Shown one piece after another: positions 1 through 51,308 of a stretch of 51,308 nt of DNA (its first letter is position 1; each line of letters opens with the position of its first letter). The translations under genes were made by a program, and so were the position numbers. Under the pieces are notes generated by a model that was given only the letters and a program-made list of their open reading frames with translations, had not been told where the DNA came from and ran no database searches. Source of the stretch: Oscillospiraceae bacterium (GTDB lineage Bacteria; Bacteroidota; Bacteroidia; Bacteroidales; Bacteroidaceae); NCBI GenBank assembly GCA_963654095.1, contig CAVKAH010000002.1, positions 1 through 51,308 on the forward strand. Direction: 5' to 3'.

Positions 1-13
1 CTTTAATTGCCAT
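1..13 (-). CDS. 5' end of a probable next gene of the sugar-kinase operon (MAIK...), truncated by the window edge
   Basis: Minus-strand ATG at 13 reads ATG GCA ATT AAA, preceded by an AT-rich leader, in the same orientation as the upstream kinase. Only 4 codons are visible. Confidence 0.3.
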
Positions 14-70
14 AATATTTAATCATCGCAATATTTAATCCCCACAATATTGTTTCCTCTGTATCATAAA

Positions 71-196
71 CAAAGCAAACTCCATCCCCTCCCTTTGGGA
101 GGGTTAGGGTGGGTACCAAATGCAAAGCAAACTCCATCCCCTCCCTTTGGGAGGGTTAGGGTGGGTTCTAGGGTGGGTACCAGTGTGGGTTCTAGG
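71..196. repeat. Tandem REP-like GC-rich hairpin repeat: two exact 44-bp copies plus partial tail copies
   Basis: CAAAGCAAACTCCATCCCCTCCCTTTGGGAGGGTTAGGGTGGGT occurs at 71-114 and 123-166 (period 52). Each copy has a CCCTCCC-TTT-GGGAGGG hairpin. Fragments TAGGGTGGGTACCA (169-182) and GTGGGTTCTAGG (185-196) follow. Confidence 0.9.
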
Positions 197-201
197 CCGG
201 T

Positions 202-1680
202 TTATTTAATCAGTTGCTTAACTGCTTTGTGCCATCCCTCGATGTTCTTATTAATCCACGCCTCGTTATCTTGAGCTTCTATGCGCCATTTGCTATGTCT
301 AAGCTTCGCCACATCTTCAAAGCTATTCCAAACCTTGCGTGAAAGCCCGTTCATGACAACGGCTCCAAGGGCTGAAGCCTCCTCTACATCAGAGCGATTA
401 ACAGGTACTCTTAGGCAATCAGCCTGAAACTGCATAAGGAACTTGTTCTTTGTAGGGCCTCCGTCTACACGAATCTCCTTTAGATTAATGCCAGCTTTCG
501 TGGTCATAGCCTTTACAAGGTCGTTCACTTGATAGGCAATAGACTCAAGGGCAGCACGCAGGAAGTGGGCACGTGTAGTGGCGAAAGTCATTCCTGTTAC
601 GGCGGCTTTCACGTTGTCGTTCCACCAAGGAGCACCCAATCCAGCAAATGCAGGTACGAAATATACTCCACCATTGTCTTCTACCGACGTAGCCTCTGCT
701 TCCACATCGCCAGGCGAAGCAATCATCTTCAGTTGTTCTTGTAGCCATTTCAATGTTGCTCCCGTACTGTGGATATTACCCTCAAAAGCATAGAACACCT
801 TTCCTAAGGCAGCAAATCCGATAGACGTTACCAATCCTTCAGGAGCGACAGCCGCCTTCTCACCGATATTTACCATTACCGAAGAGCCAGTGCCGTATGT
901 AGCTTTTCCGAGTCCTTCCTCAAAGCACATCTGTCCTGTCAGTGCTCCGTGAGAGTCTCCGAGTACGCCAGCAATAGTGATAGGCTGGTCGAATACGCCC
1001 CCTACCGTTGTTTCACCGAACACGCCATCGCAAGGCAAAAGTTCTGGCATCATAGAGCGTGGAATGTCAAAGAGCTTGAGCAAGTCATCGTCCCATTGCA
1101 AGGTATGGATATTCATCAGCATGGTACGAGAAGCATTAGTATAGTCAGACACATGGCGTTTGCCGTCGGTTAGTTTCCATATCAGCCATGATTCCATTGT
1201 TCCCATCAGTAGCTCTCCTTGTTGTGCCTTCGTTCTTGCGCCTTCCACATTATCAAGGATCCACTTAGCTCCGCTTGCTGCAAAATAAGGGTCGATAAGT
1301 AGACCGCTCTTCTCCATGACCATCTTTCCATAGCCTTCAGCTTTTAGCTTGTTGCATATTTCAGCACCACGCATACATTGCCATACTACGGCATTGTACA
1401 CAGGCTTGCCCGTTGTCTTGTCCCAAACCACTACTGTCTCCCTTTGGTTCGTTATAGCCATAGAGTAGCAGGCATCCATATCAGCGTCTCGCATCAGTTC
1501 CTTGACAGCCATCAGCACATTGTTGTATATCTCTTCGGCATCATGTTCCACCCATCCTGCCTTAGGATAGTATTGATGATGTTCCACGTTTACACGCTGC
1601 AGCATCTCGCATTGCTCGTTGAAGAGCATAGCTTTTGTTGCCGAAGTGCTTTGGTCAATAGCTATTATATAGTTGTTCAT
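202..1680 (-). CDS. FGGY-family carbohydrate kinase, glycerol kinase-like; candidate D-apulose kinase
   Basis: 492 aa with AIDQSTSATK, ITNQRETVVVWD, TNASRT, TYGTG, VPAFAGLGAPWW and RVDGG motifs. It deviates from GlpK at conserved motifs (WQCMRG, GDSHGA). It lies directly after a split transketolase. Confidence 0.88.
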   Translation of the reverse strand: MNNYIIAIDQSTSATKAMLFNEQCEMLQRVNVEHHQYYPKAGWVEHDAEEIYNNVLMAVKELMRDADMDACYSMAITNQRETVVVWDKTTGKPVYNAVVWQCMRGAEICNKLKAEGYGKMVMEKSGLLIDPYFAASGAKWILDNVEGARTKAQQGELLMGTMESWLIWKLTDGKRHVSDYTNASRTMLMNIHTLQWDDDLLKLFDIPRSMMPELLPCDGVFGETTVGGVFDQPITIAGVLGDSHGALTGQMCFEEGLGKATYGTGSSVMVNIGEKAAVAPEGLVTSIGFAALGKVFYAFEGNIHSTGATLKWLQEQLKMIASPGDVEAEATSVEDNGGVYFVPAFAGLGAPWWNDNVKAAVTGMTFATTRAHFLRAALESIAYQVNDLVKAMTTKAGINLKEIRVDGGPTKNKFLMQFQADCLRVPVNRSDVEEASALGAVVMNGLSRKVWNSFEDVAKLRHSKWRIEAQDNEAWINKNIEGWHKAVKQLIK

Positions 1681-1741
1681 TCTGTATTATAGTATTAGGT
1701 GATAACAGGAAAGATTCCTGTATATCTTATTTAAGAATTAA

Positions 1742-1784
1742 GAGAATTAAAGGTTATGCTAAAATATGCATACCTTTAATTCTC
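1742..1784. other. Intra-operonic stem-loop between the transketolase C-terminal subunit and kinase genes
   Basis: GAGAATTAAAGGTTATGC (1742-1759) pairs with GCATACCTTTAATTCTC (1768-1784) with one bulge. Confidence 0.7.
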
Positions 1785-1801
1785 CTTTATTGCGAATAAT
1801 A

Positions 1802-2728
1802 TTATTTCTTCAAGAAGTCGAGCGCACTCTTCACGATACCTTCAGCATCCATTCCGTAGTGGTGGAAAATCTCTTTATTGTTTCCGTGTACTACGTTTTC
1901 ATCTGGTATACCTATAATACGTACAGGTACGGGGTTCTCTGAAAGCGTTTCTGTTACTATACCTCCCAGACCTCCAAACTGACTGTGCTCCTCAACGGTT
2001 ATAATTCTTCCAGTATCGGCAGCAGCTTTCTTTATAGCCTCTGCATCGTAAGGTTTCAGTGAAGACATATCAAGAACACGTGCGCTAATACCCTGTTCTT
2101 TCAGTTGCAAACCAGCCTGATAAGCATGGTAAACCGTTTCTCCGCATCCGATGATGGTAAGGTCTTTACCATCGAGAAGCATATTTGCCTTACCCAACTG
2201 GAAATCGAAATTGTCATTCTCGTATACATCAGGCACAGCGGCGCGACCTACACGTACATATACAGGATGAGGGAAATCAACGAGCAACTTTACAAGTTTG
2301 CGTGTCTGTCTTGCATCGCAAGGCAATACGATGTTCATGCCAGGAAATGTGCGCAAGGCAGCAATGTCATGCAGACTGTGGTGTGTTGCGCCGAGAGCAC
2401 CGTATGCTACGCCACCGCTTACTCCGAGAATCTTAACAGGGTTCTCACTGTAAGCCATGTCTACTTTTACTTGTTCAAGGCTTCGTGCCACATAGAAACA
2501 AGCCGGTCCGCATGCAAAAACCTTCTTTCCGCTATGAGCCAGACCTGCGGCAATGCCGACAGCATCTTGTTCTGCGATACCACATTCAACGAACTGCTCC
2601 GGCAGTTGGTCGGCAAAGTCGTTCAGTGTTACAGAACCACGTGCATCGGTTGTAACTGCAACAATATCCTTGTCCTGCTTTGCCAGTTCCAGCAAAGTGT
2701 CAGTAAAACTCTTTCTACAAGCTATCAT
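1802..2728 (-). CDS. Transketolase C-terminal subunit (pyrimidine-binding and C-terminal domains), AptB-like
   Basis: 308 aa with ECGIAEQ, RSLEQVK, GATHHSLHD, PVYVRVGR, SLKP and TVEEH...GGLG motifs. Confidence 0.92.
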   Translation of the reverse strand: MIACRKSFTDTLLELAKQDKDIVAVTTDARGSVTLNDFADQLPEQFVECGIAEQDAVGIAAGLAHSGKKVFACGPACFYVARSLEQVKVDMAYSENPVKILGVSGGVAYGALGATHHSLHDIAALRTFPGMNIVLPCDARQTRKLVKLLVDFPHPVYVRVGRAAVPDVYENDNFDFQLGKANMLLDGKDLTIIGCGETVYHAYQAGLQLKEQGISARVLDMSSLKPYDAEAIKKAAADTGRIITVEEHSQFGGLGGIVTETLSENPVPVRIIGIPDENVVHGNNKEIFHHYGMDAEGIVKSALDFLKK

Positions 2729-2744
2729 AGTTCAAAATGTGTGT

Positions 2745-3569
2745 TTAAAGGTTCTTTATTCTTTCGTCAATCTCTGCGAGAGCCTGTTTGTACTGCTCCT
2801 CGTTAGGCATGCCGTGATGCCACTTAGCAATGTTCTCCATATAAGATACGCCCTTGCCTTTAGTAGTGTTCGACACGAGCAGATGAGGCTTGCCGCAAGT
2901 ATAATCTATACTATCGATGGTCTTTACGATATCTTCCATATCGTCGCCGTTCATGATTTTCACATCCCATCCGAAGGCTGTCCAGCGTTCTTTAATGTTT
3001 TCCAGAGCCATCACATCCTCCGTGTTACCACTAATCTGCAGGTGGTTGCGGTCGATGATAGCCACGAGATTGTCGAGTTTATATTGGTTACCAGCCATAG
3101 CTGCTTCGTAGATAGAGCCTTCGCCTTGCTCACCGTCACCCATCATTACGAATGTCTTATAGCTTTTCTTATCCATCTTTGCGGCGATAGCCATACCTAC
3201 ACCTATAGGTAGTCCGTGTCCCAGTGCTCCAGTGTTAACCTCTATGCCAGACACTTCTATTGTAGGGTGTCCGCTGAGTATTGAACCATATTTTCCGAGC
3301 GTGTCTGTAATCTCTTTTTTCAGGAAACCTTTAGCCTCAAGAGTTACGTAGAGGGCTTCCACACAATGTCCTTTACTAAGGATGAAGCGGTCGCGCTCTG
3401 GGTTCTTAGGGTCTTTAGGGTCAACGTTAAGGTACTTGAAATAGAGAGCAGTCATGACGTTAAGGCATGACAAATCGCCACCGATATGTCCGGCACCAGC
3501 ATTGTAAACCACTTCGATAAGTCTTCTGCGGTCTACTTCAGCTTGTCTTGTAAGTTCTTTTATATTCAT
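2745..3569 (-). CDS. Transketolase N-terminal (TPP-binding) subunit, AptA-like
   Basis: 274 aa with GHIGGDLS, DRFILSKGH, SGHP, TGALGHG, the TPP motif GDGE...EG...DRN, and TTKGKGVS...WHH. It ends 16 bp before the C-terminal subunit gene. Confidence 0.93.
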   Translation of the reverse strand: MNIKELTRQAEVDRRRLIEVVYNAGAGHIGGDLSCLNVMTALYFKYLNVDPKDPKNPERDRFILSKGHCVEALYVTLEAKGFLKKEITDTLGKYGSILSGHPTIEVSGIEVNTGALGHGLPIGVGMAIAAKMDKKSYKTFVMMGDGEQGEGSIYEAAMAGNQYKLDNLVAIIDRNHLQISGNTEDVMALENIKERWTAFGWDVKIMNGDDMEDIVKTIDSIDYTCGKPHLLVSNTTKGKGVSYMENIAKWHHGMPNEEQYKQALAEIDERIKNL

Positions 3570-3645
3570 AGTGATAATACTTTGTTCTAAAAAAGATAAT
3601 AGATACGTTTATATATATATAATAACCTATACCTATATATTCGAC

Positions 3646-3681
3646 GCATACCACCATGTTTTGTAATACATGGTGGTATGC
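3646..3681. terminator. Perfect 14-bp inverted repeat downstream of the T9SS gene (terminator, stabiliser or operator)
   Basis: GCATACCACCATGT (3646-3659) and ACATGGTGGTATGC (3668-3681). No clear U-tract follows on the minus strand. Confidence 0.6.
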
Positions 3682-3727
3682 AAAATATAGAAAAACAGTT
3701 TTGTTTTCCCTTAAATAGAGCCTATTC

Positions 3728-6700
3728 TTATCTTACGTTCAGCTTGTATGTTGCCTTTTTGCCGTTTTTGTTTACGGTAAGGATATACACACCCTTAGCT
3801 AAGTCTGCGGTGCTGAAACCATTCTTTAGGTCGCTTCTTATGGCAAGTCCGTTTGCGCTTACGAGAGAAGCGTTGTCAAATGAACCATTGATACTGATTT
3901 CGTTGTTGTTCAATACAACATTCAGAGAGCCGTCGGCAAAGGTGTTGTCGATAGCAGATAGTGTGGCAGTGCATGGTTCAGATATTTCCGACACTCTGCC
4001 GTCGGCATAGAATGCTTGTACTGTGTATTTGGCGTTGGCATCGTCAGTAACATCTGTGAACGTAGGCTGTGCTGCGTAAACCGCAGTAGTGTTAACTTTC
4101 TCGCCGTTGCGATAAACGTTGTATGCCACAAGAGCGTTGTCGAGTTGTGGATTGTCTACGGTAGTGGCAGTCTCTGTTATATTGGCGCGGATAGGCCATA
4201 TACACATTCCTCTGCCGTCAGCATCATCTTTATTGAAATCGTTGATATTGTTCCATGTCTTTCCTTCATCCTCAGAGTAGAGGTCGGTAGTACCAGTAGC
4301 CGACTCCATGCTTGTCTGATAGTAGAGCGGTGTCTGCTTGCTGTCGTAGTCGTGGATACGTACTGCAATGCGGTAATTCTTACCTTCCTTTATCTGTACA
4401 GGAGTAGAGAGAGCCACGGTAGATGTGTATGGGTTGTCGGCAACATCTTTGTCGAAAGCCTGGCGACTAACCTCAATGCCGTCCTCATATACTATAGCTT
4501 CAGCCTGAGTCTTTTGTGCCGACTCCATAGATGGGTCATCATAGATGAACGAAGATACAGAAGAAATATACTGTCCAACATAATCGGCGAGCTTCTCTGC
4601 AGGCATATCAACGGCAGATATTAGTGATTGTCCTTCATTACCTACGTTGAATTCAGGAATAACATTAGAGTTTGTCAGATAGGAAACTTCGTATGCACCG
4701 AATGTATTCTTCCAAGAAACGTTCACAGTGTTACCATTCTTAATAGCCTTCACTCCTTCAGGAGCAGCAGAAAGTTCGGAGCCTATAGTAACGTAGTCTA
4801 TAGCCCAACGCAACTGTGCCTTACCTTCGCCGTGCATGTTAAATCTGAGTTGGAACGCCTTACCAGCCAGCTCGTCAAGGTCAATCTTATAGAAACTCCA
4901 TACGTAAGGTGTAACATCTTTTGCTGGAACACTCTTTACTATATTCCATGTTTCCCCGTCGTAAGAATATTCAATGTCAAGGAAATCGGAGTTGAGATCC
5001 TTAGGAACCTCGTTGATATATGTAAGGTTACCATATAGCGACAGGTAAGGTTTCTCCACGTTTGTTGCATCTAGGAAGCGGGAAGTGAGAATCATTTGTA
5101 CAGGCTCCTTAGAGATAGAAAGCGTAGAAGCGAAGTAGGATGAGTTCTCGTAGTCGTATGAGTTTCCGCCAGAAATGTTCCAGTTTATTACCTCGTTAAG
5201 GTTGCCTTTCACCACTTCACGTGTCCAATAGTTTGTGGTAAAACTCTGACTTTCGAAGTCCTCAGTAATAGGGAATGCGTAAGAAGCAGGTACTATGAAA
5301 GATGCTCCAGCGGAGACATCCGACAAAATCTGCTTGTCGCCCTTCATACACAAGGCTTTAACGTCTACCGAATATTTACCTTCAGAGACGTCGAAACTAT
5401 ATTTTGTAATGTTGTCTTTAGCATCAACAGCACCCATGTTAGTACCGTTTACGTAAACGAGATACTTGTTTAGCTCAACACCATCAGGTAGGTTCTTGAC
5501 AGCATCCCAGCTAATGGTGAGCTTGTTCATACCAGTTTGATATACTTTTACATTCTCTACGGCGTTGAGAACCGTCTCTCCGTTGTCGAACTTTAGATAC
5601 CAAGAGCTGTACGAACCATAATTATTGGTGTTGCCAACAAGGCTTTTTCCGTCAGCCGACAATGCAACTGGAATGCACGAATTGTCCACTTTAGTGTTTG
5701 TAAGCTCAGGTGCGTAGGTCTCCATAAAGTGGTCTATGCTGATGAGAGATGCACTTTCGGCAGAATAATAGTATGTCTTGTCTGCATAATTCTCGTTATC
5801 CGTAACGATGCAGAAGAAGTTTCCGAAGTTGTCTATAGTAAGTCCTTTCACTTGATAAGCATCAGTAATGGATACATATTTAGTCTGTTCTGACTGTATG
5901 TCATATATGGCAATACGTGGAGCTTTGCCACTGTTGACATATACCAAGGCATATTTTCCATCGGGACTAACGGCAGCAGCCTCACCGCCATAGCTCTCGC
6001 TTGGGTCGATGTCGAGGTTCATTTCCTTGCATTTATCTGCAGATGTCCATATCGCAGGACGCTTGCAACCATCGTATTGCACGTAGCCGACAGCCACTTT
6101 TCCGTCTGCCGACATGCCGTTAATACATGAAAGAGCATTTGTTACAGGTAAGGAATACTTATAGAAATCGTACTTGTCTGTAGTGGAATTGTATTTCCAT
6201 CCACAGGCAATAGACGGCATATAAACCTTGTAAATATATCCTGCCACGGTGTTGCCGTCGGCAGAAACGGATACGGCATAACTACCATCGTATTCATATT
6301 CAAAGTCGCTTATTGTCTGGTCGCCTATTCCTAGATATGTCGGAACACCATCTTTCCATACGGTTGCCGTAACGAAATATGTGGTGTAGGCATCATTCCA
6401 GTCGGTGGCAGGAGTATATTTGTAGAGGTCTTTACTCTTAGATGCTCCTGCAATGACACCACTATTGTTCACATAATTGAACATTCCGCCCTTGCTGAAG
6501 TCGTCATCATTGTAAGTTGTGGTTAGGACATTCTTCTTTGTAGTAGTATCCCAAAGGAAACTCGAGAATTTCCCATCGTCGCTTGTAGACCCTATTCCCA
6601 CTACGTAATTGCCGTTTGGCGAGATAGCTGTAGCTGCTCCAGACGAGATGTTTGCATATTCTGCCTTTGTGTCTTGAGCGGACACAGAGGTGGCTTGCAA

Positions 6701-6745
6701 TGTTATCATGCTGAACAAAGCTAATTGAAGTAGATTTTTTTTCAT
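3728..6745 (-). CDS. Large secreted T9SS cargo protein: N-terminal beta-propeller repeats, Fn3-like and adhesin-like domains, C-terminal sorting domain
   Basis: 1005 aa with a signal peptide (MKKNLLQLALFS...VSA-QD), repeated xSxDGxxxVG motifs, Fn3-like YLVYVNG and YNVYRNG strands, an FPITEDFES domain start, and a C-terminal KGVYIL...TYKLNVR T9SS signal. Confidence 0.85.
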   Translation of the reverse strand: MKKNLLQLALFSMITLQATSVSAQDTKAEYANISSGAATAISPNGNYVVGIGSTSDDGKFSSFLWDTTTKKNVLTTTYNDDDFSKGGMFNYVNNSGVIAGASKSKDLYKYTPATDWNDAYTTYFVTATVWKDGVPTYLGIGDQTISDFEYEYDGSYAVSVSADGNTVAGYIYKVYMPSIACGWKYNSTTDKYDFYKYSLPVTNALSCINGMSADGKVAVGYVQYDGCKRPAIWTSADKCKEMNLDIDPSESYGGEAAAVSPDGKYALVYVNSGKAPRIAIYDIQSEQTKYVSITDAYQVKGLTIDNFGNFFCIVTDNENYADKTYYYSAESASLISIDHFMETYAPELTNTKVDNSCIPVALSADGKSLVGNTNNYGSYSSWYLKFDNGETVLNAVENVKVYQTGMNKLTISWDAVKNLPDGVELNKYLVYVNGTNMGAVDAKDNITKYSFDVSEGKYSVDVKALCMKGDKQILSDVSAGASFIVPASYAFPITEDFESQSFTTNYWTREVVKGNLNEVINWNISGGNSYDYENSSYFASTLSISKEPVQMILTSRFLDATNVEKPYLSLYGNLTYINEVPKDLNSDFLDIEYSYDGETWNIVKSVPAKDVTPYVWSFYKIDLDELAGKAFQLRFNMHGEGKAQLRWAIDYVTIGSELSAAPEGVKAIKNGNTVNVSWKNTFGAYEVSYLTNSNVIPEFNVGNEGQSLISAVDMPAEKLADYVGQYISSVSSFIYDDPSMESAQKTQAEAIVYEDGIEVSRQAFDKDVADNPYTSTVALSTPVQIKEGKNYRIAVRIHDYDSKQTPLYYQTSMESATGTTDLYSEDEGKTWNNINDFNKDDADGRGMCIWPIRANITETATTVDNPQLDNALVAYNVYRNGEKVNTTAVYAAQPTFTDVTDDANAKYTVQAFYADGRVSEISEPCTATLSAIDNTFADGSLNVVLNNNEISINGSFDNASLVSANGLAIRSDLKNGFSTADLAKGVYILTVNKNGKKATYKLNVR

Positions 6746-6898
6746 GTTTGTATTTATTGTTAATAATATTTCGTGTTTATGTTAATCGTATAAATATGAA
6801 CGTTCGTAATAAGTATGCAATATTATAAAAAATATTTGTGATGGGCAAAAGGTAGGTGGAAATAGTAACCAAAAAATCATATTACAAAATATTTTGCT

Positions 6899-6906
6899 TA
6901 CATTTG
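6899..6906 (+). promoter_or_regulatory. Bacteroidota primary sigma -7 element
   Basis: TACATTTG matches TAnnTTTG, 20 bp upstream of the ATG at 6927. Confidence 0.65.
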
Positions 6907-6926
6907 CAAGCAGAAAGAAGCAAAAA

Positions 6927-7931
6927 ATGGAAAAAGAAAGAATACTTGTAACTGGGGCAACAGGCTTCATAGGTAGCTTTATCGTAGAGGAAGCTCTCGA
7001 TAGAGACATGGAGGTGTGGGCGGCAATAAGGCGCAGTAGCTCGCGAAAGTACCTGCAGCAACCAGGAATAAACTTCATAGAACTCGACCTTGATGATAAA
7101 GAGAAACTCAAAGTGCAGCTTTCGGGACACACATTCGACTATGTGGTACATGCTGCGGGGGTAACAAAATGTCTGAACAGACAGGATTTCTTTAAGACAA
7201 ACACCGAGGGAACGAAGCATCTTGTGGATGCTTTGAGAGAAACACAAATGTCGATAAAGAGATTTGTCTTTGTCAGTAGCTTGAGCATCCTTGGTGCTAT
7301 ACGTGAACAACAGCCGTATAAAGAGATAACAGACAGCGACACGCCACAGCCGAACACGGCATACGGCAAGAGCAAACTCATGGCGGAAGACTACCTACGC
7401 TCATTGTCAGACTTCCCCTTCGTAATTCTCAGACCGACGGGAGTGTATGGTCCGAGGGAGAAAGACTATTTCATGATGGCAGAGAGCATTAAGAAACACG
7501 TAGACTTTGCCGTTGGCTACAAGCGTCAAGATATCACATTTATATATGTAAAGGATGTGGTTCAGGCGGTCTTTCTTGCCCTTTCCCGAAGTGGCGTGTG
7601 TGGCAAGAGCTTTATCCTGAGTGATGGTGAGGTGTACTCATCACGCACCTTTAGCGATTTGATAAAGAAGGAACTCGGCATAAAACACGTGCTTCGCATC
7701 GTGGCTCCATTATGGTTTCTCAAGGTGGTGTCGGTAGTAGCAGAGGCTTTTGCACATCTTACGGGGAAGATTTCTGCATTGAACCGTGACAAATACTATA
7801 TCATGAAGCAGCGCAACTGGCGTTGCGACATAAGTGCTGCAAGGCAGGAATTGGGTTTCAACCCTGAGTATAACCTGGAGCGAGGAGTGAAGATAACAAT
7901 GAAATGGTATAAAGATGAAGGCTGGATTTAA
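6927..7931 (+). CDS. NAD(P)-dependent epimerase/dehydratase (extended SDR)
   Basis: Rossmann motif VTGATGFIG, HAAG, FVSS, catalytic YGKSK and RPTGVYGP. Start moved to the ATG at 6927 (MEKERIL). Confidence 0.9.
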   Translation: MEKERILVTGATGFIGSFIVEEALDRDMEVWAAIRRSSSRKYLQQPGINFIELDLDDKEKLKVQLSGHTFDYVVHAAGVTKCLNRQDFFKTNTEGTKHLVDALRETQMSIKRFVFVSSLSILGAIREQQPYKEITDSDTPQPNTAYGKSKLMAEDYLRSLSDFPFVILRPTGVYGPREKDYFMMAESIKKHVDFAVGYKRQDITFIYVKDVVQAVFLALSRSGVCGKSFILSDGEVYSSRTFSDLIKKELGIKHVLRIVAPLWFLKVVSVVAEAFAHLTGKISALNRDKYYIMKQRNWRCDISAARQELGFNPEYNLERGVKITMKWYKDEGWI

Positions 7932-8901
7932 TATTAAAGACTTGTTCAAGATAGAGGCAAAGCCACAGCGCGGACTATTTGCCATGGAGTGGGTGATGCT
8001 TGTTTACCTGATGCTAACTATGCTCATGGTGTTCTTTATGTATACAAAAGTGGTGAACCCAGAGGCAATGGTGTGGGGAAGAGTGCGTATCGCTGTAGTA
8101 ACGTTTGCTATGTGGGGAGTATACAGAATGGTACCCTGCCGCTTCACGAAGTTTGCTCGTATCACTGTGCAGATGGCACTTTTGAGCTGGTGGTACCCCG
8201 ACACCTATGAGCTAAACCGTATGCTTCCCAACCTCGATCACCTATTTGCGGGGGTAGAACAAAGTGTGTTTGGCTGTCAGCCAGCACTATATTTCGCTCA
8301 GAAATTCTCATATCCTGTGGTCAGCGAACTTATGGATATGGGGTACGCTTCGTACTATCCAATGATAGTGCTTGCCGCAATATATTATTTCGTGTGGAGG
8401 TATTCTGAATATGAGCGGGCTGCATTTGTCATCATGGCATCGTTCTTTGCGTATTACGTGATCTTTGTTCTTGTTCCTGTTACAGGCCCTACTTTCTATT
8501 ATAAAGCAGTAGGCATAGACCAGATAGCGGCAGGAGTTTTCCCCAATCTGCACGACTATTTCAATTCCCATACAGAGTGTTTGCCCAGTCCAGGATATAC
8601 CGATGGCATCTTCTATCAGCTTGTAGAAGATGCAAAGGCAGCAGGCGAACGCCCCACGGCAGCCTTTCCGAGCAGTCATGTAGGTATAAGTACGGTGATA
8701 ATGTTGTTGGTTTGGCACACACGTAATAGGCGTCTTCTCTATTGTATGTTGCCGTTCTATGTGTTCCTATGTATGGCAACGGTGTACATACAGGCACACT
8801 ATGCCATTGATGCAGTGGCAGGACTCGTTTCGGGAACGGTATTCTATTTCCTGTTTATGTTCCTGTCAAGAGGAATGGTGGAACGGTCAAGAAGGAGATA
8901 A
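7915..8901 (+). CDS. PAP2-superfamily membrane protein, AUR1/IPC-synthase-like
   Basis: 328 aa with several TM segments, AAFPSSHV and QAHYAIDAVAG (His/His/Asp triad), and PVTGP where the phosphatase KxxxxxxRP motif would be. It overlaps the SDR gene by 17 bp. Confidence 0.82.
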   Translation: MKAGFNIKDLFKIEAKPQRGLFAMEWVMLVYLMLTMLMVFFMYTKVVNPEAMVWGRVRIAVVTFAMWGVYRMVPCRFTKFARITVQMALLSWWYPDTYELNRMLPNLDHLFAGVEQSVFGCQPALYFAQKFSYPVVSELMDMGYASYYPMIVLAAIYYFVWRYSEYERAAFVIMASFFAYYVIFVLVPVTGPTFYYKAVGIDQIAAGVFPNLHDYFNSHTECLPSPGYTDGIFYQLVEDAKAAGERPTAAFPSSHVGISTVIMLLVWHTRNRRLLYCMLPFYVFLCMATVYIQAHYAIDAVAGLVSGTVFYFLFMFLSRGMVERSRRR

Positions 8902-8921
8902 CCTCATACTTTAAGATTAAT

Positions 8922-8980
8922 AAGGATATAGCTAACGATGCGTCAGAGTATAGATAACGCTTCGTTAGCTATATCTTTTT
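8922..8980 (+). terminator. Rho-independent terminator of the SDR-PAP2 operon
   Basis: GATATAGCTAACGA (8925-8938) pairs with TCGTTAGCTATATC (8962-8975), followed by TTTTT. Confidence 0.8.
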
Positions 8981-9100
8981 ATATCGTAAATATATGGGGT
9001 TTAAATGCTTATGTTTCTCTTTGTATTTCTCTATCCTCGGTTTTATTACAATAAAAAGCATAATTAACAGGAAAACAAGTTATATTTAAGTAAAATTTTA

Positions 9101-9108
9101 TATATTTG
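9101..9108 (+). promoter_or_regulatory. Bacteroidota -7 promoter element
   Basis: TATATTTG (TAnnTTTG) about 70 bp upstream of the ATG at 9181. Confidence 0.6.
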
Positions 9109-9180
9109 CAAGGGTGTCCCGTAATAGGAATAAGCGGAACACAAATTAACCCTAAAGATATAAACGAAAATCATAACAGT

Positions 9181-10671
9181 ATGGCTTACACACGCATTAC
9201 AGCAGCTGAGGCTGCCGCACTGATAAAAAATGGAGATAGTTTAGGACTTAGCGGATTTACTCCTGCAGGAACGGCAAAAGCCGTTACACGCGAGCTTGCC
9301 AAGATTGCAGAGGCAGAACATGCGGCAGGAAGAGAATTTCAGGTTAGTATTTTCACAGGAGCATCTACAGGACAAAGCACCGACGGAGTGCTCGCTGAGG
9401 CTCACGCCATTAAATATCGCGCACCTTATACTACAAATCCTTCTTTCCGCAAAAGCGTAAATCAGGGAGAGATAGCATATAATGACATCCATCTAAGCCA
9501 CATGGCACAGGAGCTGCGCTATGGTTTTTATGGCGACATCGACTGGGCTATCCTTGAGGTAAGCGACATTGAGGAGGGCGCAGACACCTGCAAAGCGTAT
9601 CTCACAGCGGCAGGAGGTATCAGTCCTACCGTGGCTCGACTCGCCAAACACGTAATTCTGGAGCTTAACACATTCCACAGTAAGGATGCAAAATTCATGC
9701 ACGACGTTTACGAACCTCTCGACCCGCCAGTGCGCCAGCCTATCCCTATCGTTAATGTTGGCGACCGTATCGGTAAGCCATACGTAGAGATTGACCCTAA
9801 GAAGATTATCGGCGTGGTGGAGTGCGACTTACCTGATGAGGCTCGAGCATTTAAAGACAGCGACCCAATAACAGACCAGATTGGGCATAACGTGGCGGAA
9901 TTCCTCGTGAATGATATGAAACGCGGTGTGATACCCTCAACTTTCCTACCTCTGCAGAGTGGTGTGGGCAGTACGGCAAACGCTATTCTCGGAGCGTTGG
10001 GCAAGGACAAAAATGTGCCAGACTTCAACGTTTATACAGAGGTGATGCAAGATAGCGTAGTGGCAATGATGCTTGAGGGTAGAGTGAAAGATGCTTCGGC
10101 TTGTTCGCTCACGGTTTCAAACGAGTGCTTAAAGCAGGTTTATGACAACATGAACTACTTTAAAGACCATATAACATTACGTCAGAGCGAGATTTCAAAC
10201 TCTCCAGAGGTTATCCGCCGACTCGGAATTATTGCTATAAACACCGCCATCGAGGTGGATATCTACGGAAATGCCAACTCCACACATATAAGCGGAACAA
10301 AGATGATGAACGGTATTGGCGGTAGTGGCGACTTTGAACGCAATGCCTATATCAGTATCTTTACATGTCCCTCAACAGCAAAGGGAGGTCTGATAAGTAG
10401 TATCGTGCCGATGGTAAGTCATCAAGATCACTCTGAACATGACGTGAATGTAATCGTTACAGAGCAGGGTGTAGCAGACCTCAGAGGTAAGAGTCCGATA
10501 GAGCGTGCCCATCTTATTATAGAGAATTGTGCACATCCAGACTATCGTCCAATACTACGTGCGTACCTCGAACATGCAAAGATGGGACAGACTCGCCATA
10601 ACCTTGGCAAGGCGTTTGCCATGCACATAGCATTGGCAGAAAAGGGAGATATGCACCTGACGGATATGTGA
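9181..10671 (+). CDS. Succinate/acetate CoA-transferase (acetyl-CoA hydrolase/transferase family)
   Basis: SGFTPAG, FTGAST, DIHLSH, PLQSGVG, YTEV, NGIGGSGDF and TEQGVADLRG motifs. Start moved to the ATG at 9181 (MAYTRI). Confidence 0.92.
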   Translation: MAYTRITAAEAAALIKNGDSLGLSGFTPAGTAKAVTRELAKIAEAEHAAGREFQVSIFTGASTGQSTDGVLAEAHAIKYRAPYTTNPSFRKSVNQGEIAYNDIHLSHMAQELRYGFYGDIDWAILEVSDIEEGADTCKAYLTAAGGISPTVARLAKHVILELNTFHSKDAKFMHDVYEPLDPPVRQPIPIVNVGDRIGKPYVEIDPKKIIGVVECDLPDEARAFKDSDPITDQIGHNVAEFLVNDMKRGVIPSTFLPLQSGVGSTANAILGALGKDKNVPDFNVYTEVMQDSVVAMMLEGRVKDASACSLTVSNECLKQVYDNMNYFKDHITLRQSEISNSPEVIRRLGIIAINTAIEVDIYGNANSTHISGTKMMNGIGGSGDFERNAYISIFTCPSTAKGGLISSIVPMVSHQDHSEHDVNVIVTEQGVADLRGKSPIERAHLIIENCAHPDYRPILRAYLEHAKMGQTRHNLGKAFAMHIALAEKGDMHLTDM

Positions 10672-10702
10672 TATCAATAACGAAGATAATAAAAAGATAA
10701 AT

Positions 10703-10740
10703 AAAATCGGGGCTCGCAGATGATGATGAGCTCCGATTTT
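10703..10740 (+). terminator. Rho-independent terminator or stem-loop after the CoA-transferase
   Basis: AAAATCGGGGCTC ... GAGCTCCGATTTT. Confidence 0.7.
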
Positions 10741-10764
10741 CATAACCGCAAATAACTCTAACAA

Positions 10765-11613
10765 ATGAAAAAAATACTTTTAATAGCTTCCGTCCTTATG
10801 CTTGCCGTTACGGCAAAGGTAAACGCAGAAAACGTTTTTCCTGATGTTAAGAGTAAAGAGTTTAAGACTTTGACACTCATACATCCATGGCATGGGAAGA
10901 GAGTGGCGTATTTTGGCGACTCAATAACTGACCCTAAGAACAAGGCTTCGGATAACAAATACTGGTCGCTAATGCAGCAGTGGCTCGGCATAACACCATA
11001 TGTTTATGCCGTCAGCGGTAGACAATGGAACGACATACCTCGGCAGGCAGACCAGCTAAAGAAGGAACATGGCGATGACTTTGATGCCATAATGATATTC
11101 ATAGGTACTAACGATTTTAACGCTGGAGTGCCTATTGGGGAGTGGTTTACAGAGACAGAACAAGAGGTAATGGCTGGTATTCACGAGCCCAAGCATATTG
11201 TTAAGCGTATGCATAAAGATGTGTGTATGACAGATTCCACATATCGTGGACGAATAAACATTGCTCTTGACAAGGTGAAAAGAATGTTCCCAACCAAACA
11301 AATTGTACTTGTTACGCCTATCCATCGTGCACAATTCTACCGAAGCGAAACCAACTGGCAGCCTACGGAAGATTACCGCAATAAGTGCGGCGAATATGTT
11401 AGTCGATACGTGGAGTCGGTAAAAGAGGCTGGAAACATCTGGAGTGTTCCTGTCATAGACATGAATGCCCTCTGCGGGTTATACCCATTGATGGATGAAC
11501 ATGCACAGTTTTTTAATAAAGCAGATGTAGACCGCCTGCATCCCAACAACGAAGGACATCGCCGCATGGCACTCACTTTAGTGTATCAACTTCTACACTT
11601 ACCTTTGTTTTAG
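10765..11613 (+). CDS. Secreted SGNH/GDSL-family esterase (carbohydrate O-acetylesterase-like)
   Basis: Signal peptide, block I FGDSIT, block II AVSG, block III GTNDF and block V DRLHP. Confidence 0.88.
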   Translation: MKKILLIASVLMLAVTAKVNAENVFPDVKSKEFKTLTLIHPWHGKRVAYFGDSITDPKNKASDNKYWSLMQQWLGITPYVYAVSGRQWNDIPRQADQLKKEHGDDFDAIMIFIGTNDFNAGVPIGEWFTETEQEVMAGIHEPKHIVKRMHKDVCMTDSTYRGRINIALDKVKRMFPTKQIVLVTPIHRAQFYRSETNWQPTEDYRNKCGEYVSRYVESVKEAGNIWSVPVIDMNALCGLYPLMDEHAQFFNKADVDRLHPNNEGHRRMALTLVYQLLHLPLF

Positions 11614-11704
11614 ATTATGGTTGGCAATTTGTAGTACCACCATTATATTATAGGTGTATAGATTATTTCATATATAACCCCTAGATTAGGGTATATAAAA
11701 AAGT

Positions 11705-11762
11705 AAAGAGAAATATCTTAACTCCACAATTTACGCTTGGTGGAATTAAGATATTTCTCTTT
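11705..11762. terminator. Bidirectional terminator between convergent genes
   Basis: Perfect 17-bp stem AAAGAGAAATATCTTAA (11705-11721) / TTAAGATATTTCTCTTT (11746-11762), with A-rich left and T-rich right flanks. Confidence 0.85.
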
Positions 11763-11799
11763 CTTTTTATATTAATCCGATTATTATATAGCAACCTTT

Positions 11800-13494
11800 T
11801 TAAGCATCACGCTGCTTTGTTCCCATGCGAGCCTCTACTACGTTGATGACGTAGTCGCCGAGTTTCTCACATTCGCTCACGATATCCATATACATAGTGC
11901 CGATGGCGTAAGTATATTCATGGTTGTTTACGTCATTGATGTTCTGGCTCTTTAACTGAGTGCGATAGTTGTTTATCTCGTTTTCAATATTGAAAGAGCG
12001 GTTCACATCAAGGTTGTCTCTCCTGTTAGATAGCATCACGTTCATCTGAGTTAGGCTATCGTCGGTCAGTTCAAACATCTGATGAAGATGCTCATACTGC
12101 TTTTCTGTGAAGTCTTCCTTACCGCGGCACTTCCTGTTCAGTGTGCGCGCTATGTTGTAACAACTATCTCCGATGCTTTCTATCTCGGAGATTTCGCGCA
12201 GCATGGCACGAATTTTTGCCTTCGTTTCATCACTTAGATGAGCATCACTTACCTTATCGAGATATTTCGCAATCTCTATCTCCATGTTGTCGGAGATACC
12301 TTCGTATTTCTCAATGCGGGTAAATAGCTTGTTGAAGTCGTTGTCGTTCTTGGTGCTTAGTAGCTCTCTTACCATTGAGAACATACGCTGAATACGCTCG
12401 GCAAACGATTGTATCTCCTTGCGTGCCTCAAGAACAGAAAGCTCAGGTGTAGCCATAAGCGTGCTTCCGCCGATATAACGCAAGCGGAAATCATCTTCAT
12501 CTTTGCTCGTATTAGGCTTGATAATATAGCAAACGAACTTTTGCATCTGTGGAATAAGCCATATAAGAATGGCTGTATTGCATACGTTGAATGAGGTGTG
12601 GAATGCGGCAAGCACGACAGAAAGTCTACTTGCATTGATGTGATCTGCATTAGGATCTACTCCCACAAGTCCACATACCATATTAATAAAAGGATAGAAC
12701 ACGCACAATACCCATATCACACCGAACACGTTGAACGACAGATGGGCAAGCGCAGCACGGCGAGCTTGTGTGTTAGCACCCATAGCTGCAATGTTTGATG
12801 TTATGGTTGTTCCGATATTTTCTCCAAGTACCAAGGCTATACCCATATATATAGGTAATACGCCAGATGAACATAATACCATAGTGATGGCCATCAATGC
12901 AGCAGAAGACTGCATACAAAAGGTAAGTATAGTACCGATACCAAGGAATGCAAAAATAGTGAGATAACTGTCTTTATCAAAGGATGAGAAGAACTGTATA
13001 ACCGATTGGTTATGGCTGAGGTCCATTTCCTTGCCTGTAGCTCCTAGGGTGGAAATGGCGAAAAACATAAATGCTACACCAAATAAGAAATCACCTATGT
13101 ATCGGTGTTTCCTGCGGTAAATAAGCAAAAGGGCTATGAAGAATACTGGATACACTATGTTTGCCATGTTGAACGAGAAGCCCAAAGTCATTATCCAGGC
13201 AGTGAACGTGGTGCCTATATTAGCTCCCATTATCACTGAAATAGCCTGTGCCAAGGTAAGAAGTCCTGCATTGACAAACGAAACCGTCATGACGGTAGTT
13301 GCTGTGGACGACTGCACGGAGGCTGTTACAAACATACCGGTAAGCAAACCAGTAAAGCGGTTCTTGGTCATTGTACCCAATACGTGGCGTAGCTGTGAGC
13401 CTGCCATCTTCTGAAGTGCCTCGCTCATGGTTTTCATACCATAGATAAGCAATGCTAATGAGCCAATAATCTTAAAAAAAATCCAAATCGACAT
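11800..13494 (-). CDS. Na+/phosphate cotransporter with C-terminal PhoU-like domains
   Basis: Two QSS repeats (VQSSTAT, MQSSAAL), GANIGTT and GENIGTT, and a helical C-terminus with IESIGD and CEKLGD PhoU-type motifs. Confidence 0.92.
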   Translation of the reverse strand: MSIWIFFKIIGSLALLIYGMKTMSEALQKMAGSQLRHVLGTMTKNRFTGLLTGMFVTASVQSSTATTVMTVSFVNAGLLTLAQAISVIMGANIGTTFTAWIMTLGFSFNMANIVYPVFFIALLLIYRRKHRYIGDFLFGVAFMFFAISTLGATGKEMDLSHNQSVIQFFSSFDKDSYLTIFAFLGIGTILTFCMQSSAALMAITMVLCSSGVLPIYMGIALVLGENIGTTITSNIAAMGANTQARRAALAHLSFNVFGVIWVLCVFYPFINMVCGLVGVDPNADHINASRLSVVLAAFHTSFNVCNTAILIWLIPQMQKFVCYIIKPNTSKDEDDFRLRYIGGSTLMATPELSVLEARKEIQSFAERIQRMFSMVRELLSTKNDNDFNKLFTRIEKYEGISDNMEIEIAKYLDKVSDAHLSDETKAKIRAMLREISEIESIGDSCYNIARTLNRKCRGKEDFTEKQYEHLHQMFELTDDSLTQMNVMLSNRRDNLDVNRSFNIENEINNYRTQLKSQNINDVNNHEYTYAIGTMYMDIVSECEKLGDYVINVVEARMGTKQRDA

Positions 13495-13581
13495 ATTTTA
13501 AAGTTATTTATGATGCTATTGTGCATTAATGTCGGAGAAAGGGAGTAACTTTACATCGTAAACCCTTAACGTATAACACTT

Positions 13582-15243
13582 ATGAAACATGTAATACAAA
13601 TTCGTTGCAAAAATAATAAAAAAGTCATAAATACTACTATTGGAAGCTCACTTTCTGATATTTTTTTGGCATCGGGACTCAATATGAAATATGGGCCAGT
13701 GAGTGCTAAAGTTAACAACAAGGTAGAGGGACTCAATTACAGAGTGTACCACAATAAGGATGTAGAGTTCCTTGATCTTACTTCCCCATCCGGACAACGA
13801 ACATACACAAGAACATTGTTTATGGTTCTTTGCAAGGCTGTAAAGGACATTTATCCCGACGGAAGAGTTGATATTGATATACCTGTATCTAATGGTTATT
13901 ATTGCGATTTGAAGATAGATTGTCAGATTACGGATGAGGTGGCAGCAAGAATTCGCAACCGTATGCAGGAGATTATCAATGCGAAAATGCCTATTCACCG
14001 CTTTGAATGTACTACGGAAGAGGCGATAAAGATATTTTCTGAACGAGGAGCAACGTCAAAGGTGAAATTGCTGAAAAGTACAGGAAGACTATACACAACA
14101 TATTATGATATAGACGGATATAAGGACTATTATTATGGTTCGCTACTTACTAACACGTCCATGCTTATGCTTTTTGGTTTGGAAAAGTATTATGACGGAT
14201 TGCTTTTGCGTATCCCTTCACTTAAAGACCCCTCCAAACTTGGCGAGCTTATACGGCAGGACAAGATGTTTGAAATATTTCGTGAGCATCATCATTGGCA
14301 GGATTTGCTAGGGCTGCGCACTATTGGAGACTTGAATGATGCCGTAGCAAAAGGATGGGCAAGCGACCTTATCAATCTTTCAGAAGCCTTACAAGAAAAG
14401 AAGATAGCACATATTGCTGATGAGATAGCTGCAAGGAAGAATGTTAAGATGGTACTCATTGCAGGTCCTTCTTCGAGTGGAAAGACGACCACTTGTAAGC
14501 GTTTGTCTATACAATTGCTTACTAATGGCATCAAACCAGTGCCTGTTTCCCTTGATGATTACTTCGTTGACAGAGAGGTAACCCCTAAAGATGAAAATGG
14601 AGAATATGATTATGAAAGTCTTTATGCCCTGAATATTCCATTGCTAAACAAGCAGATGAACGATCTCTTTGCAGGTAAAGAGGTACAACTACCTAAGTAT
14701 AACTTCCAAACAGGAAAGAGCGAGATGAATGGAAAGAAGTTGAAAATGGGTGAGAATGATGTACTTGTAGTTGAGGGAATACATGCTCTAAATCCAGAGC
14801 TGACGGCACAAATTCCAGAAGAACAGATATTCCGTGTCTATGCTTCTGCATTTACTACGATATTGCTTGATACTCACAACTATGTGCCAACTACAGATAA
14901 CAGATTGTTAAGAAGAATCATTCGTGATTACAAATACCGTGGTGTTAGTGCGCAAGAAACGATACGCCGTTGGCCTTCGGTGCGTGCTGGGGAGAACAAA
15001 TGGATATTCCCTTATCAAGAAAATGCTGATGCTATGTTCAATACAGCCATGCTTTTCGAACTCGCTGTTATAAAGTCGCAGGCAGAACCTCTCCTTGAGA
15101 CGGTGCCTGAAGATAGTGATGAATATAGTGAAGCATACCGTTTACTTAAATTCTTGAAGTATATTAAGCCTATACCAAACCGTCAGGTGCCACCAGCTTC
15201 CCTATTGCGTGAGTTCCTCGGAGGTAGCTCTTTCAAGTATTGA
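13582..15243 (+). CDS. Uridine/nucleoside kinase-family protein fused to an N-terminal ThrRS-like (TGS plus SAD) region
   Basis: C-terminal P-loop AGPSSSGKTT, SLDDYF, VEGIH, RRIIRD...RG and WIFPYQENAD. The N-terminus resembles ThrRS N1/N2 (AKVNNKV, NGYYCD). Confidence 0.85.
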   Translation: MKHVIQIRCKNNKKVINTTIGSSLSDIFLASGLNMKYGPVSAKVNNKVEGLNYRVYHNKDVEFLDLTSPSGQRTYTRTLFMVLCKAVKDIYPDGRVDIDIPVSNGYYCDLKIDCQITDEVAARIRNRMQEIINAKMPIHRFECTTEEAIKIFSERGATSKVKLLKSTGRLYTTYYDIDGYKDYYYGSLLTNTSMLMLFGLEKYYDGLLLRIPSLKDPSKLGELIRQDKMFEIFREHHHWQDLLGLRTIGDLNDAVAKGWASDLINLSEALQEKKIAHIADEIAARKNVKMVLIAGPSSSGKTTTCKRLSIQLLTNGIKPVPVSLDDYFVDREVTPKDENGEYDYESLYALNIPLLNKQMNDLFAGKEVQLPKYNFQTGKSEMNGKKLKMGENDVLVVEGIHALNPELTAQIPEEQIFRVYASAFTTILLDTHNYVPTTDNRLLRRIIRDYKYRGVSAQETIRRWPSVRAGENKWIFPYQENADAMFNTAMLFELAVIKSQAEPLLETVPEDSDEYSEAYRLLKFLKYIKPIPNRQVPPASLLREFLGGSSFKY

Positions 15244-15286
15244 TGATGCATACAGATTATTGATTACACCTTATTAATATAATAAG

Positions 15287-15329
15287 AAATCCCTCATGAA
15301 AAGCAATTTCGCTGGTCATGAGGGATTTT
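15287..15329. terminator. Bidirectional terminator between convergent genes
   Basis: AAATCCCTCATGA (15287-15299) pairs with TCATGAGGGATTT (15316-15328). Confidence 0.82.
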
Positions 15330-15330
15330 C

Positions 15331-16140
15331 TTATTTAAGTTGTGAGGTGATAGGGTTACGTATGCCCTTCATATTAGTGAGGAAAGCCTTTGCGCTACCA
15401 AACTTCAAGAACATGTCAAGGCGTACTGGGATGTGGTTCAAGTCGTCAGTAACGTAGAACCTAACAATCTCTTCCCATTTATTATGTTCATATTCCAAAT
15501 ACGACAACTCCACGCAACGGTATTTCTTTCCGTTATCTGCCTTTATCTTAGTCTTACCATTGAAACGTAAACGAGCTGGTGAAGAGCCTTTACCATCGGC
15601 AATGGGAAAGTCAATAACGTGCCCTTTCTTCCAATTTTCAGAACTGAAAGAGCGTGCCCTAAGGAAGATGTTCATCATGTCAAACACACAACTTTGAGGG
15701 TTCAAGGTCTTCCAAGCGTGTGTTCCATCGTTATGCTGACGATGACAACGTATATTCACCTTGTTGTTAGGATATGAGTAGAACACTTCGTCTACGGTAT
15801 ATCGTTTGCCTTCTCTTGCCCCTTTACGGAAATAAAGCGGTTCCATTGCAGAAGAAGAATAGCAGAGCAGTGTATCACGCAGTACGAACATATTGTCAAC
15901 TTTGTTATTGCCGCGTGTTGTAAGACTTGCCCGATAAGCTTTCTTACCCTTATATGTGCTCTCTACTGTTGACATACTTGCCGTTCCAGCCTTTACCCAA
16001 ACGAACTTCCAGTTATAGTAAAGGTTATACGAAAGGAACTCTCCAGACTTGAATGCAGTATTCCTAAAGGAACACTGAGCTGTAGCCGTTATGGCACTTA
16101 CAAGTAGCAATATTGTTGTTGATATCTTTCTTATCTTCAT
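15331..16140 (-). CDS. Secreted DUF3108-family protein
   Basis: 269 aa with a signal peptide, AFKSGEFLSYNLYY...WVKAG at the N-terminus and VTDDLNHIPVR...FGS at the C-terminus, as seen in Bacteroidota DUF3108 proteins. Confidence 0.75.
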   Translation of the reverse strand: MKIRKISTTILLLVSAITATAQCSFRNTAFKSGEFLSYNLYYNWKFVWVKAGTASMSTVESTYKGKKAYRASLTTRGNNKVDNMFVLRDTLLCYSSSAMEPLYFRKGAREGKRYTVDEVFYSYPNNKVNIRCHRQHNDGTHAWKTLNPQSCVFDMMNIFLRARSFSSENWKKGHVIDFPIADGKGSSPARLRFNGKTKIKADNGKKYRCVELSYLEYEHNKWEEIVRFYVTDDLNHIPVRLDMFLKFGSAKAFLTNMKGIRNPITSQLK

Positions 16141-16153
16141 AAAAGTCCTCTTT

Positions 16154-18172
16154 TTAATATTGTTGTGGAATATATTGTATTCCTTTCTGCCTAGCCCTCT
16201 CTATGTTACGATGCTTGATCTTCTTGTCTTGTTCAGGCTTCTGCTTAGTAATGGCGTATGGTTTTTGGTGGGCGACATCGTTTTTCGTCGGGTTCCACGA
16301 TAAGGTAATATCCCATTTCGCCTTACATTCTATAGCTTCCGAATAATAATAGGTGTCTTCTGCTTGTTGTCCTAAGGCATAATCACCAGTGTCCCAGATA
16401 CCATTCTTATTGCAGTCAACGAACATTCTCATGTAGTAGGTGCCTGGATTAACATAGAAGAACTCAGCATTGCCATTGCTTGTTGATACCTCTTTTACTA
16501 CTTTATCCGACGAATCAAGGAGTTGCGCCACTATCGTTGTATCTTGCATTCCATTAATTGTCATTAGTAATGTGCCATATTCATCCTCAGAGCGCACCTT
16601 AAAGCCTTGCTTGTAAGCAGGACTTACGGCACCATAAATATCGGTGAAAGCAGTGGAGTCAATTTCTAAACTATATTCTATTCCTGGTCTCCATTCTCCT
16701 AATATCTCGTATGTTCTTGCCTTTTGTTTCAGTTCCCTAAATATAAATTTAGATTTATACCAAAGTGTGTCGTGCTTAGCATATAGATGAATCATTGATG
16801 TGTCTATCTTTGCGAGAGGAGTAGTCATCTCTATAGATATGTTTTGGTCAGGGTCGGGTTGCGACTTTACGTTATATTTCGGTTCAAGAGCCTCTGCTGG
16901 CATCACCGTTTCATACTCTCTGCCACGTTTCTTAGCCTTATCTTGTTGCTTCTTCCACTCCTCGTATTGCTTTGCTTTGTCTTTCATACGCTTTTCGTAT
17001 GATACCTTCGACAGTATGTCCAACGTATCTGTATTGCTGACAAGATTACCGAGAGTGTCGGTCGCCATGTAGGATAGTTGTATTCTAAGAGTATCCTGAT
17101 TTACGAGAGAAGTATCACGGAGCCAATATGTAATGGTATCTTTATTAACAGATGGCTCTATAAGGAACGCTTCATCGCTATTAAAATTCAAGCCTTTTAT
17201 TATGGGCAAGCCCTTGTCGCCACTACTAAAGAAAAGCGTGAACTTACGTGGATCTGTGCGTTCGGTCTTCAGAAAATACCTGTCAGTCTGCTTCTCCGTA
17301 AATGCTTTTAGTACAATATCATCAGGTATAAACCTTGTATATCCTATCGTACGTATAGAATCGATATGCAGAGAGTCGCGCCATATCGTGTCTTGTCTTG
17401 TGGCATCCGTAAAGCGAGGCTCAATGATGTCATTGTTGAAAGCTATCATCTCGCTCTTTTGATTGAAGAAATAATTGCCGTCAGCATCCTGCAAAGCCAC
17501 AATGCGGTATTTCCCTGGTGCTATGCCACGTACTACAAATCTACCCCTACTGTCAGTGCGTGAGACCCTCAGCAGTGGCTTTGACAGAAACGGATCTATA
17601 ATATTGTCGTTCACATCACGCTTCTCCAGCTTCCATTTATTGCCATCTATCGTGAAATCATCATCAATGGCATACAGTCCTACCAATATGCCTTTGACTG
17701 GTTCAAGGTTTTCTGCGTTAACAACATTGCCCGACACTTCGAGCGTGTCGATATGGTTGCTTGTTGAGAAACTGTATGTATAGTTGCCGAGCGGGTTACC
17801 TTCGTTGTTGTCGGAAATAGCATCTGAAAAGTCGATAGTGTATGTTGTGTTCTGCTTTAAAGAGTCTTTCAGCTCTACAACAATCTTCTTTCCTGCTCCT
17901 TTAATCTCGGGTGTTTCAATCTGCGGAGGCGATACAACCACCTTTTCCGTAGGGTTGTCCACCTGTATGAACTCATCAAAAAAGATAGTAACCTTCTTTG
18001 AAGTTACGTTCACACCCTTGTCTGCAGGTGAGCATCCTATGATGCGGGGGGGCGTCTCGTCGTACCATCCGCCATCGGGTTGCCCCATTTTAGCGCACGA
18101 CACCACCATAAGTGTTGTTATCGAAAGGCACACTATAGTAGCCCATCTATATAAAATCTTGTTTGCAAGCAT
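16154..18172 (-). CDS. Lipoprotein with Ig-like (Big_5) and carboxypeptidase-regulatory-like domains
   Basis: Lipobox VVS-C, CAKMGQPDGGWYDETPP, FDEFI...LKQNTTYTIDF...D.NEGN...YSFST, and PGKY/PGTY beta-sandwich motifs with DxDGN and DxNxNG loops. Confidence 0.8.
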   Translation of the reverse strand: MLANKILYRWATIVCLSITTLMVVSCAKMGQPDGGWYDETPPRIIGCSPADKGVNVTSKKVTIFFDEFIQVDNPTEKVVVSPPQIETPEIKGAGKKIVVELKDSLKQNTTYTIDFSDAISDNNEGNPLGNYTYSFSTSNHIDTLEVSGNVVNAENLEPVKGILVGLYAIDDDFTIDGNKWKLEKRDVNDNIIDPFLSKPLLRVSRTDSRGRFVVRGIAPGKYRIVALQDADGNYFFNQKSEMIAFNNDIIEPRFTDATRQDTIWRDSLHIDSIRTIGYTRFIPDDIVLKAFTEKQTDRYFLKTERTDPRKFTLFFSSGDKGLPIIKGLNFNSDEAFLIEPSVNKDTITYWLRDTSLVNQDTLRIQLSYMATDTLGNLVSNTDTLDILSKVSYEKRMKDKAKQYEEWKKQQDKAKKRGREYETVMPAEALEPKYNVKSQPDPDQNISIEMTTPLAKIDTSMIHLYAKHDTLWYKSKFIFRELKQKARTYEILGEWRPGIEYSLEIDSTAFTDIYGAVSPAYKQGFKVRSEDEYGTLLMTINGMQDTTIVAQLLDSSDKVVKEVSTSNGNAEFFYVNPGTYYMRMFVDCNKNGIWDTGDYALGQQAEDTYYYSEAIECKAKWDITLSWNPTKNDVAHQKPYAITKQKPEQDKKIKHRNIERARQKGIQYIPQQY

Positions 18173-18182
18173 AAATATTTCC

Positions 18183-19688
18183 TTAGTTCATCTTCAGCAT
18201 TTCATCAATGTTCTTACGACTATTGCTTAGGCGTGGCACCTTATGTTGTCCGCCAAGTTTACCTTTCGATTTTAGCCAGTCGTTGAACAAGTTGGTGCGA
18301 GCCTTAACAATTTGCAGATGTTGTAGGGTGATATCCTTGTATCGCTTTGCCTCATAATCGCTGTTAATCTCTTGCAACTTCTTGTCGAGAAGTTCCTCAA
18401 ACTTGCTAAGGTCTGCTGGCTCTTTAGAGAACTCTATCAGCCATTGGTGTCTGCATTTGGCATTATCATCCATAAACACAGGAGCTGCCGTATATTCCAA
18501 TACTTCGGCTCCCGTCTGTTCGCAGGCATAAGCAAGTCCTTTCTCCGCATTGTCCACGATAAGTTCTTCGCCGAAGGCATTGATAAAATGCTTTGTCCTG
18601 CCAGTGATAACAAACTTATAAGGATTAGTAGACGTGAAACTAACTGTATCTCCTATGATATATCTCCATAGACCGCATGATGTAGAGATGACCATGGCAT
18701 AGTTTTTACCCTTTTCCACTGCCCATAGCGGAACGATAGTAGGGTTGTCGCTGTCAAATTCGTCCATCGGGATAAACTCGTAGAATACTCCGTAGTCTAT
18801 CATAAGTAGCATCGATTTGTCTGTCGGGTCGTCTTGTATGCCGAAGAAACCCTCACTTGCATTATATGTTTCCATATAGTGCATATTGGGTGATGTTATA
18901 AGTTGCTCGTATTGTTTGCGGTAAGGAGTGAACGCTACACCTCCATGAAAGAACACTTCTAGGTTAGGCCACACCTCCTCAAGGTGGTTCTTGCCAGATA
19001 GTTCCATAACCCTTGTAAGTACCGAAAGCATCCACGACGGCACGCCACTGATATTCGTTACGTTCTTGTTCATCGTTTCTCTTGCTATGCGGTCGCGTTT
19101 AATCTCAAAGTCGGAAAGTAATGCGGTAGCCTTCTTCGGTACTCTCACGAGGTTTGCAAGAGGATTTATGTTTTCTATAAGAATTGCGCTGAGGTCTCCT
19201 ACGAGTGAGTCTGCCACGTCATAATTAGGCGCATGACTACCACCAAGAATAAGACTTCTTCCATCGAATAGTCTACTTTTAGGGTTGTTCCGCAGGTAAA
19301 GAGCAACAACATCCTTACCACCTGCATAATGCACATGTTGTAGTCCGTCGCGGCTTACGGGTATAAATTTGCTCTTGTCGTTAGTTGTTCCAGACGACTT
19401 AGCATACCATTTAACGCTACCTTTCCATAACACATTACGCTCTCCGTGCCTCATTCTGTCGATGTCACCTTTAAGTTCTTCGTAGGTGTTTACGGGAGTA
19501 TTGCCTGTAAAATCCTCATATGAGTTCACGGCACAGAAGGCATGTTTGCGTCCGTATTCTGTATCTTTGGCTGTTGTTGTGAGGTATTTGAGAGTCTGCA
19601 TCTGCAGCTCCTCAGCCTCGTTGTTATATCTTTCTATCTCTTTCTGTCTGGATACGAAAGCGTTTCTTACTATTTGGGTTAAGCTCAT
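18183..19688 (-). CDS. GH3-family acyl-acid amido synthetase-like protein
   Basis: 501 aa with adenylate-forming motifs SSGTTNDKSK, YNASEG and RYIIGD, and a C-terminal GGQHKVPRL. Confidence 0.9.
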   Translation of the reverse strand: MSLTQIVRNAFVSRQKEIERYNNEAEELQMQTLKYLTTTAKDTEYGRKHAFCAVNSYEDFTGNTPVNTYEELKGDIDRMRHGERNVLWKGSVKWYAKSSGTTNDKSKFIPVSRDGLQHVHYAGGKDVVALYLRNNPKSRLFDGRSLILGGSHAPNYDVADSLVGDLSAILIENINPLANLVRVPKKATALLSDFEIKRDRIARETMNKNVTNISGVPSWMLSVLTRVMELSGKNHLEEVWPNLEVFFHGGVAFTPYRKQYEQLITSPNMHYMETYNASEGFFGIQDDPTDKSMLLMIDYGVFYEFIPMDEFDSDNPTIVPLWAVEKGKNYAMVISTSCGLWRYIIGDTVSFTSTNPYKFVITGRTKHFINAFGEELIVDNAEKGLAYACEQTGAEVLEYTAAPVFMDDNAKCRHQWLIEFSKEPADLSKFEELLDKKLQEINSDYEAKRYKDITLQHLQIVKARTNLFNDWLKSKGKLGGQHKVPRLSNSRKNIDEMLKMN

Positions 19689-19769
19689 TTCTGTCTTTTT
19701 GTGATTATTGATCTAATCTCTTGTTGCTTTTAACGTGAATAATTCAAGGAAATACATGTTTATTTTAAA

Positions 19770-19807
19770 CACGAATGGTCATGAATTGACCACGAATTAT
19801 TATGAAT
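19770..19807. repeat. Four phased YAYGAAT heptamers (10-11 bp period) overlapping the ispG stop
   Basis: CACGAAT at 19770, CATGAAT at 19780, CACGAAT at 19791 and TATGAAT at 19801. Confidence 0.6.
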
Positions 19808-21695
19808 TATCTTGGTTAATAAGTTTCAAGAGCTTTTCTACAGCCTCCTCTTCTGGTATGTTCTTCTCTACACACTCTTTGCGACGATATAGCGAAATCT
19901 TGCCTCTTCCTGCTCCCACATATCCGTAGTCGGCATCCGCCATCTCTCCAGGTCCGTTCACGATACATCCCATGATACCGATTTTCAGTCCTTTCATGCC
20001 CTTTGTAGCCTCTTTTATACGTGCAATGGTGGTGCGCAAGTCATAGAGTGTTCTTCCGCATCCTGGGCAACTGATGTATTCCGTCTTGGTAGTTCTCAGT
20101 CTTGCAGCCTGCAGAATTCCGAATGCTGTGGCATCGATATCGTCGTCAGAGAGCGTACCATTGTTCATCAGCCATATACCATCAGTAAATCCATCAAACA
20201 TCAAAGCACCCATGTCTGCTGCAGCTTCCAGTTGGAAAAGTCCTTTCTCCTCCTTGTTGTGGTTATACATCTGGCAGAACACCACAGGGTTTTCGATACC
20301 CTCATTCATAAACTCGTGCAATAGCGCACGCTGTTCTCCCAGCTTGTTCTGATGATTGCTCATGCTAACCACTACCACTTCGGGGTGAGCTTTCAAGCAG
20401 GGGATATACTCCTCGCTCGGTGCACCGTATGGCAAAACGAGGAACTTTATGTCTGCTTTCACACCAGTTATGAAAGGCACGGCATTGTATGGGAATATCG
20501 GAAAGATATTCTTCTTATCTCCTTCCAAGGTAGTGTATTTGTCAAAGTCGATAATGTATTTCTGGTTAGGAGATACATTGTCGGGCATCTTTGCTCCAAC
20601 ATAAATGTAGTCAGGCTGCATATCGGGGTTAACAGGCGTAATGATATGTGCGCCATTATCGGCAGAATCCTCATTATTGTTAATCCTACTACTTATTACT
20701 ACAGGTAGGTTGTTACCACCAATGTTTCCAACTTCCGTTGTCTTTCTCCGTTCTGGTGAAAGCCAATTAAAGCCTTTAAAGGAGTTGCCGGGTATAGGTA
20801 GATGTCCGTTGCGCTTAGATATATATTCAACGAGGTGCTTTGCCACAGGTATTTCCTCCTCAGGTTCCTCGCTCAATGATACACGGATAGTATCGCCAAT
20901 GCCATCGCAGAGCAATGCTCCGATACCTACTGCGCTCTTTATTCTGCCGTCTTCGCCTTCTCCCGCTTCGGTTACTCCGAGGTGCAAAGGATAGTCCATC
21001 TGCTCCTTGCTCATACTCTCTACGAGGAGTCTGACTGATTGTACCATCACCACGGTGTTACTTGCTTTGATAGAGATTACTACATTTTCAAAGTTCTCTC
21101 TCTTGCAGATACGTAGAAACTCCATACAGCTCTCCACTATTCCTGCTGGTGTGTCGCCATAGCGAGACATGATTCTGTCGGACAGCGACCCGTGGTTTAC
21201 ACCTATTCTTACGGCAGTATGGTTCTCTTTACATATATTTAGGAAAGGAACAAACTGCTTTTCTATCTTCTTCAGCTCCTCGGCATATTCCTCGTCGGTA
21301 TATTCAAGTTTCTTGAAAGTGCGCGCTGGGTCAACATAGTTTCCTGGGTTAATCCTTACCTTCTCTGCATAGAGCGCAGCCACATCAGCCACATGCGGAT
21401 TGAAATGTACGTCAGCCACGAGTGGCGTCATATATCCTTCTTCACGCAAAAGTGCATTGATGTTCTTCAGGTTCTCTGCCTCTCGCACCCCCTGTGTGGT
21501 GAGTCTCACATATTCACCACCAGCATTAATTATGCGTTCGGCTTGCTGCACACAGGCTTCTGTGTCAGTAGTCGGTGTGGTAGTCATAGATTGAACCCTT
21601 ATCGGATTGTCGCCTCCCAACGGCGTGCCTCCTACTTGTACCTCGTGAGTATGGCGGCGCGAATAGTTGAAAAAGGCAGAAAAACCATTTTCCAT
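19800..21695 (-). CDS. ispG: (E)-4-hydroxy-3-methylbut-2-enyl-diphosphate synthase, long three-domain form
   Basis: RVQSMT, VADVHF, RINPGN, RIGVNHGSL, HLGVTEAG and GDTIRVSL motifs, plus Fe-S ligands in SCPGCGRT and MGCIVNGPGE. Confidence 0.97.
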   Translation of the reverse strand: MENGFSAFFNYSRRHTHEVQVGGTPLGGDNPIRVQSMTTTPTTDTEACVQQAERIINAGGEYVRLTTQGVREAENLKNINALLREEGYMTPLVADVHFNPHVADVAALYAEKVRINPGNYVDPARTFKKLEYTDEEYAEELKKIEKQFVPFLNICKENHTAVRIGVNHGSLSDRIMSRYGDTPAGIVESCMEFLRICKRENFENVVISIKASNTVVMVQSVRLLVESMSKEQMDYPLHLGVTEAGEGEDGRIKSAVGIGALLCDGIGDTIRVSLSEEPEEEIPVAKHLVEYISKRNGHLPIPGNSFKGFNWLSPERRKTTEVGNIGGNNLPVVISSRINNNEDSADNGAHIITPVNPDMQPDYIYVGAKMPDNVSPNQKYIIDFDKYTTLEGDKKNIFPIFPYNAVPFITGVKADIKFLVLPYGAPSEEYIPCLKAHPEVVVVSMSNHQNKLGEQRALLHEFMNEGIENPVVFCQMYNHNKEEKGLFQLEAAADMGALMFDGFTDGIWLMNNGTLSDDDIDATAFGILQAARLRTTKTEYISCPGCGRTLYDLRTTIARIKEATKGMKGLKIGIMGCIVNGPGEMADADYGYVGAGRGKISLYRRKECVEKNIPEEEAVEKLLKLINQDNS

Positions 21696-21706
21696 AGTCT
21701 GTCCTC

Positions 21707-22216
21707 TTAGTTTGTCTTGAAATTATATTTAACCTCAGCCAAGTCTTTGTTAGCCTTTTCTATCTTTGCTCCAAGTCCTGCCTTATAGTTCTTCATCTTT
21801 TCAGCGAGTTTCTCGTCAGCGAGAGCCATAATTTCCACAGCAAGAATAGCGGCATTCATAGCTCCGTTGATACCTACTGTAGCTACTGGGATACCCGGTG
21901 GCATCTGTATAATGCTAAGCATAGCATCCATTCCGTCGAGTGCGCTTCCTTTGATAGGTACACCAATCACAGGCAGAGTGGTAGATGCAGCTATCACTCC
22001 AGGTAGGGCGGCAGCCATTCCAGCTCCAGCAATGATAACCTTAAGTCCTCTGCCTGCTGCTTCTTTGGCAAAGTTCTCCACTGCGTCAGGTGTACGATGG
22101 GCTGACAGAGCATTAACCTCGAATGGAACTTCCATATCATCAAGGAACTTCATTGCTTTCTCCATTACGGGCAGATCGCTTGTGCTGCCCATTATGATGC
22201 TTACTAATGGTTTCAT
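21707..22216 (-). CDS. purE: N5-carboxyaminoimidazole ribonucleotide mutase
   Basis: IMGSTSD, SAHRTP, AGAGMAAALPG, PVIGVP and QMPPGIPVATV. Confidence 0.97.
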   Translation of the reverse strand: MKPLVSIIMGSTSDLPVMEKAMKFLDDMEVPFEVNALSAHRTPDAVENFAKEAAGRGLKVIIAGAGMAAALPGVIAASTTLPVIGVPIKGSALDGMDAMLSIIQMPPGIPVATVGINGAMNAAILAVEIMALADEKLAEKMKNYKAGLGAKIEKANKDLAEVKYNFKTN

Positions 22217-22302
22217 TTTTTTATATTTTTGTTTGTTGTTTCTTTTATTCTTATTGATAGGAGAGATAGGCGTAATCGTTGCGCATATTGCTTTTGTATG
22301 GT

Positions 22303-22920
22303 CTATACCACAATTACTGTTATGGCTCCCGTTACTACTCCCACGATAAATCCTATATTAATCTGTCTCAAAGTGTGCTGTCTGAGTATCATTCGGGCAC
22401 TACCTACGAGTCCTGACATCATAAACAATGCGCATAGCCACCATACGGGATTGAACATGAATATCGATGCAAACGACACCAGTGCGCCTGCCATTGCTCC
22501 TATTGCAGCCATGTGCATGGATATCTTCCACCACATGTTTATTATGGCGCAGACCACTTGTGTGGCGAGGGCAGCTACCACTATGCTTCCCATAAGGTGT
22601 GGCATGTGTAGTAGCATCATTAGGTAGTAGCATAGAAAATAGCATAGTATTGACACTACGTAGGGTATAATTCTTCTCTCCCTTGTTCCGAGTTCAAAGG
22701 GTGCCCATCCATGATAGTTGTGGTAGATACGGATAAGCGTAGTGGGCAGAAGGATAGTGAAGATGTATACCATCAGTAACACGAACACCTTGTATGTGAA
22801 CGGCAGAAGACTCAGGTAACTGAAGATAAACAGTGCCGTAAGTCCGATAATAGGCAGATAAAAAGGTGATGAGAGCATGCTCACTGCCTTTGCCAGCATC
22901 ATAAAGTTTCTGATTTTCAT
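22303..22920 (-). CDS. Integral membrane protein with a PAP2-like C-terminus
   Basis: 205 aa with 6-7 TM segments, WKISMH and SARMILRQHT...G motifs. It has an ATGA overlap with the rpoN stop. Confidence 0.7.
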   Translation of the reverse strand: MKIRNFMMLAKAVSMLSSPFYLPIIGLTALFIFSYLSLLPFTYKVFVLLMVYIFTILLPTTLIRIYHNYHGWAPFELGTRERRIIPYVVSILCYFLCYYLMMLLHMPHLMGSIVVAALATQVVCAIINMWWKISMHMAAIGAMAGALVSFASIFMFNPVWWLCALFMMSGLVGSARMILRQHTLRQINIGFIVGVVTGAITVIVV

Positions 22921-24476
22921 TTCTTTCTTAGTCGTGCCACGGGTATTCCCAGTTGTTCTCTGTATTTTGCTATAGTACGCCTTGCCACGGGATAACCCTT
23001 TTGTTGCAACACCTTTGTCAGGGCATCGTCGCTCAGTGGCTTACTCTTGTCCTCGTTTTCTATTATATCTTTCAAGGCGAGTTTCACCTTTCTAGTAGAC
23101 ATTTCCTCACCATCTTCAGTCTTTATGCTATCACTAAAGAAGTGTCGCAGCTTGAATGTTCCCCATCTTGTCTGTGCATATTTCATGTTGCTAACACGTG
23201 ATATCGTGGACTTATCAAGCCCCGTTCTGTCTTCCACGTCCTTTAGTATCATTGGCTTAATGTCGCTTTCGTCGCCGTCTTGAAAGAACTTCTTTTGTAT
23301 GTCTATTATGGCTTTCATTGTTACATGCAGCGTGTGCTGTCTTTGCTTGATAGCATCAATGAAGCCTTGCGCACGGTCTACCTTCTCTTTAGCATATAGC
23401 AGAGCTTCCTTATCGCGCCTTGACATAGAACTTTTGTTCTCTTTGTAGCCTTTTATAAGTTCGCTGAAAGATGGCGAAACGTTAAGGGTTGGTATGTGTC
23501 CGTTATTGATATAGAAGGTTACGGTGCCGTCGTCGGCGGTGTCAACAATAAAGTCGGGCGTTATCTGTTGTATGTTTCTCCCCTCCGTTTCTCCGAGGGA
23601 TGCTCCTGGTTTGGGGTTTAGTCTTAGCAGTTCCGAACGTACGGTATCTGCCGTTGAGGCAGACATGGCTGTCTGTTTTACTATCTTTTCCCAGTGCTTA
23701 TTCATAAACTCGTCGAAGTGTTTGTCTATCACTTCGTGCATGAGTTCACGGGTCTTCGATGGAGCTTTCCTGTCAATTTGCAACAGCAAACACTCTTTTA
23801 AGTTGGTGGCACCAATACCTGCAGGATCGAAACTCTGTAATATCTTTATCAACCGACATATGTCTTCTTCCGTGCAGTCTATATTGTGGTATATGGCAAG
23901 TTCATCACAAATGCTATCGGCAGTCTTACGCAAGAGCCCATCATCATCGAGCGAGCCAATGAGGTATTCCATTATTTGCTGTTCCTTTTCAGTGAGGTCT
24001 ACGTCCATCATCTGCTCTTTCAGCTTGTCGTAGAATGAGGCTTGCTCTCCATAAACCATCTCCTCGTAGTCGGCAGTGTCGGTGTTCTCGTATGCCGAAT
24101 ATGTATTTGCTTCAGGCATTTGGTCGTCCATCCCAATGTTCGACAGTGCATCATCGAGGGCAGATTCCCGCTCTTCCTTCTCCGTTTCTACGTTATATGC
24201 TTCCTCTTGGCTTGCTGCATCGTCGGCAGAGTTGTTATCGTCATTGTCTTCCGTGCTATCATGAACACTTGCTTGTTCATGCTGCGACTCGTCAAAAAGA
24301 GCATCCTCAGGGGCAGAACTTTCTATTGCTGGATTGTCGTCAATCTCTGCTTGAATGCTCTGTTCCAGTTCTGTAATAGGCATTTCCAGCATTCTCACGG
24401 CAAGCATCTGCTGCTGTGTGAGTCGCTGAACCTGTACAGTCTTTTGTTCTTGACCTTGAATTAGCTTCTGTGACAT
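22917..24476 (-). CDS. rpoN: RNA polymerase sigma-54 factor
   Basis: Gln-rich region I, acidic region II, DPAGIGA.NLKECL, LNPKPG, HTH KSTISRV and the RpoN box ARRTIAKYRE. Confidence 0.97.
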   Translation of the reverse strand: MSQKLIQGQEQKTVQVQRLTQQQMLAVRMLEMPITELEQSIQAEIDDNPAIESSAPEDALFDESQHEQASVHDSTEDNDDNNSADDAASQEEAYNVETEKEERESALDDALSNIGMDDQMPEANTYSAYENTDTADYEEMVYGEQASFYDKLKEQMMDVDLTEKEQQIMEYLIGSLDDDGLLRKTADSICDELAIYHNIDCTEEDICRLIKILQSFDPAGIGATNLKECLLLQIDRKAPSKTRELMHEVIDKHFDEFMNKHWEKIVKQTAMSASTADTVRSELLRLNPKPGASLGETEGRNIQQITPDFIVDTADDGTVTFYINNGHIPTLNVSPSFSELIKGYKENKSSMSRRDKEALLYAKEKVDRAQGFIDAIKQRQHTLHVTMKAIIDIQKKFFQDGDESDIKPMILKDVEDRTGLDKSTISRVSNMKYAQTRWGTFKLRHFFSDSIKTEDGEEMSTRKVKLALKDIIENEDKSKPLSDDALTKVLQQKGYPVARRTIAKYREQLGIPVARLRKK

Positions 24477-24483
24477 AACGATG

Positions 24484-24491
24484 CAAAATTA
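24484..24491 (-). promoter_or_regulatory. Bacteroidota -7 element immediately upstream of rpoN
   Basis: Minus-strand TAATTTTG ends 7 bp before the rpoN ATG at 24476. Confidence 0.55.
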
Positions 24492-24575
24492 TAAAAATTC
24501 TTTGTTATATGGATTAAGCTACACATATTTTATATGTGTCGATATCATATTTCGGTTTTGTACACGTTGTTTACG

Positions 24576-25208
24576 CTATTTTTTATATATCAGAGTGAGT
24601 CCGTCGCGTAGTGGCAGCATCACTCTCTCTACCCTTTCGTCGTGTGCCACAAAGTCGTTAAACTCCTCTATGCCGTGCGTCTGCTTGTCTTTGTCGTAGG
24701 CATGGTCTACCACATGACCGTCCCACAACGTGTTGTCGGCAAGGATGAAACCGCCAGGGCGCAGTATGGAGAGCACCATCTCGTATGATTCCATGTATGT
24801 ACGCTTGTCGCCATCGATAAACGCCATATCGAATAGTATGCCGAGTTTGGGGGCTTCCTTTACGGCATCACCGATGATAAACTCGATTTTGTCGGCAACG
24901 GGCGATTGTTCTATCCATGGACGGGTGAAGTCTTCCTGCTCGTCGTTAATCTCAAAGGTATACACCTTGCCACCTTTTTCAAGACCTTCGGCAAGGCAGA
25001 TGGCACTGTAACCACTGAAAGTGCCTATCTCAAGGATGTTCTTTGGTCGTACCATCCTTACGAGCATCTTTAACACTCTTCCCTGCAAATGCCCACTTGC
25101 CATCCTGCCATGTAGCAGGTGGATGTTGGTGGCACGGTACAGGCGGTAGAGATAGTCGCCCTCTGGGTCGCTGTGCGACAGTATATACTTGTCTAACAAG
25201 TCGTTCAT
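24576..25208 (-). CDS. SAM-dependent O-methyltransferase (CCoAOMT/COMT-like); candidate TrmR
   Basis: LEIGTFSGYS, FIDGDK and GGFILADN.LW.G motifs, with a C-terminal LPLRDGL. Start moved to the ATG at 25208 (MNDLL). Confidence 0.88.
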   Translation of the reverse strand: MNDLLDKYILSHSDPEGDYLYRLYRATNIHLLHGRMASGHLQGRVLKMLVRMVRPKNILEIGTFSGYSAICLAEGLEKGGKVYTFEINDEQEDFTRPWIEQSPVADKIEFIIGDAVKEAPKLGILFDMAFIDGDKRTYMESYEMVLSILRPGGFILADNTLWDGHVVDHAYDKDKQTHGIEEFNDFVAHDERVERVMLPLRDGLTLIYKK

Positions 25209-25215
25209 AATAATC

Positions 25216-25641
25216 TTAGATGTCCGTGTTGATGATAGCTTCAACAGCCAGTTTGTAGGAGTTAAGCCCGAACCCGCAGATTACTCCCTTGCAGGCTGAC
25301 GATATGAAAGAATGGTGGCGAAACTCCTCCCTCTGGTGTATGTTGGATATGTGAACCTCAACTACGGGGGTGCTGATGGCACGGATACAATCGTACAGAG
25401 CCACACTTGTATGGGTGTAAGCTCCAGCGTTAAGCACTATGCCGTCGAAGCTGAACCCCACTTCTTGTATCTTGTTTATCAGCTCACCCTCCACGTTGCT
25501 CTGGTAATACTCTATCTCTACGTCGGGAAACTCTGCCTTTAGCTTGGGCAGATAACTCTCGAAAGAGTTTCTACCATAGATGTTTGGCTCGCGCACTCCA
25601 AGGAGATTCAGATTAGGACCATTTATTATTTGTATCTTCAT
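25216..25641 (-). CDS. aroQ: Type II 3-dehydroquinate dehydratase
   Basis: INGPNLNLLG.REP.IYG, QSNVEG, NAGAYTHTS and EVHISNI..REEFRH.S. Start moved to the ATG at 25641 (MKIQ). Confidence 0.96.
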   Translation of the reverse strand: MKIQIINGPNLNLLGVREPNIYGRNSFESYLPKLKAEFPDVEIEYYQSNVEGELINKIQEVGFSFDGIVLNAGAYTHTSVALYDCIRAISTPVVEVHISNIHQREEFRHHSFISSACKGVICGFGLNSYKLAVEAIINTDI

Positions 25642-25666
25642 CTTTGCTCTTTTATACTGTTTTTTA

Positions 25667-25674
25667 TAACTTTG
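25667..25674 (+). promoter_or_regulatory. -7 element for xerD
   Basis: TAACTTTG matches TAnnTTTG. Confidence 0.6.
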
Positions 25675-25715
25675 CCGTCGCCAACGATAATGGCTCGGGA
25701 GCGACAATTATATGG

Positions 25716-25723
25716 CAAAAGTA
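25716..25723 (-). promoter_or_regulatory. -7 element for aroQ
   Basis: Plus-strand CAAAAGTA reads TACTTTTG on the minus strand. Confidence 0.6.
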
Positions 25724-25754
25724 CAAAAATATAGGTAAACTGCCAACGAATGAT

Positions 25755-26699
25755 ATGCAAACTGACAAGAATAACATAAATTACGGCAATGCGGAGATTA
25801 TAAGTAAGTTCCGCCGATATATGAAGTTGGAGAGAAACTACTCGGAGAATACCCTCGACGCATATATGAACGACTTGCAGAAACTGCTTGATTATATCAG
25901 CTCAGAAGGGTTGCAAATCCTCGAAGTAAAGCTAGATGACTTGCGCAACTTCGTAGCTGCACTTGTCGATATAGGTATAAGTGCGCGGTCGCAGAGTAGA
26001 ATATTGAGCGGCGTAAGAACGTTCTACAAGTTTCTAATCCTTGACGGATATCTCGACGATGACCCTACTGAGCTGCTCGAATGGCCAAAGATAGGGGAGC
26101 ATCTGCCTGAGGTTCTCTCCGTGAAAGAGGTAGACAAATTGGAGCAAGCCTCCGACTTGAGCAAGTGGGAAGGACAGAGAAACCGCACGATAATAGAGGT
26201 GCTTTTCAGTTGCGGACTGCGTGTTAGCGAATTGATAAATCTGCGTCTCTCCGACCTATTCCTTACCGAGAGGTTTATCCGAGTTATGGGAAAGGGTAAG
26301 AAAGAACGCCTCGTGCCGATATCGGGCAGTGCGGTAAAGGAACTCGAATACTGGTTTATGGATCGCAATCTGATGAAGATAAAGCCTGGCGAAGAGGACT
26401 TTGTGTTTCTAAATAGACGTGGAGCGCATCTCACGAGGATGATGATTTTCACCATTGTGCGCCGTCTTGCCGAGGCTGCGGGAATAGAGAAAACGATTAG
26501 TCCGCATACCCTTCGCCACTCTTTTGCCACGGCATTGCTTGAGGGCGGAGCTAACCTCCGTGCAATACAAGATATGCTTGGGCACGAGCGTATCAGCACA
26601 ACACAGATATATACTCATATAGATATGCACACGCTAAGAGAGGAGATACTTGAGCATCACCCACGTAATATATTATACAAAGCGGAGATGAAACAATAA
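25755..26699 (+). CDS. xerD: Chromosomal tyrosine recombinase, XerD-type
   Basis: YSENTLDAY..DL, LPEVLS and a complete catalytic set (GLRVSEL, GKGKKER, HTLRHSFAT, LGH, TTQIY). It has no arm-binding domain and has housekeeping neighbours. Start moved to 25755. Confidence 0.85.
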   Translation: MQTDKNNINYGNAEIISKFRRYMKLERNYSENTLDAYMNDLQKLLDYISSEGLQILEVKLDDLRNFVAALVDIGISARSQSRILSGVRTFYKFLILDGYLDDDPTELLEWPKIGEHLPEVLSVKEVDKLEQASDLSKWEGQRNRTIIEVLFSCGLRVSELINLRLSDLFLTERFIRVMGKGKKERLVPISGSAVKELEYWFMDRNLMKIKPGEEDFVFLNRRGAHLTRMMIFTIVRRLAEAAGIEKTISPHTLRHSFATALLEGGANLRAIQDMLGHERISTTQIYTHIDMHTLREEILEHHPRNILYKAEMKQ

Positions 26700-26969
26700 T
26701 ATTTGACCTATACGCCTAATATTTCATATAAATTCAGTGTGTAAGTTGCTTGATAAAGTATCAAAAATATCGTGATATTTATCGATATCTATAGGAATAA
26801 AATCAAAACACAGGTTTTATTTAAGTAAATACAATCTTTGCGTAATAAAATAAAACTTATATTTATGTAAATAAGGATTATATTTCAGCTTTACAATATG
26901 GGTTGATGAACTTTATGATATAGGTAAATGATGTTTACCATATCTATTTAAGAACTTTATAGTATAAAT

Positions 26970-27014
26970 AAAACGGATAGCAAGAAGGATTTTCATATCC
27001 TTGCTATCCGTTTT
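26970..27014. terminator. Bidirectional terminator between xerD and the trmH-family gene
   Basis: Perfect 15-bp stem AAAACGGATAGCAAG (26970-26984) / CTTGCTATCCGTTTT (27000-27014). Confidence 0.85.
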
Positions 27015-27024
27015 AGTGTTAGAA

Positions 27025-27561
27025 TTATCCTAACAGCTTCTTGGCAAACTCCCATATTACGATGCCTGCCGTTACGGAAACGTTTAGAGAATGTTTAGTG
27101 CCGAACTGCGGAATCTCAAGACAGCGGTCGCTCATGTCTACTACTTCCTGATGAACACCTTTCACTTCGTTGCCCATTATGATAGCAAATCCCTTGTGCT
27201 TACCTTGGTCGGGAACGTAATCTTGAAGCATTGTGCTTCCCTCGCATTGCTCTACTGAGCACACCTCATATCCCATGTGGTGCAGCTCCTCTACGGCTTC
27301 GGTGGCAGATTTGAAATATCGCCAGTCCACGCTATCTTCGGCTCCGAGAGCAGTCTTGTGTATCTCTGGCATCGGTGGCTGTGCAGTTATTCCGCAAAGC
27401 CATAGGGCCTCGATGCGGAAAGCATCACCGCTGCGGAATACGGAGCCTACGTTGTGCAGCGAGCGAACATCATCGAGCACAACGATAAGCGGCATCTTCT
27501 TGCTTCCTTTGAAGTCTTCCACCGTCATGCGATGCATCTCTATAGTCTTTAGCTTCCTCAT
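27025..27561 (-). CDS. SpoU/TrmH-family RNA 2'-O-methyltransferase
   Basis: LDDVRSLHNVGSVFR, MGNEVKGV and IPQFGTKHSLNVSV SPOUT motifs. Confidence 0.92.
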   Translation of the reverse strand: MRKLKTIEMHRMTVEDFKGSKKMPLIVVLDDVRSLHNVGSVFRSGDAFRIEALWLCGITAQPPMPEIHKTALGAEDSVDWRYFKSATEAVEELHHMGYEVCSVEQCEGSTMLQDYVPDQGKHKGFAIIMGNEVKGVHQEVVDMSDRCLEIPQFGTKHSLNVSVTAGIVIWEFAKKLLG

Positions 27562-27566
27562 GCTTT

Positions 27567-27992
27567 TTACTCTTCGCCCTTAACTTTATATGCCAAAGCA
27601 TACATGCGGATTTGCTTTACCATAGCCAAAAGACCATTAGAACGGGTAGGGGAGAGGTGGTCTTTAAGACCTATCTTATCAATAAAATATAGGTCGGCAT
27701 CGAGTATCTCCTGTGGTGTGTGACCGCTTAACACCCTGATGAGCAATGCTATGATACCCTTTACGATGAGGGCATCACTCTCTGCGGTGAACACTATCTT
27801 ACCATCTACGTAATCGGCTTGTAGCCATACGCGGCTCTGACATCCGTCGATAAGATTACTCTCAGTCTTATATTTCTCATCGAGAGCTTGTTGTTCGTTG
27901 CCTAAATCGATAAGCAACTGATATTTATCCATCCAGTCGGTGAAGTCGGAAAACTCCTCTATCACCTCGTCTTGCGCTTCGTTTATTGTCAT
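27567..27992 (-). CDS. sufE: Fe-S assembly sulfur-acceptor protein SufE
   Basis: W.DKY..LIDLG, GCQSRVW, SDALIVKG and LSPTRSNGL. Confidence 0.95.
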   Translation of the reverse strand: MTINEAQDEVIEEFSDFTDWMDKYQLLIDLGNEQQALDEKYKTESNLIDGCQSRVWLQADYVDGKIVFTAESDALIVKGIIALLIRVLSGHTPQEILDADLYFIDKIGLKDHLSPTRSNGLLAMVKQIRMYALAYKVKGEE

Positions 27993-28111
27993 TGTTATAT
28001 ATTTTTATAGGGACAACTTGAACATTCCCAACATCTTTCTCTATATTATCTGAATGGTATGAAGAATGATAATAGTTCAAGAAGTATGGTTTGTTCAAGA
28101 CGTCCGTGTGT

Positions 28112-29368
28112 CTAAAAGTCTTTAATAACCTGTTCTAGCTTAAACAATTTGTCGCTTGGGCGCACTTTTTCTGGTACTGGCATAGATATGCGCTGCCCTT
28201 TGTGTGCCTCGTCAACTGGGTTTAAGTCATAGCGTATCTCATCGGCTGTCATGTAAATAACACCAGTTGTTGGGCCTGTTATGAGTAGCTTATCGCCCTT
28301 TTTGAAGTCGGCTGCCTCGATGGCAAACTCCGCCACACCGAGTTTAGAGAAGTACTTAACACCCTTGCCTACATAGACTTTCTTCTCTGTGGCACATGAG
28401 CCATAGTTCTTATTCCACTCTCCGAGCTTCTGTCCGAGGTAGTATCCGTCCCAGAAACCACGATTGAAGACGGTGGCAAGGCGTTCATCCCATGCGTCTT
28501 TCTTCTCTTCTGTGAATGTTCCATCTATAACGCTCTGTATGGCTTCCTTATAACATTTCACTACGGTGTACACATACTCAGGTCCGCGAGCTCTACCTTC
28601 AATCTTGAAAACTCTAACACCGCTCTTCATCATCTTATCGATAAAGCGCACGGTCTTCAGGTCTTTAGGGCTCATAACGTATTTGTTGTCAATCTCAAGC
28701 TGTGTGCCTGTCTCATTGTCTGTAACGGTATAGGAGCGGCGACATAGCTGGATGCACTCTCCGCGGTTGGCGGAGCGGTTGGCGTTATCAAGGCTTAAAT
28801 AGCACTTACCACTTATTGCCATGCACAGTGCGCCATGGCAAAACATCTCGATACGTATAGGCTGACCTGATGGTCCGCATATATGTTGCTCTTCGGCAAG
28901 ACGGTGAATCTCTGCCACTTGAGTCATGTTTAGCTCACGGGCAAGTACTACAACGTCGGCAAACTGTGCGTAGAACTTCAGTGCTTCTACGTTGGAAATG
29001 TTCAGCTGGGTAGATAGATGAACCTCCTGACCAATCTTGTTACAATAGGTCATCACGGCAACATCGCTTGCTATTACGGCAGATATGCCCGCCTCTTTAG
29101 CGGCATCAACAATCTCGTGCATTAGTTCGATGTCCTCGTTGTATATTATTGTGTTTACCGTGAGGTATGTCTTTATGCCGTGTTTATTGCATGTTGCAGC
29201 AATCTCACGTAGGTCGTCAATGGTGAAAGTGCTTGCAGAATGAGCTCGCATATTCAGCTTTTCAATGCCGAAATATATAGAGTCGGCTCCTGCCTGAATA
29301 GCTGCGGCGAGGCTTTCGCGTGAGCCTACCGGTGCCATTATCTCAAAATCTTTTATGTTATAATCCAT
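28112..29368 (-). CDS. Peptidase U32-family protein (TrhP-like Fe-S RNA hydroxylase)
   Basis: EIMAPVG, GADSIYFG, HLSTQ, VLAREL, E...HGALC...SGKC...NRGEC.QLCR and FKIEGR motifs, plus a C-terminal beta domain. Start moved to the ATG at 29368. Confidence 0.9.
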   Translation of the reverse strand: MDYNIKDFEIMAPVGSRESLAAAIQAGADSIYFGIEKLNMRAHSASTFTIDDLREIAATCNKHGIKTYLTVNTIIYNEDIELMHEIVDAAKEAGISAVIASDVAVMTYCNKIGQEVHLSTQLNISNVEALKFYAQFADVVVLARELNMTQVAEIHRLAEEQHICGPSGQPIRIEMFCHGALCMAISGKCYLSLDNANRSANRGECIQLCRRSYTVTDNETGTQLEIDNKYVMSPKDLKTVRFIDKMMKSGVRVFKIEGRARGPEYVYTVVKCYKEAIQSVIDGTFTEEKKDAWDERLATVFNRGFWDGYYLGQKLGEWNKNYGSCATEKKVYVGKGVKYFSKLGVAEFAIEAADFKKGDKLLITGPTTGVIYMTADEIRYDLNPVDEAHKGQRISMPVPEKVRPSDKLFKLEQVIKDF

Positions 29369-29392
29369 ATATAAATGTACATTTACGTGTTG

Positions 29393-29400
29393 CAAAATTA
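29393..29400 (-). promoter_or_regulatory. -7 element for the U32-sufE-trmH genes
   Basis: Minus-strand TAATTTTG, 24 bp upstream of the ATG at 29368. Confidence 0.6.
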
Positions 29401-29468
29401 CATAATTTCGCTTTATAATCGGCATTAATATGCAAAAACCAATGTGTTTATGCCTTGTAAGACGCAAA

Positions 29469-29512
29469 AAAGCCATATTCCGCCTTTATTAAAGGTAATG
29501 GAATATGGCTTT
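29469..29512 (-). terminator. Terminator after korB
   Basis: AAAGCCATATTCC / GGAATATGGCTTT stem with an A-run on the left, which is a U-tract on the minus strand. Confidence 0.8.
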
Positions 29513-29533
29513 GAGATGTATAGTTAAATACGT

Positions 29534-30535
29534 TTATTTCACTTCCCAAGTGTCGTTTGTTTCAAGCAGTTCCATGAAGTTGTGGTACTTTTTCTTTCCC
29601 TTAACCTCCTCTATCTGCTCTGCAACGGCAGTCTCGTATGTTGGTGCCTCTACATCGCGGATTACGCCAAGTGCAACTGGAAAGCCGTGCTCATTATCCA
29701 TCATGGCAAGCTTTAGCTGCAGTGTGTCGTCTTCGCAGTGGGCATCGTGAACAAGGATGTCCTTTTCTGTGATACCGTTTTTACCAATCTTCACTACTTT
29801 CAGCCCAAAGCCTTCTTGTACAAGACCGTACTCATTGTTCTCGCCAAAGATAAGCGGCTCACCATGTTTTACATAGATAGCGTTCTTCTTTCTCCCTTCG
29901 CTCTTATAGATAGAGTCATAAGCACCATTGTTGAAGATTACGCAGTTTTGCAAAATCTCGCATACTGCAGCTCCTTTATGAAGCTTTGCTGCCTTTAAAA
30001 TATCAACCGTACCTGCTGCATCTGTAGCAACGGCACGAGCAAAGAAGCGACCTCTTGCTCCGAAACAAAGTTCTGCCGGACGGAAAGGATCTTCAACAGT
30101 TCCGAAAGGTGAGGACTTGCTGACAAAACCACGTGGACTGGTAGGGGAATACTGTCCCTTTGTGAGTCCGTAAATACGGTTGTTAAGGAGTATCATGTTA
30201 AGGTCGATGTTTCGACGCATGGCATGTATGAAATGGTTACCACCAATGGCAAGCCCATCGCCATCACCACTTATCTGCCAAATGGTTAGCTTTGGGTTGG
30301 CAACTTTAGCACCTGTAGCTATCGCGGCAGCACGACCATGAATTGTCTGCATGGCGTATGTGTTGACGTAATATGGTAGGCGGCTTGAGCATCCGATACC
30401 AGATATTACTGCTGTTTCATACGGCGGAACGCCTAATTCTGCCATCGCTTTATGGAGCGAAGCCAAGAAGAAGTGATCACCGCAACCTGGACACCAACGT
30501 GGTTGTCCCTTCTTATAATCTTGTATTGTGCACAT
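29534..30535 (-). CDS. korB: 2-oxoacid:ferredoxin oxidoreductase beta subunit
   Basis: WCPGCGD, SGIGCSS, HGRA, the TPP motif GDGD...IGGNH, NNRIYGLTKGQYSPT and QNC. Confidence 0.92.
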   Translation of the reverse strand: MCTIQDYKKGQPRWCPGCGDHFFLASLHKAMAELGVPPYETAVISGIGCSSRLPYYVNTYAMQTIHGRAAAIATGAKVANPKLTIWQISGDGDGLAIGGNHFIHAMRRNIDLNMILLNNRIYGLTKGQYSPTSPRGFVSKSSPFGTVEDPFRPAELCFGARGRFFARAVATDAAGTVDILKAAKLHKGAAVCEILQNCVIFNNGAYDSIYKSEGRKKNAIYVKHGEPLIFGENNEYGLVQEGFGLKVVKIGKNGITEKDILVHDAHCEDDTLQLKLAMMDNEHGFPVALGVIRDVEAPTYETAVAEQIEEVKGKKKYHNFMELLETNDTWEVK

Positions 30536-30557
30536 TCTTTATAATAATTAGACGTTA

Positions 30558-32408
30558 TTACTTGTTTAATATTTCCTCAAAATATGATGTAAGTTCACTT
30601 ACAACAAATGGTTGTCCCTTTACTTGATTGAACTGATAAGGTACAAAACCATCAACTTTACTACGCAGATACATGGCAAGTTGACCAAGGTTTTGCTCCG
30701 CAACAACCACTTTCTTGTATTTTGTCAATACCTCTGTCGTGTTCTTTGGTAGAGGGTTGATGTATTTAAATTGTGTAAAGGCGACCTTGTATCCCTTCTT
30801 TCGGAGCTCGTCCATAGCAGAGTATAGATGTCCGTATGTGCCACCGAAACCAACAATAAGTAGGTCTGCGTCGTCTGCATCACCAAGGACTTCGAGGCCG
30901 GCAACTGGTATGCGCTCCACTTTTCCTGCTCTCAAACGACACATCTTGTCATGATTTTCAGGGTCGGTAGATATTGCTCCTGTGTCGCCATCTTTCTCCA
31001 AACCGCCAAGAATATGTGTATATCCTTCTTGACCAGGTATAGCCCAGTAGCGAACAAGAGACTCTTCATCACGCTTGTATGGAGTGTAGTTGCCTTTCAT
31101 GTCCTCAGTAGCATAGTGAGGATGTATATCTGGAAGGTTGTCTATGTTGGGCAGTTTCCATGCTCCAGAACCATTTGCCACGTAAGCATCGGTAAGCAAG
31201 ATAACAGGTGTCATATGCTCAAGGGCAATCTTGGCTGCATTATATGCTGCATCAAAACAATCTGTTGGACTTGTGGCGGCTATGACTGGCATTGGAGATT
31301 CTCCGTTTCTTCCGTATAAAGCTTGTAGGAGGTCGGTCTGTTCGCTCTTTGTTGGAAGACCCGTAGATGGGCCTCCACGCTGCACATCAACTATTACAAG
31401 CGGTAGCTCATCTATAACTGCAAGGTTCATAGCCTCGGACTTAAGGCATACGCCAGGACCAGATGTAGAGGTTACAGCCAATGCTCCAGCAAATGATGCT
31501 CCTATGGCACTGGCACATCCAGATATCTCATCTTCACATTGCACGGTAGTTACTCCGCATGATTTGTGCTTAGAAAGCTCGTGCAAAATGTCGGTTGCAG
31601 GAGTGATAGGGTATGAGCCAAGGAATAATTTCATTCCTGCTTTTTCTGCTGCTGCAATAAGTCCGTATGCTGTTGCCTTATTGCCTGTAATGTCCATATA
31701 GCGACCTTTCTCTTTGTGTTTCGACTCTATTCTATATGTGGCAGGCACACTTGCATGTACGTTATGACCATAATTGTAGCCAGCATTTACAACCTTAATG
31801 TTGTTTTCTGCTATTTGTGGCTTCTTGGCAAATTTATCTTTTAGGAAATTTTCAACAAGCTTGATATCACGGTTGAATAGCCAACAAACGATGCCGAGGG
31901 CAAACATATTGCGGCATTTCAATACTGATTTGTTGTCCATTCCAGAGTCAGCAAGACATTCTTTTACCATCTTTGTTATTGGACAAGAGATAACTCTGTC
32001 GGAGTCAATGCCCATTTCAGCAAGATAGTCGTCTGTCTTAAACTCTGCTCTTTGTAGGTCTTTCGCTCCGAAACTATCAGTGTCGATAATTATTGCTGCT
32101 TGTTTCTTGGCATACTTATACTGCGTTTTTAATGCTGCAGCATTCATTGCCACTAATACATCACACAAGTCTCCTGGGGTATAAACCTTACCTTCGCCGA
32201 TGTGTACCTGAAATCCCGATACGCCTGTGAGTGAACCTTGCGGGGCGCGGATATCTGCTGGATAGTCTGGGAAAGTTGAGATACCGTTGCCGATAGTGGC
32301 TGAAATCGTGGAGAAGATGTTTCCTGCGAGCTGCATACCATCGCCTGAGTCGCCGGAAAAGCGTACTACTACCTGCTCCAACTCTTTAATTTCCAAATTT
32401 TCTGCCAT
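30558..32408 (-). CDS. korA: 2-oxoacid:ferredoxin oxidoreductase alpha subunit (gamma-alpha fusion)
   Basis: SGDSGDGMQ, SYPITPAT, EDEI, TSGPG and QRGGPSTGLPT. Confidence 0.92.
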   Translation of the reverse strand: MAENLEIKELEQVVVRFSGDSGDGMQLAGNIFSTISATIGNGISTFPDYPADIRAPQGSLTGVSGFQVHIGEGKVYTPGDLCDVLVAMNAAALKTQYKYAKKQAAIIIDTDSFGAKDLQRAEFKTDDYLAEMGIDSDRVISCPITKMVKECLADSGMDNKSVLKCRNMFALGIVCWLFNRDIKLVENFLKDKFAKKPQIAENNIKVVNAGYNYGHNVHASVPATYRIESKHKEKGRYMDITGNKATAYGLIAAAEKAGMKLFLGSYPITPATDILHELSKHKSCGVTTVQCEDEISGCASAIGASFAGALAVTSTSGPGVCLKSEAMNLAVIDELPLVIVDVQRGGPSTGLPTKSEQTDLLQALYGRNGESPMPVIAATSPTDCFDAAYNAAKIALEHMTPVILLTDAYVANGSGAWKLPNIDNLPDIHPHYATEDMKGNYTPYKRDEESLVRYWAIPGQEGYTHILGGLEKDGDTGAISTDPENHDKMCRLRAGKVERIPVAGLEVLGDADDADLLIVGFGGTYGHLYSAMDELRKKGYKVAFTQFKYINPLPKNTTEVLTKYKKVVVAEQNLGQLAMYLRSKVDGFVPYQFNQVKGQPFVVSELTSYFEEILNK

Positions 32409-32629
32409 AGAATTCAGTATTAATGAATATTCGCTTGAATAGTCAATGTATGTATAATGTTATTGTATTTTCCAATATTGTATGCTTTCAATGCAAAGTT
32501 CGGAAACTTTGCCGAAAGCACAAAACTTTTTGATACTATTTTTATTAGGTAGAACTAAATATCTGATGTTTTTGCTTACTATATGTCAATGGGTAAATAT
32601 ACGGAACTTTAATATTCTTATTGTATATA

Positions 32630-32716
32630 TGCGTATTCTAAAAATTCCACGTACTAATATTAATTCTTACAGATGAGTTGCTCTTTGTTTATCGAATGGA
32701 TATTTTAGAACCCGAC
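32630..32716. mobile_element. Short, internally deleted copy of the MITE-like element at 40399-40590
   Basis: The left end TGCGTATTCTAAAAATTCCACG and right end ATTTTAGAACCCGAC match the ends of the 40399 element. It is flanked by TA on both sides (32628-32629 and 32717-32718). Confidence 0.7.
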
Positions 32717-33846
32717 TATAGTAATTTATTGTATACGTCGAGGACTTTTTGAGCAACGTTGTTCCCCTCAAAACGCTTTACGTATTGTTGGCTTTTAACT
32801 ATTCTTTCTTCCCTTCCATGTGCGCCAACAAGTACTTGCTTAATTGCTTCTGCCATACCGAAGGTGTTATCAGGATTAACATAGATAGTATCGTTTCCGC
32901 CTGCTTCCTCTAAGCAACTTCCTGTACAAGCCACGACGGGTAGTCCGCTTTGTATAGCCTCGATAACAGGTAGTCCAAATCCTTCGTATCTTGAAGGATA
33001 GACACACGCTTCTGCCATCTGATAGATAGATGGCAAATCTTCGTGGGGTACTCCATGTAGAAACTTCACTCGGTTCTCCAAAGCATGTTCTGCAATATAC
33101 TTTTTTACCTTGTCAATGTATGGCGTAGGTCTTCCTACAATAACGAGACTTATTTCTTCTGGAATCATTGTCATAGCCTTTACGGCAAGGAGAATATTCT
33201 TGCGCTCCTCTATAGTGCCAACATTTACGATATATCTCTCTGGTAACATATATTCAGAATGTACTTGTTGGAGCTTCTTTTCGCTTTCGCAAACTTTAAA
33301 TTCTGTACTGCAGCTTTGATATATCACGTCTATCTTCGATGGCGCCACTCCGCCGAAGCGCATTATATCTCTTTTTGTACATTCACTAATAGCAATGATA
33401 CGGTCTGCCTCCTTGCATGTCCTGTAGAATTTCCATGCATATATTTTTGTGTCTATCCAGTTGTAGTATTCTGGATGGTGCATAAAGATGAGGTCGTGGA
33501 TTGTAACTACACTCTTTATTCCTGCAGCTTTAATGCCGATAGGCAGCTCTCCCGTAAGACCGTGGAATAGCTTTACCCCATCTTTCTTCAGGTCTTTAAC
33601 AATGCCACTTATTCTCCACAAGTCTCTTGAGAGCTTTAGTGATTTGTCTTTAGGATATACATATTTCATGAAAGCGGTTTCTTTAACCTGCTCTCTCAGT
33701 TCATCTTTTCCTTTGTCAGGAGCATACAATCTCATCTCCGTGCCCTGCGGAATAATCTCAGCAAGGTCGTTTACGAGAGTTCGAGAGTAGCTCCCCAGTC
33801 CTGTTGTATTGCGCACAATGCGTTTTGCATCGAATCCTATTGTCAT
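32716..33846 (-). CDS. GT4-family (group 1) glycosyltransferase
   Basis: TGLGSYS, VTIHDLIF, IAISECTK, GTIEERKN and YPSRYEGFGLPVIEA. Confidence 0.92.
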   Translation of the reverse strand: MTIGFDAKRIVRNTTGLGSYSRTLVNDLAEIIPQGTEMRLYAPDKGKDELREQVKETAFMKYVYPKDKSLKLSRDLWRISGIVKDLKKDGVKLFHGLTGELPIGIKAAGIKSVVTIHDLIFMHHPEYYNWIDTKIYAWKFYRTCKEADRIIAISECTKRDIMRFGGVAPSKIDVIYQSCSTEFKVCESEKKLQQVHSEYMLPERYIVNVGTIEERKNILLAVKAMTMIPEEISLVIVGRPTPYIDKVKKYIAEHALENRVKFLHGVPHEDLPSIYQMAEACVYPSRYEGFGLPVIEAIQSGLPVVACTGSCLEEAGGNDTIYVNPDNTFGMAEAIKQVLVGAHGREERIVKSQQYVKRFEGNNVAQKVLDVYNKLL

Positions 33847-34778
33847 CAGTCTTGGTTTTCTTTTTTGATTACGCGTCCTTTCTCTATATAATATCTCTTG
33901 TCAAACTCCTCATGAGTACGTTTCCATCTGTCGTGGCTCCATAGATAGAAGCGAGGATCACGGCAGATTGTCTCTTCGAGCATGCTGAAGAAGCGTATTG
34001 TTATCTCGTTTTCTGGTAATTCCGTAGGCTTGTCTGTAATGAGGCGGAATGTACATATATATTTCCCACGCTTAGGTCTCTCCATATCAACATAGAACAC
34101 GGCATCGTTCATCTTCCTCATAATTTTCTCTCCGCCAGTGAATACTGGTGTGTCGTGGTTAAGGAAAGGCAACCATAAATGTATATTGCTCCATTTTGGA
34201 GATTGGTCTGAGATATACCCGAAGAGCCACATTCGCTTTTCCCTTCTATATGTTATGAGATAGCGCAGTATATCTTTCTTTGGTACACATACTCCGCCTT
34301 TGCTCCGTCGGATATCTATAAACAACTTGTTAAAGATATCATTACGAAGCGGATGATATATTAGTCCGCATATAGCTTCCTTATGCCGTTTGAATGCAAG
34401 TCCTGTGGCTGATAGTAGTTCCCAGTTACAGTAATGCCCGAGAATTGCAGCGCAAGTCTGTCCTTTGTCGTAACAACGTTCTATTTCTTCTATATTGCGA
34501 AACTCAAGATGCTCTAAGAGTTCTTCGTCGCTGACAGATAGTAGCTTCAGTGTTTCTACGAAGTAGTCGCATAGCCAGTGATAGAAACCCTTTTCAATTC
34601 TTATTATCTCTTTCTTGTCTTTATCAGGAAAAGCAGATGATATGTTCATCTTAACCAGCTTTCTCCTGTATCCTATTATATAATATATAATAAGGTAGAA
34701 GAAGTAGGATAATACATACAAACATTTGTATGGCAATAGAGATATTGCATAAAATATATAATAAACTATCTTATACAT
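33846..34778 (-). CDS. Lipid A late acyltransferase (LpxL/HtrB-like)
   Basis: N-terminal TM segment, GHYCNWE (HX4E), DQSP and YLWSHDRWK. It lies directly after the msbA-like gene. Confidence 0.87.
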   Translation of the reverse strand: MYKIVYYIFYAISLLPYKCLYVLSYFFYLIIYYIIGYRRKLVKMNISSAFPDKDKKEIIRIEKGFYHWLCDYFVETLKLLSVSDEELLEHLEFRNIEEIERCYDKGQTCAAILGHYCNWELLSATGLAFKRHKEAICGLIYHPLRNDIFNKLFIDIRRSKGGVCVPKKDILRYLITYRREKRMWLFGYISDQSPKWSNIHLWLPFLNHDTPVFTGGEKIMRKMNDAVFYVDMERPKRGKYICTFRLITDKPTELPENEITIRFFSMLEETICRDPRFYLWSHDRWKRTHEEFDKRYYIEKGRVIKKENQD

Positions 34779-34843
34779 AATACGAGAATATTTTCAAGAC
34801 CCATGACGGATATGTGTATGGGTATGTAGTAGTTCTTTTATTA

Positions 34844-36670
34844 TTATGATTGCATGTCGTGGAGCTTCTTGTAGTAGCCGTCTTTCTTAATAAGTTCCTC
34901 ATGCGTTCCTCTTTCCACGATATGTCCTTCGTGTAGCACACATATCTCATCGGCATTCTTTATTGTAGACAATCTATGCGCAATGGCAACAGTTGTGCGT
35001 GTTTTCATCAGCTTCTCGAGAGCATCTTGTACAAGTCTTTCACTTTCTGTATCAAGAGCAGAGGTTGCCTCATCGAGTATGAGGATTGGCGGGTTCTTTA
35101 ATATAGCTCGTGCAATGCTGACTCTTTGCCGTTGTCCTCCAGACAATCTTCCGCCACGGTCGCCGATGCCTGTGTTATAACCTTTTTCTGATGCCATAAT
35201 AAACTCGTGTGCATTGGCAATCTTTGCGGCTTCCTCCACTTGTTCTTGTGTAGCATTGTCAACACCAAATGAAATGTTGTTGAAGAACGTGTCATTAAAG
35301 AGTATTGCCTCTTGATTTACGTTTCCTATTAGCTGTCGCAAGTCGTGAATGTCAAGGTCTTTCACGTTTATCCCGTCAATTAACACTTCGCCTTCTTGTA
35401 CATCGTAGTATCTTGGGATAAGGTCAACCATGGTAGATTTACCACCTCCGCTTTGTCCTACGAGGGCAATTGTCTTACCTTTTTCTATTGTTAGGTTGAT
35501 GTTTTTCAGTACCCATTGTTCGCCATATCTGAAAGAAACATTGCGAAATTCTATAGTATGGTTAAATCCGTTGATATGTTCGGGGTGTTCTTTTTCTATG
35601 ATATCGCTCTCGGCAAGTAGTATCTTGTCTACACGTTCCATAGATGCAAGACCCTTTGGTATGTTATATCCAGCCTTTGAGAAATCTTTCAAAGGATTGA
35701 TGATGCTATACAATATGACAAGGTAATATATAAAGGTAGGTCCTGACAAAACCTTTTGGTTAAGCACGAGGATACCACCAAACCATAGTACGATGATAAT
35801 CATTACCGTACCCAAAAACTCACTCATAGGGTGAGCCATCTGCTGCCTTGTGTTTACTCGTTGTATTTGGTTCTTGTATTCAGTATTAACCTTGTCGAAC
35901 CTTTTGTTCATCTTTTCTTCTGCGCAGAAGGCTTTTATGATACGCAGTCCGCCAAGAGTTTCCTCCACCTGACTCATGGTATCGCTCCAAAGAGATTGTG
36001 CTTCTTTAGACTTTCGCTTAAGTTTTCTTCCCACTTTGCCCATAATCCATCCCATAACAGGTACGAAGAGAATGGTGAACAGAGTGAGCTGCCAACTGAT
36101 AACAATAAGTGTGGTGAAATAAGCAACTATAAGAATTGGGTTCTTAAAGAGCATGTCAAGAGAGCTCATTATGGAACTTTCAATCTCCTGTACATCGCCA
36201 CTCATCCTTGCTATTATATCACCTTTGCGTTCTTCAGAGAAGAAACCGAGAGGCAAAGATGTTATTTTCTGATACAATTGGTTACGGATATCCCTTACAA
36301 TACCTGTGCGTATAGGGATAATAGTTGCCGACGAGAAGAAGTAGGCTGCCGTCTTTAAGAATGTCATTGCAGCAAGAAAGAGTCCAAGCACGAGTAATGT
36401 CGTGGTTGGTCCGATATCTCCTATCAACTCGTTTATATAATAATTGACATTATTCGATGCTACCTCTTTAATATTATCCCAGTCCCATTCCATCAGATGA
36501 GAGGCTGTTACTGCCTTTTCTGTCTTGAAGATAATCTGCAGAATTGGTATGATGGCGGCAAACGAAAATATATTTAATACTGCCGACAGAACGTTGAAAA
36601 ACACTGTCAGTATTAGATATTTCTTGTAAGGCGGCACGAAGCGACGCAGTATCTGGAAGAATTCTTTCAT
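34844..36670 (-). CDS. msbA: MsbA-like ABC exporter (fused TMD and NBD)
   Basis: TM domain, Walker A GQSGGGKST, signature LSGGQRQR, ILDEATSALD and IAHRLST. It is next to a lipid A acyltransferase. Confidence 0.82.
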   Translation of the reverse strand: MKEFFQILRRFVPPYKKYLILTVFFNVLSAVLNIFSFAAIIPILQIIFKTEKAVTASHLMEWDWDNIKEVASNNVNYYINELIGDIGPTTTLLVLGLFLAAMTFLKTAAYFFSSATIIPIRTGIVRDIRNQLYQKITSLPLGFFSEERKGDIIARMSGDVQEIESSIMSSLDMLFKNPILIVAYFTTLIVISWQLTLFTILFVPVMGWIMGKVGRKLKRKSKEAQSLWSDTMSQVEETLGGLRIIKAFCAEEKMNKRFDKVNTEYKNQIQRVNTRQQMAHPMSEFLGTVMIIIVLWFGGILVLNQKVLSGPTFIYYLVILYSIINPLKDFSKAGYNIPKGLASMERVDKILLAESDIIEKEHPEHINGFNHTIEFRNVSFRYGEQWVLKNINLTIEKGKTIALVGQSGGGKSTMVDLIPRYYDVQEGEVLIDGINVKDLDIHDLRQLIGNVNQEAILFNDTFFNNISFGVDNATQEQVEEAAKIANAHEFIMASEKGYNTGIGDRGGRLSGGQRQRVSIARAILKNPPILILDEATSALDTESERLVQDALEKLMKTRTTVAIAHRLSTIKNADEICVLHEGHIVERGTHEELIKKDGYYKKLHDMQS

Positions 36671-36682
36671 ATATAAAGGGCT

Positions 36683-38014
36683 TTACTCCACAATCTCACC
36701 AAGTAGCGTAGCACTTGTGCTTCCTGTTATTCTCACCTTTAGAGTCTCTCCAATATGATGATTTCCTTTGTCAAAGACTACAGCCTTATTCTGCTCTGTA
36801 CGTCCCATCAGCTGTTGGCGACTACGTTTGCTAAATCCTTCAACGAGAACATCAAACTCTTTGCCTTCATCTTTCTTGTTTTGCTGTGCGCTAACCTCAG
36901 TCTGGAGTTTTATAAGTTCATTGAGTCGCTGTATCTTAGTATCTTCCGACACGTTGTCTGGCAGGTGTTTAGCTGCGTATGTGCCAGGGCGTTCAGAATA
37001 TTTGAACATGAAAGCGGAGTCGAAACCTACCTCTTTTACTAACGACAGAGTAAGCTGTTGGTCTTCTTCTGTTTCATCATGGTAGCCTACAAATATATCC
37101 GTAGTGATTCCGCAGCCTGGGATAATGCGTCGAATAGCGTCGATTGTCTCAAGATATTGTTCCCTTGTATATTTGCGGTTCATCAGTTTCAGTATCTTGT
37201 TGCTACCGCTTTGTGCTGGGAAATGTATATGTTTGCAGATGTTAGGCTCGTCAGCTATGGCATGAAGGATATCTTCCGTCATGTCTTCAGGGTTTGATGT
37301 GGTAAACCGTACCCTCATCTCTGGAACCTCTTGGGCTACTTTTCGCAGCAATTCAGCAAAGCTCACGCTGCCTTCCATGCGTTTGCCAGCAGGAGTAAGT
37401 CCGTAGCTGTTCACGTTTTGTCCCAATAGTGTAACTTCTTTAAAGCCACGGTCGCGCAAATCTCTAACCTCTCTGAGGATGCTCTCCACGTCTCTGCTTC
37501 TCTCTCGTCCTCTTGTATAAGGTACGATGCAGTAGTGGCAGAAATTGTTGCAGCCACGCATAATGCTTACAAAACCGCTAACTTTGCTACCACCGATGCG
37601 CTGTGGCACGATGTCTCGATAGGTCTCTGTCTTCGACAATTCTATATTTATGGCATTGCTACCATTCTCACATTGTGCTATAAGGTCAGGTAATGTGAGG
37701 TAGCTATCTGGGCCACAAACGAGGTTAGCATAATGGTTTTCGATTAGGTCGTCCTTCACCCTCTCCGCCATACAACCGAGTACGCCAAGGATAAGTTTCC
37801 TTCCTTTCTTCTGTTCGGCATGGAGTGTTTCCAGTCTATTATATATTTTGTTTTCTGCATTCTCTCTGATGCTGCAAGTATTAAGTAGGATAGCATCAGC
37901 TTCCTCTTCCTTTTCGCAAAGTTCGTAACCCGCCATTTGCATTACCGCAGCTACAACTTCGCTGTCGGCAACGTTCATTTGGCATCCGTATGTCTCTATA
38001 AAGAGTTTTTTCAT
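36683..38014 (-). CDS. miaB: tRNA (i6A37) methylthiotransferase
   Basis: TYGCQMN, NTCSIRE, GCMAE, the radical-SAM motif GCNNFCHYC, YSERPGT and a C-terminal TRAM domain. Confidence 0.96.
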   Translation of the reverse strand: MKKLFIETYGCQMNVADSEVVAAVMQMAGYELCEKEEEADAILLNTCSIRENAENKIYNRLETLHAEQKKGRKLILGVLGCMAERVKDDLIENHYANLVCGPDSYLTLPDLIAQCENGSNAINIELSKTETYRDIVPQRIGGSKVSGFVSIMRGCNNFCHYCIVPYTRGRERSRDVESILREVRDLRDRGFKEVTLLGQNVNSYGLTPAGKRMEGSVSFAELLRKVAQEVPEMRVRFTTSNPEDMTEDILHAIADEPNICKHIHFPAQSGSNKILKLMNRKYTREQYLETIDAIRRIIPGCGITTDIFVGYHDETEEDQQLTLSLVKEVGFDSAFMFKYSERPGTYAAKHLPDNVSEDTKIQRLNELIKLQTEVSAQQNKKDEGKEFDVLVEGFSKRSRQQLMGRTEQNKAVVFDKGNHHIGETLKVRITGSTSATLLGEIVE

Positions 38015-38076
38015 TCTTAGTTTTAATATACAGTTTGGGTGCGAAATTACGAAATTATTGTGGTTTATGCAAATTT

Positions 38077-40275
38077 TTAGTCATCGGCAATGCTGAAGTC
38101 AAGTTGTTTCTTTTCGAGGTTAGCCTTAGCAACTTGAATACGTACAGCGTCGCCAAGCTGGTATTTGTTATGGTGGCGACGACCAATGAGACAGTAGTTA
38201 CGCTCATCGAAGTCGTAATAGTCGCCCTTGAGATCGCGCAGCGGCACCATGCCTTCGCAATGGTTTTCGTCAATCTCGCAGTATATGCCGTAGGATGTCA
38301 GACCGCTGATGTGTGCATCAAAAGTCTGTCCTATCTTGTCGCCCATAAACTCTACCATCTTATATTTAATACTGTCGCGTTCTGCATTCTGTGCTATCTG
38401 CTCCATCTCGCTCGAGTGTTCGCACAGCTCCTCATAGTGTTCCTTATTGGCAGAGCGTCCTCCCTCTTGATAGCGGGTTAGCAGTCTGTGTACCATAGTG
38501 TCGGGATAGCGGCGGATAGGACTGGTGAAATGGGTGTAGTATTCAAAGGCTAGTCCATAGTGTCCTATATTGTGAATGCTGTATTTCGCTTTCATCATCG
38601 CCCTCAACGCTACGGTTTCTATAGCTTTTTGTTCCTTCTTGCCGTTACATTCGTCTAGCAATGCGTTGAGGCTCTTTGATATTGCGCCCTTGGTACCATC
38701 GGTTTTAACTTTATATCCGAACTTAACAACAAACTGTCTAAGCGTCTCCAGCTTCGTTGGATCTGGCTGGTCGTGGATACGGTAAGGTAGCGTCTTGGCT
38801 TTCTTGCCCTTTCCTACCTTGCCAATACTCTCCGCCACAGTGCGGTTGGCGAGTAGCATAAACTCCTCTACGAGCTTATTGGCATCCTTCGATGTCTTAA
38901 AGTAGCAACGTGTAGGCTTGCCTTTCTCGTCAATGTCAAAGCGCAGTTCTTCACGGTCGAACTTAACAGAACCGTGTTTAAATCTGGCGGCACGCAGTCG
39001 TTTTGCCAGTTTGTCGAGCATTAAAAGCTCTCTTGCATATTCTCCTTCGTATTCTTTTCCTTTGAGGATAGGGGCTGGCTTGCCTGTGCCGTCTACTACA
39101 CCGTTCTTTTCCAGTATATCTTGCACTTCTTCGTAAGTAAACCTACGATTGCTTTTTATTACACAATGGTGCAGTCGCCAGCGTAGTACGTCGCCCTCCT
39201 CGTTCATGTCGAAGATAACGCTGTATGTCAGTTTCTCCTCGTTAGGACGCAGAGAGCAGATAAAGTTGCATAGCCTTTCAGGCAGCATAGGTATTGTTCT
39301 GTCTACGAGATATATACTTGTGGCACGCTTCACGGCTTCTTTGTCTATAACGGAACCCTCCGTAACGTAGTGGGAAACGTCGGCGATATGCACACCTACC
39401 TCCCATAATCCCTTCGACAACTCTCTGATTGACAGTGCATCATCAAAGTCTTTGGCATCGTGCGGGTCGATAGTGAAGGTGGTAACATCACGGAAATCTT
39501 CACGCTCATTATAGTCTTTCTCCGTAATAGTAGGGTCAATTTTATCTGCAGCGTCCTCCACATTCTTAGGATATTTGTATGGCAAATTGTATTGAGCGAG
39601 TATGGAATTCATCTCCACATCGTTGTCGCCACTCTCTCCGAGTACGTCCACCACTTCGCCAATCATATTTTTGTTATCCTTAGAAGGCCATTGTGTTATC
39701 CTAACCACTGCCTTGTCGTTAGTCTTTCCACCCTTCAGCTTGCGCTTTGGTATGATAACATCGTGCACAAAGATATTGCCATCAGAGATGAGAAAGGCAA
39801 AATCCTTCTCCACCCTTAGTCTGCCCACGAAGGTATCTTTGGCTCTCTGCAGGATATTCGTTACCATAGCCTCTCTGATGTGGTTCTTTCGGCGAGCCAT
39901 AAGTGTAAATTGCACCTTGTCGCCAGTAAGGGCAAACATAGAGTTGCGCTCTGCTACGAATATTGGAGCTGCACCATCGTCAGGAACTACGGTATTCTTT
40001 CCGTTCGACTTGCGCTGGAAATAACCCTCCTGCACCTGCCCGTTCATGTTGAGTTGGTATGCGTTGTCGCCTTTCCTAACTAGGAAATCGTCCCATGCCA
40101 TCTCTTCCATTACGTCTACGGCAAGCATCTTTGCAGGATGCGTATCTAGTCTTAGAGCACGGAATATTTCTTTAAAGCTATGTTGTTTGTCTGGGTTCTG
40201 AACAAAGAAATCTTGCAGTTTTTCGGCAATTTGCTTCTTGTTTAGTCGTCTTTTTCCTTTTCCACCTTTTGCCAT
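38077..40275 (-). CDS. rnr: Ribonuclease R
   Basis: TIDPHDAKDFDDALS, VHIADV, EEFMLLAN, HFTSPIRRYPD and a C-terminal S1 domain. Confidence 0.96.
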   Translation of the reverse strand: MAKGGKGKRRLNKKQIAEKLQDFFVQNPDKQHSFKEIFRALRLDTHPAKMLAVDVMEEMAWDDFLVRKGDNAYQLNMNGQVQEGYFQRKSNGKNTVVPDDGAAPIFVAERNSMFALTGDKVQFTLMARRKNHIREAMVTNILQRAKDTFVGRLRVEKDFAFLISDGNIFVHDVIIPKRKLKGGKTNDKAVVRITQWPSKDNKNMIGEVVDVLGESGDNDVEMNSILAQYNLPYKYPKNVEDAADKIDPTITEKDYNEREDFRDVTTFTIDPHDAKDFDDALSIRELSKGLWEVGVHIADVSHYVTEGSVIDKEAVKRATSIYLVDRTIPMLPERLCNFICSLRPNEEKLTYSVIFDMNEEGDVLRWRLHHCVIKSNRRFTYEEVQDILEKNGVVDGTGKPAPILKGKEYEGEYARELLMLDKLAKRLRAARFKHGSVKFDREELRFDIDEKGKPTRCYFKTSKDANKLVEEFMLLANRTVAESIGKVGKGKKAKTLPYRIHDQPDPTKLETLRQFVVKFGYKVKTDGTKGAISKSLNALLDECNGKKEQKAIETVALRAMMKAKYSIHNIGHYGLAFEYYTHFTSPIRRYPDTMVHRLLTRYQEGGRSANKEHYEELCEHSSEMEQIAQNAERDSIKYKMVEFMGDKIGQTFDAHISGLTSYGIYCEIDENHCEGMVPLRDLKGDYYDFDERNYCLIGRRHHNKYQLGDAVRIQVAKANLEKKQLDFSIADD

Positions 40276-40398
40276 AATCGTAATGTGTTATGTTCGTATT
40301 AGTATTCTTTGATGCGAAGTTACGAATTTTTTCTTTCTTTTGTTCCTATGCCAACATATTTGTATCTATTCTGTTATGATTATTTAGCATTATCTTTA

Positions 40399-40590
40399 GG
40401 CGTGTTCTAAAAATTCCACGCATTATTAAAATCTATTTTGACGGATATACTCTTTGTGTCTTTTTGCTTTTATCCGGCATCTTTTTCGTCCTTCTTCAGT
40501 CGCATAGCCCGCTATGCTCCTTCAGAAAGACAGAAAAATCTGCTCGAATAAAAAGCAAAAATACATCAAAGGTAATTTTTAGAACCCGCC
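40399..40590. mobile_element. 192-bp non-coding MITE-like element with terminal inverted repeats and a long internal hairpin
   Basis: Left TIR GGCGTGTTCTAAAAATT and right TIR AATTTTTAGAACCCGCC are 16/17 complementary. An imperfect inverted repeat spans 40452-40571, centred on GCATAGC-CC-GCTATGC. A related copy lies at 32630-32716. Confidence 0.8.
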
Positions 40591-40600
40591 TTTAAATAAA

Positions 40601-40635
40601 AAGGATATACTTAGCGTATCGTCAAGTATATCCTT
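40601..40635 (-). terminator. Terminator-like hairpin with no adjacent upstream gene
   Basis: Perfect 12-bp stem AAGGATATACTT / AAGTATATCCTT with an A-run on the left. Confidence 0.65.
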
Positions 40636-40685
40636 ACGTTAGCTCATGATATAGTTTAATGTGAGAGATGTGTATAGTAAGGTAT

Positions 40686-40744
40686 CACACTTTTACGTCC
40701 TTAAAAATGTAAATATGCACACTTTTACGTCCTTAAAAGTGTTG
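40686..40744. repeat. Two 21-bp exact direct repeats, each part of a 9-6-9 palindrome
   Basis: CACACTTTTACGTCCTTAAAA at 40686-40706 and 40718-40738 (period 32). Extended, they read ACACTTTTA-CGTCCT-TAAAA(A/G)TGT. Confidence 0.88.
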
Positions 40745-40808
40745 TAGGGAGAGTTAATATCCTTATTTAGGGCAGCGAATAGTGTTTCTGAGAGGATAAG
40801 AAAAGTAC

Positions 40809-40848
40809 AAAAAAAGCACCGACATTGCCTATAAGACATTGCCGGTGC
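40809..40848 (-). terminator. Rho-independent terminator of the TlpA/Omp28 operon
   Basis: The minus-strand RNA GCACCGGCAAUGUCU-UAU-AGGCAAUGUCGGUGC is followed by U7. Confidence 0.82.
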
Positions 40849-40881
40849 GGATATAAATGTAAAAAATATGAGGTGCGAAGA

Positions 40882-42849
40882 TTACTTAACCATCACTTTC
40901 ATAGTAGAGCCGTCAGACATCTTCACGATGTTCAAACCCTTCTGAGGAGCTGAAAGCTGTACACCGTCGAGTGAGTAGCGTGCAACTTCTGTAGCTGCTT
41001 TATCAGATGAAATAGCATTGTTGATACCTGTTGCATCACTAAGTTTCACGCTGTTTGCATTGTTAACCCATACTTCATCGTATGCTGAGGCGTATGTATC
41101 ACTAACTTTAAGAGGGCTGCTTATGAAAGCAACTACATGCATATTGTCTGCAGTCCATGCTTTATCGAGTGTTACCTCGTAATCTTTCTCAAATTTATTG
41201 CCATTCCATACAACTGCATCTCCCAATGGAGCACTTACAATCTTACGAAGTACGTTGTTGTGTGTGAACTTGTAGTTATATGTACCATTATTATTCTGCT
41301 TTGCTACAAGACCGTCTTCTGTCAGATAAACAGTAACCACAGCATCTTCGCCAAGTAGCTTCTGAACATTGTCTACACCCTCACCAGAAACCTTTATTCC
41401 AAGAGTTTTTGTTGTTTCATCATAAGTTGTTGCAATATCAACAGTGGTGAATGCAGGAATTTCCTTATTACTATAGTCGATAACGGTGCTGAACATTTTT
41501 GCAACTTGTGTGGCATAAGTAGTGTTATATCCAAGTCCAAAAGAAAGATTGCCGTCATTTGTACCACCGTAAACTGGTGCTAAGTAGTATCTGTTGAATG
41601 TTGCAGTAGGGTATCCTGTTGTTGCATAGTTCATGTAAGTGCTTGCATCACTTATTGTGTAGATATCATTTCCTGTTGACATGTTTCCGTGTAATGAAAC
41701 CCATGCAATATCACTTCTTTGTTTTGTTAATGTCTCAAGAATTGTTATACCATAAGGACAAGCCGAACAATACTGTGATGTAAAATGCTCTATAAGTTGT
41801 TTTTGGTGACTTAAGCTGTCGGCAAAAATCTTAAACTTTGTAGTAAGAACATCGTCATCTGTATTTTCTGGTGTTTGACCATTAACAGATTTGATGTAAA
41901 CAGTAAGCTCATTTTCTTCGCCAACAGCTTTTAAGTTAGCTGCAGGAAGAGTGATAACTCCACCGAAGTACTGGCTTACACTTGTTACATCAACTTTTTT
42001 CTCTGTTTCAGCAGATGTGTTATCGAAGGTTTTAATTTCTGTTCCGTTCAGCTTAACACCATATTCTGCGCTACTAAATGTAGCACCCAAGTTTGTGCTT
42101 CCACTGAAATAAACCATTGTTTCATTACCTTTAACAAATTTCGGAACGTATAGATCTTCTATCTTTCCATCCAACTTAGAGAAGCCACCATCCTTTTCAA
42201 CAATAAGCTGAACACTTACACTACCATAATCTGTTCCCATATTATACCAGCCAAGACCAGAGCCTAAATTAGCATAGCAATAGAAACATCCATCATACGC
42301 TACCTTAGAATTGGTTGAAATTGGATAGTTTGAGCTTGTCTGTTTGTAGCTAAATCCAATTAAGAGGGCATCGTCTGTACCAATAGTATAATCAGAAGTT
42401 ACATTAACTTCGTTCCATCCAACTTTTGTAGAAGATATTTCTTGTTCAAAGATGTTTTTACCTAAACCATTTCCTACAGGTGCTGCAAAGGCAACAACCC
42501 CATCTGCTGCGTCACAAAGTCCAACACGTATTCCTACAATTTTAGCACCTTTGTATGGAGCAAGCATAGTCTTGTCTAACATTGCTCCTACTTTAATTGT
42601 TCCAGGAAGACTTGTAATTCCTAATCCTTCCTTTGTAGAAGCTAAATCATCTGTCGTATATGGACCTAAGTAAGTTTGATTCTCTGCCAAAGCTTTCTTA
42701 GGAGCGGTTTTCTTTACGCTTTTAAATTCTGTTTTTACATCTGATTTATGCTCAAATGTAATACCTTTTGGTACAAGTGTCTTTATTTGTGCACTTGCCC
42801 ATGTGCTTGTAAGCAGTAACACTGCTAATGAAAGTAATGATTTCTTCAT
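40882..42849 (-). CDS. T9SS cargo protein with an Omp28-like thioredoxin domain
   Basis: Signal peptide (ASA-Q), LIEHFTSQYCSACP, GYPT..FNR, YLTEDGL...HNNVLR and NMHVVAFI Omp28 motifs, and the CTD YSLDG...KGLNIV...KVMVK. Start moved to the ATG at 42849. Confidence 0.85.
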   Translation of the reverse strand: MKKSLLSLAVLLLTSTWASAQIKTLVPKGITFEHKSDVKTEFKSVKKTAPKKALAENQTYLGPYTTDDLASTKEGLGITSLPGTIKVGAMLDKTMLAPYKGAKIVGIRVGLCDAADGVVAFAAPVGNGLGKNIFEQEISSTKVGWNEVNVTSDYTIGTDDALLIGFSYKQTSSNYPISTNSKVAYDGCFYCYANLGSGLGWYNMGTDYGSVSVQLIVEKDGGFSKLDGKIEDLYVPKFVKGNETMVYFSGSTNLGATFSSAEYGVKLNGTEIKTFDNTSAETEKKVDVTSVSQYFGGVITLPAANLKAVGEENELTVYIKSVNGQTPENTDDDVLTTKFKIFADSLSHQKQLIEHFTSQYCSACPYGITILETLTKQRSDIAWVSLHGNMSTGNDIYTISDASTYMNYATTGYPTATFNRYYLAPVYGGTNDGNLSFGLGYNTTYATQVAKMFSTVIDYSNKEIPAFTTVDIATTYDETTKTLGIKVSGEGVDNVQKLLGEDAVVTVYLTEDGLVAKQNNNGTYNYKFTHNNVLRKIVSAPLGDAVVWNGNKFEKDYEVTLDKAWTADNMHVVAFISSPLKVSDTYASAYDEVWVNNANSVKLSDATGINNAISSDKAATEVARYSLDGVQLSAPQKGLNIVKMSDGSTMKVMVK

Positions 42850-42865
42850 GTTAGTGAATTTATAA

Positions 42866-43534
42866 TTATTTATTAAGAATCTTGACAGTCTTGCCATTAG
42901 ACAGAACAACAATATTTAAACCCTGTTGTAGAGAGTCTATTCTTTGACCATTTGGTTTATAATAAGCAACAGGATTAGCCTTTCCTGTTTCTACACCATT
43001 TATAGATGTTGGGTCTGAATATACGAATTTTACTGTTATCTTAGGGCCATAAGCCTTAAAAGTGTCATAGTCTGGTAATGTAGTTCCAAAGATTGTCTTT
43101 TCTTTAACCTCCATTATCTTGAGCTGGAACGTAACTGTACATGTTCCGTATGATGTAGGTATCCACTCTGTTTGAAAGCTTAATGACTGGTTAGCTCCTA
43201 TTCCGCCATTCTCTGTACTATAATTCTTGCCAACTTCATTAGTCCCAGGAATACAGTTTGTAGGGAAGCAACACTGTGGAGCTCCATTGTCGAGTTGAGT
43301 AATGGTGAAGTCTACACCTGTTCCTTGTTCCTCATTTGTAGTGTTCTTTACATATAAACCACTGCTAATCTGTAATGTGCCACCAGTAATCTCTGTCTCA
43401 TTTACAGTTATAGTGCTACCATCTTCAACAACATTGCCATTCTTGTCAATAAACTGAAGCGTTGTTAAATCTGTTTGTGCGTATGCCCCAATGCTAAGCA
43501 GGGCTACAATTGCTGATATAAATACTCTTTTCAT
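42866..43534 (-). CDS. Small T9SS cargo protein with a Cys cluster
   Basis: Signal peptide (AYA-Q), a single beta-rich domain with QCCFPTNC, and the CTD YKPNGQ...QGLNIV...GKTVKILNK. Confidence 0.8.
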   Translation of the reverse strand: MKRVFISAIVALLSIGAYAQTDLTTLQFIDKNGNVVEDGSTITVNETEITGGTLQISSGLYVKNTTNEEQGTGVDFTITQLDNGAPQCCFPTNCIPGTNEVGKNYSTENGGIGANQSLSFQTEWIPTSYGTCTVTFQLKIMEVKEKTIFGTTLPDYDTFKAYGPKITVKFVYSDPTSINGVETGKANPVAYYKPNGQRIDSLQQGLNIVVLSNGKTVKILNK

Positions 43535-43547
43535 CTTATTTTGTTTA

Positions 43548-44384
43548 TTATTTTATAGCCACTTTCTCTGTCTGTTGTACACCATCGTTAGTGAATACGA
43601 AAGCAACGACAGACATGTTTTCTGCCTTCCATTCATCTTTAATCTGGATAGAATATGATTTCTTTATGTCGCTATCCTCTACCACATTGATGTCGTCACC
43701 ATTAACATTGCTCAGTGTTGCACGGAACACGTGGTTATGAACATACTCGTTATTCACACTGCCGTCTGGCATATATTGCATGTCTACGATACCATCTTCA
43801 ACGAGCCACACCTGGAGTTTTGCACCGCTAAGTGTATTCAGTCCTGCCACTTCAACGTCAACCTGAAGTGTTTTAGTATCGGCATTATAATTAGTAGTAG
43901 GAATGATAGCTACGGTAGGCTCCGTATTAATCATACCATTAGTATAGGCTGTCCAGTAGCTCAAGTTAGTCAACACCTGACCTCCATATCGGTCTACCAT
44001 ACCGCTCGGTTGTGCCTTTACATTCCATTTAGTATAATAAGAGCTTCCGTCCTCTGTAGTTAGAGACAGAGGTTTGTGCCCTTCTGCTACTGTTGTATAA
44101 CCGAAATCACCACCATAAATACCAACAGCAATGATGTTTTCCTCGCCATAAGTCTCCTGTAACTCTTTTATTTTCTCTGCTGCTTTAGGGCAGTTTACAC
44201 AACGCTGACCAGTGAAATCTTCTATCAGCACATGCTTTTTAACATCAGAAGGTTTGACATAAATAAGGCGTTCATTATCGTCTATGATTGTACAAGATGC
44301 TACAGAAAATACCGTAGCAATAGTCATAATGACACAAAGCCCTTTGCCTACGAATGTGTTATATATATTCTTTATAGATTTCAT
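43548..44384 (-). CDS. Omp28-family outer-membrane lipoprotein with a thioredoxin-like CxxC
   Basis: Lipobox VAS-C, VLIEDFTGQRCVNCP, QPSGMVDR, VWLVEDGI...HNHVFR and NMSVVAFV. Confidence 0.88.
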   Translation of the reverse strand: MKSIKNIYNTFVGKGLCVIMTIATVFSVASCTIIDDNERLIYVKPSDVKKHVLIEDFTGQRCVNCPKAAEKIKELQETYGEENIIAVGIYGGDFGYTTVAEGHKPLSLTTEDGSSYYTKWNVKAQPSGMVDRYGGQVLTNLSYWTAYTNGMINTEPTVAIIPTTNYNADTKTLQVDVEVAGLNTLSGAKLQVWLVEDGIVDMQYMPDGSVNNEYVHNHVFRATLSNVNGDDINVVEDSDIKKSYSIQIKDEWKAENMSVVAFVFTNDGVQQTEKVAIK

Positions 44385-44393
44385 CTCGGATAT

Positions 44394-46067
44394 TTAGAAA
44401 TTATAATTGTATGACAATGTTAAGCCTTTGCTTGCTGGAACCATACGGCAGACACCTCCAGAACAATTATATCCTGCACGTGTTCTACCATAACCCAACT
44501 GCAAGCGATGAGCACCAGTATTGAATGTGATGAGTCCTTGATAATAGTGCAACTTACTTACTCCGCAGTTGTACATATCAGAAACGGTGAACATCCAATG
44601 AGGCACTATGGAAAGTTCGAGCAATCCGTACACCCAGTCGCCCTCATCATCATCTGTTGCAAGATACTGAGCCTCTCCGCGTAGCGTTAATTTGTTATTG
44701 AAACGATATTTAGCATCAGCCACAACGATGTCGGAGTGTACCATTCCGCCCTCGCCTTCTACAATAGTCTTGTTGTAGAACTGGTTCATGTACATAAGGT
44801 TAAGTGTAAAGGAACGTGAGAATTTCTTATCGATATGAACATTCAAGTCCTGATAATACGTTTGGTTTCCCCATTTCCAGAAAGCCGATCCATATCCACT
44901 TGTGCCTTCGCTCTTACCATTATTGGTGTGGTCATTGCGGTCAATAGCATGAACATGAGAGAAGTTTACCTTCACGTCAGTTCCGTATTTACCTCCAAGG
45001 AAAGTATTCCTTTTGAATTTATATCCGAACTCTGCCTGATAAGCCCATTCACCATTAGCCTGTGTGGCATAAGGATAAAGGGCAGCCAAAGCATAGGTTT
45101 GCTCCTGAGTAAATGCAGGCAAGTTGTTGATGTATGACGATAATCCTTGTACGTTGCGGTCGCTGCGGAATGTCATGTTGTCCGAGCGTTTAGCCTGAAG
45201 CAATACGCTTAGGCCGCTCTTTGAATATGAGGCAGACAACATAGCCACCGTACCATTGCGGTAGATGTATGGATATACACGATCGTAAGATGGGTCTTCT
45301 GTCTTCCACGCATACTCTGCCAATACGCTGAAATCACCAGCTTGCAAGTTCGCTCTTACGTCGAAAGCGTTTACGTTGCTAGGCAAATTGAGCTTGTGAG
45401 TGGCGTCTGCCATGATGTTATCGTCTTTAGTAGACTGGTATTTGTTTACCCATGAAGCACCGAGAGTAAGGTATGTGTTATGCTCTTGCATAGACTTGAA
45501 CCACTGGTCGAAGCTCAGTTCCAAGTCGCCACCACTAACCCAAGCGTCGTTCCACTTCCAATAATGGCGCTGCTTTCCTGATAGAGCCTTGATCTGAACA
45601 CCCTTTACAGGACGAATAACAAGGCGTCCGCCGAGCAGAGAGTTGTCGATTCCCAAGCTACGCTCCTCGTATGTACGGAGGATGAAACCCGAACCAAACT
45701 GCTCGTAGAATGTACCAAGCGTGAGGTCCCAATTGTCGAAATGAGTCTTCAGATAGAAGTTTGGCACACCGTATCCTTTGAATCCTTGTTCAGGAGCAGA
45801 GGCATATCCAGGCAGCGGATGCTTTGTAAACTCAAAGCGCAAGCCAGCATCGAGGTGGTTGCTGCGTGCCGCAATGTCGGCGTATGTATTAGTAAGTGCC
45901 CACTCGTTATATTTTTCGGTTCCGATCTTTTTGTCTTCTTGCGGAATGATAATATCGCTCTGTATGCTTCCGCTTACAACAAACTTGTCATCGTCCTTAT
46001 TCTCTTGCGCTGTAATGTTAGAGGCGACAAGAGCAGCAACGAGTGAGAAGAATAGTCTTTTATTCAT
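44394..46067 (-). CDS. DUF6029-like outer-membrane beta-barrel protein
   Basis: Signal peptide, FYEQFGSG.ILR.YEER.LGIDN, alternating beta-strand pattern, and C-terminal GYNCSGGVCR followed by the barrel signal LSYNYNF. Confidence 0.8.
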   Translation of the reverse strand: MNKRLFFSLVAALVASNITAQENKDDDKFVVSGSIQSDIIIPQEDKKIGTEKYNEWALTNTYADIAARSNHLDAGLRFEFTKHPLPGYASAPEQGFKGYGVPNFYLKTHFDNWDLTLGTFYEQFGSGFILRTYEERSLGIDNSLLGGRLVIRPVKGVQIKALSGKQRHYWKWNDAWVSGGDLELSFDQWFKSMQEHNTYLTLGASWVNKYQSTKDDNIMADATHKLNLPSNVNAFDVRANLQAGDFSVLAEYAWKTEDPSYDRVYPYIYRNGTVAMLSASYSKSGLSVLLQAKRSDNMTFRSDRNVQGLSSYINNLPAFTQEQTYALAALYPYATQANGEWAYQAEFGYKFKRNTFLGGKYGTDVKVNFSHVHAIDRNDHTNNGKSEGTSGYGSAFWKWGNQTYYQDLNVHIDKKFSRSFTLNLMYMNQFYNKTIVEGEGGMVHSDIVVADAKYRFNNKLTLRGEAQYLATDDDEGDWVYGLLELSIVPHWMFTVSDMYNCGVSKLHYYQGLITFNTGAHRLQLGYGRTRAGYNCSGGVCRMVPASKGLTLSYNYNF

Positions 46068-46084
46068 ATATAATATAATGTATA

Positions 46085-46137
46085 AAAGCCATACACCACT
46101 TAGGGATATTGCCGCCGCTTAGGCTGTGTATGGCTTT
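46085..46137. other. Intra-operonic stem-loop between tlpA and the beta-barrel gene
   Basis: AAAGCCATACAC (46085-46096) pairs with GTGTATGGCTTT (46126-46137). Confidence 0.7.
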
Positions 46138-46150
46138 ATGGATAAATCTC

Positions 46151-46675
46151 TTATTTTTTGATAAGCTCTCTAACCTTTTCGATAAGCTCTTGCTCGGCAC
46201 CTTCGGTATATCCGTTGTGCTTGTAGACAATCTTTCCATCGCCATCGCAGATAACAACGAATGGTATCATCTCTCCTCCGAATGACTTGCGGAAGTCGGA
46301 ATTAGGGTCGAGCAATACCTCATACTCCCATCCGTGCTGGTTTACGAGAGGCTTTACCTTGTTGGCATTCTGTGCTTTGTCGATAGAAACGGCAAAGACT
46401 TTTACACCTGTCTCGCTTTGCCAGTCTTCATAAACCTCACTTATGGCACTAAGCTCACGATTGCAAGGCTTGCACCATGTGGCGAAGAAATCGATTATAA
46501 ATGGTTTTCCGTCATTGCTGAGAGCCTGTGTGTCAATAGTTTTGCCTTCAATTGTCTTCAGCTTAAATGAAGGAAGCTGAGCATTTACACTTTCCACTGC
46601 TGTGAACAGCATCATTGCAAGCACAAGCAATCCCTTGCTCATCTTGCACAAACTTAATGATTTAATAGTTCTCAT
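46151..46675 (-). CDS. Periplasmic TlpA/ResA-family thiol-disulfide oxidoreductase
   Basis: Signal peptide (VNA-Q), DFFATWCKPC..E, VSID and the cis-Pro loop MIPF. Confidence 0.92.
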   Translation of the reverse strand: MRTIKSLSLCKMSKGLLVLAMMLFTAVESVNAQLPSFKLKTIEGKTIDTQALSNDGKPFIIDFFATWCKPCNRELSAISEVYEDWQSETGVKVFAVSIDKAQNANKVKPLVNQHGWEYEVLLDPNSDFRKSFGGEMIPFVVICDGDGKIVYKHNGYTEGAEQELIEKVRELIKK

Positions 46676-46716
46676 GAGTTTTGAGCAAAATTAATAATAC
46701 GTATATTCTTTGGGTG

Positions 46717-46724
46717 CAAAAGTA
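46717..46724 (-). promoter_or_regulatory. -7 element for the TlpA/Omp28 operon
   Basis: Minus-strand TACTTTTG. A second match, TAATTTTG, lies at 46686-46693. Confidence 0.55.
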
Positions 46725-46866
46725 GTTCTTCTTTTACTTTTTAGCAAATAAAAGCGAAAAAAGTTTCACTTTTCATAAGCGAAAACGCATATATTGTTAG
46801 CTAATACCGCCAAATTTGCATCAAGATGTAAGGTTTATGTAATAAGGGATAGCTATAAGTTTTTAG

Positions 46867-48414
46867 TTATAATCCCCGTTCCGCCCAGTCACTACGGTCG
46901 AGCTGACGATATCCTATTGCCTCGGCGAGATGTTCCGCCTTTACACTTGGGCTGCCTGCAAGGTCGGCAATGGTACGTGCCACCTTTAGGATTCTGTTGT
47001 ATGCCCTTGCCGATAGACTGAGTCTCTCCATAGCCATGCGGAGCAGATTGATGCCGTTTTCGTCTGGTTCGGCATACTGATGTATCATGCGCTCCGTCAT
47101 TTGAGCATTGCAATGTACATGAGGCTCGTCTTTGAAACGTTCTGTTTGTATCTCTCGTGCCTTAACCACACGCTGGCGTATCGCCTCGCTGCGCTCTCCC
47201 GGCTGTGCCTTGGAGATATCTTTAAAAGGTACTGGCGTTATCTCGCACTGTATGTCGATGCGGTCGAGAAGTGGACCACTAATCTTGTTCATATACCGCT
47301 GTATCTGTCCTGGTGTGCATACGCAATGATGAGTGGGGTCGTTGAAATATCCGCACGGACAGGGGTTCATGCTTGCCACGAACATGAACGAGCATGGATA
47401 TTCTATAGTATACTTTGCCCTTGAGATAGTGATTTTGCGGTCTTCAAGTGGTTGACGAAGCACCTCAAGGGTAGCTTTGTTGAATTCTGGAAGTTCGTCT
47501 GCAAAGAGCACACCATTATGTGCAAGAGATATTTCGCCTGGTTGTGGGTTCATCCCACCACCAACTAGAGCTACTTGCGATATAGTATGATGAGGCGAGC
47601 GGAATGGACGTTGGGATATCAAAGACATATCTTTGCCTAATTTCCCGGCTACGGAATGAATCTGTGTAGTCTCAAGACTTTCAGCAAGTGACAGGGGTGG
47701 GAGGATAGACGGCAGACGCTTTGCCATCATCGACTTACCACTTCCAGGAGGGCCTATCATAATCAAATTATGTCCTCCAGCTGCGGCTACCTCCATGGCT
47801 CGCTTTACGCTCTCTTGTCCCCGAACGTCGGCAAAGTCGAGTTCAAAGTTAGATTGATGTTCGTAAAATTCTTTTCTTGTATCAATCCTTGTAGGCTCAA
47901 ACGTCATTGTACCATTAAAGAAAGCAATAACTTCCTCAAGACTTTCCATACCGTAGACATCAAGATTGTTCACCACGGCAGCTTCTCTGATATTCTGTTT
48001 CGGAACGATAAGTCCCTTGAACTTCTCTTTTCTTGCCCTTATAGAAATAGGTAAGGCACCCCTTACAGGCTGAAGTCTACCATCAAGTCCAAGTTCTCCA
48101 ACGAGCATATATTTATCCAAAGCATCATGGTTAATCTTTTCCATGGCTGCAAGAATGCCTATGGCGAGGGGTAAGTCGTATCCGCTACCTTCCTTACGGA
48201 GGTCTGCGGGAGCCATATTAACCGTGATGTCGGCAATAGGAAACTTATATCCGTTGTTTTGCAGAGCAGCAACAATTCTGTCGTGGCTCTCTTTTACGGC
48301 AGCATCGGCAAGACCTGAGAGGTGGAACATCACCCCTCTTGTGAGGCTTATCTCTATTGTTACGGTAGTTACCTCCAGTCCGTTTACGGCTGCGCAATAT
48401 GTTTTAACAAGCAT
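46867..48414 (-). CDS. comM: YifB/ComM Mg-chelatase-like AAA+ ATPase
   Basis: NMAPADLRKEG..YDLP, GPPGSGKS, PFRSPHH, PGEISLAHNGVLF.DE, MNPCPCG, ISGPLLDRID and LSARA..RI..VARTIADL. Confidence 0.9.
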   Translation of the reverse strand: MLVKTYCAAVNGLEVTTVTIEISLTRGVMFHLSGLADAAVKESHDRIVAALQNNGYKFPIADITVNMAPADLRKEGSGYDLPLAIGILAAMEKINHDALDKYMLVGELGLDGRLQPVRGALPISIRARKEKFKGLIVPKQNIREAAVVNNLDVYGMESLEEVIAFFNGTMTFEPTRIDTRKEFYEHQSNFELDFADVRGQESVKRAMEVAAAGGHNLIMIGPPGSGKSMMAKRLPSILPPLSLAESLETTQIHSVAGKLGKDMSLISQRPFRSPHHTISQVALVGGGMNPQPGEISLAHNGVLFADELPEFNKATLEVLRQPLEDRKITISRAKYTIEYPCSFMFVASMNPCPCGYFNDPTHHCVCTPGQIQRYMNKISGPLLDRIDIQCEITPVPFKDISKAQPGERSEAIRQRVVKAREIQTERFKDEPHVHCNAQMTERMIHQYAEPDENGINLLRMAMERLSLSARAYNRILKVARTIADLAGSPSVKAEHLAEAIGYRQLDRSDWAERGL

Positions 48415-48436
48415 GTTCTTCTTGGTATTGATAGTG

Positions 48437-49429
48437 TTATTTTATATATCTCTCAAGGTCGTCTAATGCCACGTTTCGTGCAACAACCTTTCCCGTTGGG
48501 TCTATTATTATGTTTTCTGGAACGGCATGAAGTCCGAGCTTTGCCATAAGTTTACTGTCAAACAGCTGTTCGTCGCATACAATAGGGATGTCAATACTAT
48601 TTCTTTCAACATTTTCCTTACACGACTTTTTGCTTGCGTCTACGTTTATGCCAAGCGCAACATAGTTGGCGTTACTCTGCTGTATAAGCATATTTATGCG
48701 GTGCATTATGTTTTCGCTATCGTAGCTCCATGATGCCCAAGTGAAGATTATACCATTTTTTCCCTTAAACATTGCCTTGCTTATATTGTTCCCTTTAATG
48801 TCGGTAGCTTTAAAGTCGGGAATTTTGCTACCAGTATATGCACTGCACAGTATGTTCAGGTCGCTTTTCAACCTTGTTATATTACCATTGTCAGGTTGTT
48901 CTTTCGCAATAATCTCCAACAGTTCCTTAGCTTTAGATGGATTCTTCGTAGCTTCGTTGTTCATAAAGAATTTGCGGAAGAGGTATATAGCCACAGGAGA
49001 GTTGGCATTATCTCGGATGAAATTCTCTGCTGTCGCCATTGTTTCGGGAGGAGAAGATGTAGCAGTAGCCTGCCTGAAGTCTGTCATCAGTTCATTATCG
49101 TCAGTGCCCGACACCTCCATCTGCTTCAGGTGAGAGGCATCAGCCTTGATGTCTACGCCCTCTCCTGGCTCTGCAAATATTGGCTGTTCAGAGAAATTAG
49201 GGAAGACGAGAACCATTGTGCCTCGTCTTGTACATGGTATCTCGAGGGCAAATCTTCCGCCGTTCACCTTGATAGTGTCGATGCCGTTAATCAAGCCGTC
49301 GGTGCTGTACACGTAAAATTCGCCTTGGTTCATATTGAGAAATCTACCTTCGATACTGAAATATCCTTTGCGTGTTCCGCACGAAAGTAGTGTCAAGGCG
49401 AGTGTAAGGATAAGTATGACGTTCTTCAT
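48437..49429 (-). CDS. DUF4369 plus TlpA-like lipoprotein lacking the CxxC motif
   Basis: Lipobox LLS-C, N-terminal DTIKV.GGRF and V.GT.DNE, and a C-terminal PDF...D..G...FTWASWSYDS...VP.NIIID..G thioredoxin fold. Start moved to 49429. Confidence 0.8.
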   Translation of the reverse strand: MKNVILILTLALTLLSCGTRKGYFSIEGRFLNMNQGEFYVYSTDGLINGIDTIKVNGGRFALEIPCTRRGTMVLVFPNFSEQPIFAEPGEGVDIKADASHLKQMEVSGTDDNELMTDFRQATATSSPPETMATAENFIRDNANSPVAIYLFRKFFMNNEATKNPSKAKELLEIIAKEQPDNGNITRLKSDLNILCSAYTGSKIPDFKATDIKGNNISKAMFKGKNGIIFTWASWSYDSENIMHRINMLIQQSNANYVALGINVDASKKSCKENVERNSIDIPIVCDEQLFDSKLMAKLGLHAVPENIIIDPTGKVVARNVALDDLERYIK

Positions 49430-49451
49430 GAACTGATATTTATATAAAAAC

Positions 49452-49494
49452 AAGAGAGGGCTTTGTCAAAGATATACGACTCGCCCTCTCTTTT
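49452..49494. terminator. Terminator after the TPR lipoprotein gene
   Basis: AAGAGAGGGC / GCCCTCTCTT stem with A-rich left and T-rich right flanks. Confidence 0.75.
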
Positions 49495-49517
49495 ATTTTA
49501 ATGTAAAACGCTTATTA

Positions 49518-51197
49518 TTATTTGCTGAGGTTCAAGAACTCAAGGTCATTGGCAAGGTATGATGCCAAACTTGGATCCTTCTGTAGTGCGCTCTCCAAGT
49601 AAGAAGATGCTGCGCTGTTGTTGCCCTGACGGGCATTAACAATAGCATACAGATAGTCTGTAAGACCGTTCTTATTCTTGATGTTGTTCAAGGTCGTCTG
49701 TGCGCCAGCGTAATTCTTATTCAAAATCTGTGCTAGAGCGGCGGTATTGTTGTTAACACCCTTCATTGCCTCTTCAGCCTGAGCATATTTTCCGTTGGCG
49801 ATATTCAGTGCACCGAGAGCCTTGTTGAGGTCGTTAGCACCGCTTGCCTTAGAGATAAGGTTCTGTGCTTCGGTGGTATTGCCGTTAAGAAGAGCAACAA
49901 GTCCCTTGTTTGCATTAGCCTCTGCGGAGTTGCCGTCTACGGCAAGAGCTTTGTTCAGATAGCTCTGAGCAGCATCGTTGTTACCTTTTGCAAATTCCAT
50001 AGCTGCAATGTTGTTGTATGTACGGCTATCGTTAGGGTATAGCTCAGCTGCTTTCTTGTAGATTGCTTCCTTAGCGTCGGCGTTGTCCTCAAGTGAGGCT
50101 GCATATAGCAATTCGTCTGCGCTAAGCTTGCTTGCGTCTGCACTATACTGCTCTTTAATCTGGTCATCGCTACGTCCTATTGTCTCGTAATTTATGATGA
50201 GACGAGAGCGGCGAAGCTCAGGAAGTATACCATCGGCAAGTTCGCGGAAACCAGCTGACATATTGCGAATCTGTGTTTCGCGCTCCTCAGGGTCCTGATA
50301 CATTGAGAGTACACGTAGGATTACGTCCTTGTCCTGAAGGTTTGAAGCAGCAACGAGCTTCTGGAAACCGTCCCAGTCTTGTGCTGTATAGTTTGCAGAA
50401 ACATCAGCATTAACCTTTGTACTCTTAAGAGTATTCTTTACATACTTCTCTGATACGTTCTGGCGTTGGTTAGCCAATTTGTCGTTAAACTTCACACCGC
50501 CATCAGGAGATGCGTATGCTGACACTTCTACATCCTTGATGTTAAGTCCCTCTTTGTCTGCGTTAATCTTCTTAAGCATAGAGACAAATTCCTTTACAGA
50601 GTTGTTCTTCATCTCGCTCTTGCGTAGGTTTGCCTGATTGATAAGGAACTTTATTTGTGCCTCTTGCTTCTGTGTCTTCACTCTCTGGAATGAGTCTGGG
50701 GCGATGCAAGCACCATCGCCAGCAAGAGTTTTCTTATATAATTCAGATGTTGAGATAACACCTGTTGCCACTTTTACTGCAGGCACGTCAACCTTTTTCT
50801 TGCCTACATAAGCATCGAAAGTGAGGTATAGGTCGCTCTTCTGCATCTCTGGAACATAGTTGAAGTTGCTTTTCATTGTATAGTTACCTCCAACTTTGTA
50901 TTGTATAGTCTGGTCGTTGCCAGCCACTTTCTCACCTTGGAATGTGGCACTCTGACCCTTTGCGGTCTGTCCATCGCCGTAGCGTAGTTCAGGAGTAACT
51001 GTAACAACGGCTTTCTTTTTCATGTATTTTTCAGGGAATTTACCGTTGATTGTTGTTGGCACCTTACCAGCCTCTGTTTCAAGAGGGTTAGGTACAACAT
51101 TGAAATTGTCAGCAGACAGTGCACCCAACTTGGATGAACATGATGACAGCGCAATAAGGGCTGCTGCTGAAAGGAATAAGACTACATTTTTTTGCAT
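49518..51197 (-). CDS. Lipoprotein with an OmpA-like peptidoglycan-binding region and C-terminal TPR repeats
   Basis: Lipobox LSS-C, AYASPDG...N.KLA..R and LRR OmpA-like motifs, and Ala/Asn-rich TPR helices (YPND.R.YNN). Confidence 0.8.
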   Translation of the reverse strand: MQKNVVLFLSAAALIALSSCSSKLGALSADNFNVVPNPLETEAGKVPTTINGKFPEKYMKKKAVVTVTPELRYGDGQTAKGQSATFQGEKVAGNDQTIQYKVGGNYTMKSNFNYVPEMQKSDLYLTFDAYVGKKKVDVPAVKVATGVISTSELYKKTLAGDGACIAPDSFQRVKTQKQEAQIKFLINQANLRKSEMKNNSVKEFVSMLKKINADKEGLNIKDVEVSAYASPDGGVKFNDKLANQRQNVSEKYVKNTLKSTKVNADVSANYTAQDWDGFQKLVAASNLQDKDVILRVLSMYQDPEERETQIRNMSAGFRELADGILPELRRSRLIINYETIGRSDDQIKEQYSADASKLSADELLYAASLEDNADAKEAIYKKAAELYPNDSRTYNNIAAMEFAKGNNDAAQSYLNKALAVDGNSAEANANKGLVALLNGNTTEAQNLISKASGANDLNKALGALNIANGKYAQAEEAMKGVNNNTAALAQILNKNYAGAQTTLNNIKNKNGLTDYLYAIVNARQGNNSAASSYLESALQKDPSLASYLANDLEFLNLSK

Positions 51198-51255
51198 ATT
51201 AAATAAAGGTTTAAATGTGCTATGATAGATTATACTAACAACAAGATGTTAATCG

Positions 51256-51308
51256 TGCCGCGAGCGGGACTCGAACCCGCACAGCCATTACTGGCCAAGG
51301 GATTTTAA
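51256..51308 (-). tRNA. tRNA-Leu(TAA), 3' part; the 5' half lies outside the window
   Basis: The minus strand reads T-TAA-AA-TCCCT (anticodon arm), a long variable arm GGCCA-GTAA-TGGCT, the T-arm GCGGG-TTCGAGT-CCCGC, and acceptor strand TCGCGGC-A. CCA is not encoded. Confidence 0.93.

Follow-up and report, generated by a model that had tools for sequence, protein, structure and literature searches.

At positions 40,882-46,675 of the window, that is, the whole stretch of 51,308 nucleotides that was analysed, five co-oriented open reading frames lie on the minus strand with intergenic gaps of 83, 9, 13 and 16 bp (Table 1). The start of the fifth gene was placed at the ATG at 42849, a TTG upstream of it at 42912 also being present in the ORF list. 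The pattern TTTG-N20-TAnnTTTG, which we take to be the Bacteroidetes-type promoter consensus, has 3 matches in the whole window against 0.65 expected, one of them upstream of the first gene, and the last gene is followed by a terminator-like hairpin of 14 bp with a U7 tail (-21.3 kcal/mol, z -5.9). A generic sigma-70 scanner found neither the promoter-like nor the terminator site and was uninformative in this respect. The ORF list, pattern search and folding all agree with the original prediction of a five-gene operon with these gaps, a promoter element and a terminator. The five cysteine motifs it had named were also all found in their places, with the correction that in CCFPTNC of the fourth product solely the second and third cysteines (C89 and C94) are conserved.

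Table 1. Features of the five-gene locus, with positions in the window.
Feature	Position	Strand	Basis
Promoter-like site of Bacteroidetes type, TTTG-N20-TACTTTTG	46717..46748	-	Pattern match, 42 bp 5' of first ATG
Gene 1, TlpA/ResA-type thioredoxin with signal peptide	46151..46675	-	ORF list, Pfam/NCBIfam, 2m72 match
WCKPC of TlpA (aa 67-71)	46477-46463	-	Motif position
Gene 2, DUF6029 outer-membrane beta-barrel	44394..46067	-	Pfam and predicted structure
C535-SGGV-C540 beta-hairpin, last outer loop of the barrel	44448..44465	-	Motif and predicted structure
Gene 3, Omp28 family lipoprotein	43548..44384	-	Pfam/NCBIfam
Gene 4, PorA homolog	42866..43534	-	Profile and fold comparison
Gene 5, large exported protein with Omp28-type domain	40882..42849	-	ORF list, Pfam
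Intrinsic-terminator-like hairpin (40848-40816) and U7 tail	40809..40848	-	Downstream of gene 5

TlpA/ResA proteins are periplasmic reductases fed by DsbD/CcdA, and the first product displays the features of the TlpA/ResA/DsbE type: a redoxin fold, WCxxC, the conserved proline and an export signal. It belongs to the redoxin/AhpC-TSA family by Pfam, matches PDB entry 2m72 (205 bits, E 5e-60) and reaches the cut-off of none of the named NCBIfam equivalogs. A complete DsbD is encoded elsewhere in this genome; its N-domain bears a cysteine pair, C135-x4-C140, and at two other loci (L112 and L281) DsbD lies inside the cluster itself. Of 401 genomes sampled from the phylum, 104 encode a barrel of the family of the second gene, as do 83 of 151 from the order; the sampled genomes are related, 33 of the 104 barrel genomes representing one family. 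Genomes with a top-scoring TlpA were exactly these 104, 49 of which lay outside the training set, where top-scoring means E ≤ 2.8e-43 (next best 2.4e-36), a boundary chosen after the gap was seen. Judged from these scores, the TlpA of the locus is a dedicated subfamily paired one-to-one with the DUF6029 barrel.

These genes stay clustered throughout the phylum (60 + 61 loci), as seen in the survey of DUF6029 neighbourhoods proposed with the original prediction: TlpA lies at most two genes upstream of the barrel in 56 of 60 loci, and an exported CxxC protein at most three genes away in 51 of 60. TlpA is also present within 56 of 61 further barrel loci.

The second product matches DUF6029 (PF19494) over profile positions 4-538 with 648 bits (cut-off 27, E 2e-194), and its model has 24 predicted strands, is nearly all beta and ends in a C-terminal phenylalanine (pLDDT 93.8). 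The cysteine hairpin is placed on the outer side of the barrel by the predicted topology. Of 150 representatives sharing less than 50% identity, 149 have its C-x4-C, which in 146 stands 17 residues before the C-terminus, and 108 of the 150 have no further cysteine past residue 25. Among genomic barrels it is present in 58 of 60, both exceptions being broken ORFs. The pair is among nine invariant columns of an 80-row barrel alignment, and no barrel loops are better conserved than the one with the hairpin and outer loop 3 (0.66 each). Lack of cysteine conservation across Bacteroidota had been named as grounds for giving up the original reading, which survives this test with the pair practically invariant.

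A PDB sequence search with the barrel gave nothing meaningful, a fold search gave generic large barrels alone, and in the ESM Atlas DUF6029 clusters alone. The usher pores FimD and PapC were the best structural matches (Z 17.1 and 16.8; rmsd 4.7-4.9), a generic likeness at 10-12% identity and TM 0.46-0.48, and MtrB was among the fold matches (Z 12.6). In Pfam, DUF6029 alone scores on the barrel, with no usher domain and no TonB plug domain, and PF02683, the helical transmembrane domain of DsbD/CcdA/ScsB, matches none of the five proteins. The 150 barrel representatives contain no selenocysteine (U), bearing in mind that a TGA-terminated protein would show none, and the loci scanned have no credible TGA at any motif, all matches being in stop-rich frames. 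A TGA in one genome (G107) was rejected as a selenocysteine codon for its mid-gene position, away from the motif.

The third product scores 261 bits against the Omp28 family lipoprotein model NF033782 (cut-off 150) and matches Omp28 in 2r2c (E 5.5e-10). It has a lipobox cysteine (C31), C62-VN-C65 and the conserved proline of the thioredoxin fold; with the selenoprotein model for Omp28-related proteins (NF045500) it reaches 45.8 bits of the 200 needed, both active-site residues being cysteine. The lipobox cysteine begins an acidic stretch, CTIIDDNER (net -2), which is not an exact match to K-(D/E)2 or SDDDD, the LES signals of surface-exported Bacteroidota lipoproteins (PMC5080379). A net charge of -2 or below after the lipidated cysteine occurs in 29 of 38 homologs versus 34 of 95 crudely predicted lipoproteins of the genome. 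The barrel is carried by 64 of the 65 genomes with Omp28 over cut-off, and 40 of the 104 barrel genomes are without Omp28 over cut-off. As a control, loss of CxxC from Omp28-like proteins in genomes without the barrel was looked for but not borne out, four of the five checked having kept it; even a purpose-built profile did not find the barrel in those genomes.

The fifth product combines variable N-terminal domains, an Omp28-type domain (PF11551) with C361-SA-C364 and a T9SS-like tail, and two further, putatively T9SS-anchored paralogs of the Omp28/HBP35 type are encoded elsewhere in the genome, as are SprA and PorV. Of the localisation signals originally ascribed to the products, those of TlpA and the lipoprotein were seen, and genes 4 and 5 have tails that resemble T9SS signals but stay below the scoring of the models: neither product has a Pfam or NCBIfam sorting-domain match at E 0.01, and the assignment follows motif likeness and homologs that do score. 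The PorA-like family profile is weakly similar to solved sorting domains (E 0.03-0.3). The PF18962 T9SS tail is present on 33 of 63 exported CxxC proteins near barrels. Omp28 is replaced as partner at seven of seven loci (L164-L170) by a CxxC protein of the redoxin family, mostly with CPHC, which we take to be a DsbA-type motif; the family of the partner thus varies, and CxxC and an outward signal are constant.

The fourth product matches no Pfam or NCBIfam family, and it is a homolog of P. gingivalis PorA with the PorA-type beta-sandwich, a C89-FPTN-C94 hairpin and a T9SS-like tail. It aligns with PorA 6kjk at E 3.7e-4 with both cysteines in register (structural Z 14.5, next 8.8), the spacing being C-x4-C versus C-x3-C in PorA (Cys92/Cys96). 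It also fits the PorA pattern of a FimH-like N-domain, a cysteine pair and a position after Omp28; PorA-like folds resemble FimH. A thioredoxin assignment for this gene was rejected on the same profile and fold comparison. The cysteine hairpin is kept in 109 of 111 PorA-like domains, and at two loci (L278 and L139) the PorA-like domain is fused to an Omp28 CxxC domain. Among 151 Bacteroidales, 72 of the 74 carriers of the PorA-like family have the barrel, and only 2 of the 68 barrel-less genomes have a PorA-like protein, though 64 of these have SprA. One of these two cases has lost the hairpin and the other has kept it in one of two domains. The barrel is accompanied by SprA in 81 of 83 Bacteroidales, and 11 of the 83 have no PorA-like match. 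In Bacteroidales the PorA-like gene tracks the barrel, not T9SS.

The order of the window's genes recurs in P. gingivalis, where consecutive tags denote a thioredoxin-domain protein (PG2175), PG2174, Omp28 (PG2173) and PorA (PG2172, PGN_0123) (PMC13744359, PMC9722745). These genes have been studied singly; PG2174 is listed only as an uncharacterized vesicle protein that by its position would be the DUF6029 barrel, and the window adds the Omp28-domain cargo as a fifth gene. In a P. gingivalis Tn-seq study (PMC5581868), both host models show a 15- to 240-fold fall of PGN_0120, 0121 and 0122, which carries little weight as 482 of 2,090 genes drop similarly, including a transposase fragment and conjugation genes. 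HBP35 (PG0616), encoded apart from the barrel in P. gingivalis, is an Omp28-like T9SS cargo at the surface that reduces insulin via its CxxC in vitro (PMC2907840). It pairs an Omp28-like CxxC domain with a T9SS tail, much as predicted for gene 5, and genes 3 and 5 are its distant relatives (gene 3: E 0.003).

Synteny, co-occurrence, the replacement of partners by non-orthologous ones and the fusions point to a shared thiol chemistry. We consider the chances slightly better than even that the operon, each of whose five products bears a conserved cysteine pair, is a thiol-disulfide relay that brings reducing power out of the periplasm and over the outer membrane. In such a relay, the DsbD encoded elsewhere would reduce TlpA, by analogy with DsbD-TlpA/ResA pathways. 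At the periplasmic opening of the barrel, TlpA would bind and pass its electrons to C535-C540, whose hairpin would fold into the lumen. From the barrel hairpin they would go to the CxxC of the Omp28 lipoprotein, which probably sits on the surface, and from there to C89-C94 of the PorA-like protein, which would act as a mobile hub much like nDsbD. The hub would recharge the T9SS-anchored thioredoxins (gene 5 and its two paralogs), and these would act on surface or extracellular disulfides, with mucin, heme and metal uptake as guesses for their purpose. A passage of electrons through the barrel hairpin had been proposed originally and gains from cysteine invariance, synteny, co-occurrence and fusions; the PorA homology of gene 4 had been missed, and it both adds an nDsbD-like hairpin step and opens the alternative of an export channel.

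In gene order the families read thioredoxin, hairpin, thioredoxin, hairpin, thioredoxin, as in the DsbD cascade. The DsbD/CcdA/ScsB relays, which supply TlpA, ResA, CcmG and DsbC, likewise work by dithiol exchange; in them thioredoxin folds take turns with cysteine pairs outside such folds, one pair being carried by a beta-hairpin. However, DsbD is helical and resides in the inner membrane, whereas the window's protein is a beta-barrel and would act downstream of DsbD. In MtrAB-type porin-cytochrome conduits a large barrel houses or contacts a redox partner and electrons cross the outer membrane; these use multiheme cytochromes and differ in this from the window, whose five products have no CxxCH motif. 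In nDsbD two beta-hairpin cysteines bridge thioredoxin folds (PMC7347389, PMC3137068). The fold matches listed for gene 4 do not include nDsbD, and profile comparison of the PorA-like domain with this genome's DsbD-N gave a probability of 0.2% (single-sequence template). That DUF6029 is the outer-membrane counterpart of DsbD, and PorA, so far described only as a T9SS signalling ligand, a surface redox hub for HBP35/Omp28-type thioredoxins, we hold tentatively, at somewhat less than even chances.

The main rival of the relay holds that the barrel serves the PorA-like protein, perhaps also the lipoprotein, as a dedicated pore for export or assembly under redox gating; TlpA would either open it or maintain the cargo cysteines in reduced form until they leave. 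Mutants in porK, porM, porT, porV and sov still bring PorA to the surface, which it thus reaches without the T9SS translocon (PMC7712824), PorA-like genes follow the barrel, and redox control of a pore has a proposed precedent in CsgC/CsgG (PMC3173608). The ushers FimD and PapC offer both the closest solved barrel shape and a cargo whose fold resembles PorA, but they possess plug and periplasmic domains, absent here by Pfam, and the similarity is of the generic kind described above. Such a pore is also at odds with cargo bearing T9SS-like tails in genomes that nearly all encode SprA and with the barrel genomes devoid of a PorA-like match, and it leaves CxxC neighbours from two different families unexplained. 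We regard it as unlikely.

Short hairpin disulfides can be structural, which speaks against the relay. Another reading takes the barrel as a channel for a solute such as a small thiol, heme, a metal or a polysaccharide; TlpA would then look after a hairpin that is a structural disulfide or a gate, with surface thioredoxins acting on the solute and no electron path via the barrel. Polysaccharide export was suggested from HHpred likeness of Wzi-like porins to DUF6029 (PMC9603273), hemin binding by HBP35 is independent of its cysteines (PMC2907840), and the conserved loops 3 and 7 could form a selectivity filter. A reductase dedicated one-to-one to the barrel, however, would be superfluous for a structural disulfide, and no TonB plug domain scores. 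What recurs next to the barrel is redox proteins, and in the neighbourhoods listed no gene for polysaccharides or uptake was noticed repeatedly; we think this channel rather improbable. The same contacts might also serve an inward flow or a sensor, with surface proteins oxidising or isomerising secreted cargo, or reporting the outside redox state, and electrons or a signal draining to the periplasm. The direction may be oxidising by analogy with the CPHC partners and with HBP35, for which complementation of a dsbA mutant of E. coli is reported (cited by PMC2907840), and PorA is a signalling ligand that activates PorXY-SigP through its tail, as known for P. gingivalis only. Yet the periplasmic member matches the reducing ResA/TlpA class, DsbD is clustered at two loci, and PorXY signalling does without the four cysteines of PorA (PMC12152298), and we give inward flow or sensing only a slim chance.

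In the open-access literature the genes have not been treated as a unit and a relay across the outer membrane was not found described; for surface thioredoxins such as HBP35, the accessible parts of it name no recharging route outside the outer membrane. If the barrel were instead an export pore, it would name the T9SS-independent route of PorA to the surface. If the relay is true, a thiol wire from cytoplasm to surface would operate in many Bacteroidota, P. gingivalis and gut Prevotella-like bacteria among them. The DsbD cascade would be extended by one membrane and the barrel family would gain a function. Omp28, HBP35 and PorA would then belong to one pathway, which would explain the PorA cysteines that signalling does not need.

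The operon lies on the minus strand (46675-40882), and its layout agrees with the original prediction: ORF calls returned the same five genes with gaps of 83, 9, 13 and 16 bp, encoding TlpA (WCKPC), a DUF6029 barrel, an Omp28 lipoprotein, a small cargo protein (gene 4) and a large Omp28-domain cargo (gene 5), and all five cysteine motifs were located where they had been placed. The promoter element that had been proposed matches a Bacteroidetes-type pattern 42 bp upstream, and the terminator corresponds to a strong hairpin that leads into a U7 tail directly 3' of the last gene. The genes bordering the operon are of the housekeeping kind; their Pfam domains name them as an RNB protein of the RNase R type and an ATPase resembling ComM. 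Of 50 close metagenome loci with sufficient flank, 36 carry the full five-gene set (by crude ORF calls); the labels of the top homologs are Prevotella or Prevotellaceae, and the loci are mostly from gut metagenomes. SprA, PorV and a complete DsbD are also encoded in the genome of the window.

Features with coordinates in the window and in the sampled loci (L-numbers)
Locus	Position	Observation	Reading
Window	40398-40591	about 194 bp whose ends (40398-40415 / 40574-40591) are 18-bp inverted repeats differing at one position, between operon terminator and RNase R-type gene; read by eye	looks like a miniature inverted-repeat element
Window	40686-40706 / 40718-40738	two identical 21-bp copies in direct orientation, 32 bp apart, same intergenic region; by eye	
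Window	46068-46150 (-)	weak long hairpin in tlpA/barrel gap, -19.7 kcal/mol, z -2.0	a chance feature, or one that could affect stoichiometry or the stability of the mRNA
Window	48437-49453 (-)	lipoprotein with DUF4369 and redoxin domain, CxxC replaced (TWASWSYDS); similar protein on contig C216	thioredoxin fold without active-site cysteines
L139	6863-8350	PorA-like hairpin domains in tandem, two or three per protein, and T9SS-like tail	
L279	1517-2647	as L139	
L280	1886-3019	as L139	
L171	7001-8521	mid-gene in-frame TGA splits DUF6029 gene; TlpA and both partners intact	pseudogene, sequence error or read-through
L277 (genome G524)	6193-11136	barrel and Omp28 lipoprotein in a genome without SprA or PorA-like match	core may work without T9SS
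L002 vs L003	10547-11233 and downstream (L003)	barrel 93% identical in both; gene 5 69% in L002, 32% in L003	as with variable surface alleles, strains seem to have exchanged the last operon genes

The AlphaFold2 model of the barrel is confident (pLDDT 93.8), with 24 wall strands counted from its strand list; structure comparison found no solved relative, the closest shapes being usher pores. The short turns and the C-terminal Phe would place C535 and C540 in a small beta-hairpin within the last outer loop. Lack of conservation of these cysteines had been named beforehand as a refuting outcome. Of 60 genomic barrels, hand-chosen from the 104 positive genomes to span the score range, 58 have the pair; both misses are broken ORFs. 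It recurs in 149/150 cluster representatives and 120/120 close homologs. A further 80 named loci, chiefly from Ignavibacteria, gave 76 occurrences of the motif, at least two of the loci ending before it. No selenocysteine form of the cysteine sites was seen among the 150 barrel representatives and the loci scanned.

A WCxxC redoxin lies no more than two genes upstream of the barrel in 56 of 60 loci (divergent in 9 of the 56). When a TlpA profile built from these barrel-linked redoxins was run over 401 genomes of the phylum, scores separated cleanly into 104 genomes at E ≤ 2.8e-43 and the next at 2.4e-36, the boundary being read off this gap afterwards. The 104 are exactly the barrel-positive set; 49 of them were outside the training set, and in several the two genes are unlinked. 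This one-to-one match across 59 genera, counted over related and not independent genomes, is hard to explain other than by a direct functional link.

Gene 4 is PorA-like. Its profile matches PorA (6kjk) with the cysteines aligned, and its model has the same best match (E 1.3e-6; Z 14.5, next 8.8; rmsd 3.3 over 128 residues). C89 and C94 are the only invariant columns in a 50-row alignment whose rows were hand-picked, mostly among 90 profile matches, and the C-x4-C hairpin is retained in 109 of 111 PorA-like domains. Among 151 Bacteroidales genomes, 72 hold barrel and PorA-like protein, 2 the PorA-like protein only, 11 the barrel only and 66 neither; since SprA is found in 64 of the 68 barrel-less genomes, the presence of the PorA-like family goes with the barrel rather than with the T9SS. 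Two loci join the hairpin to an Omp28 CxxC domain: L139, and L278, where the fusion protein (934 aa) is encoded immediately upstream of TlpA-barrel-Omp28. Unlinked copies often stand beside an Omp28-like CxxC gene (6 of 15 single-hit regions, L264-L276, L279 and L280). According to PMC12152298, the PorA cysteines are dispensable for PorXY signalling.

An exported CxxC protein is encoded within three genes of the barrel in 51/60 loci, and in 44/61 of a second locus set. By hand count 33 of 63 such partners carry a T9SS tail; the remainder are mostly lipoprotein-like, and in many of these acidic residues follow the lipid cysteine. Loci L164-L170 have, in place of Omp28, a T9SS-tailed partner of the redoxin family. 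Conservation extends to the CxxC and the outward address, not to the protein family. Of the 65 genomes whose Omp28 match exceeds the cut-off, 64 have the barrel (69 of 78 at E ≤ 0.001); an expected loss of CxxC from Omp28-like proteins of barrel-less genomes was not seen, four of the five checked retaining it. Identity to the window declines along the operon, from 62-93% for TlpA and barrel to 37-74% for the lipoprotein, 26-59% for the PorA-like protein and 22-69% for gene 5, as expected for rising surface exposure. Two extra Omp28-domain proteins with T9SS-like tails (CGNC, CVNC) are encoded outside the operon, on contigs C187 and C219 of the same genome (L174, L176), and are candidate clients of a relay.

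The module is real and widely conserved, and its most likely reading, at somewhat better than even odds, is a thiol relay across the outer membrane. Counting against it are the dispensability of the PorA cysteines in signalling, the CxxC retained in barrel-less genomes and the lack of a selenocysteine form in the sequences scanned. Periplasmic TlpA cannot reach T9SS cargo once it is outside. An exporter role for the barrel is unlikely, if the foremost of the alternatives; it draws on the usher-like shape and on the arrival of PorA at the surface independently of the T9SS translocon, as described in PMC7712824. Because T9SS cargo have a translocon of their own, the barrel is not obviously required for their export. 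A solute channel, for which one remark in PMC9603273 speaks, seems slightly less probable again. Flow that is inward or oxidising is the most doubtful; CPHC motifs among the partners point to it, as does the complementation of dsbA by HBP35, cited in PMC2907840.

Going by consecutive locus tags (PMC13744359, PMC9722745), the operon parts can be matched to PG2175-PG2172 of Porphyromonas gingivalis. PMC4335976 mentions PG2174 once, as uncharacterized, and PMC3946380 mentions PG2175 once, as a cross-hybridising probe; the Tn-seq effect on the module genes is common to 23% of P. gingivalis genes (PMC5581868, Table 3 rows and part of Table 4). No description of the module, or of any thiol relay across an outer membrane, was found in the open-access papers searched. 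The proposed relay resembles DsbD, whose Ig-like N-domain bears two cysteines on opposite hairpin strands (PMC7347389, PMC3137068); in the genome of the window this domain carries C-x4-C, as do the barrel and PorA-like hairpins. The operon order, with thioredoxin folds in the first, third and fifth place and C-x4-C hairpins in the second and fourth, repeats the DsbD alternation of thioredoxin folds and hairpin cysteine pairs, a likeness that, judged from sequence, would be one of design and not of descent.
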